DNA of 64,000 nucleotides from Vampirovibrionales bacterium (GTDB lineage Bacteria > Cyanobacteriota > Vampirovibrionia > Vampirovibrionales > JAJTHC01): positions 17,224 to 81,223 of the forward strand of contig JBIIZQ010000001.1 of the NCBI GenBank assembly GCA_044346175.1. The letters are read 5' to 3'. The position numbers and the translations under genes were made by a program. This document shows positions 1 through 64,000 of the stretch, piece after piece. Position 1 is the stretch's first letter, and every line of letters begins with the position of its first letter. The notes below the pieces were generated by a model. The model was not told where the DNA came from, made no database searches, and saw nothing but the letters and a program-made list of their open reading frames with translations.

Positions 1-1
1 C

Positions 2-133
2 AACGTCCGTACAGGGGTTGCTGCAGGTGGCGTAGGTACCATTTTTGGACGTAACATCTGGATGCGTTCTATGGACGATGCTTTGGCACTTTCAAGCCAA
101 GTCAGTGGTATTCTTCGTAACGCAAACGGCTAG
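2..133 (+). CDS. 3' end of class I fructose-bisphosphate aldolase (DhnA/FbaB-like), 5'-partial
   Basis: Frame 2 reads ...GVAAGGVGTIFGRNIWMRSMDDALALSSQVSGILRNANG*. The GRNIW C-terminal motif is typical of class I aldolases, and the position upstream of gap-tpiA fits a glycolytic cluster. Confidence 0.45.
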   Translation, partial: NVRTGVAAGGVGTIFGRNIWMRSMDDALALSSQVSGILRNANG

Positions 134-293
134 TTGAGTCCTTGTGATGATGTCCGTGTTGCGTGTGTCGTTTAGGTCTGTCTTTTTATCAAAAAAGTGA
201 ACCTAAAAAACATGCAGCACGGGTCTCGTCCCCTTTTTTAATATCACGTGTTCTCTGTATTTTTCGTGTTTGCTACTTCGCTCTAAATAATGG

Positions 294-1340
294 ATGGAAA
301 CCGCCATGATGACAAACGTCGCCATTAACGGATTCGGTCGTATCGGTCGTATGACCCTGCGTGCTGCTCTTTTAAACAAAAAAGTGAATCTTAATGTAGT
401 TGCAATTAACGACCTCACTGACCCTAAAACGCTCGCCCACCTCTTCAAGTATGATTCCACCATGGGTCAATACGTTGGTGAGGTAGACTACACCGAAAAT
501 AGCATCATTATTGATGGTCATAGCATTCAAGTGACTTCCGAACGTGACCCTGCTGCCTTGCCTTGGCGTGCAATGCAAGTAGATGTCGTGCTTGAGTGTA
601 CAGGCTTATTCACCAACGGTGAAAAAGCTCGTAAGCATCTTGAAGCTGGTGCCAAGAAGGTCATTATTTCTGCACCTGCCTCGAATGAAGATATTACCTT
701 GGCACTTGGGATTAACGATGAAAAATATAATCCTGAAACCCACCATATTATCTCGAATGCAAGCTGTACCACCAACTGTTTAGGTCCTATTGCCAAGGTG
801 CTTGATGAAGTGTTTGGCATTGAGCAAGGCTTGATGACCACGGTTCATAGCTATACAGGCGACCAACGCTTGTTGGATGCACCTCACTCTGACTTGCGTC
901 GTGCACGTTCTGCCGCTTTAAGCATGATACCTACCTCTACGGGTGCTGCTAAAGCGATTGGTTTGGTATTGCCTCAATTAAAAGGCAAACTGCATGGGTT
1001 TGCAGTACGGGTACCTACCCCTACTGTTTCCATGGTTGACCTTACCTTTAACAGCGTAAAGCCTGTGACGAAAGAAGCTATCAATGAGGCTTTCAAAACG
1101 GCTTTGCAACAAAATGCCTCTTTGGCTCACGTCCTTCAGTATGCGAATGAGCCTCTTGTAAGTTGCGACTTTATTGGGAACCCTCATAGCTCCATTTTTG
1201 ACCCTGAGTTGACGACAGTCATTGGAAATAACATGGCAAAAGTCGTTGCTTGGTATGATAACGAATGGGGTTACAGCAACCGTTTAGCTGAGTTGACTCA
1301 AATGGTATGCAACAAGCTTCCTGCGACTGCTAACGCCTAA
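294..1340 (+). CDS. gap: glyceraldehyde-3-phosphate dehydrogenase, Gap2/GapB-type
   Basis: INGFGRIGR, ASCTTNCLGP, SYTGDQRLLDAPHSDLRRAR, STGAAKA and WYDNEWGYS motifs are present. The true start is probably the ATG at 306 or 309 (MMTNV/MTNV). Confidence 0.92.
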   Translation: METAMMTNVAINGFGRIGRMTLRAALLNKKVNLNVVAINDLTDPKTLAHLFKYDSTMGQYVGEVDYTENSIIIDGHSIQVTSERDPAALPWRAMQVDVVLECTGLFTNGEKARKHLEAGAKKVIISAPASNEDITLALGINDEKYNPETHHIISNASCTTNCLGPIAKVLDEVFGIEQGLMTTVHSYTGDQRLLDAPHSDLRRARSAALSMIPTSTGAAKAIGLVLPQLKGKLHGFAVRVPTPTVSMVDLTFNSVKPVTKEAINEAFKTALQQNASLAHVLQYANEPLVSCDFIGNPHSSIFDPELTTVIGNNMAKVVAWYDNEWGYSNRLAELTQMVCNKLPATANA

Positions 1341-1356
1341 TGTGAGCATTTTTAAC

Positions 1357-1394
1357 CTTATCGCCTTTGACCCTTCAGGTCAGAGGCGATAGGT
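1357..1394 (+). terminator. imperfect hairpin between gap and tpiA (cttatcgcctttgac / gtcagaggcgatagg) followed by T-rich sequence; possible terminator or attenuator
   Basis: A 13-15 bp inverted repeat with one mismatch, followed by gtatgctctatgtatgttttctgttttg. Confidence 0.3.
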
Positions 1395-1471
1395 ATGCTC
1401 TATGTATGTTTTCTGTTTTGTCATGCACGCAATATTTTCTGAAAAAATTCAAAAAAATAAGGTTTTACATC

Positions 1472-2254
1472 ATGATTGCAAAAGGTCTTACCCCGCTGGT
1501 TGCTGGAAACTGGAAAATGTATAAAACGCCTCAAGAGGCAGAAGCTTTTGTGACCGAATATCGTGCATGTACTTCAGGAGAGGTCTTGGACCAAGTAGAA
1601 ACGTTAGTATGTCCTACTGTGTTGGCACTTTCCACTGCCATGGCTGCGGCTCAAGGGTCGAGCCTTCAAGTGGGTGCTCAAAATTCTTGGCATGTACCTG
1701 AAGGTGCCTATACAGGTGAGATTTCTGCAACCATGCTCCAAAAGCAAGGCGTGCGTTATGTGATTGTTGGACATAGTGAGCGCCGTCAGTATTTTGCTGA
1801 AACCGATGCCCTCGTAGCACAGAAAACAGTTGCGATTCAAGCGTTGGGCATGGTTCCTATTGTATGCGTAGGTGAAACCCTCGAAGAGCGTGAAGCAGGG
1901 CAGACGGATGCCGTGATTACACGTCAAATGCAGGCGGTCTTGGCACATACAAACCCTGCCATAACCCCTATGGTGGTTGCGTATGAGCCTGTTTGGGCTA
2001 TCGGTACAGGCAAAGTATGCGAGAGTACCGAGGCTCAGAGAGTCTGTGCGATGATTCGTCGTTTGTTGGGAGAGGCTGGTGCCGTGACCCGTGTACTCTA
2101 TGGCGGAAGTGTCAAGCCTGATAATGCTTTGGAGCTTTTTAGTCAAGCGGATATTGATGGTGGTTTGGTTGGCGGTGCCAGTCTTCAGGCAGAAAGCTAC
2201 GCAGCGTTAGTGCGCCATGCTCAAACGGCTTTGCAGGCTCCTGTGGCGGTGTAA
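1472..2254 (+). CDS. tpiA: triosephosphate isomerase
   Basis: LVAGNWKM, IVGHSERR, AYEPVWAIGTG and GGSVK motifs. The ORF-track start at 1367 is an upstream extension; the ATG at 1472 has an AAGG 10 nt upstream. Confidence 0.88.
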   Translation: MIAKGLTPLVAGNWKMYKTPQEAEAFVTEYRACTSGEVLDQVETLVCPTVLALSTAMAAAQGSSLQVGAQNSWHVPEGAYTGEISATMLQKQGVRYVIVGHSERRQYFAETDALVAQKTVAIQALGMVPIVCVGETLEEREAGQTDAVITRQMQAVLAHTNPAITPMVVAYEPVWAIGTGKVCESTEAQRVCAMIRRLLGEAGAVTRVLYGGSVKPDNALELFSQADIDGGLVGGASLQAESYAALVRHAQTALQAPVAV

Positions 2255-2258
2255 CGTG

Positions 2259-2753
2259 ATGATGCTGACAACAACGACGCTCGTCGCTACTCCTAGTACT
2301 GAAATTGTATTAGAGGTAGGGCTTTTTGCCCTACCTCATGCCCCTAATACACAGCCTGCTTATCAAACAGATTGGTCGGCAGGTATGGATATTCAAGCTG
2401 CTATCGAAGTACCCTTAACCTTACAACCGCTTGAACGTGCCTTGATTCCTACAGGTTGGGTGATTGCACTTCCAGAGGGCTATGAAGCTCAAATCCGTCC
2501 ACGGAGCGGTTTGGCGGTGAAGCACGGTATCACGCTCATCAATTGTGTTGGAACCATTGATGCGGACTATCGCCAAGAAGTGAAAGTTCCTTTGGTTAAT
2601 CTTTCCTCTGAACCTTTCACGATTGAGCTAGGCATGCGCATCGCACAGCTTTTGGTAGCCCCAGTGACACGCTTTACATGGCAAACTTTGTCGCAGGCAC
2701 CTGATGCGGTCACCTCCCGTCAAGGTGGTTTTGGGTCTACGGGGTTACATTAG
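2259..2753 (+). CDS. dut: dUTP diphosphatase
   Basis: RSGLAVKHGI, GTIDADYR and SRQGGFGSTG motifs. The ATG lies 4 nt after the tpiA stop. Confidence 0.88.
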   Translation: MMLTTTTLVATPSTEIVLEVGLFALPHAPNTQPAYQTDWSAGMDIQAAIEVPLTLQPLERALIPTGWVIALPEGYEAQIRPRSGLAVKHGITLINCVGTIDADYRQEVKVPLVNLSSEPFTIELGMRIAQLLVAPVTRFTWQTLSQAPDAVTSRQGGFGSTGLH

Positions 2754-2772
2754 GCTTGGATACTTTTTCTCA

Positions 2773-3297
2773 ATGATTCGTATCCTTTTACAACGGGTGT
2801 CATCTGCAAGTGTTTCTGTAGATGGCATCTGTGTAGCCGACATGCCGCAAGGTGGCTTGCTGGCATTGGTAGGTTTAGGACAGGAAGACCTTGAGCGTTT
2901 TACAACGCCCGAGGTGTGTCGTTTGGAGTGGGCTAAATTATGGCAAAAGATTGCAAAGCTCCGAGTTTTTTCAGACTCTGAGGGGAAAATGAACCTTAGT
3001 TTGTTGCAAATGGCGGCATCTCAAGGCGATACCGTAGTACCTCAAGCCCCCAAAGCCTTACTCCCAAAAGGTTTACTGATTGTCTCACAGTTTACACTTT
3101 ATGCGGATTGTGTCCAAGGTAATCGTCCTAGCTTTACAGCAAGTATGCCCAGTGCTGCGGCTTTTGAACGCTTCACCCAAGGGGTTGAAGTTGCTAAAAC
3201 AACCTTACCTACGATTCCTATTTATCAGGGGGGTTTTGGTGCGAACATGCAAATCGCTTTGGTTAATGATGGTCCTGTCACTTTGATGCTTTCTTGA
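2773..3297 (+). CDS. dtd: D-aminoacyl-tRNA deacylase
   Basis: Start MIRILLQRVSSASVSVDG, SQFTLYAD motif, and C-terminus GGFGANMQIALVNDGPVT. About 25 aa longer than typical Dtd, which suggests an internal insertion. Confidence 0.8.
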   Translation: MIRILLQRVSSASVSVDGICVADMPQGGLLALVGLGQEDLERFTTPEVCRLEWAKLWQKIAKLRVFSDSEGKMNLSLLQMAASQGDTVVPQAPKALLPKGLLIVSQFTLYADCVQGNRPSFTASMPSAAAFERFTQGVEVAKTTLPTIPIYQGGFGANMQIALVNDGPVTLMLS

Positions 3298-3367
3298 GGA
3301 CAATCGTGTACAATAGGCTTTTGAGTGTCCTGTTTATCTTCGCAGTTTTGTCATTGGTAAAGGCTTC

Positions 3368-3946
3368 TTGATGGCTATCCTTCCCGCTCCTCCTCCGTAT
3401 CCTTCCCTAACGCCTCTTTTTCAATGGGAGCCAGGTCATATTAAGCCCTATACTTGGTCTGGTATTCGCTTGTTGGGTTTAGATGTTGATGGTGTCATGA
3501 CCCAAGGGGAGATTATTTATCAGTCTGACGGTGGAGAAACCTCAAGAACCTTCAATGTGAAAGATGGTCAAGGGATTGTCTCGTTGATGAAAGCTGGCGT
3601 TGAGGTTGCGATTGTTACAGCGGGCGATAATCCTTGTACGACTCAGCGTGCCACCACCCTCAAGATTCATCATCTTTTTCAGGCAGTTACTGATAAATGG
3701 GCTTGTTTTAACGCCGTGCGTGAATCCTTAGGTATTCCCTGGGAAGCCTGTGCTTATATGGGTGATGATAAACCTGATATTCCTGTGATTCGTGCTTGTG
3801 TTGAGGCGGGAGGCGTAGGTGCTTGTCCTGTGGATGCCGTTCCTGAAGTGCAGCAAGCCGTCAACTGGCGTTCACAGTTTGCAGGAGGGCGAGGGGCTAT
3901 CCGTGAACTAACTTCTTTGATACTCCAACATAAGACCCAAACCTAG
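3368..3946 (+). CDS. kdsC: KDO-8-phosphate phosphatase-like HAD-IIIA hydrolase
   Basis: GLDVDGVMTQG (motif I), VAIVTAG and YMGDDKPDIPV (motif IV). The N-terminal extension is uncertain. Confidence 0.6.
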   Translation: MMAILPAPPPYPSLTPLFQWEPGHIKPYTWSGIRLLGLDVDGVMTQGEIIYQSDGGETSRTFNVKDGQGIVSLMKAGVEVAIVTAGDNPCTTQRATTLKIHHLFQAVTDKWACFNAVRESLGIPWEACAYMGDDKPDIPVIRACVEAGGVGACPVDAVPEVQQAVNWRSQFAGGRGAIRELTSLILQHKTQT

Positions 3947-3973
3947 TCTTTGTGAAGCCTAATGTAGAGGGTA

Positions 3974-4624
3974 TTAAGTGTTCAGGAGCCACCCGTAGAG
4001 TGCTGAAGCAGGGTTATGGTACCATACTTTGCGATGTGCTTTATAAAAACGATGCTTTTGACCGTTTTTTGGTAAGTGTTTAAGTTGTTGGTAAGGTGTA
4101 ATCATACTGTCAGGTAACGCCTTGCCCGCACACAAGCAAGTACTCATGTGACTTAAAAGTTCAAGCTGAATATCCAAGTATAAGGGTTCGGTTTCGTGTC
4201 GTTCGGTATCTGCTTCAAAATGCCATAGTGCGTGGTAAACAGCTTCTAGGGTGGCATCTTCTTCCATCCAAACGCCTAAACGTTTAACCATCGGCCAATT
4301 ACATAAAGCGATGCGTGCGGTAATGCGTTCCTGTAGGACAAGCGTCAGAAGTTTACCCGCAAAACGTCGACGCTCTTGACGTTGTGTGTGCGGTTCAGGT
4401 TTTAACTGGCTTGTGAAGGTATGCCCTAACTGTGAGATACGCCAGCATAAGCTTTGCCACGCCCATCCAAGACGTATCAGTGCATTGACTGCAGGATGCT
4501 CAGCCTCTGATGCCCCTAAAGTGGATGGGGTTTTATAGGCTTTTTTTGAGGGAGGCTCTAAGTTGTGAGATGCACCCGAGGGTGCCTGTAGGAGTGCGTG
4601 GAAACTGGGTGTGTTAGTTGTCAT
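3974..4624 (-). CDS. hypothetical protein
   Basis: ORF 3974..4699 trimmed to the ATG at 4624 (MTTNTPSF). This leaves an 11-nt overlap with the upstream gene, consistent with an operon. No recognisable domain. Confidence 0.35.
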   Translation of the reverse strand: MTTNTPSFHALLQAPSGASHNLEPPSKKAYKTPSTLGASEAEHPAVNALIRLGWAWQSLCWRISQLGHTFTSQLKPEPHTQRQERRRFAGKLLTLVLQERITARIALCNWPMVKRLGVWMEEDATLEAVYHALWHFEADTERHETEPLYLDIQLELLSHMSTCLCAGKALPDSMITPYQQLKHLPKNGQKHRFYKAHRKVWYHNPASALYGWLLNT

Positions 4625-5717
4625 TTTTATCGTTCGTGAAAAGTTCCATACCATTGAGCATTTGGTTTTGTAGGACGGTTTGTACAAGCTGTGGGTCAAG
4701 CCCTTGGGAGGGCGGTTGATTGTTCGTCTGTAAGCCCTGCCCTTGTTGCATCATGAGGAGCATATTCATGGGGTCTGTCCCTTGATTGGGCGTATTTTTA
4801 TTGTTGCCCAAAATACCCATGAGTTGTTGTAATTGGTATTGTTGCATCATTTGGGCTTGTTGCTCAGGGGACATCATATTCGTACGATTGGCTGTATTGA
4901 TCGAGGAGGGTAAAGCCGTGGGTTGTATAGAGGCTTTGTCTTTTTGGATAGGTGTGATGGTGGGTAGTGTATGAGGAGGGGCATCAAGCATGGCACGGAT
5001 ATGTCCTGTTCCGAATGCTTTAGTATCCATGGCATCAAACCAAGCACTTGTATCGGGTAGTAACTTCAACGCCTCTTGTACATAGCGTTGTAAGGTTTGC
5101 TTAGGGCGTGAATCTGATAACGTATTCATGACGGTTTGTGAGACTGTAAGGGCTTCGTATGCTTCTTGATAATACCCGAGTTGAATGGCACTAAGACCCT
5201 TGTAATAGCCAATGAGTGCAGGTATCAAATTGGTTTCTTGGGAGGGGTTATTCTGCTCTATTTCAAGACTGGCGAGTTTTTCATAACAAGCTTGTGCCTG
5301 CCCTTGTTTGTACAGGGTCATGGCTTGTTGAAGGGCTAAGGGTAGTTTTAAAGTCGTTGTTTTGTCCGACGTGCTGGTGTCAGCAACGCTTACTTTACTC
5401 TCTTTGGATGCCTTGGATGTCTGTATAGCGGCATTAGGTTGTAGCGTCACTGGATGTGAGGCCTGTTCAGCATAGGATGATTTTGGAGGATATTCATAGG
5501 CTTCTGCGAGTAGCCATTTCCCAAAAATAAGCCAGCATAAACTACCCACTACACCTATCCAAAGCCAAGGTGTGATTCTCATGACACAGGCTTTCATGTA
5601 GTGTGCTACATAAGCTTGTACTGAATCAGTGTTGGTTCCGATTTTGGAAAAATGGCAGTTTTTTGCAAAAAGATTAAATCGCTTCATTTTACATCTATAG
5701 CTTTCTACATAGCACAC
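4614..5717 (-). CDS. hypothetical membrane-anchored protein with TPR-like region and Q/N/M-rich C-terminus
   Basis: N-terminal transmembrane segment (ITPWLWIGVVGSLCWLIFGKWLL), a helical repeat region, and a C-terminal low-complexity tract rich in Q, N and M. Confidence 0.45.
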   Translation of the reverse strand: MCYVESYRCKMKRFNLFAKNCHFSKIGTNTDSVQAYVAHYMKACVMRITPWLWIGVVGSLCWLIFGKWLLAEAYEYPPKSSYAEQASHPVTLQPNAAIQTSKASKESKVSVADTSTSDKTTTLKLPLALQQAMTLYKQGQAQACYEKLASLEIEQNNPSQETNLIPALIGYYKGLSAIQLGYYQEAYEALTVSQTVMNTLSDSRPKQTLQRYVQEALKLLPDTSAWFDAMDTKAFGTGHIRAMLDAPPHTLPTITPIQKDKASIQPTALPSSINTANRTNMMSPEQQAQMMQQYQLQQLMGILGNNKNTPNQGTDPMNMLLMMQQGQGLQTNNQPPSQGLDPQLVQTVLQNQMLNGMELFTNDKNDN

Positions 5718-5902
5718 ACCCTAAGCTGTTCTTTTGATGTTGTTCAGTATCAAAAGACAGGCATACTTTATTTACTTTACAGCTCATGGCATACGCTACA
5801 GGTTTTGAAGGGGATAAAATCCATTACCAAGAGGAGCTGTGTGTTCAGATATTGCGTGTACTTTTAATATTATTAAATATAATAAAAACAAATAAAATAA
5901 AT

Positions 5903-5936
5903 AAAAAAAACAAGGAAATAAAAATCTTATTTCCTT
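5903..5936 (-). terminator. rho-independent terminator of the iscA-nfu pair
   Basis: Perfect 9-bp stem aaggaaata/tatttcctt with a 7-nt loop, followed on the minus strand by a run of 8 T, downstream of the nfu stop. Confidence 0.5.
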
Positions 5937-5997
5937 GAGAGGCGAATGTAAAAGAAAAGGAAAAACTTTTTAGCAGGTATAGTCCAATAGAGAAAGG

Positions 5998-6240
5998 TTA
6001 GTGGACTTGCTGAACTTCTTTAATACTGGGAATATGTTGGCGGAGTTGCTCTTCAATACCCATTTTAAGCGTGTAGGTTGAAGAAGGACAGGTACCGCAA
6101 GCACCGTGGAGTTTAAGTTGTACAATACCGTCGTCTGTGACACCAATCAGCTCACAATCGCCACCGTCGGCTTGTAAATAAGGACGGACTTGGTCAAGTA
6201 CTTCTTGGACACGGGTCAACTCAATCACGGAAGCTAACAT
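5998..6240 (-). CDS. stand-alone Nfu / NifU C-terminal-domain Fe-S scaffold protein
   Basis: 80 aa with [10 protein letters not shown] (CxxC) in the Nfu fold. Short stand-alone Nfu proteins are typical of cyanobacteria and plastids. Confidence 0.7.
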
Positions 6241-6303
6241 TGCTTATAAAAACCTATTTGCTGAAAGCATAAAACAACATCACAAGATTAAAATCAAAAA
6301 AAG

Positions 6304-6693
6304 CTAGACACCAAAGGAGCTACCGCACCCACAAGCACTTGCTGCATTTGGATTATGAAACTTAAAACCACCATCCATGAGAGCATGGGAAAAATCAATG
6401 GTTGTACCTTTGAGATACGCCGTTGCCACAGGGTGAATATACAAACAAAGTTCACCCTCTTGTTGAAGAAAATCGCCAGCGACGGGTTCTTTGCAAGGGG
6501 TCATATCATATTGCAACCCAGCACATCCACCGCCGATGACACTTAAACGAATACCCTTGGCTTGGTCAGACTGAGCAGTTTCAAGCATTTTAGCTTTTGC
6601 AGACGTAGTAAGCGTTACAACTTGGGCTAAAGAGGCTTTTGCTGCTTCTAGGTTAAGTGTGATTGCAGAGGGAGAGATAGAAGCGTCTGACAT
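6304..6693 (-). CDS. A-type Fe-S cluster carrier (IscA/ErpA/HesB family)
   Basis: IRLSVIGGGCAGLQY and C-terminal CGCGSSF motifs. The ATG at 6693 (MSDASISP) was chosen; the ORF track extends to 6789. Confidence 0.7.
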   Translation of the reverse strand: MSDASISPSAITLNLEAAKASLAQVVTLTTSAKAKMLETAQSDQAKGIRLSVIGGGCAGLQYDMTPCKEPVAGDFLQQEGELCLYIHPVATAYLKGTTIDFSHALMDGGFKFHNPNAASACGCGSSFGV

Positions 6694-6941
6694 ACTTTGA
6701 AAAATACATAAAAGTGAAAGTGTAACAGAATATTGAAATACAGTTTGGGTTGAAATACAATTTTTAGTTGAGACAGGATTTTGCCTCAATTTCCAATACG
6801 CATCTCACACTATTAACATTAACGTAATGGTTAAGGTTTGGCAATACCCTTTTTAGATGTTTTTAGATTTTATTAAGAAATCTTAATACAGAAATGTCCT
6901 ATACGCCGTAGTGCTTATTTTTTACAGGCTTTACAGACACG

Positions 6942-6983
6942 GATAACGCCCTTGATGTTACAAGATGCATCAAGGGCGTTATC
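6942..6983 (-). terminator. strong hairpin downstream of pnp
   Basis: Perfect 16-bp inverted repeat gataacgcccttgatg / catcaagggcgttatc with a 10-nt loop, 40 nt past the pnp stop. Confidence 0.35.
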
Positions 6984-7021
6984 GTGTTTAGAGACCTGTT
7001 ACGGTATGAGGGTACTAGGTA

Positions 7022-9202
7022 CTAGCACATGGCAAGAACGCTGGCACGCTCTTCTTCTGTGACAGCTTTCAGGCTCAAGTTGATACGTCCTCTATCGTCC
7101 ACATCAATGACCTTGACCACAAGTTCATCACCAACATTGACAACGTCTTCTACTTTTTCAACACGACGAGGTGCGAGTTGAGAAATGTGAATCAGACCAT
7201 CTTTGCCAGGAGCAATTTCAACGAAAGCACCGATAGGGATGACACGAACCACTTTGCCAGGAAGTACTAAACCAGCTGTGAACTTACGAGTAAGTCCTTC
7301 AATGGTCTTCATTGCTGCAGTAGCTGCTTCCCCTGTTTTGGCCGTAATGGTAATGCGTCCAGAGTCATCAATATCAATGGCGGCACCTGTTGCATCGATG
7401 ATACTACGAATCATTTTGCCACCAGGTCCAATGACTGTACCAATTTGGTCGGTATCAATCTGCATACTGAAGATACGAGGTGCTGTAGGGGCAAGCTCGC
7501 CAGCTTTCACAATGGCTTGCTCCATTAAACCAAGAATATGGAGTCTGCCGAGTTGTGCTTGCTCAAGAGCCTGACGCATAATGTCGATAGAAATCCCCTT
7601 GATTTTAATGTCCATTTGTAGGGCTGTGACACCATAACGGTCACCTGTGACTTTAAAGTCCATATCCCCTAGGAAATCTTCGACACCCTGAATATCAGAA
7701 AGCACTACGTAACGGTCGCCTTCTTTAATCAAGCCCATCGCAATCCCACTCACATGGCTTTTAAGAGGTACCCCAGCGTTCATCAGGGCAAGGCTTGAGC
7801 CACAGGTGGAAGCCATACTGGTGGAGCCGTTGGATTCAACGACTTCTGAGTTGACCCGCATGGTGTAAGGGAAGCTTTCTTGGCAAGGTAATGCGGCACT
7901 CACAGCACGTTCTGCGAGGGCACCATGACCAATTTCACGTCTTCCAGGCGCACGCAACGGACGAACCTCACCCACTGAGTAAGCAGGGAAAGCGTAATGG
8001 TGTAACCAACGTTTTTTGGTTTGAGGGTCAACCCCGTCAAGGTCTTGGGCATCTCCAGGAGAACCTAATGTACAAATACTCAGAACCTGCGTGCTACCAC
8101 GTGTAAACAGGGCCGAACCATGCACAAGAGGAATCAGACCCACTTCGCAGTGAATAGGACGAATTTCAGTGGGTTTCCGCCCATCGGCTCTGACCCCTTC
8201 TTCCATAATCATGCGTCGCATCACTTTTTTCTCAAGGGATTTAAAGCCTTCGCTCACCACTTGAATAGGTGCAAGCGATGCAATGAGTTGATTCAACTCG
8301 TGGGTTTCACCCAATGCAACTAAGCCCGTTTTGAGTGCTTCTTTTGCTTCAGCAAGAAGATTTTGGCGTGTTTCACGGTCAAACTCATGATAGGCCTTCT
8401 CTACTTGTGCTTCACATTGCTGTGCAATGTAGTGATGAAGTGGGGTGAGGTCAGAGGAGGGAACAAACGTACCAAATGCTTTATTGCACTGGCGTTGGAA
8501 CTCTTTCTGGAAAGCAATTTGACTTTGAATGGCTTCATGAGCCACTTCGAGTGCTTCAACGAGGTCTGCTTCTGATACAAATTGTGCACCAGCTTCAACC
8601 ATCATGATGCTATCTTCAGTCGCAGCGACGATAAGGTCAAGGTCAGAAATGGCTTGTTGTGCAAAAGAAGGGTTAATGACCCATGCACCCTCTACACGAC
8701 CGACACGGACACATCCAAGAGGACCTTGGAAAGGCAGTCCTGAAAGAGAAAGTGCAATAGAGGCTGCTGTTACTGCTAAGGTGTCATAGGCCGTTTGTTC
8801 GTCGGAGGATAAAATAGAGCTGATGACATGCACGTCATTGCGGTAACCCTCAGGCCAAAGAGGACGAATAGGGCGATCCATCAAACGAGAGATGAGGGTT
8901 GCTTTTTCAGAGGGTCTGCCTTCACGTTTGAGATAGCCGCCAGGTAAACGCCCAACAGCATACATTTTCTCTTCAAAGTCACAGAGTAAAGGGAAAAAAT
9001 CAATACCTTCTCTTGGGGTGTCCGTGGCGGATACAACAGAATAAACCATGGTATTGCCTACTTGGAGGGTGACGGCTGCACGTGCAGAACGTGCTAAACG
9101 TCCTGTTTCCACACGAACTTCTTGGTCGCCAATACGAAACGTACCCACTTGTAATGCGGTAAAATACTCATGAGCAGGGCTTGAGGCCTGAGACATCATC
9201 AT
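7022..9202 (-). CDS. pnp: polyribonucleotide nucleotidyltransferase
   Basis: 726 aa with two RNase PH domains (REGRPSEKATLISRLMDRPIRPLWP), KH and S1 domains. Confidence 0.95.
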   Translation of the reverse strand: MMMSQASSPAHEYFTALQVGTFRIGDQEVRVETGRLARSARAAVTLQVGNTMVYSVVSATDTPREGIDFFPLLCDFEEKMYAVGRLPGGYLKREGRPSEKATLISRLMDRPIRPLWPEGYRNDVHVISSILSSDEQTAYDTLAVTAASIALSLSGLPFQGPLGCVRVGRVEGAWVINPSFAQQAISDLDLIVAATEDSIMMVEAGAQFVSEADLVEALEVAHEAIQSQIAFQKEFQRQCNKAFGTFVPSSDLTPLHHYIAQQCEAQVEKAYHEFDRETRQNLLAEAKEALKTGLVALGETHELNQLIASLAPIQVVSEGFKSLEKKVMRRMIMEEGVRADGRKPTEIRPIHCEVGLIPLVHGSALFTRGSTQVLSICTLGSPGDAQDLDGVDPQTKKRWLHHYAFPAYSVGEVRPLRAPGRREIGHGALAERAVSAALPCQESFPYTMRVNSEVVESNGSTSMASTCGSSLALMNAGVPLKSHVSGIAMGLIKEGDRYVVLSDIQGVEDFLGDMDFKVTGDRYGVTALQMDIKIKGISIDIMRQALEQAQLGRLHILGLMEQAIVKAGELAPTAPRIFSMQIDTDQIGTVIGPGGKMIRSIIDATGAAIDIDDSGRITITAKTGEAATAAMKTIEGLTRKFTAGLVLPGKVVRVIPIGAFVEIAPGKDGLIHISQLAPRRVEKVEDVVNVGDELVVKVIDVDDRGRINLSLKAVTEEERASVLAMC

Positions 9203-9287
9203 AAAGAACTAGAAACTTTCAACTTATTTGAGTTTTAAGAGAACAACAAAAAGCATATACATGCTCATATATGCTATTAGCACTTTA

Positions 9288-9326
9288 ACACAAAACGCCC
9301 CAAAATGACTGTATCGTTTTGAGGCG
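9288..9326 (-). terminator. terminator downstream of the rubrerythrin gene
   Basis: On the minus strand, a 10-bp stem cgcctcaaaa/ttttggggcg with one G-U pair and an 11-nt loop, followed by ttttgtgtt. Confidence 0.4.
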
Positions 9327-9382
9327 TTCTTTTGTTGAGGGAGGCTTTCATAGGGAAAGACTCCTGTAAGCAAAGGTTTGAA

Positions 9383-9976
9383 TTACAGGGCATTTAAGCC
9401 TTCGGCAACTTCAAAGTAGGCTTGTGGGTATAGGCAAGCCACGCAGGCTTTAGGAGCGGCTTTGCCAAAGTGGATGTGTCCACAGTTGCGACAACGCCAA
9501 GCCACTTCACCTTCTTTCAAGAAAACAGTACCTTGGAGGACATCTTCGAGGAGCTTACGATACCGTGCTTCGTGGTGTTTTTCTACTTCCGCAATGGCTC
9601 GGAAGGCACTGGCTACTTTGGGAAAGCCTTCACGTGCTGCGACCTCGGCAAAATGAGGATAGAGTTCAGCCCATTCTTCATTTTCACCAGCCGCTGCGGC
9701 AGTAAGATTATCCGCCGTGGTGCCAATCCCTGAAGGGTAACTGGCGGTGATTTCCACAGGGTGTCCTTCTAGGAAATCGAAAAAGCGTTTGGCATGCTCA
9801 CGTTCTTGTTCTGCTGTTTCAAGAAAAACGCCAGCAATATGCTCATAGCCTTCTTCTTTGGCAACCTTAGCATAGTAGGTGTAACGGTTACGTGCTTGAG
9901 ATTCACCAGCGAAAGCAGCCATTAAGTTTTTTTCTGTTTGTGTGCCATGAAGGGTGGGGGTGTTTTGTGAAAACAT
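9383..9976 (-). CDS. rbr: rubrerythrin
   Basis: Ferritin-like di-iron motifs ([16 protein letters not shown]) plus the C-terminal rubredoxin CxxC..CxxC (CRNCGH...CVAC). The start was taken at MFSQNTP. Confidence 0.8.
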
Positions 9977-10130
9977 GGTTTTAGGTGGATGACCTTTCCC
10001 AGGTGAGGAGCAAATGAAATAACGTGCCTTAAGCAAGAAGAAATAAAGCACATAGTATACCCATGCGTGTACTCGTTGTTAAGTGTAACGTGAAGGCTCT
10101 GGAGAGACATCTTATATTAAGATAATTTTA

Positions 10131-10164
10131 AGATACCCTGTCTTGAAAACAAGACAGGGTATCT
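10131..10164 (-). terminator. perfect 15-bp stem-loop downstream of rpsO
   Basis: agataccctgtcttg aaaa caagacagggtatct, followed on the minus strand by AT-rich sequence. This is analogous to the rpsO-pnp intergenic hairpin of other bacteria. Confidence 0.5.
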
Positions 10165-10196
10165 TAGCAAGTGTATTGGAGAGCGTCGTAAGAGGA

Positions 10197-10469
10197 TTAC
10201 TTACGGATTTTAAGACGCTCAAGCAACTTTTTGTAGGTTTCCAAGCTGACCTGACGTTGGTAGTAGTTCAACAAGCCACGACGACGACCTACCATCATGG
10301 ATAAACCACGACGGCAAGCAAAGTCTTTGGGGTTTGCACGAAGATGCTCGGTCAACTCACGAATACGCTGAGAAAGAATAGCGATTTGTACTTCAGAACT
10401 CCCCACATCCCCTTCGGCACGCTGGAAGTCTTTAATGATTTGTTGTTTTTTTTCTTTTTTAAGAGCCAT
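10197..10469 (-). CDS. rpsO: 30S ribosomal protein S15
   Basis: 90 aa: MALKKEKKQQIIKDFQRAEGDVGSSEVQIAILSQRIRELTEHL... Confidence 0.95.
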   Translation of the reverse strand: MALKKEKKQQIIKDFQRAEGDVGSSEVQIAILSQRIRELTEHLRANPKDFACRRGLSMMVGRRRGLLNYYQRQVSLETYKKLLERLKIRK

Positions 10470-10810
10470 AGCTTTTCGAGGCTCCTTTCAATGAGGTCTA
10501 TATAGGTGGGAAACGCTTCTGAGTGAGCAAGGGGTCAACACAAAGGTTATTTTTTTGACAACACACCTTTGTTAGACACTGTCGCTTTGGGTGATAAGCC
10601 TTACCTGCAAAGAAGTTGGTGTGATGATACATGACTTAAAAATGGGCTGTCATTACAGCACATTGAGAACCGTGTATTGTATCAAGACTTTTCTACGTTA
10701 ACAGGAACATGCGTCTATCGCAAGCTGTGTTATACTTGGAGAGTGTTTATTTTTAGGTTGTTAAAACGACAGTTGTGGTAACGGTCATCGCAGTGACCCC
10801 CCATGCTGTG

Positions 10811-10831
10811 ATACCGACCTGTGTTCGGTAG
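10811..10831. repeat. family A-related degenerate palindrome (ataccgaCCTGTGTtcggtag)
   Basis: Shares the ataccga/tcggta stem but lacks the flanks. Confidence 0.4.
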
Positions 10832-11012
10832 GGACAAGGTAAACCAAGTATCCTAAAAAAAGAAGCCCTATGGGTTCGCCTTTTTGACTACTTAAAAAAT
10901 AAACATCCTCTATACTTGCAGTGTGGGATGCGTGTTCATCCTTGATAACCTAGATATTTGGGTTCTTCTATGTTTCGTATGGCGTATAGATGTCACATAG
11001 AGATGTTCTGGA

Positions 11013-13088
11013 TTGCGAAAGTTTTTTATGATGGTCTTTATAGCGGGGTGGATGCACCTGTGGCGAGTTCACCCTCGTACTATTTCCTTTTTGTGGGCTA
11101 TGGTGAGTGGGTTCATCTTGCTTGGTATGAGTCGTGGTGTTTTTTGTGTCTCTATTTCGGAACCATCGTTGGAAGCACCGTCTCTTCATGGCGAATTAAG
11201 CACGCCACCCTCCGCCCCGCCATCTCCTAGTGAGCCATCTCTTGGCCTGCCCCCTGCTTTTCAAAGCACGGAGCCAAAAGCAACCGATACTGAACCCTTG
11301 CTTCTGCCTCAGATGCCTCCTTCTTCTTCGACTACCTCCACCCCTGCTCCTAGTCAAGTATCTAGTCCATCTTCTCAAGATGCAAAAACAGTAGAAGTGG
11401 AGGAGGCAGACGATGAAATTCCCCCCTCGCTCCAAGGGTTAACCTCTCAAGAGCGTTTGCGTCAAGAGTCTGAGCCAGCGACCAAATTCTTAACCCCCGC
11501 ACCTGTGCAGAATACCCCTTCTCAGTTGCCTCCTTCACGCCCCATTTATCCTCCGCAAAACCCTCAGGGAAGAGGCACTTTTCAACCCTTAGAAGTGCCA
11601 TCCCCCCATACAGTAGGGCGTAAGCACTTGACGCTTGAGACCATTCTCAACGAACTTCCCAAACAAGCCATTGACCTTCATCTCCTTCAAGCAGAGACTC
11701 GGAGCTTAGAGGCTCAAAAAAGACGGGAAATGGCAAAACTCCTCCCCAATTTAGGGGTAGACAGTACCTTGGAGAGAACTTCAGGCAGTATGGGTACCAA
11801 CCGAGGTACCTTGCGTGTTGACCAGCAAAGCTACCGTTCTCAAATTCGTGCAACGTTGAACCTTAATCTTGGTGGTAGGGAGTTCTTTCAATGGAAAAGT
11901 ATAGATTTTCAACGCCTACAGAAGCAATGTCAATGGGAAGAAACGTTGAACCGTCGAACGCTCGATGCACTCACGGCGTATTATCAATGGCAAAGAGAGC
12001 TGAGTTATTTTGTCATGATGCAGGCTCTTTTAAAAGAGATGCGTCGTCTCTCTGAGCAACTTACTTTGGATAAAAGTATTACTGACGTAGCAACCTCTGA
12101 GGCTATGGACTATCAAAGAAGTTTGAGCAGTCGTTTGATACGCCCCGCACTGCTTGACCAGCAATTACGTACCCTCCGAGCTGAAACCAGTGCAAACCAG
12201 TATCTGAGCCAGTTACTGATAGGTTTGAATCGTGACATTACGAATCTACAAGTGCCTCAAGTCCTCAATAGTCCTAAACTCCCTGATTATCAGGCTTATC
12301 AAACCCCCTATAACCTTTCATGGCTTGAGCCTGCTAAGATGCTTCCTGAACCATGGCAGGTACGTACTATCCCCTTACTTCCTGAAAAACTTTTATCTAT
12401 CAGTGTTTTACAGCTGAGTTATGAGGCATCCGCAGCGGCACAATCTCCTCAAAAGCAGCGTGAGGTTTCTCAGGCTCTCAGTCTTAGCAACCTCCTAACG
12501 ATTGCCAAACAAAATCGTCCCCTTTTAGCCCAGCGTTATTTGCAACTTGCGGTGATTGAGTACGCCTTTAAGGCAAAACGTGCAGACTTACTAAGCCCTA
12601 CCTTGTTAGTGGATGCTTCTGTGAGAAATGTTGCCGCTGAAGTAGGTCAACCTGAACACAGCACCCGATACTACGGTGGTTTAAGTTGGTACCCTTTACA
12701 GGGCTTAGGGCAGAGCTATTTGGCTGAACAGGCGGATATGCAGGCACGACGTGAAGCGTCACGCTTGGCTTATGAGGCTACGTTTAACCAAGTAACACTG
12801 AACCTCCAGAATCAGCTTTTGCAATACCAGTTGTTGGAAAAACAATATCAGGTTGCTGAAAGTAAGTTAAGGGATACTTTGAATTTGGTTCAAGACCTTA
12901 AAGAAGGACAGGCGGATGCACTGGGGGTTTGGCTAAGAACGATGACGGTGTGGTCTGATGCACAATCTGAGTATTTATCGACCGTGCGTGACTTAAATCT
13001 GATACAACTTCAGATTTTAGCAGAGCTGGGTTTACTTACCCCAGAGTGGCTTTTAAAGCATGTCTTGATACCCCAAGAGGCTTCATGA
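11013..13088 (+). CDS. TolC-family outer membrane efflux protein with a Pro/Ser-rich N-terminal linker
   Basis: Two helical OEP-like repeats with Q/L-rich coiled segments. The N-terminal 150 aa is P/S/T-rich. The track start is a TTG and the true start is uncertain (ATG at 11028 or 11100). Confidence 0.55.
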   Translation: MRKFFMMVFIAGWMHLWRVHPRTISFLWAMVSGFILLGMSRGVFCVSISEPSLEAPSLHGELSTPPSAPPSPSEPSLGLPPAFQSTEPKATDTEPLLLPQMPPSSSTTSTPAPSQVSSPSSQDAKTVEVEEADDEIPPSLQGLTSQERLRQESEPATKFLTPAPVQNTPSQLPPSRPIYPPQNPQGRGTFQPLEVPSPHTVGRKHLTLETILNELPKQAIDLHLLQAETRSLEAQKRREMAKLLPNLGVDSTLERTSGSMGTNRGTLRVDQQSYRSQIRATLNLNLGGREFFQWKSIDFQRLQKQCQWEETLNRRTLDALTAYYQWQRELSYFVMMQALLKEMRRLSEQLTLDKSITDVATSEAMDYQRSLSSRLIRPALLDQQLRTLRAETSANQYLSQLLIGLNRDITNLQVPQVLNSPKLPDYQAYQTPYNLSWLEPAKMLPEPWQVRTIPLLPEKLLSISVLQLSYEASAAAQSPQKQREVSQALSLSNLLTIAKQNRPLLAQRYLQLAVIEYAFKAKRADLLSPTLLVDASVRNVAAEVGQPEHSTRYYGGLSWYPLQGLGQSYLAEQADMQARREASRLAYEATFNQVTLNLQNQLLQYQLLEKQYQVAESKLRDTLNLVQDLKEGQADALGVWLRTMTVWSDAQSEYLSTVRDLNLIQLQILAELGLLTPEWLLKHVLIPQEAS

Positions 13089-13090
13089 GG

Positions 13091-14098
13091 CTAGTTACTG
13101 AGAGCAATAGGGGTGTCTAAGAACCTGCAACGGCTTCCCTGTTGGGTGCCACGACGTGCAAATTCTGCTTCGATATCTTGCATGACATGACTCCGCTGTT
13201 GAGATACCCACTTTGGAGCCACAACGAATTGTGGGTGTCCATTACCACTGACTCGATGCAGAATGCACTCAGGGTGAAGTCGCTCGATAAAATCGCAACA
13301 AAGAGAGACATAATCCTCATAGCTGATTTGTGACCACTCCCCTCGTAGATACGCATCGGCAATGGGTGTGCCTTTCATCGCTACAAGAAGATGGATTTTT
13401 ACAGCATCCACTCGGAGTTCAGCCAATTTATCGGCGGTTGCCATTTGCATCTCCCAAGTCTCCTGTGGGAGTCCTAGAATCACATGCACGCAATGTTCAA
13501 GCTCAAGGGCTTTGGTCCATGTGAGTGCTTGTAGGAAGTCTTCATAGGTCTCGCAGCGATTGAGGTCGGCGAGTGTCTTATTATGAATTGTTTGCAACCC
13601 ATACTCGACGCATACGAGCGGGACTCGGTTTTTATAGGAAGCAATGAGTGCTAGTTTTTCTGGGTCAACGCAGTCAGGACGTGTGGAAATCCCTAAGCCG
13701 ATAATGTCAGGACTTACCTCTAGGGCAGCATCGTACAGGCTTTTGAGCTTTTCTACAGGGGCGTAGGTGTTGGTGTAAGCTTGGAAGTAGGCAATAAATT
13801 TTTCCGCCTTGAAACGATGTTTTCGATAAGCCATGTTGTCAATAATTTGTTTCTGAATGGCGGTTTTAGGAGGATGGCTTCTGGCTGCACTGCCTGTATC
13901 ATCACAAAAAGTGCAACCGCCAAACCCTTTCGTACCGTCTCGGTTAGGACAGTTAAACCCCGCATCAATCGATACTTTATACACTCTTACGCCAAAGCGG
14001 GCTTGCAACATGGCATTAAAACTACGGTAGGGTTTAGGGGGTGAGGACTGTACTTGTGAGGGGGGGAGTGAAGCATGGGCTACATCATGTGGGGTCAT
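13091..14098 (-). CDS. radical SAM protein, TIGR01212 (YhcC) family
   Basis: FNCPNRDGTKGFGGCTFCDD matches the YhcC signature SCPNRDGTIGRGGCTFCN. Confidence 0.7.
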   Translation of the reverse strand: MTPHDVAHASLPPSQVQSSPPKPYRSFNAMLQARFGVRVYKVSIDAGFNCPNRDGTKGFGGCTFCDDTGSAARSHPPKTAIQKQIIDNMAYRKHRFKAEKFIAYFQAYTNTYAPVEKLKSLYDAALEVSPDIIGLGISTRPDCVDPEKLALIASYKNRVPLVCVEYGLQTIHNKTLADLNRCETYEDFLQALTWTKALELEHCVHVILGLPQETWEMQMATADKLAELRVDAVKIHLLVAMKGTPIADAYLRGEWSQISYEDYVSLCCDFIERLHPECILHRVSGNGHPQFVVAPKWVSQQRSHVMQDIEAEFARRGTQQGSRCRFLDTPIALSN

Positions 14099-14332
14099 GG
14101 TACACCTTAGGGATTCATTGAGGTTGTTTGAGGCGTGACTTTGAGGCGTGACAGTGTATATAAAATCAATCGAGCATGGGTCGAGCGCTAAGCGATAACG
14201 TAACGTGCGGTAAAAGATGCAATCCGTGAGGGTTGATAAACCTACCGTGGGTAAGCTGATGATACTTCAAGGATACCTCATCCCCAAAGCATTTCTTCTG
14301 AAAGCTGCGTACTTTCATCTTCACTGTTACCT

Positions 14333-15118
14333 TTAACCATTGATAACCCATCGGCGTTCTTGTGGTGTGAAAAGCTTTTTAACCCAATACTTTTCCTTGC
14401 CAAAGTTCATGCGTGGAAAATGCCCTTTGAGACCATCTTTTCGGTAGGCATCTTCGGTGGCTCGTGACCACCGTCGACTCCGCTCAAGGGCATACGAGAG
14501 AGGTTGTCCAGTGTACTCCGCTTTAATGCGTTGCCCTGTAAGGTCTGCAAAGCGTTCTTCGGGAAGGCTGTTTCTATTTTTGAGTCCGTGCTTCTGTCGT
14601 TGCTGCCAAAGGTACGCATGGCCTGTTTCGTGTCCCAAAATACGCAGGTGTTCTTCAAAGGGTAAGCCGTTTCTGAGGGTGGTGCGGTTTTTATGCGGTT
14701 CGTGGTAGCCGTAGTCTTTTATCCATGACTTGAAGCGAACCTCGGGGATTTTAAAAGTTGGCAATTGCTTTAAGAGTTTCTGCCCGGTAGGTGTCCCAAA
14801 TAAAGCCTTTTTTAAGCTTTGGATTCTTTGTGCTTGCCATTGTTGACGATGCCCCCACCCTGCTACGGATAGTCCAGCAACAGTACCACTGATTGCAGGT
14901 AATACCCAGCTTGGAGGCTGATGGGAGCCACGGGCAGGAGGGGCTTTTTTTTGTGTCTCGGTCTGACCTGCCTCACGAGTGGTACGCAGGAGATTGGGTA
15001 TGGGGGCTTGGTAGCCAAGTTGAAAGGGTTTGCCCAAATCAAAAAGCATCATGATGCTAAAGCCAGTCCTTTTACTGTTACGGTATCTTATTGAAAGATT
15101 TTCCCCTGTAGGTTTCAT
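14333..15118 (-). CDS. putative membrane-anchored zinc metallopeptidase (HExxH)
   Basis: HETGH motif in LRILGHETGHAYLW and a transmembrane segment WVLPAISGTVAGLSVAGW. Family not identifiable by eye. Confidence 0.35.
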   Translation of the reverse strand: MKPTGENLSIRYRNSKRTGFSIMMLFDLGKPFQLGYQAPIPNLLRTTREAGQTETQKKAPPARGSHQPPSWVLPAISGTVAGLSVAGWGHRQQWQAQRIQSLKKALFGTPTGQKLLKQLPTFKIPEVRFKSWIKDYGYHEPHKNRTTLRNGLPFEEHLRILGHETGHAYLWQQRQKHGLKNRNSLPEERFADLTGQRIKAEYTGQPLSYALERSRRWSRATEDAYRKDGLKGHFPRMNFGKEKYWVKKLFTPQERRWVING

Positions 15119-15427
15119 CCCCTTGTGATTGTTTTATTACTATAAGAGTAAAAACATCCTATATCCTAAAAGATGCCAAGAGTGCGTTATGTTTTGAGCC
15201 ACGGTTTGAAGGAAGGTATTTTAAAGTGGTCAAAAAGGTAAATATATAGAGCTTTTTTGTTTACTTTGAGGTCCTGTGGATACCTCTTATATGGTCGGTA
15301 TCACAGAGCTTATCACGACTGTACGTTTAACCATTCACCATAAACGTACGCTATTTTCCGTCATGCTTGACTTATACGTACGTTTGAGGCTTAATAATAC
15401 ACATGGAAAACACTCCATACTCTTAGT

Positions 15428-15503
15428 GGGCAGTTGGCGCAGTTGGTAGCGCACCACATTGACATTGTGGTGGTCACTGGTTCGAGTCCAGTACTGCCCA
15501 CCA
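15428..15503 (+). tRNA. tRNA-Val (anticodon GAC), CCA encoded
   Basis: Cloverleaf read by hand: acceptor GGGCAGT/ACTGCCC, D-arm GCGCAGTTGGTAGCGC, anticodon stem CCACA/TGTGG with loop TTGACAT, and T-arm ACTGGTTCGAGTCCAGT. Confidence 0.85.
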
Positions 15504-15534
15504 AGAGCTTATATTTTGAGAGAGCTTACATACG

Positions 15535-16272
15535 CTAGGCGTTTGCGAACCAGTGCCATTTAAGGATGCGAAGATGTTCTTTGCTTTCAGACCCTAAGCT
15601 TGCAGGGAGAGACTGAATCGTTAAAAGGGCATCCAGATGACTTAAGGCGAAGTTAATACCCAAACGTTCAGGCCATTCGATAAAAAAGATGGGGTTGTCT
15701 GTTGCCATGGTAGGTTCAAAACGACGGCATGCTTCTTCAAACTGTGGAAAAAACGTGTGTAGCATCCGATGATGTGTACTTGTGAGTGTTTCGGGAGATG
15801 TGCCAGTGTTTGAAGTCTCTAACAAAGGTGCCGTATCTCGGTAGAGGTCTGCATGAAAAGCCACAGGGAGACCTTCTGCTGTGTGGTATTCATGGAGTCT
15901 TGTAAAAGTTGGACTTGTAACCTCTGGGGTGAGGGTTCTCCAAGCCGTGGATAAAGTATCATCCGAGGTCGCTTCAAGGATGCGTTGTGTGACAAGATGT
16001 TGAATAAGCGTTGTTTTGCCCGCACCCATAGGCCCCGAAAGACCAAGACGAAGCCCCGAAAAGCCCTCTGCTTTGAGGTAACGATGGATAACCTCTGCAT
16101 AGTGCTTTTCAGCTTCTTGGGATGTCAAGCCTTTGATAAGCTCAGTTTGAGATGTTTCAGTAGGGTATTGCCAAGAAGCTTCTGGAAAGGCATGAGGTAG
16201 CACTTCGGCCCATGTGGTATCAGGTAATGGATTGGGGAGGATGAAGGGGCTATTTTGCGATAACGAGGTCAT
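15535..16272 (-). CDS. tsaE: tRNA t6A biosynthesis ATPase TsaE-like, with N- and C-terminal extensions
   Basis: P-loop GPMGAGKTTLIQHL and the VTSPTFTRLHEY motif, which is diagnostic of TsaE/YjeE. At 245 aa it is longer than the canonical ~150 aa. Confidence 0.55.
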   Translation of the reverse strand: MTSLSQNSPFILPNPLPDTTWAEVLPHAFPEASWQYPTETSQTELIKGLTSQEAEKHYAEVIHRYLKAEGFSGLRLGLSGPMGAGKTTLIQHLVTQRILEATSDDTLSTAWRTLTPEVTSPTFTRLHEYHTAEGLPVAFHADLYRDTAPLLETSNTGTSPETLTSTHHRMLHTFFPQFEEACRRFEPTMATDNPIFFIEWPERLGINFALSHLDALLTIQSLPASLGSESKEHLRILKWHWFANA

Positions 16273-16672
16273 GTATCAAGTTCTCATGTTCTTTCATTTA
16301 GAAATATTGTAATTTCCAAAGTTTCTAGCATACTAAGCAAATTTCGATAGGTAATACCTTACTTTGTTGATTCCATTTTTAGGTTCTGATTGTGCTTATT
16401 ATATCTTGAAAAATACTCGGTTCCTTAAAAAGTTACATGAAAATTAAAATAATGACAAGACATACCGACTTTAACGTTTAGGTCTGGTAAACTTTGGGGA
16501 GATGTATGATACCCTCAAGGCTTATGAAATCTATGAAAAACAAGCACTACAGACAGTCGTATATTTCTCCACGTCATTAGAAATTACACTAAAAGGGTAT
16601 TTAATGCCTACTTATTTATACAAGGGGAGGTCAGGAGAGCATTTCAACTTTTTCCGTCCTGCCGTCCCCTGT

Positions 16673-16710
16673 CGTCATACCGTCGTCATACCGATTTTCA
16701 TCGGTATCCA
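16673..16710. repeat. dispersed palindromic repeat, family A copy (cgtcatacc-cgtcataccgaTTTTCatcggtatcca)
   Basis: 8-bp stem ataccgat/atcggtat with conserved flanks cgtc...cca. Preceded by ccgtcctgccgtcccc, a family B half-site. Confidence 0.7.
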
Positions 16711-16977
16711 GAGGGCTTGAGGAAGACCCCGCAACTTCGTATAGGGTTTTCGTGCAGGGTGACGAGGGATGATAAGGCAAGACACCCACGTTTTAGGATG
16801 CTGTCCTATGTTTGGCATAGACGGGGTAAAAAGCCAGACCTTATTGGTGTAACCCGCTTGTGTCGCATGGCATACTAGCCTTTAACAGGGTCTCTTTGGT
16901 ATACTGTGAAGGTATAGCGTCGTATTTTATAGCTACTTTAAACTGAATTTCACGTGCCTGAAGGATGACACCATTGT

Positions 16978-17301
16978 ATGATGACTGCACACATTACCGA
17001 AAAAGATGTACACCATGTGGCAAAACTCGCCTCTTTATCCCTCAGTGAAGAGGAAATGCAAACTTATCAACAAGACCTTGGTAAAATTTTGGGCATGATT
17101 GCCGAACTCAACGCCCTTCCTACTGAAACCGTCGCCACGCTCAAAGAACATTACCATGCGGGTATTGTCACAGTGGATGGCTCAGGAGACCATCTTCGGG
17201 AGGACGTTGTGCAAGAAGGACCCTCCCGAGAAGCCCTGATGCAAAATGCTCCCGATACCGAGGAAGGCTTTTTCCGTATTCCTAAAATCCTCGCCCACTA
17301 A
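16978..17301 (+). CDS. gatC: Asp/Glu-tRNA amidotransferase subunit C
   Basis: 107 aa: ...ITEKDVHHVAKLASLSLSEEEMQTYQQDLGKILGMIAELNAL... gatA and gatB are not adjacent. Confidence 0.75.
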   Translation: MMTAHITEKDVHHVAKLASLSLSEEEMQTYQQDLGKILGMIAELNALPTETVATLKEHYHAGIVTVDGSGDHLREDVVQEGPSREALMQNAPDTEEGFFRIPKILAH

Positions 17302-17383
17302 AGCAAATACGAGTGTGGCAAAGACTATTCTGTAGCCCTCGTGTGTCTCATCAATATCCCTCGTATTCAAGAAAAACCGCCCC

Positions 17384-18751
17384 GTGGTGTCACCTACAAT
17401 GTTAGCAGCCCATGCTACTGGCTTTACTGTAGCCAATGGTATTTTTGTGTTGGTCTATATACTACTCGTCAGTGAGCGTTTCCCGAAGGTTATTATTACA
17501 CTGTCGGGTGCTGTCTTATTGATACTCACAGGCGTTTTATCACAAAAAGAGGCACTGCACGCCATTGACTTTAACGTCATCAGTTTACTCCTTGGGATGA
17601 TGATTATGGTCAATATCCTCAAGCAAACTGGAGGGTTTGAGGTCTATGGCTTAAAGTTAACGCAATGGCTTGCGGGGCATGTGCAAGGTAAATCTTATGA
17701 GCGTCACTTATGGGCAGTTCTTTTTGTGATGTTAAACATCTTTACGGCATTAGGCTCCGCCTTACTCGATAATGTCACGATGGTGATGCTCATGGGCAGT
17801 GTCACACTCGCTTTGGCAAAACCACTACGCTTACCCGTGATACCTTTTATACTGGCTCAAGTGTTATGTGCTAACGTTGGGGGAAGTGCCACACTTATTG
17901 GCGACCCTCCAAACATCATGATAGGCAGTGCGGCAAAGCTTGATTTTATGAGCTTTCTTTATCATGTCACGCCCTGTATTATCCTCATGTTACCACCTGT
18001 TTTGCTTTTTTTGGTATGGGTCTTTAGGAAAAGTCTGTGGGTCAATGCCTCACAAGAAGACGCACCCAACCTACAGGCATTGCAAAACCTAACCCCAGAG
18101 CAATATTGGCAACATCAAACCCTATGGCAACAAGGGTTATGGGTGTTAGGGGGCGTATTATTCGGGATGGTACTTCACCACAGTATTCATCAGGAGGTTG
18201 GTACCTTGTCGCTTGCGGGGGCTGTGGTCATGCTATGTTTACAAAAGCCTGAAAAAATTTGGCAGGATATTGAGTGGGACACCCTCTTTTTCTTTATCGG
18301 GCTTTTCATTTTAGTGGGGGGGCTTGAAAAAGTAGGCAGTTTGAACCTTTTAGCTTCTTTCGTGACACAAGCAACCCATGGTGATATGAACCTTTTAAAA
18401 CAGATGTTACTTTGGGGTTCTGCACTATGCTCCGCCCTTGTGGATAACATCCCTTACACCGCCACCATGATACCTCTTTTAAAACAAGTAACCGTGGCAT
18501 TACCCGCCTTACAAAAAGCATATGCCTTAGATACGCACGTGCTGTGGTGGAGCTTATCCCTAGGAGCCTGCTTAGGAGGCAATGCCACTTTAATTGGTGC
18601 CACGGCTAATGTGGTTGCCGTTGAGATGTTACGCCATCAAGCAGGGGTACACCTTACTTTTAAAGACTTTCTTCGTATAGGCGTACCCACTACACTCATT
18701 ACTTTAGTTATTGCAAGTGTATACCTTATGGTAAGATATGCCCCAGTATGA
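17384..18751 (+). CDS. ArsB/NhaD-superfamily anion permease
   Basis: Duplicated NVGGSATLIGDPPNIMIG and LGGNATLIGATANVV motifs with about 10-12 transmembrane helices. The track start is a GTG; an ATG at 17399 is possible. Confidence 0.7.
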   Translation: MVSPTMLAAHATGFTVANGIFVLVYILLVSERFPKVIITLSGAVLLILTGVLSQKEALHAIDFNVISLLLGMMIMVNILKQTGGFEVYGLKLTQWLAGHVQGKSYERHLWAVLFVMLNIFTALGSALLDNVTMVMLMGSVTLALAKPLRLPVIPFILAQVLCANVGGSATLIGDPPNIMIGSAAKLDFMSFLYHVTPCIILMLPPVLLFLVWVFRKSLWVNASQEDAPNLQALQNLTPEQYWQHQTLWQQGLWVLGGVLFGMVLHHSIHQEVGTLSLAGAVVMLCLQKPEKIWQDIEWDTLFFFIGLFILVGGLEKVGSLNLLASFVTQATHGDMNLLKQMLLWGSALCSALVDNIPYTATMIPLLKQVTVALPALQKAYALDTHVLWWSLSLGACLGGNATLIGATANVVAVEMLRHQAGVHLTFKDFLRIGVPTTLITLVIASVYLMVRYAPV

Positions 18752-18871
18752 TGTGATAAACTGGATGTAATGAGCGGGCTGTTTTCAAATGCTAAGCCAC
18801 TCTACCGCACCTGTCGGGTTTATTGTGTGTTTCTCTGTATTTAGGTTCTTAAGTTTTTAGCACGCTTCACC

Positions 18872-20977
18872 ATGATGTGGTTTCGTCAAAAAATTATCTA
18901 TTGGCGCGTTTCGCCTCAGGACTCAGCCCTCAGTATGCCTCTAACCGCTTGGTTAGAAGCCTATCAGCAGGTCGTATTGGAAGAACCTCAGGAACCCTAC
19001 CTCTCTCCTTTGAAAGAGGCATCAAGTCATACGCAGGTAAACAGCTCTACCGACACACATAACCTCTTTGAACCTTGGCAGCTTAAAGCCCAAGTAGCCA
19101 CACTGCACTACCCTATTAACCCTTTAGAGATTGAAGCACAAGTGTTTCATCAACTGGCTCAGGAAGTCGGCATTTATTTGCATCAAGTGACTTCCTTTCG
19201 TGCATTGCTAGAAGCCATGAGCTTACTACAACCCGACTGGGTCATGATTGGCGTAGAAGCCGCCACACTTCGAGAGAGTCATCTGACCTCCCCTGACCTC
19301 TTTGACCCCAACGAAGAAACGAATTTTAAAACTGCTGACCATGGTCTTTCGGCACTCATCCCCCATATTAAAAAAGTCCTCCTACTACAGCAACGCTTAT
19401 GGCTAGAACACCCCCTTTCACTGGGTAGTGGCTCGCCTGAACTCCAAAAAGAGCTGCCTTCAAGAATTCCTCTTTTTGTTTGGCACTTACCGCCTGATGC
19501 CAAAGTACTCTCCCAACAGGAACTTGAATTTGGATTTCAGCCGTTACCCCTTGCCTTGCCTGATATTGCCTCCCCTACAGTCTCCCCCGATGTTAGCACC
19601 TTGTGTGATTTCAACCACACAGAAGTGGAAGAGAAACCTCGTCCTAGTCCTGAAGCATCTGACAGCCCCCCTACAGGTTCTATTGCCTATCATTGGCTTG
19701 TGCTACAACACTTGTTTGATGGTGCTGATGACGTATTGGCACACAGCCTGAGTGAACTAGAAGTCACCATTCGTTTATTGGCCCATAGTCGTAGACTTGT
19801 GGAGTCACAACGATGGCCAGATACCCTCATGCCTGCTGGCAGCGTATTGCAACGTTTTTTACTACGGGAAGTAGCTCAAGCACAACTTGCCATGGCTGAA
19901 TCTTACCAGCAGCAACGGTACAATCCTTTATCATCTCAAGATACTTCCAAGATTGAAACCTCTGAGAGTATTGAAGCCTCCTTTGCACAGGTGGTCTCGA
20001 CCCCACAAGCTTGGATGATACTGTTTAAGATACGAGCTTGGGATACACTCAAGCGCCTTTATGGAAAATCTTTCAGCGATGAAGCAACCTTCCTCACCAC
20101 TCGGATGCTACTGCAAGAAACCCAAGCACATGAGGTGGTTTTCCAACTCACAGAAGATGTGTTTGTATGGTGGGGCAGTGGGAGCCAACGTGCTGAAGCC
20201 GTTGCCGATACCCTCACCCAACAGTGGCGGAGTATCTTACAGCATGAGCTATTCATGCCCTACGGTCAGGAACTCCCCGAGATGCTCGTAGAATCTGTCA
20301 ACCCACAATTAACGCAACGTTTCCCAGCCCCTATCCTAAAAGCGATTGTAGCACCTGTGAGCTGGCGTGGGCATGAACTGTTTCAACTAACCCCCTGTGA
20401 GGAAACATCTGCACATCTTCGTGATACGCTCTCGGAGGAATACCTCCAACGACTCAACTGCGTGACTGGGCTACTGGCTCAAATGCACAGCCAACTCAGT
20501 AGCATATGGCATCACCCTTCTTTACACTGGCTTACCCGCCATGGACAACTTGAAACCCTCGCGCCTTCAGGACAGGCTTTACACAAAAATGGTACACCCA
20601 CTTTAAAAACGGTATGGGTTGGTATGAAAGACCCCACCATGCAGCAACTCATGAGCTTGAGTTTGTCGCTAGAAGGGTGGCATGTGGTAGGCTTGGATGC
20701 CCTCATACAGCGATTTGAAAATACAGGACAATGCCCAACCATTCAAGTGCTACACCAATGGGTACTTGCCGATATGACCGAAGCCTATATGCCTTTTTTG
20801 GAAATGCTCCGATTACACTATCCGCAACTGACCCTTGTCACCTGTGGTACTGAAGTGCTACACAGAGACCGAGCTTTATACCAATTAGGAAGCGAGTTAC
20901 ACGCCACGCATCCTTTTTCACTGCTTGAACTCATGAAATGGGTCGCCCTCCGTTATCCCTCCTCACTGGCAGAGTAG
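18872..20977 (+). CDS. hypothetical protein (701 aa) with degenerate receiver-like segments
   Basis: No clear domain. The C-terminal segment IQVLHQWVLADMTEAYMPFLEMLRLHYPQLTLVTCGTE resembles the alpha3/beta4 region of a response-regulator receiver. A second weaker segment lies around DWVMIGVEAATL. Confidence 0.5.
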   Translation: MMWFRQKIIYWRVSPQDSALSMPLTAWLEAYQQVVLEEPQEPYLSPLKEASSHTQVNSSTDTHNLFEPWQLKAQVATLHYPINPLEIEAQVFHQLAQEVGIYLHQVTSFRALLEAMSLLQPDWVMIGVEAATLRESHLTSPDLFDPNEETNFKTADHGLSALIPHIKKVLLLQQRLWLEHPLSLGSGSPELQKELPSRIPLFVWHLPPDAKVLSQQELEFGFQPLPLALPDIASPTVSPDVSTLCDFNHTEVEEKPRPSPEASDSPPTGSIAYHWLVLQHLFDGADDVLAHSLSELEVTIRLLAHSRRLVESQRWPDTLMPAGSVLQRFLLREVAQAQLAMAESYQQQRYNPLSSQDTSKIETSESIEASFAQVVSTPQAWMILFKIRAWDTLKRLYGKSFSDEATFLTTRMLLQETQAHEVVFQLTEDVFVWWGSGSQRAEAVADTLTQQWRSILQHELFMPYGQELPEMLVESVNPQLTQRFPAPILKAIVAPVSWRGHELFQLTPCEETSAHLRDTLSEEYLQRLNCVTGLLAQMHSQLSSIWHHPSLHWLTRHGQLETLAPSGQALHKNGTPTLKTVWVGMKDPTMQQLMSLSLSLEGWHVVGLDALIQRFENTGQCPTIQVLHQWVLADMTEAYMPFLEMLRLHYPQLTLVTCGTEVLHRDRALYQLGSELHATHPFSLLELMKWVALRYPSSLAE

Positions 20978-21024
20978 CACGTAGCAAAAAGCACGCTTCC
21001 TCAGCTATCTTTTCCCTATCCCTA

Positions 21025-21936
21025 CAGATGATGCCCTCTCCTACACCCCAAACACCCTTAACCCCTGAACATTTAGCCCCTGAGGTTCTAGGGCTATTTC
21101 ATCCAGTGTCCCAACAAGAAGCACGCCCTCTTGTGCAACCTGCCTTTACGTCGTTTAGCTGGCAGCCTCAAAGCCATGCCTCCAGTAAACCTCTTGCAAT
21201 CATTCCCGCACGAGGCGGTAGTAAGCGTATCCCTCGCAAAAATATCAAGCCTTTCTGTGGGAAACCTATGCTTGCCTATACCATTGAGGTTGCCTTAGCC
21301 TGTGGTTGTTTTGAAGAGGTCATGGTCTCTACGGATGACCCTGAAATGGCAACCCTTGCCCAAAGCCTAGGCGCCAAGGTTCCTTTTTATCGAGAAACCA
21401 ACACAGCCCACGATATGGCAATGCTCGCCGATGTGCTAAGTGAGGTTCTTTACACTTATGATACGACCCTACAACGTTATTACCCTCAAGTAGCCTGTTT
21501 ACTACCCACAGCGGGGCCCTTCCTCACGGTAGAACGTTTACAAGAAGGCTACCAGCTTTTAAACCAACCCTATACACAAGAAGCAACACACTATCCTGAT
21601 AGTGTCGTACCCCTTGTCCCTTTTGGATACCCTGTATGGCGTGGGGTTGTACAACCGAATCCGAACACACCTGCTTTTACGATGGCCTGGCCTCAGTTTT
21701 ACAATACACGCTCGCAAGACCTTCCAACCCTGTGGCACGACGCAGCCCAGTTTTACTGGCTACGTACGGAAGCCTTACTTGTACATCAGCAACTGTTTAT
21801 GCCTTGTAGCGTTGGGCTTTACTTGAAGGAGTGGGAAGCTCAAGACATCGACACGCACGACGATTGGCACCGAGCCGAGCTGAAATACCAAACCCTACAA
21901 GCGATGCACCTAGCCCGCACTAGTACCAGTCGATAA
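21025..21936 (+). CDS. CMP-sugar (N-acylneuraminate/pseudaminic-type) cytidylyltransferase, CTP_transf_3 family
   Basis: LAIIPARGGSKRIPRKNIKPFCGKPMLAYTIE matches the NeuA/PseF P-loop. A ~65-aa Pro-rich N-terminal extension is present. The ORF track begins at 20938, overlapping the upstream gene. Confidence 0.65.
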   Translation, partial: QMMPSPTPQTPLTPEHLAPEVLGLFHPVSQQEARPLVQPAFTSFSWQPQSHASSKPLAIIPARGGSKRIPRKNIKPFCGKPMLAYTIEVALACGCFEEVMVSTDDPEMATLAQSLGAKVPFYRETNTAHDMAMLADVLSEVLYTYDTTLQRYYPQVACLLPTAGPFLTVERLQEGYQLLNQPYTQEATHYPDSVVPLVPFGYPVWRGVVQPNPNTPAFTMAWPQFYNTRSQDLPTLWHDAAQFYWLRTEALLVHQQLFMPCSVGLYLKEWEAQDIDTHDDWHRAELKYQTLQAMHLARTSTSR

Positions 21937-22978
21937 TACCATAATCAATATGCTGAATCATGGGTTCACCCGCTTCATCCAGCTTGAGTTGTCCTTGCTC
22001 ATCAAGTTGCACAAAGAGATTCCCTTGGTTTCTGTCCCCCAATACAAACCCAAGATTCTCTTTAAGAAGCTTGTTATAGGCATTCACTGATTTTTGCACT
22101 TTATCACGGTCTGTCTTACTTAAATTTGTATCACGCAAGGGTGTACCTTTTGCTGTATCCATCACTAAATATAACTTTTCAGGCTCCTGTTTTGGAATGA
22201 AATGCCCTTTATAATGCACCAAGTTCTCTCCGAGTTTAAGTTTTTGGGCAAGTTCAGGTTGATGGGTCTCAAAGTCTTTTAAACGTTTTTGAATGATTTG
22301 CATATTCTCAACTTCAGGGGGATGATAACTCCCAAGAACTTTAGTGGTAAATTTAGGAGAAACCTTCACCCCCTGATTAAACTCACCACCAAGATACGTA
22401 TAACCTGAACGCTCTGAAGTAAGTTGCGTAGGCATTTTTGTATCAGGGCGTACTGTGGCGGTTGCTCGTGCTTTTTTCGACATCAAAGCACCTGTTAAAT
22501 CAGCCCCCTGAAGGTCAGCCCCTTCAAAAGAAGTTTGATAAGTTTTACCTCGTTGCATCACATCATTGAGGTTTGCATGAGTCAGGTCTGTGTATTTCAG
22601 ATTGGCATCTTTGAAGGTTGCTCCCCTCAACTCTGCTTTGGAAAGATTCGCACGCTCAAGGTTGGCACCCTCTAAAAGGGTAGCTCGCTCGTGAAGTGCT
22701 AACCCCGAAAGATTCGCACGGGGGGCGTGAATCGTCGGTAATTTGACATTTGGTTTTTGCCGCTGGAGGTCTTTCTGACCTTCCTTAATGTACTGAGCCC
22801 GAGTTAAAATTGCTTGAGCGTCACTAGGGGTTGTAAAACGGGAAATATGCACCCGTCCTACACCGCTTCCTTTCCCTGACAACGCACGGCTGTATTTATG
22901 ATTCATACTGGCAAGGGTAAGATTTCTCCTTGCACCACTATAAACTTTTTGGGCGGCAGATAATACAGATGTAACCAT
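21920..22978 (-). CDS. pentapeptide-repeat protein with conserved C-terminal kinase-like domain (paralog A)
   Basis: A(N/D)LxG-type repeats (ANLSGLALHERATLLEGANLERANLSKAELRGATFKDANLKYTDLTHANLNDV). C-terminal region has GVKV..TK, YLVMDTAKGTPL, GDRNQGNLFV and IQHIDYG. Confidence 0.75.
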   Translation of the reverse strand: MVTSVLSAAQKVYSGARRNLTLASMNHKYSRALSGKGSGVGRVHISRFTTPSDAQAILTRAQYIKEGQKDLQRQKPNVKLPTIHAPRANLSGLALHERATLLEGANLERANLSKAELRGATFKDANLKYTDLTHANLNDVMQRGKTYQTSFEGADLQGADLTGALMSKKARATATVRPDTKMPTQLTSERSGYTYLGGEFNQGVKVSPKFTTKVLGSYHPPEVENMQIIQKRLKDFETHQPELAQKLKLGENLVHYKGHFIPKQEPEKLYLVMDTAKGTPLRDTNLSKTDRDKVQKSVNAYNKLLKENLGFVLGDRNQGNLFVQLDEQGQLKLDEAGEPMIQHIDYGIIDWY

Positions 22979-23007
22979 ATAGAGGGCTTTACACTCTCTT
23001 TCTCTAT

Positions 23008-23103
23008 CTCTCTCTTAAAAAATAGCGATGTCATCGCTTATAACAATCAAACCAACTCTCTCTTAAAAAATAGCGATGTCATCGCTTATAACAATCAAAC
23101 CAA
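23008..23103. repeat. perfect 48-bp tandem duplication (x2) containing a 15-nt palindrome AGCGATGTCATCGCT
   Basis: ctctctcttaaaaaatagcgatgtcatcgcttataacaatcaaaccaa appears twice head-to-tail between the two pentapeptide paralogs. Confidence 0.85.
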
Positions 23104-23143
23104 GAAGGTTTGTCTGATTGCCTCAGGGATGTCTCCTGTTAAC

Positions 23144-24316
23144 CTATCGCCAACTCACTGAGCCATAATCAATGTGTTGAATGAGAGGCTGTCCATCGGC
23201 ACCGAGTTTTACACGTCCTTGCTCGTTGAAGTGTACAAAGATATTACCAGAACTTCTATCCAAAAGCTCAAACCCTAGGTAGTGACTAAAAAAGTCATTA
23301 CGTAGTTGTGCCGCTTCACGAACTTTAGAACGCTCTGAAGGGGTTAAATGGGATAGGGCTTCACTCAAAGGCTGTCCTTGCGCCCTCTCCATAACAACAT
23401 AGTGATGCTCTGGATTTTTGGGGTCAATAAAAGTACCACGATAGTTTACAAGCATACTACGCAGTTCTTTTGCAACGTCTGGATTTGTTTTTTCTAACGT
23501 ACCCAAACGTTCTTCAATGCGTTGCATATGACTTAATTCTGTGGAAGAAGGCGGTAGTCTTTTGGTCACAAGACGCTTACCCACTTTAACACCCAAGTTA
23601 TTCTGACCCACATCATAACCATAACCACTGCGTTCAGGGGTGAAATGCTCAGGAAGTAAAGCGGTCTCTACATTTTTGGCATTTTTAAGTCTTTTCTCAG
23701 CAACCGTGGCTCTAAACAAACTGGCTTGATGTAAATCAGCATCCGTAAAATTGGTTTGATGCAAAATACCTCTTGATAAACGGGCTTGACTTAAATCACT
23801 GCCTTGTAAATCTGCCTGCGTTAAATTGGCTTTAATCATATCAGCACCTTTTAAATTGGCAGCCTTGAGTTTGGCTCCTGTTAAATTAGCTTCATAGGCA
23901 GAAACGGCTTGCAAATTCGCCTCTTCAAAATTGGCACCTCTAAGACTTGTACCAGCTAACTGAGCGGTGGGTAAATGAGCCTGTTTAAGATTAGCACGCT
24001 CTAAAATGGTTGATTTTTCAGGCAGGGTCAATCCTGTTAAGTTTGCCTTGGGTGCATGAATACGAGGCGTGTTTGTCAAACGTCCTGTCTGTTGTGCAAG
24101 CTCCATTTGTTGGTTTTTCAGCTGATGTGCTTGGCGAACAATGGTCTGAGCCTGCTTGGGTTGAATGGTAGGATGAATCCGTATATCTCCTATGCCACTG
24201 CCAACCCCCTCTGCAAAGCGATTAAAAGCCCGTTGCATTTTATTCAATGTGATACGAGTTTTTAAACCACTATTGAGTTTTTGATAAGGTATTTTGGGTA
24301 AGTTGGTGGTAAGCAT
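23144..24316 (-). CDS. pentapeptide-repeat protein with conserved C-terminal kinase-like domain (paralog B)
   Basis: Same architecture as 21920..22978, including a near-identical C-terminal end. Motifs: GVKVGKRLVTK, YVVMERAQGQPL, LDRSSGNIFV and IQHIDYG. Confidence 0.75.
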   Translation of the reverse strand: MLTTNLPKIPYQKLNSGLKTRITLNKMQRAFNRFAEGVGSGIGDIRIHPTIQPKQAQTIVRQAHQLKNQQMELAQQTGRLTNTPRIHAPKANLTGLTLPEKSTILERANLKQAHLPTAQLAGTSLRGANFEEANLQAVSAYEANLTGAKLKAANLKGADMIKANLTQADLQGSDLSQARLSRGILHQTNFTDADLHQASLFRATVAEKRLKNAKNVETALLPEHFTPERSGYGYDVGQNNLGVKVGKRLVTKRLPPSSTELSHMQRIEERLGTLEKTNPDVAKELRSMLVNYRGTFIDPKNPEHHYVVMERAQGQPLSEALSHLTPSERSKVREAAQLRNDFFSHYLGFELLDRSSGNIFVHFNEQGRVKLGADGQPLIQHIDYGSVSWR

Positions 24317-24438
24317 CTTGGGTAATAGAAGTGGTTGTATGCTGCGTGCGAAAAAGGAGAGAAAATAATACTATTTAAGAAAATAAAAACGGTTATTGTG
24401 TAGTATTGCCTTCAAGGAAAAAATACGTTGCGCCATTC

Positions 24439-24465
24439 ACGTCATACCGATGCAAATCGGTATCC
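24439..24465. repeat. family A palindromic repeat copy (cgtcataccgatGCAAatcggtatcca)
   Basis: Same stem and flanks as the copy at 16684. Confidence 0.7.
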
Positions 24466-24526
24466 ATCTTTTGTGCATACGTTGGTTTTTTTGCGGGAAC
24501 CCTCTCCTGCGTTAGGTTTGGGGTCT

Positions 24527-24599
24527 TGTAGGGGACGGTTTGTAACCGTCCCGTCGGTAGGGGGTGTCAGATTGCGGGAGGGTTAGAAACCCTCCCCTA
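24527..24599. repeat. family B GC-rich double hairpin (gtaggggacggttTGTaaccgtcccg ... gggagggttAGAaaccctcccctac)
   Basis: Two 9-bp stems of related sequence enclosed by an outer 7-bp inverted repeat gtagggg/cccctac. Sits immediately after the stop of 24597..25634. Confidence 0.6.
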
Positions 24600-25634
24600 C
24601 AGACAATTTTTCACTTTTACCTGAGAGGCAAGAAAACCACGGAGCCAGTGATAGGTTTCAGACAGCTGATGCCCAGAATGCTCAGGACATAACACTTGCC
24701 AAAAAGAAGTATCCTGATACATCTCACACTGGCTTAAAAGGCTTTGTAAACAGACACGTGTACTGTGTCCCATACACAGGTAATAGGTATACGTTTGCTT
24801 AAAATAGACAACCCACTCAGGGTAAGTTTTATATAGTGTCTCCTGCCATGCAAGCCAAGCTTTAGCACTTTCAGGACTCGTAAGCCATACCACCCGCCAT
24901 GGATGGTGTTTTAAACTCTCGTACCAAGCATGGGCATGGCGTACGGTGAGTGCGTCCATCGTGTAAGGTTCACTACGATATAAGGTTGTCACCTCAGGAG
25001 AGGGAAGATGATGCGTATCGCTGCATTGTATCAATGCCTGTAGGGTTTCATCACGTGCGAGGTCTCCTCGAGGGAGCCACAATCGCACTTGGGCTTGTGG
25101 GTGTGTAAGCGTAGAAAGGTGGTTTTTTGCCCACAAACGAATCCAGCCACCCTGTGCGATACTTTCGGGGGAGTCGTCTTTCCTTGAAGGGGGTACCCAT
25201 GGCTCAGGATGACACAAGGCATGTAATTGATGCGTTTGAAGATACAAGCTTTGCCAACGGCGAGAGGTACTCTCGCCAATACATGCCACCCGCCACAACA
25301 ATGACTCGGGTACGGGAGAGGGTGTACTTAAACGATTAGCGTGTGTTAACCAATAACACAATGCTTGATGGGCATACAATGCCACATTAGGGCTGGCTAA
25401 AAAGAACCAATAATACTCAAGACCTAAGCCACCCCATTGAGAGGAGGGTTTCGGTAACAAACCCCGTAAAGGAGGTATATTTTGAATATCAAGAGGATAT
25501 ATTTTTCTTGGATAAACCCATACAGTGGACGCATCAGGATGTCCGCACTGTTGTAGGGTGGTATGCCATCGTTCCGTTTGTGCATCGTCTGGTCGTATAA
25601 GCCAAAGCCAAGGTGTGCCTTCATAAGAAAACAT
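24597..25634 (-). CDS. hypothetical protein; weak resemblance to uroporphyrinogen-III synthase (HemD) family
   Basis: Segments VACIGESTSRRW, LWLPRGDLARDETLQALIQ and VVWLTSPESAKAW loosely match HemD half-domains. Low confidence. Confidence 0.35.
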   Translation of the reverse strand: MFSYEGTPWLWLIRPDDAQTERWHTTLQQCGHPDASTVWVYPRKIYPLDIQNIPPLRGLLPKPSSQWGGLGLEYYWFFLASPNVALYAHQALCYWLTHANRLSTPSPVPESLLWRVACIGESTSRRWQSLYLQTHQLHALCHPEPWVPPSRKDDSPESIAQGGWIRLWAKNHLSTLTHPQAQVRLWLPRGDLARDETLQALIQCSDTHHLPSPEVTTLYRSEPYTMDALTVRHAHAWYESLKHHPWRVVWLTSPESAKAWLAWQETLYKTYPEWVVYFKQTYTYYLCMGHSTRVCLQSLLSQCEMYQDTSFWQVLCPEHSGHQLSETYHWLRGFLASQVKVKNCL

Positions 25635-25905
25635 AACGGTTGCTCTTTAAAACGTCTTTTTCTGATATGGAAATCACACTAGGTTTCATGATACACTAAA
25701 AGTGTATTTTTATGGGGTTAAAGTCATAAACAGGTATACTATCACCTGTCTTTTTCAACAGCATCAACCTTTCCAACCAATTTCAACAGATTTTCGTACA
25801 CTTCGATACAACCACGGCACATAAGAATTGCTCTTTGTGCGGAGGGGGTACTTGTATCTCTTTCCTTTTCTGAACTTTCTTTTACATCGTGAAGGTCATT
25901 CTGCT

Positions 25906-27426
25906 ATGGTATCACTTGCTTTACAACCTTACCCTCTCCACACGCTTCGTCCTGCAACGACCCCAACACAACGTGTTGTAAAAACGGACTTTGATGAGTC
26001 CGTCACGCAACGTCAAGAAGTGACGATAGAAGGCAAAACAAAAACCCAGAGTATTATCCCCTTTGCCACCGTAGAAGCTACAAAACAACTTCCTGATAAC
26101 ACGAGTTTTATTGTCAGTACGAGCCGTCCACTTGCCAGCTTAAAGAAAGTCGCAGGACAACTCGACAAAACCTCGCCTGGTGCCTTAGATGCCATGAAAC
26201 CCATGGATGCTCTCCTTGTAGGCACAGGTGCCCAGCTGTTTATCAATCAAGTAGGACCTGAAAAAAAGCATCTTCCCAATAGTGAGTTTATCAAGAGGCT
26301 TTCTTACGCTTACCCAGGGGAGCATCATGAATTGATTACCCCTTCCAAGACGTATCAAAAATTACTGACATGGTGTAATAACCAAAAAGCGAAGGAGCTT
26401 GGACTTCCTCCCGTCACGGATTGGGACAATACCAAAGCATTTCTGGCCATGACACGCTACCTTAAAGCAAAAGGCTATGAACCACTGAAGACCCCTTTTC
26501 ACATTGACCGCAGAACCGATATTACCGCACCTAAAGAAATATGGGTCAAAAGCTTCTCAAACAACGCCCCTCTTGCAAAAGACCCCAACCATAAAACCAT
26601 CTTACCTAAAGGACACCCTGATAAAACCACGATTGGGATTTTTCTTCGTAGTGACAATGACATAGAAGATGCCCAAGGGAAACCCATTCCTGGTAAAACA
26701 ACCCACGATGCCGACTCTACGATTTTAGTGGCTCCTCTTGCCTATTTGAGTTCGGAGCATCATGACGAAAAATATTACCAGCCATGGCAACTGCAACAAG
26801 TTCAAAAAGACCTCTACACGGCTTACTTACAAGAGGTGCGTGCAAAGGACTATCCTCTTTCAACAGGGATTGCCAATGATAAGGTCAGCATGCCTAAAGA
26901 GAAAAACGCTCAAGAAGCCGCACTCTATGAATTAAGAGATGCCACTAAAACCCAAGACCGTGCCTACCTTGAAATGGGTCCCAGTAGCAAGGAAGCCGCC
27001 CTGTCTATGTCACTGAGTGTATTACATCAAGATTATCATCGCAGTACAAACCGTCCTTCAGTGGAAAAAGTCGTCACACTAGGAGATGGTAACAATGATA
27101 TTGGCATGCTAACCGCCGACAAAGTGACACTCTATAAACCCACCACCAAAGATGCAAGCGCTTGGGAACCCCTCTCCAAGCATCCTCTTGAGGTGTACGG
27201 TGTCGCCCTAGGACATAACGCCAAGGTACTCAAAACGCTCACACAAAAGCAATATGAAGCCCTTGCCCAAAAAGGGAAATTTATCCATAGCGTTCAAGGA
27301 GAACTCCCTGAGGTATTGAAAGAATCCTCAGCTCAAATCGTCCAAGTACCTCATGATGATGCTGGCAGCCATAGCGAATGGGCAGCTGGTATTCAAACCA
27401 TGAAAGCACTCAATATTCTGGGTTAA
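25906..27426 (+). CDS. HAD-IIB (Cof/SPP-like) phosphatase with large insertion, paralog 1
   Basis: Motif I TDFDESV (degenerate DxDxT), motif II FIVSTSR, motif IV VTLGDGNNDIGML. A ~250-aa insertion sits between motifs II and III. The ORF track begins at 25828. Confidence 0.6.
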   Translation: MVSLALQPYPLHTLRPATTPTQRVVKTDFDESVTQRQEVTIEGKTKTQSIIPFATVEATKQLPDNTSFIVSTSRPLASLKKVAGQLDKTSPGALDAMKPMDALLVGTGAQLFINQVGPEKKHLPNSEFIKRLSYAYPGEHHELITPSKTYQKLLTWCNNQKAKELGLPPVTDWDNTKAFLAMTRYLKAKGYEPLKTPFHIDRRTDITAPKEIWVKSFSNNAPLAKDPNHKTILPKGHPDKTTIGIFLRSDNDIEDAQGKPIPGKTTHDADSTILVAPLAYLSSEHHDEKYYQPWQLQQVQKDLYTAYLQEVRAKDYPLSTGIANDKVSMPKEKNAQEAALYELRDATKTQDRAYLEMGPSSKEAALSMSLSVLHQDYHRSTNRPSVEKVVTLGDGNNDIGMLTADKVTLYKPTTKDASAWEPLSKHPLEVYGVALGHNAKVLKTLTQKQYEALAQKGKFIHSVQGELPEVLKESSAQIVQVPHDDAGSHSEWAAGIQTMKALNILG

Positions 27427-27564
27427 TGCTTCGTTTTGTAACACACGCCCAAATACTTGTGCTGCAAGTGCTACAATAAACGCTAGGGGTGTGGACATTT
27501 GCTTGAGCCATAAGATAAATACCCACCAGTTGTACCAACCGCACTGGTGATACTAAGCTCCTCC

Positions 27565-27591
27565 CGTCATACCGACGTAAGTCAGTATCCA
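27565..27591. repeat. family A palindromic repeat copy, degenerate (cgtcataccgaCGTAAGtcagtatcca)
   Basis: Same flanks with one stem mismatch. Lies between the HAD paralogs. Confidence 0.6.
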
Positions 27592-27802
27592 CCTCCCACA
27601 ACTTACGTGAATGTCCATACAACCTATTACCCACACACCACAGCAACAAAAGGTTCCTACAAAGTAAAAGAGGGATGTTTGTTTCTTTGTGTGTGGGTCG
27701 TATACTATCCATACTTACATACCTTACCATAGTCATCATGACCATAGTCATTATTCACCCTTCTTAAAGCTCACCCTTATTACATTACAGATAAACACAT
27801 TC

Positions 27803-29338
27803 ATGCCCTTACTTAACGCACAACACGCTCTATTTTCAGTGATGTCTGCTAGTCATCGTACAGCTCGCTTTGGAGCAACCTCCTTTCCGAAAGCTGTTGT
27901 TAACACTGATTTTGACGGCACTATCACGGCAACTCGCATGACCAAAAACCCTGATAACACCTTCACAACACAGACTATTATTCCTCAAGCAACCATTGAG
28001 GCAACGCAAGCACTGCATCCTGATACCACTTTTATTGTGAGTACAGGACGCTCACTCGCAAGTTTTAAAAATGCCGCCATGAGACATCAAAAGGCTTTAG
28101 ATGCCATGCGTCCTATGGATGCGCTTTTACTGGCACGAGGAACAGACATGTTTATCAATCAAGTTCCTTCCAAAGATGGTAAAACCATGGTCAAACTGCC
28201 AAACAGTACGTTTATCGGTCGACTCTCCTACCATTACCCAGGCGACCACAAAGAACTCATTACCCCTTCAAGCACTTATCAAAAACTTCTAAGGTGGCAT
28301 CTTAACGGAAAAGAAGGGGTATCAAAAGAATCTTCCCTAGAAACGTGGGATGTTAGCAAGATTTTTCTTGCCATGACCAACCACCTCAAAATGCAAGGCT
28401 ATACGCCCTTACAGCGTCCTTGGCATATGGATTTAATCCAACGAGGGCTAGAGCCTCAACAGATTTGGGTTAAAACGTTTCAAAATGTCCCATCTACCCA
28501 AAAAACTGCTCAGGCCGTTAATCGAGACGTAAGTATAGGCGTTTTTGTACGTGAAGATGCCGATTTGCGGGATGAACATCTCCGCCCCATTCCGCATAAA
28601 GCAACCATTAAAACCGACAACATGATACTGATTGCTCCCTTACCCTGTATGAGTAGCAAGTATGCCCACCAACATTACTACCAGCCATGGCAACTAGGCC
28701 AAGTCAAAAAAGACCTCAAAGAAGCTTACGAAAAAGAAGTTATTGCAAAATCCAATCTTTTGGCACCTCCCATTTTAAGCGACACTGAGCAGGAACTACA
28801 ACAAGCGTCCCAACACACCCAAGAGCCTCTTAAAGCTGATATTCCTTTAATACCCACTGCAAAGCGTTTTGATAGAGCCTATATGGAGATAGGCCCCACC
28901 TCAAAAGAGGAGGCACTTGCCTTTTCTCTTAGCGTCCTTGAGGCACAACATCATGAAAAAGCCCATCCACGTATGAAGCATGCCGTCACACTGGGAGACG
29001 GTCAAAATGATGTCGGCATGCTCACGGCCGACAAAATCACACTTTATAAGCCTAAAACAAAAGATGGCACGGATTGGGAAGCGATACCCGAGCATCAAGT
29101 AAGTGTGCATGGTGTTGCCTTGGGGAAAAAAGAAGAAATCTTGAAAACCCTTCAAGACAGGAAATATAAGCCACTTGCCAAGCAAGGTAAGCTCATCCAT
29201 AGTATTCAAGGTCAAGCACCAAAGATACTCCACAATACGCATGCAAAAATTGTGTCGGTACCTGAACATGACCCTGACCAACACAGTGAATGGGCGGCAG
29301 GCATTCACGCCATGAAGACCCTTAATGTATTAGTCTAG
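27803..29338 (+). CDS. HAD-IIB (Cof/SPP-like) phosphatase with large insertion, paralog 2
   Basis: Canonical motif I TDFDGTITA, motif II FIVSTGR, motif IV VTLGDGQNDVGML. C-terminus SEWAAGIHAMKTLNVLV is shared with paralog 1. The ORF track begins at 27689. Confidence 0.6.
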   Translation: MPLLNAQHALFSVMSASHRTARFGATSFPKAVVNTDFDGTITATRMTKNPDNTFTTQTIIPQATIEATQALHPDTTFIVSTGRSLASFKNAAMRHQKALDAMRPMDALLLARGTDMFINQVPSKDGKTMVKLPNSTFIGRLSYHYPGDHKELITPSSTYQKLLRWHLNGKEGVSKESSLETWDVSKIFLAMTNHLKMQGYTPLQRPWHMDLIQRGLEPQQIWVKTFQNVPSTQKTAQAVNRDVSIGVFVREDADLRDEHLRPIPHKATIKTDNMILIAPLPCMSSKYAHQHYYQPWQLGQVKKDLKEAYEKEVIAKSNLLAPPILSDTEQELQQASQHTQEPLKADIPLIPTAKRFDRAYMEIGPTSKEEALAFSLSVLEAQHHEKAHPRMKHAVTLGDGQNDVGMLTADKITLYKPKTKDGTDWEAIPEHQVSVHGVALGKKEEILKTLQDRKYKPLAKQGKLIHSIQGQAPKILHNTHAKIVSVPEHDPDQHSEWAAGIHAMKTLNVLV

Positions 29339-29387
29339 GGAAGCGGTTGGTATGACGGTGTAACATCAAACCCATAAACCCTAAGGC

Positions 29388-29413
29388 GTAGGGGACGGTT
29401 GAAAGCCGTCCCG
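29388..29413. repeat. family B GC-rich hairpin copy (gtaggggacggttGAAAGccgtcccg)
   Basis: Shares the gtaggggacggtt 13-mer and the ccgtcccg arm with the copy at 24527. Preceded at 29349-29358 by ggtatgacgg, a family A half-site. Confidence 0.6.
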
Positions 29414-29985
29414 CAAAATCCGACGAAAAAACGACAAAAACCCAAACGGAATACACAATAAAAAAACGCTCTTCTCTCTCTGTGAGGAGAGAGAAGATGC
29501 AACACTGAGAATCACCTCATGATTTTAATCCATAAAGCCTTTATAGCCTTTCGCACGATCGCCCTGAGATTATTCACGTACCCTCTTGAAGGCAAGCCTC
29601 TAAGACTGGTATGATGGTAAAACATGAAATGAAGGTGTATAGGCTTTACCTTCAACACGTCATCAAGATAAGCTTACACTGTGTTTTGGTCAAATCGTTT
29701 TAAAGATAGTCTATGTTTGGAGATTGATACGTTATGTTTCCGCATCAGTGGCAAAAAAACCCCGAAAAATGGCTTCTTTTGATTTTTCCAGCCATTACGC
29801 TTAGCGTCATTATAGGGGGGCTTGTGTTGTACTGGGTAGGGCAAACCTTACTCCATACTGTTTTAAAATAACCCCAAGCGTTCGGGTCTAGGCACAGTGT
29901 TCTATCACGTGGGTTCAGTGTCTTATTGTGCTTGTTTATCTTGTGTTTCATTTGCTTTTTCTGCCTTGAAAAGGAGCGTTCCATC

Positions 29986-31341
29986 ATGGCTTCCTCTTCG
30001 TCGTCTCTCACCTCTGCTTTTCAGAATGCTTCAAGCACTTTAGAAAAGCTTCCCATTTTAGTCGCAAAGTTTGGCGGTACTTCAGTGGGGGATGTAGAGC
30101 GTATTCGGCGTGTAGCAGACATTGTGGTCAATCAAGCCAAAGCAGGATATCGAGTCGTAGTCGTGGTGTCTGCCATGAGTGGTGTCACCAACAGCCTTAT
30201 TGAGCTTGCCACCAAAGCCAAAGCCCACACCCGTAGCGGCCGTGAATATGATGCACTGCTTGCCACAGGCGAAATGGTCACAACCTCCTTACTGGCCCTT
30301 GCCATTCAAGACCTGGGCTACAAAGCCATAGGTTTAAACGGACAACAAGCAAAAATCCATACAGAAGATATACCGAGCCGAGCAAGAATCGTTCGGATTG
30401 ACACCAGTGCTATTTTAAAACAGTTAGATGAAGGTCATATCGTCGTTGTGACAGGTTTTCAGGGTATTGACAGTGCGGGGCATTTCACCACACTCGGACG
30501 TGGAGGGTCAGATACCTCTGCCGTGGCAGTGGCAGGAGCCTTGGAAGCTGCCCGTTGTGATATTTACACCGACGTACGTGGGGTATACTCTACAGACCCT
30601 CGTATGGTCACTGAAGCCGTCAAACTTCCAGAAGTGGCACACGTAGAAATGCTTGAACTCGCCCGATTAGGGGCGAAAGTCTTACACCCTCGCTCTGTAG
30701 AAACGGCCCGAGAGTTTAATGTTCCTGTATGTGTTCGTTCAACGTTTGACCTTGAGGATAAAGGCACTATGATTTTGCATGAAAATGAAATGTCCCCTTC
30801 TGAGCATGGCATTGCTGGCGTAGCCTGTGACTTAAACCAAGCTCGTGTGGCTGCCGTGCAAGTGCCTGATACCCCTGGGGTCGCTGCTAAAATATTCCAA
30901 ACCCTCGCACAGCATAACATTTCTGTGGACATGATTATTCAGTCTTTAGGTGAAGACGGTGTATCAAACGACATTGCCTTTACAGTCAGTACCAATGACG
31001 TACAAGATGCTAAACGACTCATGGAACAGTTGCAACCTCAAATAGGTGCAAGAGCCATTCAGGTAAACGATGCCATTGCCAAAGTCAGTATTGTTGGGGT
31101 AGGCATGGTGGACAAACCAGGCTTTGCAGCAGGTATGTTCCAAGCCCTTGCCGTTGAAAACATCAATATCCAAATGATTTCAACCAGTGAAATTAAAATC
31201 AGTGTACTGGTAGACCGTACTGATGCACAACGTGCTGTACAAGCCATTCACCGCCAGTTTTTCCCTATCGCACATCGTGACTTAGGACAAGCCGAACCCG
31301 CCATGGCAGGTGTTGTGAGTAACCAAAAGTTAGGGTACTAA
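29986..31341 (+). CDS. lysC: aspartate kinase with two C-terminal ACT domains
   Basis: VAKFGGTSVG and VVVVSAMSGVTN motifs. AAGGAG sits 9 nt upstream of the ATG at 29986. The ORF track begins at 29926. Confidence 0.9.
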   Translation: MASSSSSLTSAFQNASSTLEKLPILVAKFGGTSVGDVERIRRVADIVVNQAKAGYRVVVVVSAMSGVTNSLIELATKAKAHTRSGREYDALLATGEMVTTSLLALAIQDLGYKAIGLNGQQAKIHTEDIPSRARIVRIDTSAILKQLDEGHIVVVTGFQGIDSAGHFTTLGRGGSDTSAVAVAGALEAARCDIYTDVRGVYSTDPRMVTEAVKLPEVAHVEMLELARLGAKVLHPRSVETAREFNVPVCVRSTFDLEDKGTMILHENEMSPSEHGIAGVACDLNQARVAAVQVPDTPGVAAKIFQTLAQHNISVDMIIQSLGEDGVSNDIAFTVSTNDVQDAKRLMEQLQPQIGARAIQVNDAIAKVSIVGVGMVDKPGFAAGMFQALAVENINIQMISTSEIKISVLVDRTDAQRAVQAIHRQFFPIAHRDLGQAEPAMAGVVSNQKLGY

Positions 31342-31374
31342 ACCTCGTCAAACATCAATACGGAAACATAGCTT

Positions 31375-31866
31375 ATGCCAAAACCTGCTGAAACAGATAC
31401 CCCCATGCTCTCTGTGGGGCAAGTCGCACCCGATTTTTCATTACCCGCTTCCCTAGGTGGTTCACAAGCCACCGAGGTATCGCTTGCTGGCTATAAAGGT
31501 CAGTGGCTGGTGATTGTCTTTTACCCCAAAGACCAAACTCCTGGATGCACTCGCCAGCTTTGTGCGTTACGTGATGATTTTGCATCGTTTCAAGCACTTG
31601 GTGCTACAGTGTTAGGGAGTAACTTTGGCTCTTTGGCAAGTCATCAAAAGTTTTCTGAAAAACAAGGCTACACGTTTCCTATTGCCGTAGACACCGACCT
31701 CACCATGGCACAAGCTTACGGTGCTTCAGCCACAGACTCTGAAACAGGCAAACGTAAAATTGTACGTACCGTCTATGTGCTTACCCCTTCGGGAACGGTT
31801 GCGTTTGCACAACGAGGGATGCCTTCAGACGAAACATTACTCGCTATCATTCGGAGCGAAGCCTAG
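31375..31866 (+). CDS. bcp: Bcp/PrxQ-type peroxiredoxin
   Basis: VGQVAPDFSLPA, FYPKDQTPGCTRQLCALRD (peroxidatic and resolving Cys) and TFPIAVD motifs. The start may be at 31405. Confidence 0.8.
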   Translation: MPKPAETDTPMLSVGQVAPDFSLPASLGGSQATEVSLAGYKGQWLVIVFYPKDQTPGCTRQLCALRDDFASFQALGATVLGSNFGSLASHQKFSEKQGYTFPIAVDTDLTMAQAYGASATDSETGKRKIVRTVYVLTPSGTVAFAQRGMPSDETLLAIIRSEA

Positions 31867-31897
31867 GCTAGCTACCTAAATACCCTAAAAAAGGAAC

Positions 31898-32404
31898 TTG
31901 ACCATGTCTCACGTTTTTACCTATGCCTCCTTTAGCTATTACCTTGGCTTGAGCCTCATCATTGGTGGCTTACTGTCATTGGGGGCGATTGCCGCTTCCA
32001 CCCTCTTTAAGCATTTGCCCAGAGAGGATGCGGGATGGGTCATGACGGTGATGTTTCGTCGGTTTGACATGCTCCTTGTGGTAGCACTGTTATTAGTATT
32101 CTTAGGCGTGCTTGGTCTCAATGCCTCACAGCATCTTACTATCCAGCAAGCTTGTCCACTATGGGGAGGGGCATTACCCACGCAAATTCGGGTATGGCTC
32201 ACGACCTTCCTCGGCGGTATGGTTCTGTATACGAGTTATATCCTGAACCCTAAGTTGGAAGCCTATCAGGTTCAAAAAAAAGAGGGACTTATCCCTCTTG
32301 CGGCAGGACAAACCACACAGTTTATGAAATGGCACAAGCTTTCTGAGAAAATGGCAAAGTGGCAGATGCTTCTTGCCATACTATGCCTACCTTACGGTGT
32401 TTAG
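31898..32404 (+). CDS. hypothetical 4-TM membrane protein
   Basis: Four predicted hydrophobic helices. Family not identifiable by eye. Confidence 0.4.
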   Translation: MTMSHVFTYASFSYYLGLSLIIGGLLSLGAIAASTLFKHLPREDAGWVMTVMFRRFDMLLVVALLLVFLGVLGLNASQHLTIQQACPLWGGALPTQIRVWLTTFLGGMVLYTSYILNPKLEAYQVQKKEGLIPLAAGQTTQFMKWHKLSEKMAKWQMLLAILCLPYGV

Positions 32405-32429
32405 CATAACGGTAAGGTAGCCCCAACCC

Positions 32430-32948
32430 ATGGCACGTTTTGTATGGCGGTTACTTAAAGTCTATGAAATGTATGAGCGGCGGAAGTCAGCTCAAGAGCA
32501 GCGTGTCCAAGAAGCGGAAGAACGCTACCGTCAGGCTGAACTTGCAGTGGAGCAGCAAAAGCAAATGATTGTCCAATTAAAATTGGAGCAAAAAACCGCC
32601 CATTACCTATACCTAGAAACCTATGACCGTTACTTACGAGTAGCACATACAGAGTTACTTGAGCTTGAGGAGCAAAAACAAGTACGTCATCAGGAAGTAG
32701 AGGAAGAACAAGCCAAACTACGAGAGATTCAACAGGATATTGATGCCCTCGAAAAACACCGAGAGAAAAGTAAAGAGGCTTGGATTGAAGAAGAAAAAGC
32801 CATTGAAATGAAACAATTAGATGAAATTGGTGCCCAGCGCTACTTCAGACAAGTTGCCATTGAACAGGAAGAAGCAGAAATTGCGGCCGAGTTAGCTGCC
32901 CTTGAACGAGAAGGCTCGGATGATGAAGACGACTTGGATGAAGACTAG
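32430..32948 (+). CDS. charged coiled-coil protein, possibly FliJ/YscO-family; acidic C-terminal tail
   Basis: E/K/R/Q-rich heptad pattern. The segment EEEKAIEMKQLDEIGAQRYFRQ resembles the FliJ C-terminal region. Ends in DDEDDLDED. Confidence 0.35.
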   Translation: MARFVWRLLKVYEMYERRKSAQEQRVQEAEERYRQAELAVEQQKQMIVQLKLEQKTAHYLYLETYDRYLRVAHTELLELEEQKQVRHQEVEEEQAKLREIQQDIDALEKHREKSKEAWIEEEKAIEMKQLDEIGAQRYFRQVAIEQEEAEIAAELAALEREGSDDEDDLDED

Positions 32949-33249
32949 GCGGCACGAATCGCACACAACCTAGACACGCTATAGCAGCCATGATAAAATA
33001 TGATATTTTCATACTCATTTTGAATACCATAAATACGATGTACTCTCCCTCCTCCCCTCAATCAACACAAGGGGTTATGATAAGGGGTATTGCTTCGAGG
33101 CTTTACAGAATAGTCAGCCAGCCCCTTTTTGTAGCATTTTAGCAAAATTAGCCAGCCTGCTTCTTTTATCCTTGTAATACCCGCCTTAAAATTCGAGCAT
33201 TTGCCCAGTTCTCACCGTCCTCTGTACCCTAACTTGTCAGGAAAGCTGT

Positions 33250-34869
33250 TTGTCCATGATGTCTGTTACCTCTCCTCACCCTACCGCCACTACAAACCCT
33301 CTCCCTACACATTTTCCTACCACTTTGGACGCTGAAACGCTTTTACTTCCTTTAGACACTCAGGAACAAGCCCTTTTGATGCAGGATGGGCATAGTGCTG
33401 AAGCACTCTTTAATGATGTGATGGGACGTACCTACGACGATTTTATTATCCTACCAGGACAAATCCGCTTTGGGGTAGATAGTGTCACCTTGGATACTTG
33501 GCTCACCCGTAACATCCGCCTGAAAACCCCCATTGTAAGCTCTCCCATGGATACCGTGACGGAATCAAGCATGGCAATTGCCATGGCTTTAATGGGTGGT
33601 ATTGGGATGATTCATAGTAACAATACCCCTGAAGAACAAGCCGAACAAGTACGTCAGGTGAAACGCTACAAAAATGGGTTTATTACAAACCCCGTCGTAC
33701 TTTCTCCGCAACATCGTGTGGTTGATATTCGGCGTATCAAGGAAACCTACGGGTTTTCAGGCGTACCTATTACCGAAAACGGGCAAATGGGTGGGAAGCT
33801 TGTTGGTATCGTCACCAACCGAGATATTGACTATATTGAAGATGCAGAAACCCTTATTTCCAGTGTCATGACCACTGAAGTCATTACCGCCTCTGAAACG
33901 GTATCTTTAGAAGAAGCGAACCGTATTCTGAAGCAGAGCCGTAAAGGAAAGCTACCCATTATCAATGAAGCTGGTGAACTAGTAGCCCTTACCTCTCGGA
34001 AAGACCTACAGAAGAACCGTGATTACCCCAATGCCTCCAAACGTACTTCCGACAAACGACTTTTGGTTGGTGCTGCGATTGGTACTCGGGTAGAAGACAA
34101 ACACCGTGTTGCCGTGTTGGCAGAAGCTGGCGTGGATGTCGTGGTGATTGACTCCTCACAAGGTGACTCAACCTTTCAGCTTGAAATGGTGCAGTGGATT
34201 AAAAGTGAGTTTCCTCAAGTAGATGTCATTGCGGGTAATGTAGTGACATGTTTACAAGCCAAGCACCTTATTGATGCGGGGGCTGATGCGCTACGTATTG
34301 GCATGGGTGTGGGGTCTATTTGCACCACACAGGAAGTTATGGCGGTGGGTCGTCCACAAGGTACGGCGGTGTTTCAGGTTGCTGGGTATTGTCGGAGTCG
34401 TGGTATTCCTGTGATTGCCGATGGGGGTATTTCCTCGATTGGTCATGTCACGAAAGCATTAGCATTGGGTGCCTCTATGGTCATGATGGGTTCCATGCTT
34501 GCGGGTACCGATGAAGCCCCTGGGACTTACTTCTATAAAGATGGCGTACGTCTGAAGAAGTATCGTGGGATGGGTTCCATTGAGGCGATGCAAAAAGGCA
34601 GCTCAAACCGCTATTTCAGCGACCAAGAACGTATTTTGGTTTCGCAGGGTGTCACGGGTTACGTCGTGGATAAGGGTTCCATCCAGAAGTATGTCCCTTA
34701 CTTGGTACAGGGCATTCGTCATGGTCTGCAAGATATTGGCGTACGTTCCGTGATGGCATTACATGCCGCCCTACAAAAAGGCTGGTTACGTTTTGAGTTG
34801 CGTTCCCCTGCAGCACAAATTGAGGGTAAAGTACACCACCTTCACAGCTACGAAAAATCGGCTTACTAA
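33250..34869 (+). CDS. guaB: inosine-5'-monophosphate dehydrogenase, eukaryotic-type
   Basis: [29 protein letters not shown], the catalytic loop [12 protein letters not shown], two CBS domains, and C-terminus VHHLHSYEK. Confidence 0.9.
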
Positions 34870-35428
34870 CGCCCCATAAAAAGCTTTTATCTCACACACC
34901 TTGCTGGGGTATTCTTGGCAGGGTTGTGATGGTTTTTTATCGTACATTTTGATGAATTGATGGGAGTGGGTAGCGTTTTTGGGTGCCATGTGATATAGTC
35001 ATGAGTGAAGGAATTGCCACAAGCATTCTGTGGGTTGATAGTACCATGTCAATCGCAACGCTCATGCGTGAGCCAAGCCCCACAGACGCATGTTAAAAGC
35101 CTACATTGTTTTTAGGCTTTTGAAGGGTGTTTCTTTTCAGTAGGGTACTATGGGCTTATCCAAAGCTTGGTACCTCCTCACTGAAAAGAGCCTCCTTTAG
35201 GGTTTGAGACCTTGCGGTATCTTCATTTTAAATGCTTTATTTTTCTCTTCAGTAGCTATCCTAAAAAAGTTTTAGTAAGTCATCATGCCACGTAAGCCCC
35301 TCACAGAAACCCTTTCCTCACAAGCTGTTGCACTGAGTGAGCCAGACCTTGCAATCCGTGTAGCTCCTGAAGATATGTTGCCACTCAAAGAAGCCAACGC
35401 CTGCCAACGACCCAACACAAAACCCACC

Positions 35429-35962
35429 ATGCAAGCACTCCCTACGGTGCTTTTAACCCTGTTGGATGAATGTCTCCCCGCACCCTTCTTCGTGGTGGAT
35501 ATCACGGTGGGACAACAAAAAAAACTTCCCAAACTGACACTTTATGTTGATTATCAAGGCAAGGAAGCCATTAGCCTTGATGCCTGTGGACAGTTGCACA
35601 GGAGCCTTGCTTTTTGGCTGGAAGACCCCGCCCATGAATACTGGTGGCCCTTTGAAGATTATGCCTTGGAAGTTTCCTCTCCAGGTATTTTTAGACAACT
35701 CACCACGCCACGAGAATGGGCTTTTTATGCAGGGTCACCCGTTACTTTGAAGCAAAAGCGTCGTCCGCCTCAAGTGAAAACGTTGCTTACAGCGACCAAA
35801 GGGAAACTGCTCGGGGTGGCTGAAGATGGTGAAACCCCTCTTATAGAGGTCTCTCCTGACGTGGCACCGTTAGCATTAGAGGCAACCCAGTTTGGACCTG
35901 TGGTATTAACGCTTGACCCCGTTTTAAAGTTTGATGCCCCACTGAGTGATATTTCTGTGTAG
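35429..35962 (+). CDS. rimP: ribosome maturation factor RimP
   Basis: The EVSSPGIFRQL motif (RimP EVSSPGldRPL) and a position immediately upstream of nusA. The ORF track begins at 35285 and the start is uncertain. Confidence 0.55.
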   Translation: MQALPTVLLTLLDECLPAPFFVVDITVGQQKKLPKLTLYVDYQGKEAISLDACGQLHRSLAFWLEDPAHEYWWPFEDYALEVSSPGIFRQLTTPREWAFYAGSPVTLKQKRRPPQVKTLLTATKGKLLGVAEDGETPLIEVSPDVAPLALEATQFGPVVLTLDPVLKFDAPLSDISV

Positions 35963-36066
35963 CGTGCTTGCCTCGTCATAAAGCCAAGCGAAGTAAAATT
36001 TTTCGTCATGATACATGACCCGTGTTTTTTTGAAGTGATTGTGTTCCATATAAAGGAGTATAGGCC

Positions 36067-37392
36067 ATGATGGCAATTCGTATTGGTTCAACATTGATGG
36101 AAAACGTTGAGATTCTTGAGCGTGAACGAGGTATCTCGAAAGAACTTATTTTAAGTTCTTTGAAAGATGCCATGTTAGCAGCCTATAAGCGTTATGCCGA
36201 ATTAAAGTCGTTAGAGTGCATCGTATGCCAACTGAATGAGAAATCAGGCGAAATTGCCATTGTGGAGCAACGCAAAGTCGTCGAGGCTCTCACGGAAGAA
36301 ATACCAGTGACCGTCTCCACAACGGAAGACCTTGAAGACGCAGTGACAACCGAAGCCGAAGCAACGACCCCAGCAGAGGCTTCAACCGCCACGGAAGAGG
36401 TCGTAGTGTATGAGGCACCTCAACCTGTGGACCCTTTCACGAAAGCGAAACATCAGATTGTATTGAAAGAAGCACGTCGGCTTCAACCCGATATTCAGGT
36501 AGGTGAAATCCTAGAGATTGACCAAACCCCTGAAGAATTCGGTCGTTTAGCAGCGGGTGCCGCCAAGCAAGTCATTACACAGCGTATTCGTGATGCTGAG
36601 CGTGCCTTGATTGCCCAAGAGTTTGAAGAGCGTCGCCATACCGTCAGTACGGGGATTATTCAACGTATCGAAGGTCAAAACGTCATTATCAGCATCGGTA
36701 AAACTGAGACTATCCTACCTAAAAACGAGCAGGTAGCGGGAGAAGCCTACCGAGTAGGGAATAAAATCCGTGTCTTTATTCTTGAAATCCGTGAAATCTA
36801 CCGGGGCGTTCCTCAAATCGTAGTCACTCAGAAACACCCCTTCCTCGTTCGAGAGGTGTTTGAGCTTGAAGTCCCTGAAATTGAAGACGGTGTGGTAGAG
36901 ATTCGTTCCATTGCACGTGAAGCTGGCTTGCGTACAAAAGTAGCCGTATGGTCAAACGACCCCAATGTCGACCCTCAGGGTGCATGTATTGGAAAGCGTG
37001 GTAGCCGTATTCAAGCGATTGTCAACGAACTGAAAAACGAAAAAATCGACATCATTCGTTGGTCGCAAGACCCCATTGAGTTTATTCATCATGCCCTAGC
37101 ACCAGCAAAAATCCTCAATGTGCAGTTTAACCCTGAAACTAACCAAGCCCTTGTGGTGGTACCCGATGAGCAACTCTCGTTAGCCATTGGACGTGAGGGT
37201 GTTAACGTGCGTTTAGCGTCTCGTCTTACGGGTGTAAAGTTAGATATTAAGAGCTTATCGCAAGCACAAAAAATCTTGTCACAAGCACAAGCTAACGAAC
37301 CACACTACGCCACACATCATGCCTCTGAAGACCACTCAGACATGTACACACAAGCGTTACATGAAACTGAAGATACACCAAGCCTGACTTAA
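36067..37392 (+). CDS. nusA: transcription termination/antitermination factor NusA
   Basis: S1 domain and two KH domains (IGKRGSRIQAIVNELKNEKIDII), plus an acidic insertion. AAGGAG sits 8 nt upstream. infB does not follow. Confidence 0.9.
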   Translation: MMAIRIGSTLMENVEILERERGISKELILSSLKDAMLAAYKRYAELKSLECIVCQLNEKSGEIAIVEQRKVVEALTEEIPVTVSTTEDLEDAVTTEAEATTPAEASTATEEVVVYEAPQPVDPFTKAKHQIVLKEARRLQPDIQVGEILEIDQTPEEFGRLAAGAAKQVITQRIRDAERALIAQEFEERRHTVSTGIIQRIEGQNVIISIGKTETILPKNEQVAGEAYRVGNKIRVFILEIREIYRGVPQIVVTQKHPFLVREVFELEVPEIEDGVVEIRSIAREAGLRTKVAVWSNDPNVDPQGACIGKRGSRIQAIVNELKNEKIDIIRWSQDPIEFIHHALAPAKILNVQFNPETNQALVVVPDEQLSLAIGREGVNVRLASRLTGVKLDIKSLSQAQKILSQAQANEPHYATHHASEDHSDMYTQALHETEDTPSLT

Positions 37393-37478
37393 GCCTTGAT
37401 TGCCTCTTGGGTCAACGTTTCATACACTTACTGCCAAGGTCTTTCCTTTAAAAGGAAAGACCTTGGTTTTATAAACCG

Positions 37479-37916
37479 CTAGGGTAGTTGATTAAAAATA
37501 TCCAGTAGCGTGGTTTTTAAAGTCGTTGCTTCTTGGCTAGGAGGTGTAATCGCTTCAAGCAAAGCGAGGGCAAGGTCTGCACGTTCCAAGCGTAACAAGG
37601 TTTCCATTTGAGTGAGTTCTTGGATGTACTGAAGTTGAACGCTACTGGGTGAGTCTGAGAAAGTTTGCCATAGCTGTGCCATAAGCCATTGCAAACGATA
37701 CCGTGGTGATGCTTGTGCCAGCAGTTCACTGGAAAGTATGGGCAAAGCGGGCGGCTGATTCATCCCCCAAGGGAGTGTATCAGGAGGCTCACCCGCAACC
37801 ACTTCGTAAAGGTTGGTATTAAACGTACCTAAGGCCTCCACACCACAACAACTGTAGGCAACCACATGCCATGGGGCTTGTTTACTTTTAAGGTAGTAGG
37901 CGTTTGACATCATCAT
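37479..37916 (-). CDS. hypothetical protein
   Basis: 145-aa ORF with no recognisable domain. Confidence 0.3.
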   Translation of the reverse strand: MMMSNAYYLKSKQAPWHVVAYSCCGVEALGTFNTNLYEVVAGEPPDTLPWGMNQPPALPILSSELLAQASPRYRLQWLMAQLWQTFSDSPSSVQLQYIQELTQMETLLRLERADLALALLEAITPPSQEATTLKTTLLDIFNQLP

Positions 37917-38000
37917 AGCGTATACTTTCTAAGCGACTTTATCTTTAAAGTTATAAGGTTTAAAACACAAAAAGCTTCCCTAAAAGTCATTTTTTATGGT

Positions 38001-47239: not shown

Positions 47240-47723
47240 TGGCTTTAATGGGGTCTTTTTTCAATACGGTGTTAATGAGGATCACATTGACATGGCAATG
47301 TGATGACTTAAAAGCTTTTATTATCTTTTTCAAGAGGACAGGAATTCCATTAAGCATAGCACAAACCCTTCAGCACTCAATCAAGTTCAGCTAAGTTAGG
47401 ATGTTTATTTAAGGTTGTCAAAAAGGCAAACACATAGGGCTTCTTTTTTTACTTCGTCATTTTTACCTTAGTTCCTGCCAACACAGACCAAATATCCAGA
47501 AGTGCCAGTATCTACTGACACCCTGTCACCCTGTGCGAATTTGTAGGGTCGTCCTCAAATAAACACTCTTAAAGAAGTATGGGGTATGACGCTACATCAA
47601 CCCCATTGTGTATGTTTAAAGATTTACGCTATGGGGTTGCATCTAGCACGATACTTTTGTTACCCTATAAACTGTGGATAGGTTTACTGATGTAGGATTA
47701 GGCTACCACAGAGTCGTTTTTAT

Positions 47724-47797
47724 GCGTTCGTAGCTCAGTTGGATAGAGTAGCGGTCTCCGAAGCCGTTGGTCGGGCGTTCGAATCGCCCCGAGCGCA
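47724..47797 (+). tRNA. tRNA-Arg (anticodon CCG), no encoded CCA
   Basis: Acceptor GCGTTCG/CGAGCGC, D-arm GCTCAGTTGGATAGAGT, anticodon stem GCGGT/GCCGT with loop CTCCGAA, and T-arm GGGCGTTCGAATCGCCC. Confidence 0.85.
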
Positions 47798-47878
47798 TAA
47801 AGACTGCTTTTCTGCATCCTATAGCTCCCTGTACGCTATGTTCTTTACTCTAACCAAAAAAAGGCGAATCGTGTAACC

Positions 47879-48631
47879 ATGATGATGGCTGAAGCTCCTC
47901 ATTCCGTATGGAAACAACCTACTGTGGTGGCATGCAGTGTATTAGCATTAGGACTCATCTTCGCCGCTTGGGGATTAGGAGACCGCTTTAAACTCTTTAA
48001 GCCTACGCACATCCAAGTGGTAGGTAGTGCAAGTAGTACTGTAAAGAGCGACCATGCCGTGTGGAGTATTGAACTGAACACACGCCAAAGTAACGAAGCC
48101 CAATCCTACCAAAAACTAAAACACGACCGCCAAACCCTCCAAGCTTATCTTGTTAAAGTCGGCTTTAACCCCAAAACTGAAATACAGTGGGGCAGTGTTA
48201 ACAAAACCATTTACTATGTGCAAACAAGTAATGGTGGTACCACATCAGAGGTAGAGTCTGTTGGTTTTTCACAAACAGTGAATGTGGAAACCCATGCCAT
48301 TCAAACCGTACAACGTACGGCTCACAGCATCAACGACCTCATTGAAAAAGGGGTACAGCTCAACGCCATGTCACCCAGATACCTTTATACAGGGCTGGAT
48401 ACCATTAAGATTGATATGGTAGGCCGTGCTACCAAAAACGCCAAAGAGCGTGCTGAAGCCATTGCCAAACAAACAGGTACCCACGTAGGGGGTGTCGTAG
48501 AAGCGAGTACAGGGGTATTTCAGATTACCTCGCCCTACTCAACAGAGGTATCTGACTACGGCATTTACGATGAGTCTACAGTGGACAAAAAAGTAACAGC
48601 GGTTGTGAATGCCTCATTTACGCTTAACTAA
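47879..48631 (+). CDS. SIMPL-domain (DUF541) secreted/periplasmic protein
   Basis: N-terminal signal/anchor and a SIMPL-like beta-sandwich sequence (…VTAVVNASFTLN C-terminus). Confidence 0.55.
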   Translation: MMMAEAPHSVWKQPTVVACSVLALGLIFAAWGLGDRFKLFKPTHIQVVGSASSTVKSDHAVWSIELNTRQSNEAQSYQKLKHDRQTLQAYLVKVGFNPKTEIQWGSVNKTIYYVQTSNGGTTSEVESVGFSQTVNVETHAIQTVQRTAHSINDLIEKGVQLNAMSPRYLYTGLDTIKIDMVGRATKNAKERAEAIAKQTGTHVGGVVEASTGVFQITSPYSTEVSDYGIYDESTVDKKVTAVVNASFTLN

Positions 48632-48664
48632 TCCCTGTGAATGATGCTTGTCGCTATGAGCTCT

Positions 48665-49084
48665 TTAAGACATGTAATTCATGGCGGATTTGATATTGTT
48701 TTGTACCATCTTTTTAACACTTTCTAATTCCGCCTGAACCATCTGCATGGCTGTTTGGATGCGCTGCGATTGCATTTCCAGCCCTTTATCAATCATAAAG
48801 AGGTTAGCAACCCGCTCCTGTAAGAGTTGTGCAAAGGGTAGTTCGGGGTCAAGCGAGTCAGACAGATTGAACATCTGGCTGCTGGTTTGTGAGAGTTGTT
48901 GTTTCGCTTGGGCAATCATCTGGAGCTGAAACTGAAGGTCGAGGTTTCGGGCCGTCAGCATATATTGCCGTGCAGCACTAGCGGCTAATCCCATGGTATG
49001 GACGCTCTCTTCTAGGGTAGGGGTAGTGTTAGGAGATATTCGAGAGAAAAAGGCTTGCTTTGATACATTATTAAAAACAGGCAC
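48665..49084 (-). CDS. hypothetical coiled-coil protein (139 aa)
   Basis: Last ORF of a four-gene minus-strand run. Q/M-rich helical sequence. Confidence 0.4.
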   Translation of the reverse strand: MPVFNNVSKQAFFSRISPNTTPTLEESVHTMGLAASAARQYMLTARNLDLQFQLQMIAQAKQQLSQTSSQMFNLSDSLDPELPFAQLLQERVANLFMIDKGLEMQSQRIQTAMQMVQAELESVKKMVQNNIKSAMNYMS

Positions 49085-49146
49085 CTGCGAGAGATTGCCT
49101 GTTTAAATATACTGAAACATCAATAAAAGAGAAAACCTCTCATGCT

Positions 49147-49707
49147 TTAAAAAAGAGAAAGTTGCTCATGACCATAACGGCAATCTTCAATCATACACCC
49201 CAACTCTTTAGCCATCAGGAGAGCTTGCCGACGTTCCTCTTCAGTAAAAATCTGCCAAGTCCCCCGACAAGTAGCCTCCACCCATAATTCTACATGGTCT
49301 TGATACAAACGCATCGTTGAAGCCCACGGACGGGCATCGGACTGGTGAGCCGTAAGGTCATGCTTACGCTGATGGAGTCGGTGTAAGGCACGTTCAACCC
49401 CCAAAGCTGCATCAAGTTGATACTGCTCCAAGGCCACTAGATTGGCAAGCAAAAGGTTCTCTAAATGTTGTTGTGTCTCAAGAAACTGCCCAGCTTGATA
49501 GGCTTGAAGCATATCGTGTAGAATACTCGCCAACCATTGCATACACATTGCATCAGACTCTGGTGGCTTCGGCAAACTTTTCCATGCCGCATGTTGCCAT
49601 TGCCTCAAAGCGGTATAAAAGGCTTGAGGGTCATCTTGAGGTGCGAGATGATGAGGATACCACGCTTGAGACACAATAGACATAACCACTATTGAATGGG
49701 ATAACAA
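49147..49707 (-). CDS. hypothetical protein (186 aa)
   Basis: Third ORF of the four-gene run. No recognisable domain. Confidence 0.4.
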   Translation of the reverse strand: MLSHSIVVMSIVSQAWYPHHLAPQDDPQAFYTALRQWQHAAWKSLPKPPESDAMCMQWLASILHDMLQAYQAGQFLETQQHLENLLLANLVALEQYQLDAALGVERALHRLHQRKHDLTAHQSDARPWASTMRLYQDHVELWVEATCRGTWQIFTEEERRQALLMAKELGCMIEDCRYGHEQLSLF

Positions 49708-49784
49708 CCACTGACCAAAGCCGAAGCCTTTCAGAGATAAACTTTTTTCAGTATGAGGGATAACACCTTATACTTGCAAGCCCT

Positions 49785-50417
49785 TTAAGCAGGTTCTAGG
49801 GTTTTAGAAGCAGAGACTAAATCCAAACGAGCCAGAAGCGGTTGTTGTTTACCATCAGGTAACGGCAATGTAAAATGAGCCACATGCACTTCCCGCTGTA
49901 AAAGAGCTTCTTTATCAGAAGTAATACTCGGCAAGCTTTTAGCATGGTAAACCTTATGCTTCACAAACTTTAAGGGTTCCTTATACAAAAACATTTGCCC
50001 AATAGGAATCTCCCCTTTGGTTCGTGCCTCATGCACAGGATTATAAGCAACATACTTATAAGGGGCTTGATGAGAGGCTACACTCATGGGGTTAAGAACC
50101 TTGTCTACAAAGTATTTCAAAGCTTTTTCGCTCTGAACCTCTTGCAGCATCACAAGATTGGCATCCCCTTTAAGAATAATATCCGCCAAAGCCTTCAGGG
50201 CTTCAGGCGACTTTTTCTTGTAAACATCCGCTTCTGGCTCATGAAGCAACCAAGCATTGTAGCTCATAACCCGTAATTTTTCGGGAGAAACAGGAGAATG
50301 TTTGACTTCTGTTAATGGTGCATTTTCGTGCAAAGAGGTTTCTTGAGAGGCAAAGCACTGTGAAGACCTCACCATAGAACGAGACAGCACGACAGGAGAC
50401 GATGAAATAAAAGGCAT
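49785..50417 (-). CDS. EEP (endonuclease/exonuclease/phosphatase)-family N-terminal half-domain protein
   Basis: LRVMSYNAWLL ... ANLVMLQEV matches EEP motifs I and II. The C-terminal SDHxP catalytic His region is absent from the 210-aa ORF. Confidence 0.4.
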   Translation of the reverse strand: MPFISSSPVVLSRSMVRSSQCFASQETSLHENAPLTEVKHSPVSPEKLRVMSYNAWLLHEPEADVYKKKSPEALKALADIILKGDANLVMLQEVQSEKALKYFVDKVLNPMSVASHQAPYKYVAYNPVHEARTKGEIPIGQMFLYKEPLKFVKHKVYHAKSLPSITSDKEALLQREVHVAHFTLPLPDGKQQPLLARLDLVSASKTLEPA

Positions 50418-50525
50418 GATGAAAAGTATGATTTAAAATAATCAATCAAAGAGGAGCAAAACATAAAACGCTTTTAAAAATAGACTTCTATACTTACAAA
50501 ATATTAAGAGAAACTTTTACGCTTC

Positions 50526-52565
50526 TTACTGCACAGGATTTTGAGCATCTTTCGCCAAGCGTGCTTTCGTCCATAGTGCGGCAATATAAGGTTCCAAAAT
50601 ACCAAGCAATAGTACATTGGTCATCATGGCAGAGAAACCGACCCAAATATTAGCCTTAAGTGTTTTCTGTTGGAGAGACCCAGCAGGCATTAAATGCTTA
50701 ATTTCATCCACAGCTCTTAAACGTCCTTGGTGCATAAGTTGCGAACCAAAGGTTTTGTCTGCCAAGGGGCCAAAGACGTATTTTTGTAAGAGTGGTGTAC
50801 CCAAAATCCAGAAGCCCCAACCACCATAGCCATCCACAGCACGCTCTCTAAACTCATTGGGTGTACGAGAGTTTAAAAGCCTAGACATAATCAATAAAGC
50901 AAACCCCCCCGCCATCTGCTGTTGAGTTGTGTGCGGAAAGTTTTTACAGAAATCATAGGTACTTTTAAGATACTCTTTGGTGTATTTACCCACGTGCTGA
51001 CGTGCCTCTTGAGGTAACATCTTGCGCAACATCTCAGGCAAATAAACCTTTAATTCTTGGGTATTAAATACACCTGAAGCAGGAACTAAGGGTAACAAAA
51101 GCAAGGGTGCCAGCTTGGCAGCCTGCTTCCATTGTCCTTGCTGTAAAAGACGGGTATACCAACTGTCTGAATACTTACGCTCTAACTCAGCGGAAGGCAA
51201 GGCCTCAGGAGCAGAAGTTGCAGTAGAAACAGCCGTAGAAGTGGCAGCAGGAGCAGACGACGAAGAAGCTACAGCCTCACCAAAACGCTGTGCTTGAACC
51301 CCAAAAAGAGGGGTACTGCCACGAGAAGCATCTGCCATGAACTGCCCAGAAACCCCATTCGTAGTACCTCCTAAATAATGTGCCAGTTTCTCAGGAGGCG
51401 TAGGAGGTGCCACCACTTGTTCTGGGGGGGGGGCCAAACGAGCAGGTACAGCTGTATTAGCGGGTAATGTCTCTGGTTCAGCAACTTGGTGTGCCTCTGT
51501 ATCAGGACGGCGGTCACCCGTAATGAAACTAACAGGCTTTTGAACTTTAAGTGCATTTTCAGCAGGATAACCCTTCACATGAAACGCATGGTTCATAAAA
51601 CTATTGATGAGTGCTGGCGATAAAAAAGAAGCAGTCATACCTGCTGCAATACCCCAAAGCTGCCTATCCTTCACCCGTGTGGTTTGCTCAGCATACTTGA
51701 GTGCCATGTCCCCAAAGTAAGTAATGTTAGGATGTTGTTGCCTTAATGCAGGCATTGCCTGTCGCAACCCTTGCACAAAACCATGAAGTTCTTCGAGATA
51801 AGTAGGTAATGCCATACGAGCCGTTCTACCATCTGGCTGAGGAATATTGAGGTGCCAATCACTCTTCTGCAACTGACGCATGAGTGCAGCGGCCTGTGTT
51901 TTAAAATGTCCTTCAGCTTGGGGGTCTTTACCCAATGCCTGATAAAGCATCGTCTTCAGTGCATCACGAGAGGTTTGTATACGCTCCGTATGACCAGAGG
52001 TCAAGATTTCTGGAGGCACAAGGTTCTGAAATAAATCATCCGCCATACGATGAGAGAGTTGTAATACAGCCTCCTCGGGCTTAGCCTCCATTTTCCGAGT
52101 ACGTTCTACGAGTTGCTTCATGTGGTGGTGTGCATGCGTCAAGACGGCACGAGAAGGATACTGATTCGCAAAGTGGGGGAAAGCGTGCATTTTACCGATG
52201 CGTGTGGCCACAATCCCAGACATGACGTTATCTGTAAGGATAGAAAAACCTTCCCTAAGAATACGGTCTAACCCCGCAACAGGACTAAACTGATTACTCC
52301 CTCCCATAAAGCCTCTTGAACTATCCACCAAAGTTCTTAAAAGCCCCATCCCAAAAAAATCTTCAACAATCATCGCACGGGTACGATTACCAGCAATGAC
52401 GTTCATGAAGCCCGCAACACGCTTGGTTGCAGGGTCAAGCCGAAGTGGCACAGGGGGGATGCGTGTTTCAACAGCGGAGGCTACTGTCATTGCTTTAGGC
52501 ATAAGCCCCAATGACGGTGAATGGACAGAAGAAGCCGAGGGAGATAAGCCGACAGAAGCAAACAT
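50526..52565 (-). CDS. hypothetical large protein (679 aa), Pro/Ala-rich linker and C-terminal transmembrane segment
   Basis: First ORF of the run. PARLAPPPEQVVAPPTPPEK linker and C-terminal hydrophobic ANIWVGFSAMMTNVLLLGIL. No identifiable domain. Confidence 0.5.
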   Translation of the reverse strand: MFASVGLSPSASSVHSPSLGLMPKAMTVASAVETRIPPVPLRLDPATKRVAGFMNVIAGNRTRAMIVEDFFGMGLLRTLVDSSRGFMGGSNQFSPVAGLDRILREGFSILTDNVMSGIVATRIGKMHAFPHFANQYPSRAVLTHAHHHMKQLVERTRKMEAKPEEAVLQLSHRMADDLFQNLVPPEILTSGHTERIQTSRDALKTMLYQALGKDPQAEGHFKTQAAALMRQLQKSDWHLNIPQPDGRTARMALPTYLEELHGFVQGLRQAMPALRQQHPNITYFGDMALKYAEQTTRVKDRQLWGIAAGMTASFLSPALINSFMNHAFHVKGYPAENALKVQKPVSFITGDRRPDTEAHQVAEPETLPANTAVPARLAPPPEQVVAPPTPPEKLAHYLGGTTNGVSGQFMADASRGSTPLFGVQAQRFGEAVASSSSAPAATSTAVSTATSAPEALPSAELERKYSDSWYTRLLQQGQWKQAAKLAPLLLLPLVPASGVFNTQELKVYLPEMLRKMLPQEARQHVGKYTKEYLKSTYDFCKNFPHTTQQQMAGGFALLIMSRLLNSRTPNEFRERAVDGYGGWGFWILGTPLLQKYVFGPLADKTFGSQLMHQGRLRAVDEIKHLMPAGSLQQKTLKANIWVGFSAMMTNVLLLGILEPYIAALWTKARLAKDAQNPVQ

Positions 52566-53166
52566 AAAATAAAGTACTCAAAGTGCATGTATCAGAGCAA
52601 ACAGCAAGCAAACATCACAAAGCCATGTCACAATATCGTCATAAGATATTTAAAAACGCTAGAAGTAACCTCACCTAAGTAAAAAGCCCCGTAAAAAAAG
52701 GTTTGTGCGAAGAAAATACCCACCCTACAGAGACAACAAGTCACCCAATGCCTTGTTCTTCACGTCAATACGAACCCCATCATACAAACTTCTATACAAT
52801 AACAACCCTCTATAACAACCCTTTATATTATGGTAACAAAGGCATACTTGGTTTTGTGAAATAGGGTCGTTTTATAGAGACTTCTTAACAAAAAGTTACA
52901 TAATAAGCAGCATGTATCATTTAAATTATTATTATTTGTTTTTAATTTAATAAATATATATTATTCATTCTCAATTCATAGCACTTATACATGATACATC
53001 TCATACATCTACGAAAGGTACCTAGACCATGATTAGCATCGTAAAATAACCTCAAGGATTAAAGCTCTACAAGCAACTTCAGGAGGGGGCTAAAAAACTT
53101 GCAAATGCTGGACATCTCACTTCTCTACAAGAAAAGAGTTTTTTAGCAACAACGGAAAGACTCGCC

Positions 53167-53625
53167 TTGGGGTTTGACATTGGAAACCATCAAATGACAC
53201 AAACACTGAATGGTCTAAAGCCTATTGCCAAGCTAGGAAACGTCCCTCGTACAAGCAGTTTACGCAACCCACTACAGAAATATCCTCGCATGATTATAGG
53301 ACAGGACCTTCAAGAACCTGCCATAGAAAGAACACGTGACGGGGTACTACGCTCAACGCACAGTAATACCCGATGGCTAGCTCAAAATGGAGATTACTTA
53401 GGCACACGTACGAATGTTAACCCTCACTTATCTCCGAAAACTGACCAACGCACATTGATATGGAAAGACCAACTTGATGGGAAACAACATGTACTCAGTG
53501 CAGAACAACCCAGCATGTATCAAGGAAATGACCCACGAAAAAATCTTTTAGCATTACTGACAGAAGACATCCACAAACCCCTGAAACAATTTGTAGGCGA
53601 AAACTACAACATGAATCTGGTTTAA
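53167..53625 (+). CDS. hypothetical protein (TTG start; may be a remnant)
   Basis: The open frame extends upstream without an ATG. The first ATG is at 53194. Confidence 0.2.
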   Translation: MGFDIGNHQMTQTLNGLKPIAKLGNVPRTSSLRNPLQKYPRMIIGQDLQEPAIERTRDGVLRSTHSNTRWLAQNGDYLGTRTNVNPHLSPKTDQRTLIWKDQLDGKQHVLSAEQPSMYQGNDPRKNLLALLTEDIHKPLKQFVGENYNMNLV

Positions 53626-54998
53626 GGATTCGATGGTACCTGTGTGTGTAAAACCTTATTTTTAAAGTTTTGATAGTCTTTATCGGCTAACAATTTATTC
53701 ACCCATACAGGACCAAATCCAAGCCCAACCGAAGTAAGCCCCAAGGCAAGAATATGTGCTGGGACGGAAGAAGCGACGGCATAACGAGCTAAAAACTCGG
53801 AAGCTGGAGGAACCTTTGACTCAAGATGATGTGCCACACGGTAAGCATCCATGGCTTGAAGGGTATGCCAGACCTTCTGTAACGAGGTTTGGTCAATATG
53901 GTTTTTCACCCCCTCCTGCAAAGCTAACTTTGCCTTATCATGGAGCGGCGCTTCAAGAGGGATGTCCACTGTTTGAATCAGCTGGTGCATGTCTTCTAAA
54001 AGCTTAGGGGGGAGCTTAAGCTTTTGGAGTACTTCTTGCAAGGGTAGATGAGGATGCGCCATACTTGTATGCGTCAAACGCTGTGTGGCTTCCATCATAA
54101 GCGTTGCCTTATGGCATTGATTTAACACCTTCGCTTTACCAAATTCAAGCACCTGATGCCCCGATGTTTTGACTTCTTGAGCCACGGCTCGAGGTATCAT
54201 TTGCCAATGCTTGATATGTTGTTTCTGATGAAAAAAGAGCTGCGAGAGGTCTTCTGCTTTTGTCAGGCGATACGCTTCCTTAAGCTGTTGTAAAGACAAC
54301 GCCTCACCATGTAATGGCGACTTTAACTGTACTTGCCGCAAGCGTTGCAGTGCATTTGTAAAGACATGGTCTCGTAGAGGGTCAAGTGCAAAAAGAAAGA
54401 AAAATAGCGAGGTAATATCACGACGCAATGCATCCATGACCTCACGGGTGTCGTGCGTACGCCACCATTCTTGCCAAGGGGTATGCTTTTTCTCAGGCGT
54501 TTTAGGTGTTTCAAGAGGCAAAGCACGCTTCGCCGCAAATAAAGCCCGAAAAGCAACACACCCTGAGTAGAATTGAATGATTTGAGGTCCCCAAGCAGGA
54601 CGGAGAATTTTAGTATTCCCTAATCGATAAAACACTTTATAGTCAGTATCAGTCAGTTTTTCCGTCAGGTCTTTGGCAAACCAAGTGAAGGGTTTACTGA
54701 AAGCTCCTAACTTGAGGGTATCATCAATGTGCGTTTGCCAACGTCCTGCAATCTGCATGGCACCTGCACGTGTTTTTAACATCTGCTTAGAGAGACGTGT
54801 CAATACAGTTTCAAGCGGCGTGTCAGGCTTAATTTTAAAAGCCTCTAGTGCCACAGGCATGTCCACAGCCGCCATGGGTGCAGGCGTTGGAGCGATTGGC
54901 ATCTCAGAGCCGAAACGAGCGTTAGGCGTACGACGGAATCGAAATCCAGCGGGATAAGACAGACTCAAAGAGGACGACATGTTAGGATTCATCAACAA
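53622..54998 (-). CDS. hypothetical protein (458 aa)
   Basis: Long ORF overlapping the upstream gene stop by 7 nt, consistent with an operon with 54992..56785. Confidence 0.5.
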   Translation of the reverse strand: MLMNPNMSSSLSLSYPAGFRFRRTPNARFGSEMPIAPTPAPMAAVDMPVALEAFKIKPDTPLETVLTRLSKQMLKTRAGAMQIAGRWQTHIDDTLKLGAFSKPFTWFAKDLTEKLTDTDYKVFYRLGNTKILRPAWGPQIIQFYSGCVAFRALFAAKRALPLETPKTPEKKHTPWQEWWRTHDTREVMDALRRDITSLFFFLFALDPLRDHVFTNALQRLRQVQLKSPLHGEALSLQQLKEAYRLTKAEDLSQLFFHQKQHIKHWQMIPRAVAQEVKTSGHQVLEFGKAKVLNQCHKATLMMEATQRLTHTSMAHPHLPLQEVLQKLKLPPKLLEDMHQLIQTVDIPLEAPLHDKAKLALQEGVKNHIDQTSLQKVWHTLQAMDAYRVAHHLESKVPPASEFLARYAVASSVPAHILALGLTSVGLGFGPVWVNKLLADKDYQNFKNKVLHTQVPSNP

Positions 54999-56785
54999 GA
55001 GCCTCGTTCTGTCGTTAAAACGGTGGTATCAGAAAATAAGCTTGCACTGGCAATATTAGGCATAAAACGAGGCATAAGCGAGGATGAAGCAGGGACTTGC
55101 ACAGATGTACTCGACGACGCTTCCCTCTTTACCTCTTTTGATTTATCCTGTCTTGGTTTATCTTGGCTTGATTTATCTGGCGGGGTCACTGCAGAGGGTT
55201 TTGCCACGGCTTGCCTGAAAGAACCCCGAGAGGTGTCGGAAGCTTCTAGTGCAGGAAGTGCCTCAGATACATTACCTGTGCCTTCCATACCAGCTTTGAG
55301 ATGGTCAATACGCATTAAGCGGTTTGCAGGATAAACATGGGAAGTTTTCAAAACCCAAGAAGCAAGCCAAAACAGCCAACCTACACCTAAAGCCGTATTT
55401 GCCAAAGAAAAGCCAAGCTTATGACCCAGCATTTTTTGATAAAGGGTCTCGCTTGTCTGAATCAGGGAAGCATTGGATACTTCTGATAAGGGTTTTACAA
55501 AGCCCGTTAAACTAGGATGTGAGGCACTTGTTTTTGCCACAGTGTCTAACGCCAAGCGCTGGACATACGCAGGGAAAAGCTTCAGTTCTCTAAGGACTGT
55601 TTCAACAGGCAGTTCTTTAATGAGCGGTACAGAAGCACTTAAGCCCTCACCCACTGGCTTAAGTGAAGGTTTATGCCACAAGGTGGGCAAGAGGTCTTTT
55701 TGCCACAAATGGGTAGTGGTACGGGATGCTTCATTGACTTTTTTGGTCGCTTCAGCAATATGCGTTGCTAAGGTATCAAGTGTAGCTTCCTGTGCAGCAG
55801 TCCAAGCCTTAAAGTGAGGATGCCCTTGTAAATCAAGGGGACGTTTTAAATGATGCTTTAAATGCCCCTCATGCAGCGTCAACAAGCGGGTTTCCCACTG
55901 TGTTAACAATCGAGCCAATGTGGTTGTTTTTTGAGGTTCATGAGATAAACGAACGGGGTGAGCTAAGAGTGCTTTGTGAGCATCGGGGCGAAGGTGCTGC
56001 TGAAGAAAATGTGCAAAATCTTCTCGGTTATTTTGAATACGTTCAGACAAAGGCACAGAAGCTTTCTGCCAAGGTTGTTCAGGACGCTGTGCTAAAAAGT
56101 GATGATACGTATGCTTGTAAGCTTTTAAGGTCTCATAGGGCATGAAAGTAGCATCCCCAGCTGGTAGCTTACGCCTTAGCAAAAAATAAGACGCTGTGGG
56201 AACAAATAGTACCCCTGGGCCTGTGGCAAACTCACGTTGCGACTCTTCAGAAAAATTAGGCCAATTGAGAGCCTTGAGTTGTCGCCATTTCGACAGTAAA
56301 ACACGTTGGGAAAGAGGGCGTGATTGTAGGTCGGTGTCTTTTTGTGGGTCGTAGGGCTTAGCACCTCTTGCCAAAGAAACCCCGATACGAGGTATCCATA
56401 AGCTACCCACATCAAGGGTAATAATGGATGCCATAAAACTACTGGCCACCCATCCTAAAAAAGGACTCGTCAATTTGGGGAAACTTGCCTTAGTAATGGT
56501 ATCCCCGATACCTTGGCATAGTTGTTGAGCCTTAGAGGGTGTCCACAAACTCGCCGCTGTGTGCACTACATCCGAAGACGCATCACCAAAGCGATTTGCA
56601 ACATGATGAGGCTGCCAAGATTGGTTTTTCTCAGCCCGAGGCTCCTCTGTGGTCTCATGTTTCATGAGGACAGGAGGCGGTGAGGGATGCCTAAAAGGCA
56701 GGAAGGCAGAATAAGGGCGTGAATACATACTAATGCAACAAAAAATAGAGGAGGTTATGTTCAACAAGAAACTGAACGACACCAT
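54992..56785 (-). CDS. hypothetical protein (597 aa) with transmembrane segments and Ser/Lys-rich C-terminus
   Basis: ATG at 56785. Hydrophobic segments FLGWVASSFMASIITL and ALGVGWLFWLASWVL. Confidence 0.5.
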   Translation of the reverse strand: MVSFSFLLNITSSIFCCISMYSRPYSAFLPFRHPSPPPVLMKHETTEEPRAEKNQSWQPHHVANRFGDASSDVVHTAASLWTPSKAQQLCQGIGDTITKASFPKLTSPFLGWVASSFMASIITLDVGSLWIPRIGVSLARGAKPYDPQKDTDLQSRPLSQRVLLSKWRQLKALNWPNFSEESQREFATGPGVLFVPTASYFLLRRKLPAGDATFMPYETLKAYKHTYHHFLAQRPEQPWQKASVPLSERIQNNREDFAHFLQQHLRPDAHKALLAHPVRLSHEPQKTTTLARLLTQWETRLLTLHEGHLKHHLKRPLDLQGHPHFKAWTAAQEATLDTLATHIAEATKKVNEASRTTTHLWQKDLLPTLWHKPSLKPVGEGLSASVPLIKELPVETVLRELKLFPAYVQRLALDTVAKTSASHPSLTGFVKPLSEVSNASLIQTSETLYQKMLGHKLGFSLANTALGVGWLFWLASWVLKTSHVYPANRLMRIDHLKAGMEGTGNVSEALPALEASDTSRGSFRQAVAKPSAVTPPDKSSQDKPRQDKSKEVKREASSSTSVQVPASSSLMPRFMPNIASASLFSDTTVLTTERGSC

Positions 56786-56822
56786 GAGAGCCTAATCATG
56801 AGAGCCTAACTGGGAGAGCCTA
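56784..56822. repeat. three direct 11-mers (atgagagccta x2, gggagagccta) at 14-bp spacing overlapping the start codon of 54992..56785
   Basis: Read directly from sequence. Possible iteron or regulator-binding array. Confidence 0.7.
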
Positions 56823-57433
56823 TGAGGTTTAAGGACTAGGCAAGGTGGGAGTACCAACGTATCAAGCTTAAACCTGCTTAGATAAAAAAGCGTCAGATTC
56901 AAGTGGAGACAAAAGCCGTAGGAAAGAAGAGACTGAGAAAGCATGAAAACAGTCAAAAAAGCATTTGAGGCATTTGTTTAAGAAGACACTTTAACCATAT
57001 TGTATCAGCTTAAAGCATTCTGCATGAAGTAGAAACGTCAATTTGTAACGAAATATTTCAAAATATACTCAAGTTATGCAACGAAATAGGTCATCCAAAC
57101 GACTTGTTGCCTTCATCAAAGCAATAGAGGCTTTTAGGGTGTGTTCATTAGAGTATCGTTTCTAAATTCAAGAAAATACTGCCTCCTTCCGAAATAACGG
57201 TTAAGCAAAACCAAAGCAAGCCTTGTTTTGGAAGCCCTCTTTTTTTAAACAAACACGACTCTTTGGATAAAAAACGTATTGAAGACACACTGAAAGAGAA
57301 AGCGACAATCACCCGATGAATAGTTTAGGCACCCAGTTTAACAGCGATTTTGTAGGACGCTTTCACACACGAGCCTCTAAAACAAGCGTACCCTCTGAAA
57401 CCCCTAACCCCCTCTGAAACAGGGAAAGTTCGT

Positions 57434-64000: not shown

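Follow-up and report, generated by a model that had tools for sequence, protein, structure and literature searches.

The locus lies in a 64,000-nucleotide stretch of DNA from a member of the Vampirovibrionales, referred to below as the window, and comprises two genes from the list of open reading frames, par2 (23144-24316, 390 amino acids) and par1 (21920-22978, 352 amino acids). Both genes are on the minus strand, as are all of the protein features located below. Vampirovibrionales are non-photosynthetic relatives of cyanobacteria and constitute a little-studied sister lineage of the photosynthetic cyanobacteria. Judged by sequence, the two tandem genes are paralogs (38% identity, E=1e-75 in BLASTP), as originally predicted, and both encode the anticipated layout of an N-terminal region, a tract of pentapeptide repeats and a C-terminal domain of approximately 160 residues, with the repeat tract being shorter in par1. 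The exact par2 protein is found in public collections (P0001), and its N-terminal alignment with orthologs begins at Met1, which backs the annotated start codon. The spacer between the genes holds a perfect tandem repeat of two 48-nt copies (23008-23103, located by repeat search), and terminator-like matches place a hairpin and T-run on the coding strand within each copy, which suggests that par1 and par2 are transcribed separately. A conserved operon partner was sought: the 345-aa ORFan upstream is missing beside the par2 ortholog, and the only gene syntenic with par1 is a convergent cytidylyltransferase gene. Anti-phage defence was considered and rejected, with no PADLOC match to the two paralogs or to four genes around them. 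The family proteins are soluble and basic, have no hydrophobic segment (maximum 19-residue Kyte-Doolittle hydropathy of 0.31) and carry an acidic or neutral C-terminal tail.

The N-terminal module of par1 (residues 1-80, 22739-22978) is modelled as a short strand between two long helices (H2-33, E42-44 and H51-74, at pLDDT 84-94) and has no sequence match among PDB sequences. The corresponding module of par2 (residues 1-84, 24065-24316) is homologous to this region by alignment and has no match in Pfam. It is followed by the pentapeptide-repeat tract, which occupies residues 85-210 in par2 (23687-24064, approximately 6 coils) and residues 81-166 in par1 (22481-22738, approximately 4 coils). 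In par2 the tract scores 83.2 bits against PF00805, and its units remain in register every 5 residues (e.g. residues 143-178), as is characteristic of a pentapeptide repeat protein. The length of the beta-helix varies within the family, reaching approximately 9 coils in one homolog. The N-terminal region also contains a conserved G(S/R)G(V/I)G motif, which could be read as the real Gly-rich loop of a kinase into which the beta-helix has been inserted; this reading was rejected because P0125 lacks the motif and a separate Gly-rich loop precedes beta2/beta3 within the C-terminal domain.

Searches with the full-length protein returned 1682 matches, mostly pentapeptide-repeat proteins, of which only two spanned the whole length. 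Because these proteins swamped the search, later searches used the C-terminal domain alone. The phylogenetic distribution of the architecture, proposed earlier as a check, is very narrow: when 1.84 billion proteins were searched exhaustively by HMM, nine family members emerged, and the only carrier besides this genome is one other genome, a Vampirovibrionales MAG. A scan of JGI metagenome contigs gave no further loci. The family is duplicated and lineage-restricted, and its orthologs are 42-50% identical whereas NusA is 89% identical.

The C-terminal domain extends over residues 228-390 of par2 (23147-23635) and 189-352 of par1 (21923-22414). Overall identity between the kinase-like domains of family members is 36-56%, while the Lys, the Asp-Arg pair, the Asn and the His-Ile-Asp of the motifs described here are invariant; loss of the Lys, Asp or Asn in orthologues had been named beforehand as an observation that would speak against the original prediction, and K/D/N/D are retained in all members. 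In par2, the Gly-rich-loop-like GQNNLGVK (residues 237-244, 23585-23608; G237, N240, G242 and K244 family-invariant) is aligned by hhalign with the GQNRACGRV Gly-loop of SpkB-type kinases. The family-invariant K252 (23561-23563) lies mid-strand in predicted beta3 (E44-49 of the domain model), and from this topology we infer that it is the candidate beta3 (VAIK) lysine. The glutamate of RIEERL, put forward originally, is not conserved; among the alphaC Glu candidates, E260 is invariant and E275 mostly conserved, and the partner of the beta3 lysine is ambiguous. The catalytic-loop-like DRSSGNIFV (residues 353-361, 23234-23260) has D353, R354 and N358 invariant, and QHIDYG (residues 380-385, 23162-23179), the DFG equivalent, has Q, H, I and D invariant and aligns with VDFG. 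In hhalign (probability 4%), D353 falls on the Asp of HRD, N358 on the Asn of the catalytic loop and D383 on DFG, and a HMMER alignment to RSK2 places D353 and N358 likewise. In P0123 the DFG-equivalent position reads HIDFG. The HMMER alignment pairs “KLD” with the “TDFG” of RSK2, but “KLD” varies among members (KLGADG in par2, VKW-EGG in P0122) while HID(Y/F)G is invariant, and “KLD” was therefore rejected as the DFG equivalent. The equivalent motifs of par1 are GEFNQGVK (22364-22387), K213 (22340-22342), DRNQGNLFV (22010-22036) and QHIDYG (21938-21955).

The catalytic-loop and DFG-type assignments had been proposed from the sequence at the outset and agree with the alignments, as does the unusually long spacing noted between them: the catalytic Asp and the DFG-type Asp are 30 residues apart, versus approximately 18 in canonical kinases. 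The segment between them (residues 362-379 of par2, 23180-23233) is an extended beta7-beta8 region approximately 10-12 residues longer than in canonical kinases, visible as a 10-residue template gap in hhalign and as extra short strands in both models. The catalytic loop itself, (L/G/D)DRxxGN, lacks a His or Arg ahead of the Asp and also the Lys at position D+2 that is the hallmark of Ser/Thr protein kinases.

Structure prediction on the C-terminal domain gave a kinase-like fold. The predicted core is bilobal, as expected at the fold level for the protein-kinase-like (PKL) superfamily, with an N-lobe beta-sheet and a helix before beta4, a hinge (YLVME), alphaD/alphaE, the catalytic loop and beta7-beta8, and it carries the catalytic-loop Asp, the Asn and the DFG-type metal-binding Asp (D353, N358 and D383 in par2). 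The AlphaFold models rest on alignments of just 4-7 sequences, and their active-site geometry is putative. The full-length par1 model has a pLDDT of 80.6, and its pTM of 0.55 does not fix how the beta-helix and N-terminal helices pack onto the kinase core. Together, the predicted fold and the K/D/N/D invariance support the phosphotransferase-like fold suggested by the original prediction, with phosphotransfer as a candidate activity.

The chain ends 5-7 residues after DYG (5 in par2; 13 in one homolog, P0002), and therefore only Hanks subdomains I-VII are kept; subdomains VIII-XI (activation segment/APE, alphaF Asp and alphaH-I) and an HRDxKxxN loop are absent. Five members end at the same place and neither the ORF list nor the downstream sequence contains a coding remnant of the missing part, so that the truncation is genuine. 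Without the rest of the C-lobe, phosphotransfer may fail, and the domain could instead serve as a nucleotide-binding scaffold or pseudokinase, or use its kinase fold for another chemistry, such as AMPylation (SelO) or glutamylation (SidJ). In line with this, a chain that stops directly behind DYG has neither alphaF nor the spine anchor, more than one residue could be the alphaC Glu, and the positions preceding the catalytic Asp vary. However, pseudokinases usually lose at least one core catalytic residue or the Gly-rich loop, whereas in this family, which diverges fast elsewhere, all four core catalytic residues are invariant and so is the Gly-rich loop. Bacterial effectors offer precedents for atypical kinase folds that carry out other chemistries (PMC9950578), but the minimal kinases OspG and NleH, which are defined by subdomains I-VII, are active although their fold lacks subdomains VIII-XI (PMC12756638). 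On balance, a pseudokinase or an enzyme with another chemistry appears distinctly unlikely.

Pkinase (PF00069/PF07714) gives no match even at E<=1, let alone at its gathering score, and no curated kinase family model reaches its threshold in the family members searched. Sub-threshold matches are to PKL families only, namely ABC1 (E=7e-4), PI3_PI4 (E=0.033) and OspG_kinase (E=0.06), and a profile search of PDB sequences gives nothing below E=0.08, with matches to kinases at E~0.08-0.6 that include RSK2, NEK2, PknA and PknB at E~0.1-0.5. The absence of a significant match to any curated family and the shallow alignments of 4-7 sequences would fit a lineage-specific domain of another fold on which AlphaFold has imposed the shape of a kinase because of a few motifs, a reading that we consider highly improbable.

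The best sub-threshold matches, to ABC1/UbiB and PI3K/PI4K, cover the catalytic loop and DFG region, where the D-x-x-x-G-N-I-(L/F)-V and DR...N / HID(F/Y)G motifs of these families resemble those of par1 and par2. For ABC1 (PF03109), par1 scores 19.2 bits and P0123 13.2 against a cutoff of 22.9, over profile positions 119-215 only and with no match in the other members; for PI3K/PI4K (PF00454), two members score 14.5 and 13.9 bits against a cutoff of 27.1, from the catalytic loop to DFG only. Par1 and par2 also lack both the N-terminal elements specific to ABC1/UbiB and PI3K/PI4K and the large helical parts at the C-terminal end of those families. An alternative that we regard as plausible yet unlikely is that the domain acts not on proteins but on small molecules, lipids or glycans, as an APH, ABC1-UbiB, PI3K-PI4K or WbdD-like kinase, with the beta-helix as a rigid spacer or ruler.

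OspG and NleH resemble par1 and par2 in that the kinase fold is confined to subdomains I-VII, but there is no significant sequence relationship (just one of the nine members matches PF22303, with 13.8 bits, and the cutoff is 27). Moreover, par1 and par2 differ in their DRxxGN loop, in the 10-12 residue insertion before DYG, in ending 5-7 (13) residues after it, and in the fusion of the core C-terminal to a pentapeptide-repeat beta-helix. OspG and NleH are type III secreted and activated by E2~ubiquitin, and we know of no T3SS in the host lineage of par1 and par2. The original prediction did not recognise a combination of kinase and pentapeptide repeats; such a combination within one polypeptide is already known in cyanobacteria from SpkB-type proteins (slr1697 and relatives; P0003, P0019 and P0047) (PMC2176072, PMC1262709). 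In those proteins, however, the N-terminal part is a full-length, canonical Pkinase domain and long repeats follow it towards the C-terminus, whereas in par1 and par2 the order is reversed and the kinase is truncated, non-canonical and without any Pkinase model match; hhalign between the two kinase sets is marginal (E=0.0098). SopA and NleL also place a catalytic domain after a pentapeptide-repeat beta-helix, which presents targets to that domain, but the similarity is confined to the beta-helix and their catalytic domain is a HECT-like E3 ligase rather than a kinase fold. Alr5209 and other stand-alone cyanobacterial pentapeptide-repeat proteins, for which we know of no function, have no attached catalytic domain. 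A literature search combining pentapeptide repeat, kinase-like and effector found no paper.

Par1 and par2 belong to a new, fast-evolving and very rare minimal PKL family with candidate catalytic activity. The explanation that we favour, with somewhat better than even confidence, is that they are diverged paralogs of a tiny lineage-restricted family built from three modules, of which the N-terminal one is a pair of long helices, the second a right-handed beta-helix of pentapeptide repeats that varies in length, and the third a minimal protein-kinase-like core of approximately 160 residues. This core would comprise the Gly-rich loop, the beta3 Lys, helices before beta4, the hinge, alphaD/alphaE, the catalytic loop, the lengthened beta7-beta8 and HID(Y/F)G, and would bind ATP-Mg and transfer the gamma-phosphate, most likely to protein. 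Like OspG/NleH, the core lacks the half of the C-lobe that usually binds the substrate, and the beta-helix and N-terminal helices in cis, or else a binding partner, might therefore provide a docking site for the substrate, stabilise the active state, or both. By analogy, the beta-helix may act like that of SopA/NleL in presenting targets.

A more far-reaching and rather doubtful proposal is that this is the smallest self-contained kinase-like core yet seen (approximately 160 residues, ending 5-7 after the DFG equivalent), in which the beta-helix and the N-terminal helical hairpin replace the missing half of the C-lobe, and that the proteins are fast-evolving effectors which members of the Vampirovibrionales, a predatory order, deliver to phosphorylate a prey (algal) target. 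The cultured member of the Vampirovibrionales bears a T4SS and preys on Chlorella (PMC4451040); the Vampirovibrionales host, the ortholog divergence relative to NusA and the duplicated, lineage-restricted family are in keeping with an effector. On the other side, no secretion-system genes occur among the window ORFs scanned, the C-terminal tail has no Arg-rich signal, and this MAG shows no sign of being predatory. If the effector proposal were true, the proteins would parallel the SopA/NleL “beta-helix plus enzyme” effectors, with a kinase as the enzyme.

With only nine sequences in 1.84 billion the family is tiny, and its broader impact would therefore be limited unless its biochemistry is unusual. 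If active, par1 and par2 would establish a family new to the protein-kinase-like superfamily, in which the universal nucleotide-binding and catalytic core alone is kept and everything else is outsourced to the beta-helix. They would thereby bear on how little of the kinase fold suffices for catalysis and on the roles of pentapeptide-repeat domains, which are largely unknown to date, and would give one clade of Vampirovibrionales its first candidate for a signalling or effector enzyme of its own.

The tandem ORFs of the original prediction were both found, adjoining on the minus strand: par1 (21920..22978, 352 aa) and par2 (23144..24316, 390 aa), which are 38% identical (E=1e-75) in an alignment spanning their full length. 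All the motifs it had quoted occur in the two proteins, with positions verified by translation. Pentapeptide repeats (PF00805) score 61.3 and 83.2 bits in the two paralogs, both far over the cutoff of 20.2, and their units are in register with a period of five residues; the length of the beta-helix differs among members (about 85, 125 and 185 residues). The N-terminal module of about 80 residues, two long helices in the predicted structure, has no known match in Pfam or PDB sequences. Both proteins are soluble (19-residue hydropathy peaks at 0.31) and basic (pI 9.6-9.9).

The phosphotransferase-like fold claimed for the C-terminal domain is upheld by structure prediction. An AlphaFold2 model of the C-terminal 185 residues of par2, built on an alignment of 4 sequences, has a pLDDT of 76.9 and a pTM of 0.71 and is confident over residues 34-185. 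In this model the elements run in kinase order, i.e. beta2, beta3, two helices, beta4, beta5, hinge, alphaD and alphaE, then beta6, catalytic loop, beta7, extra strands, beta8 and DYG. The best 50 Foldseek matches are all kinases (50/50), including CurKC, WbdD, SRPK1 and Ark1, and the predicted kinase-like fold can be regarded as solid. The sequence evidence for a kinase relationship is weak taken alone, yet all in one direction. Pfam matches over the catalytic-loop/DFG region comprise ABC1 in par1 (19.2 bits, under the cutoff of 22.9), PI3_PI4_kinase in two members (14.5 and 13.9 bits) and OspG_kinase (13.8 bits); the family profile matches RSK2, NEK2, PknA and PknB at E~0.1-0.5, and JGI automatic annotation calls a 99-aa par1 fragment an ABC1/UbiB-like kinase. 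When an 8-sequence family profile was aligned with three SpkB-type Pkinase domains using hhalign, the two were collinear (pairwise E=0.0098, probability 4%), pairing par2 D353 with the HRD Asp, N358 with the catalytic-loop Asn and D383-Y-G with DFG, and setting GQNNLGVKV opposite the Gly-rich loop. A 10-residue template gap falls between beta7 and beta8, and the long spacing from D...N to DYG noted earlier corresponds to an insertion of 10-12 residues ahead of the DFG equivalent.

Overall domain identity among members is only 36-56%; G237, N240, G242, K244, K252, E260, D353, R354, N358 and Q380-H-I-D383 (par2 numbering) are invariant in all of them, so that the K, D and N residues first singled out (K252, D353, N358 and D383) hold in the orthologues. 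The DYG equivalent reads HIDFG in one member. Because K252 lies in the middle of the predicted beta3 strand, it is taken as the putative ATP-binding Lys. The proposed Glu of RIEERL is not conserved; the invariant Glu of its helix is E260, at the helix start. The catalytic loop is DRxxGN, its Asp lacking a preceding H-R and a Lys at D+2, and we take this loop to be closer in look to ABC1/APH or PI3K-type loops. The chain ends 5-7 residues after DYG (13 in P0002, a relative from another Vampirovibrionales genome), with the stop at an identical position in five members. Since no coding remnant of the rest of the C-lobe lies downstream of the proteins' ends, the domain comprises Hanks subdomains I-VII only. 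OspG/NleH effector kinases (PF22303) have the same limits, but at 13.8 bits for OspG_kinase the par1/par2 family has no sequence membership there.

Full-length queries matched mostly unrelated pentapeptide-repeat proteins. With the C-terminal domain as query, a word-indexed search of 5.8 billion proteins gave one additional protein, and an exhaustive HMMER search (E<=0.001) of 1.84 billion cluster representatives gave nine proteins only: par2, a par1 fragment, P0002 (451 aa) and P0121 (seen also as P0129, 349 aa) from one Vampirovibrionales MAG, four metagenome fragments and the distant relative P0127. Among 185,579 species-representative genomes, the distribution that the original prediction had proposed examining narrows to that MAG, GCA_046080605.1 (JBJTUH01), whose two copies lie on separate contigs; the side-by-side arrangement occurs in the window only. 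NusA is 89% identical between the two genomes and 57-61% identical between the window and other Vampirovibrionales, Vampirovibrio chlorellavorus and Melainabacteria; judged from sequence, the window genome is likewise from the order Vampirovibrionales. As par1 and par2 each have a separate ortholog there (50% and 42% identity), the duplication is older than the genome split, and comparison with NusA indicates a fast-evolving family. The NCBI call for the par1 ortholog (P0121, L005 157-1248, 283 aa) appears N-terminally truncated; the ORF at that locus and the Logan copy P0129 include the conserved N-terminal helical module. P0127, a 279-aa metagenome protein matched in the kinase-like domain at E=1.5e-4, lacks pentapeptide repeats; it contains LLDLNSGNLFV and, at the canonical distance, a possible LVD, and its C-terminus is extended by about 130 aa. 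It may stand for an ancestral form with less truncation.

An effector role, favoured by fast evolution, duplication and lineage restriction and by an algal predator with a T4SS in the order (PMC4451040), is possible but unsupported. It is countered by C-terminal tails that are acidic or neutral, by nearby housekeeping genes (PNPase, IMPDH, NusA, class I tRNA synthetase, aspartate kinase), by the scanned window ORFs, among which no secretion genes were identified, and by PADLOC, which found no defence association.

In the par2-par1 spacer a 48-nt unit is duplicated perfectly in tandem (2 x 48 nt, 23008-23103). Each copy, read on the coding (minus) strand, has the hairpin AGCGATGACATCGCT and then a T-run, a terminator-like arrangement; directly upstream, at 23096-23112, is a third hairpin, weaker than these. 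Between par2 and a 345-aa gene upstream of it (24597-25634, minus), a 27-nt inverted repeat (89% complementary) at 24527-24601 is made up of two GC-rich hairpins, followed by an AT-rich stretch and the par2 start codon. No counterpart of the 345-aa ORF lies beside the par2 ortholog in GCA_046080605.1. It is one of six ORFs of 345-701 aa among housekeeping genes for which Pfam gave no match at the thresholds used, the others being 18872-20977 (plus), 38001-39536, 50526-52565 and 54992-56785 (minus) and 59705-61453 (plus). Directly upstream of the par pair, tandem plus-strand paralogs of 532 aa (25828-27426) and 549 aa (27689-29338) share 47% identity (E=8e-147) and HAD-like DxD...GDGxND motifs, with only weak Pfam Hydrolase_3 (HAD) matches; the region thus has two adjoining duplicated, poorly annotated gene pairs. 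Convergent with par1 is a cytidylyltransferase gene (CTP_transf_3, NeuA/KdsB-like; 20938-21936, plus) that shares 17 nt with the par1 3' end and encodes about 85 extra aa at the N-terminus. This synteny is kept beside the par1 ortholog (L005 1250-2242), where the protein is 70% identical.

The combination of domains had been thought unfamiliar, but cyanobacterial proteins joining a kinase to pentapeptide repeats are established (SpkB/slr1697 and many others; PMC2176072, PMC1262709), and the full-length search returned such examples (P0003, P0019, P0047). What is new is the reversed order and the truncated core: SpkB-type proteins have a canonical N-terminal Pkinase domain and C-terminal repeats, whereas the core of the par1/par2 family is divergent and outside every curated kinase family. 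Within the limits that its tiny size sets on its significance, the par1/par2 family is, as judged from model and sequence, new both as a minimal family of the protein-kinase-like superfamily and in its architecture, and its activity is putative.

Follow-up and report, generated by a model that had tools for sequence, protein, structure and literature searches.

Eukaryote-type IMP dehydrogenase in a bacterial gene neighbourhood of the Vampirovibrionales

The stretch of DNA analysed here (64 kb, called the window below) carries an uninterrupted gene for IMP dehydrogenase (IMPDH) at 33256-34869 (+), between genes of bacterial type. The features are as follows.

29986..31341, + strand: aspartokinase (lysC), upstream neighbour, with AA_kinase and ACT domains.
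31375..31866, + strand: Bcp-like peroxiredoxin, upstream neighbour, with an AhpC-TSA/Redoxin match.
32971..32999, + strand: promoter-like site (consensus match only), TAGACA-17-TAAAAT with TG, within the 300 bp of intergenic sequence that precede the IMPDH gene.
33256..34869, + strand: IMP dehydrogenase coding sequence, 537 aa plus stop, from the open reading frame, an identical public gene call, Pfam and TIGR01302.
33256..33381, + strand: N-terminal extension, residues 1-42, Pro/Thr-rich, before the eukaryote-type 'QDG.sAe.LF' segment; the human IMPDH1 alignment begins at residue 43-44.
33673..34023, + strand: Bateman (CBS-pair) regulatory domain, approximately residues 140-256, with the GDP1/GDP2/GDP3 site residues, from two Pfam CBS matches and the Ashbya residue map.
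33940..33951, + strand: RKGK motif, residues 229-232, aligned as the counterpart of eukaryotic 'KKGK'; Gly231 replaces the Glu of bacterial 'RIEK'.
34294..34296, + strand: codon of Arg347 (human R322 by alignment), Lys in bacterial GuaB.
34321..34323, + strand: codon of the catalytic Cys356 (human C331 by alignment), GSIC loop.
34609..34614, + strand: catalytic dyad Arg452-Tyr453 on the flap (human R429-Y430 by alignment).
34645..34647, + strand: codon of Gln464 (human Q441 by alignment), Glu in bacterial GuaB.
34831..34866, + strand: C-terminal tail of 12 residues, eukaryotic type (..VHxLHSYEKxxx), from the translation and alignments.
35285..35962, + strand: RimP, downstream neighbour (RimP_N, weak match).
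36067..37392, + strand: NusA, downstream neighbour, with NusA_N and KH_NusA domains.

A single + strand open reading frame spans 33250 (TTG) to 34869. The public gene call within it (P0001, 537 aa, 100% identical) starts at the ATG at 33256, about 10 nt downstream of a Shine-Dalgarno-like box, AGGAAAG; the in-frame TTG at 33250 would lengthen the protein by 2 aa. The translation covered positions 2-345 of the 345 in the Pfam IMPDH profile (PF00478, E = 2.3e-135) and contained two CBS stretches (E = 1.6e-14), with the Bateman domain inserted in the barrel. It scored 646.8 bits against TIGR01302 (cut-off 481.5). The alternative bacterial equivalog models stayed under their cut-offs (NF005493, 314 vs 585; NF005311, 276 vs 779), as did the NCBIfam models for GuaB1, the GMP reductase (NF005869, 223.9 vs 549), and GuaB3 (TIGR01304, 98.7 vs 342.1). 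The catalytic Cys and the IMP-binding Asp389 align with human C331 and D364, and the flap dyad aligns with its human counterpart. This Arg-Tyr dyad serves in water activation and separates IMPDH from GMP reductase. The gene product is predicted to be a functional NAD+-dependent IMP dehydrogenase, which converts IMP to XMP in the committed step of GMP synthesis.

Domain matches bore out the flanks named in the initial annotation, with lysC and bcp upstream and rimP and nusA downstream; further upstream lie genes for a DUF4149 protein and a coiled-coil protein. The host contig is 274 kb long with bacterial gene content around the IMPDH gene, an independent Logan contig was 100% identical across 10.7 kb, and an NCBI metagenome-assembled genome (MAG) labelled Vampirovibrionales was syntenic from lysC through IMPDH at 74-81% nucleotide identity. 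The neighbourhood was conserved only with the close MAG L001 and not in L006, L002, L033 or L034, and synteny was therefore rejected as evidence of the history of the gene. Within the 64-kb window the gene is single copy, with no second member of the IMPDH family found. Apart from two tRNA genes (15428 and 47724), each at a distance of more than 12 kb from the IMPDH gene, no Rfam family and no regulatory RNA was found in the window. A vehicle among mobile elements was also considered and rejected, since the plasmid and phage collections held no eukaryote-type IMPDH and their best matches were bacterial-type guaB, 43-46% identical. The comparison of composition with the neighbours, which had been proposed as a check, showed an ordinary gene for the window (GC 0.481; GC3 0.449, where the window averages 0.415 ± 0.036; ordinary codon-usage distance), so the event that brought it here is ancient.

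A search against PDB sequences gave the highest scores with eukaryotic chains: human IMPDH1 (670 bits), IMPDH2 (648), Ashbya (647), Cryptococcus (609) and Trypanosoma (about 545), compared with 378 bits for the best bacterial chain (3tsb) and about 354 for Pseudomonas. Chance cannot account for so eukaryotic a character. The window IMPDH is 62.8% identical to human IMPDH1 and 39% identical to E. coli GuaB. Aligned over its whole length, it is 58-63% identical to IMPDH sequences of animal, fungal, red-algal, amoebozoan and stramenopile origin, with shared indels, and 49% identical to the divergent plant IMPDH. The three motifs cited in the initial annotation, two of them making up 31 residues and the third being the 12-residue C-terminus, were all present in the translation, and the claim that the protein follows eukaryotic IMPDH almost end to end held.

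Every eukaryote-specific mark that could be tested was found in the window IMPDH: the N-terminal DG..F extension, the YEK tail, (R/K)KGK, three sets of GDP-site residues, R322/Q441 and R253/F282. The profile of canonical GuaB, which combines K322/E441 and an RIEK motif with a ..KEAPNY C-terminus and has no N-terminal extension, does not fit the window IMPDH. We take R322/Q441 to be the mycophenolic-acid site, and R/H253 with F/Y282 the adenosine subsite. The window IMPDH has R347, Q464, R278 and F307, against K, E, G and G in both E. coli and Pseudomonas; judging by these residues, it is probably sensitive to mycophenolic acid. The motif 'KKGK' is eukaryotic and has Gly where bacterial 'RIEK' has Glu (PMC4660370); the window has RKGK with Gly231, E. 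coli RVEK and Pseudomonas RIEK.

Inhibition by GTP/GDP has been stated for eukaryotic IMPDH only, and a third, non-canonical guanine-nucleotide pocket has been described as exclusive to eukaryotes; our GDP site definitions come from the same source (PMC4660370). At the GDP3 pocket positions (Ashbya N118, G119, L196, N200, L224, L229, K240 and K245) the window IMPDH reads N, G, L, N, T, L, K and K, compared with S, G, R, L, I, F, K and G in E. coli. The GDP1 and GDP2 sites and the Bateman-interface Arg residues (Ashbya R167, R226) are conserved or conservatively substituted. Over all three sites and the interface the only changes are conservative ones (S166N, D186E, T227K, L224T, F171Y and K207R), at positions where E. 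coli and Pseudomonas deviate. These data confirm that the window enzyme belongs to the eukaryotic IMPDH subtype.

The known systems closest to it are human IMPDH1/IMPDH2 and Ashbya gossypii IMPDH (PDB 7rfe, 1jcn, 1b3o, 4z87; 58-63% identity, 647-670 bits). They share with the window enzyme the catalytic Cys, the Arg-Tyr dyad, R322, Q441, (K/R)KGK, the three guanine-nucleotide sites, the N-terminal DG..F segment, a 5-aa insertion and the YEK tail. In contrast to them, the window gene is intronless, lies on a bacterial chromosome next to rimP-nusA, encodes an extra Pro/Thr-rich N-terminus of about 40 aa, and has RKGK for KKGK and EGK for EGG in the C-terminal segment. The EGG/EGK segment is presumably part of the K+ site. 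Canonical GuaB (E. coli, Pseudomonas, Bacillus) has the same reaction, fold, domain order, catalytic Cys and Arg-Tyr dyad, but is only 39-42% identical. It carries an RIEK-type motif together with K322/E441 and G253/G282/H277; the GDP3 pocket, the YEK tail and the N-terminal extension are all missing. Regulation of bacterial GuaB has been ascribed to ATP/GTP or (p)ppGpp, with a pocket in the Bateman domain (PMC9462843).

A eukaryote-type IMPDH is an order-wide trait of the Vampirovibrionales, which are non-photosynthetic relatives of cyanobacteria, and not an oddity of one genome. It was found in dozens of their sequences, and the closest homologues of the window protein (64-75% identity) come from Vampirovibrionales/Melainabacteria MAGs and from V. 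chlorellavorus, on contigs of up to 2.9 Mb. These entries, named 'IMP dehydrogenase' and 62-75% identical to the window protein, are of the same subtype with the same signature residues, in neighbourhoods that vary by lineage. Of the 119 best matches analysed, 117 kept the invariant signature core (N198, G207, R224, R322, Q441 and the catalytic residues), and 105 fit either of the two commonest full 16-position patterns. The window IMPDH has its extended N-terminus in common with P0002; its residues 1-537 are matched by L001 at 93%.

The same signature occurs in cultured Leptospira and in Leptospirales MAGs. In Leptospira (L. idonii, L. kobayashii, L. fainei, L. selangorensis and others) the eukaryote type is the standard IMPDH, which makes the window copy much less singular. 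With about 60% identity to the window protein, the Leptospira enzyme is no nearer to it than the eukaryotic IMPDHs, and the C-terminal tail of the Leptospira enzyme has diverged (..YSYTKPSMRVE). Among named bacteria the type was found only in these two orders, plus a partial copy in a Betaproteobacteria MAG. The metagenomic groups P0019 and P0035 carry it in gene contexts that are bacterial, and homologous copies occupy other bacterial contexts too. Every eukaryotic group sampled had it (animals, fungi, Amoebozoa, red algae, plants, a stramenopile and Trypanosoma). The Borrelia IMPDH (1eep) scored as bacterial-type, and photosynthetic cyanobacteria are reported to have a different variant common to Chloroflexi (PMC1636346). 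The suggestion of an unusual lineage-specific clade proved partly right, in that a lineage-wide Vampirovibrionales clade exists, itself of eukaryotic type. Our literature search found no paper calling the IMPDH of Vampirovibrio, Melainabacteria or Leptospira eukaryote-like.

In the tree, giant-virus (NCLDV) IMPDHs come out on the eukaryote-type side, and some have a YEK-like tail, but they are much more divergent (45-47% identity), and neither the KKGK motif nor the GDP3 residues have survived in them. Intermediates of 45-52% identity were considered as prokaryotic sisters of eukaryotic IMPDH and rejected, the two on long contigs being giant-virus contigs.

The phylogeny placed the window IMPDH inside a eukaryote-type clade with 96% neighbour-joining (NJ) bootstrap, on a stem of 0.69 substitutions/site to ordinary GuaB, and not inside a bacterial clade converging on the motifs. 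Within the eukaryote-type clade the tree is a star, with deep internodes of 0.007-0.03 substitutions/site, and all bacterial groups join 0.02-0.06 substitutions/site from its centre. The window IMPDH and P0002 form a longer-branched pair. Rooting by outgroup was tried and abandoned, as the bacterial-type outgroup joined fungi, a stramenopile or plants at similar likelihood. The likelihood tests were run with purpose-written code, a Gonnet-derived matrix, a fixed species-tree backbone and few eukaryotes, among which Discoba and Metamonada were absent. On this backbone the Vampirovibrionales groups were placed on the Amoebozoa stem (LWR 0.84-0.99, RELL 0.46-0.72), and the spirochaete group was favoured to attach separately, to the stem of the Opisthokonta (LWR 0.999, RELL 0.78), with rival placements within about 1-1.5 SE and the Vampirovibrionales subgroup B2b fully ambiguous. 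Placements nested within eukaryotes were thus mildly favoured by likelihood.

Considering these results, we favour, with moderate confidence, an ancient eukaryote-to-bacterium transfer, probably on more than one occasion, followed by vertical inheritance, a reading that includes the proposed GTP/GDP regulation. The donor would have been a eukaryotic lineage that was early and evolved slowly, the recipient an ancestor of the Vampirovibrionales, and the Leptospirales probably gained their copy independently. The newcomer may have displaced a native guaB and would since have passed down vertically like any housekeeping gene. By analogy with the Ashbya and human enzymes, GTP/GDP bound at the three Bateman-domain sites may drive tetramers into inhibited octamers, and the adenosine end of NAD is predicted to bind in the eukaryotic position. 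The gene is an old one in this lineage, lies in a bacterial context, extends through the order and has kept its catalytic and allosteric residues. That both the Vampirovibrionales order and Leptospira carry the type points to a very old cross-domain exchange. The initial annotation had proposed transfer in this direction; its antiquity is upheld by the ameliorated composition, while the direction has only mild backing, from likelihood placement and from taxonomic distribution. A cross-domain transfer in the same family is documented for Cryptosporidium IMPDH, but there it went from bacterium to eukaryote and involved a bacterial-type enzyme (PMC545779, PMC4777385).

Transfer in the opposite direction, with the type arising in bacteria and acquired by the eukaryotic stem lineage, would mean that in the Vampirovibrionales and Leptospirales enzymes relatives of the donor survive. 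Such a history is compatible with the star shape of the tree, with bacterial stems of near-zero length and with a root that the outgroup cannot place. The bacterial clades and the eukaryotic supergroups arise from one and the same centre of near-zero length, divergence inside the bacterial groups is nearly as deep (about 62-75% identity, and 57-66% between eukaryotic supergroups), and eukaryotic IMPDH is nearer to bacterial than to archaeal PDB chains (378 vs 295 bits). However, it requires the eukaryotes to form a clan, which appeared in 1 of 200 NJ bootstraps. The corresponding tree with all bacteria together was worse than separate nested placements by 20.2 ± 10.3 lnL, a gap of only about 2 SE in favour of a tree picked after viewing the data. 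Among named bacteria, only two orders carry the type, in phyla whose other members have other types. We consider this direction unlikely, and it is slightly less likely still that 'eukaryotic' IMPDH, including its third GTP-sensing site, was a bacterial invention passed to the eukaryotic stem.

V. chlorellavorus is a predator of Chlorella, which would suit a recent acquisition in which a predatory Vampirovibrio-like cell took the gene from red or green algal prey. The best matches of red-algal IMPDHs (P0113 and named Rhodophyta) outside red algae were Vampirovibrionales sequences (64-69%), and NJ weakly joined P0113 with the window sequence (49%). Against this, placement on the Rhodophyta stem cost the two larger Vampirovibrionales groups 6.7-8.7 lnL (RELL 0.04-0.13), and a clade of bacteria with Rhodophyta appeared in 0 of 200 bootstraps. 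A red-algal donor was rejected on these grounds despite the near-reciprocal best matches; for the window and P0002 pair alone, where the Rhodophyta stem was only 2.55 ± 7.4 lnL worse (RELL 0.27), it is no more than disfavoured. Plant-type sequences are the most divergent eukaryotic ones (48-53% identity), the composition is fully ameliorated, and the gene is common to a deeply diverged order. Prey origin is therefore highly improbable, and the similarity between red-algal and Vampirovibrionales sequences probably reflects slow evolution in both.

Equally doubtful is an ancient paralogy in which early bacteria had both IMPDH types and the eukaryote-like one was kept in a few lineages and in eukaryotes. 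The unrooted star tree is compatible with it, but very many independent losses would be needed, and no bacterium had both types among the sequences encountered, which were not a systematic survey. The bacterial copies are no further from eukaryotes than eukaryotes are among themselves, which argues against a split older than the domains. An artefact, whether eukaryotic contamination, chimeric assembly or convergence of a GuaB, can be dismissed given the long bacterial contig, the identical and syntenic independent assemblies, the end-to-end similarity to eukaryotic IMPDH with shared indels and the 96% clade bootstrap.

In annotation terms the gene is plainly guaB. GTP/GDP feedback via a third Bateman-domain site has been treated as eukaryote-only (PMC4660370, PMC9375230), and two entire bacterial orders, one with the pathogen genus Leptospira, appear from their sequences to carry this eukaryotic regulatory design intact. 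If biochemistry confirms this, these organisms would offer a bacterial system for the study of eukaryote-style GTP homeostasis. 'Bacteria-selective' inhibitors of the bacterial cofactor site would then be predicted to miss them, and mycophenolate-like drugs may act on them. The enzyme would also be an old, order-wide addition to the short list of core metabolic transfers from eukaryotes to bacteria.

The IMP dehydrogenase (IMPDH) reading frame opens with a TTG, and the public gene call for an identical protein is 537 aa long; the start was therefore assigned to the ATG at 33256, which has an AGGAAAG box about 10 nt upstream. The frame and its neighbours, the latter identified by domain searches, are as follows.

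33250 (TTG) to 34869, + strand: IMPDH ORF, from ORF reading
5' neighbours: aspartokinase, AhpC/TSA peroxiredoxin, DUF4149 membrane protein, coiled-coil protein
3' neighbours: RimP, NusA

The initial annotation had described aspartokinase and peroxiredoxin genes upstream and rimP and nusA downstream, as the domain searches bear out, and all the motifs it quoted were found in the translated ORF. The protein matched the PF00478 IMPDH/GMPR barrel end to end (E = 2e-135), contained two CBS stretches in Pfam and scored 646.8 bits against the IMP dehydrogenase equivalog TIGR01302 (cut-off 481.5), while falling far under every cut-off of the GMP-reductase, GuaB1 and GuaB3 models. No other gene of the IMPDH family lies in the 64-kb window. 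The non-coding gaps of 415 bp between its stop and rimP (34870-35284) and of 300 bp on its 5' side are long for the window, and neither an Rfam family nor a convincing terminator was detected in them. Elsewhere in the window, a 341-aa ORF (39738-40763, +) carries about five tandem copies of a unit of about 34 aa (..NTSNNGNTDQNFPPFPPREMLEKLQAQYGNQGQY..), with 45-nt DNA matches at 40243, 40449 and 40551 and an EF-hand-like C-terminus (DTNQDGQISAEEW). Upstream of lysC, a 549-aa ORF (27689-29338, +) has HAD-phosphatase-like motifs (DFDGTIT ... GDGQNDVGML) set within long unfamiliar sequence.

Judged by several independent measures of sequence, the enzyme is truly of eukaryotic type, and the resemblance claimed in the initial annotation holds up. 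When all PDB sequences were searched, the top matches were human IMPDH1 (670 bits), IMPDH2 (648) and the Ashbya enzyme (647), followed by those of Cryptococcus (609) and Trypanosoma (about 545); the top bacterial chain reached just 378 bits and an archaeal chain 295. Human IMPDH1 is 62.8% identical, a dictyostelid enzyme 62.7% and a red-algal one 59%, whereas the bacterial-type GuaB proteins, that of E. coli among them, reach 39-42%. In the alignment, the protein shares with eukaryotic enzymes the N-terminal 'DG.sA..lF' segment, a 5-residue insertion that precedes the final strand, and the ..VHxLHSYEK tail; it also has the eukaryotic residue at all the class-distinguishing positions compared. 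R347/Q464 correspond to human R322/Q441 (K/E in bacterial enzymes), and R278/F307/Q to human 253/282/277 (G/G/H in bacterial enzymes). Residues R322/Q441 take part in mycophenolic-acid binding and 253/282 in adenine stacking. In general terms, a 2026 preprint confirms a relocated cofactor site in prokaryotic IMPDHs and about 1000-fold greater mycophenolic-acid resistance.

The protein has an RKGK motif with Gly231; according to Buey et al., 'KKGK' is the motif that marks eukaryotic enzymes inhibited by GTP/GDP, and 'RIEK' is its bacterial counterpart (PMC4660370). A residue-by-residue map onto the aligned sequences covered the three sites at which Ashbya IMPDH binds guanine nucleotides (GDP1, GDP2 and the non-canonical GDP3 pocket) together with the Bateman interface; in the window protein these are no less conserved than in red algae or a stramenopile, and far better conserved than in a plant IMPDH. 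Plant-type sequences (P0131 from Olea, and P0123) lack the KKGK motif (e.g., LEF for KGK) and have lost most GDP1 and GDP3 residues (e.g., A for N198). In sequence, the eukaryote-type enzymes of bacteria come closer to being 'canonically eukaryotic' than the plant ones do. Compared with its relatives, the window copy differs in a Pro/Thr-rich N-terminal extension of about 40 aa, also present in its homologue P0002 and in the Vampirovibrionales MAG locus L001, in RKGK for KKGK, and in EGK for EGG close to the C-terminus.

The gene is a bacterial one. The contig recorded for the protein is 274 kb long, and over 10.7 kb it is matched at 100% identity by a Logan contig that comes from another assembly. 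In L001, an NCBI MAG, the IMPDH protein is 93% identical and the region from lysC to IMPDH is collinear with the window at 74-81% nucleotide identity. In GC and codon usage the gene does not stand out: GC is flat throughout the region, and the gene's GC (0.481), its GC3 (0.449, against 0.415 ± 0.036 on average in the window) and its distance in codon usage (0.79; mean 0.86 ± 0.16) are all ordinary values. No sign of a mobile element was seen, the only Rfam matches being two distant tRNAs, and no eukaryote-type IMPDH was found in plasmid and phage collections.

Nor is this type confined to one genome. The nearest homologues (64-75% identical) are dozens of proteins from Vampirovibrionales, Vampirovibrio and 'Melainabacteria' MAGs and from V. 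chlorellavorus, many on contigs of 0.2-2.9 Mb; in the ranking by score, eukaryotic sequences, those of dictyostelids included, fall in between them. When species-representative genomes were scanned, MAGs of Spirochaetota and Leptospiraceae also appeared, at 57-60% identity. A search from one of these revealed the eukaryote type as the standard IMPDH both of cultured Leptospira (L. idonii, L. kobayashii, L. fainei, L. selangorensis and strain GIMC2001) and of many Leptospirales MAGs (loci L002-L005 and proteins P0351-P0470 in all). The KKGK/N198/R322/Q441 signature was present in 120 of the 120 best matches of the Leptospirales search. Of the 119 matches to the window protein that were analysed, all except a few have the eukaryotic residues at the core positions of the signature that do not vary. 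Copies in other lineages lie in unrelated, clearly bacterial surroundings (fumarase and TruB, Lgt, GltX, GatB with RimM and S2).

The C-terminal tail of the Leptospira and Leptospirales proteins has diverged to ..YSYTKPSMRVE. The sole match labelled as a photosynthetic cyanobacterium (P0100, a Coleofasciculaceae MAG) clusters inside the V. chlorellavorus (P0106) group; rather than a cyanobacterial gene, it probably represents a Vampirovibrio contig, either binned together with the cyanobacterium or from cells that grow on it. At the end of a contig in a Betaproteobacteria MAG (L021, 6001-6405), the C-terminal 135 residues of a eukaryote-type IMPDH are encoded, 63% identical; this may be one more carrier among bacteria, or a contig assigned to the wrong bin. 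Two giant-virus-like contigs carry divergent eukaryote-type genes of 45-50% identity (L030, 10001-11521; L031, 8327-9766) near NCLDV major capsid, P11_C, DUF5871 and ribonucleotide reductase genes. L031 also has a GMP synthase gene (10977-12572) about 1.2 kb from IMPDH, and these gene sets suggest viral guanine-nucleotide synthesis modules. A 522-aa protein of intermediate type (P0128; L029, 1745-3313; 52% identity, with H253, K322 and Q441) lies on a 9-kb contig with many small ORFs lacking Pfam matches and an Fpg-type glycosylase; the contig could be viral in origin. Two algal entries are overlong, P0003 (a Coscinodiscus transcript, 806 aa, with N-terminal and Bateman segments internally duplicated) and P0326 (Porphyridium, 918 aa); they may be assembly or gene-model artefacts, or true fusions.

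Trees were built from a curated set of 73 taxa and 482 columns by neighbour joining (NJ) on maximum-likelihood distances, with likelihoods computed by our own code under a Gonnet-derived rate matrix and four gamma categories (best alpha about 0.7). Eukaryotes, giant viruses, Vampirovibrionales and Leptospirales were separated from bacterial-type GuaB by a stem of 0.69 substitutions/site with 96% NJ bootstrap, which rules out the scenario that the initial annotation had named as refuting its claim, a bacterial clade merely converging on the motifs. Within the eukaryote-type clade the tree is a star, and the bacterial-type outgroup gave no root. Each bacterial group was tried on every branch of a backbone fixed to the accepted phylogeny of eukaryotes (stems: Amorphea 0.028, Archaeplastida 0.007).

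Best placements of bacterial groups on the eukaryote backbone
Window group (B1): Amoebozoa stem; LWR 0.98, RELL 0.64
V. chlorellavorus group (B2a): Amoebozoa stem; LWR 0.99, RELL 0.72
Window protein and P0002 alone: Amoebozoa stem; LWR 0.84, RELL 0.46
Spirochaete group (B3): Opisthokonta stem; LWR 0.999, RELL 0.78
Vampirovibrionales subgroup B2b: ambiguous

All attachments lie just 0.02-0.06 substitutions/site off the centre, with next-best placements no more than about 1-1.5 SE away. A tree in which the bacterial sequences all form a single group, equivalent to one in which eukaryotes are a clan, costs 20.2 ± 10.3 lnL, and this split appeared in 1 of 200 NJ bootstraps. The data thus lean towards bacterial groups separately nested within eukaryotic diversity, a pattern that would point, suggestively, to eukaryote-to-bacterium transfer, probably twice. 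The reverse, that eukaryotes obtained the enzyme from bacteria related to the Vampirovibrionales or Leptospirales lineages, is improbable in our view. The eukaryote type was found in every eukaryotic group sampled and, among named bacteria, in two orders only, and fellow members of the same phyla have different enzymes: that of Borrelia is bacterial-type by PDB ranking, and photosynthetic cyanobacteria are reported to have a distinctive variant in common with Chloroflexi (PMC1636346). Parsimony would then favour acquisition by the two orders.

The enzyme would be expected to oxidize IMP to XMP via a Cys356 thioimidate, whose hydrolysis would be aided by an Arg452-Tyr453 dyad. By analogy with Ashbya and human IMPDH, in which inhibition through a GTP/GDP-driven conversion of tetramers to compact octamers was shown (PMC4660370), GTP/GDP filling three Bateman-domain sites would exert feedback inhibition in the same way. 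GTP synthesis in this bacterium would then be controlled in the eukaryotic style and not in the ways described for bacteria (PMC9462843), through (p)ppGpp or through competition between ATP and GTP. The sequences are already public, annotated merely as 'IMP dehydrogenase', and our literature search found no paper noting their eukaryotic character. This kind of enzyme is well known, and the window gene adds one member to a clade that spans the order. It is mildly surprising that a regulatory design described as exclusive to eukaryotes appears, from its conserved residues, to be intact in two bacterial orders.
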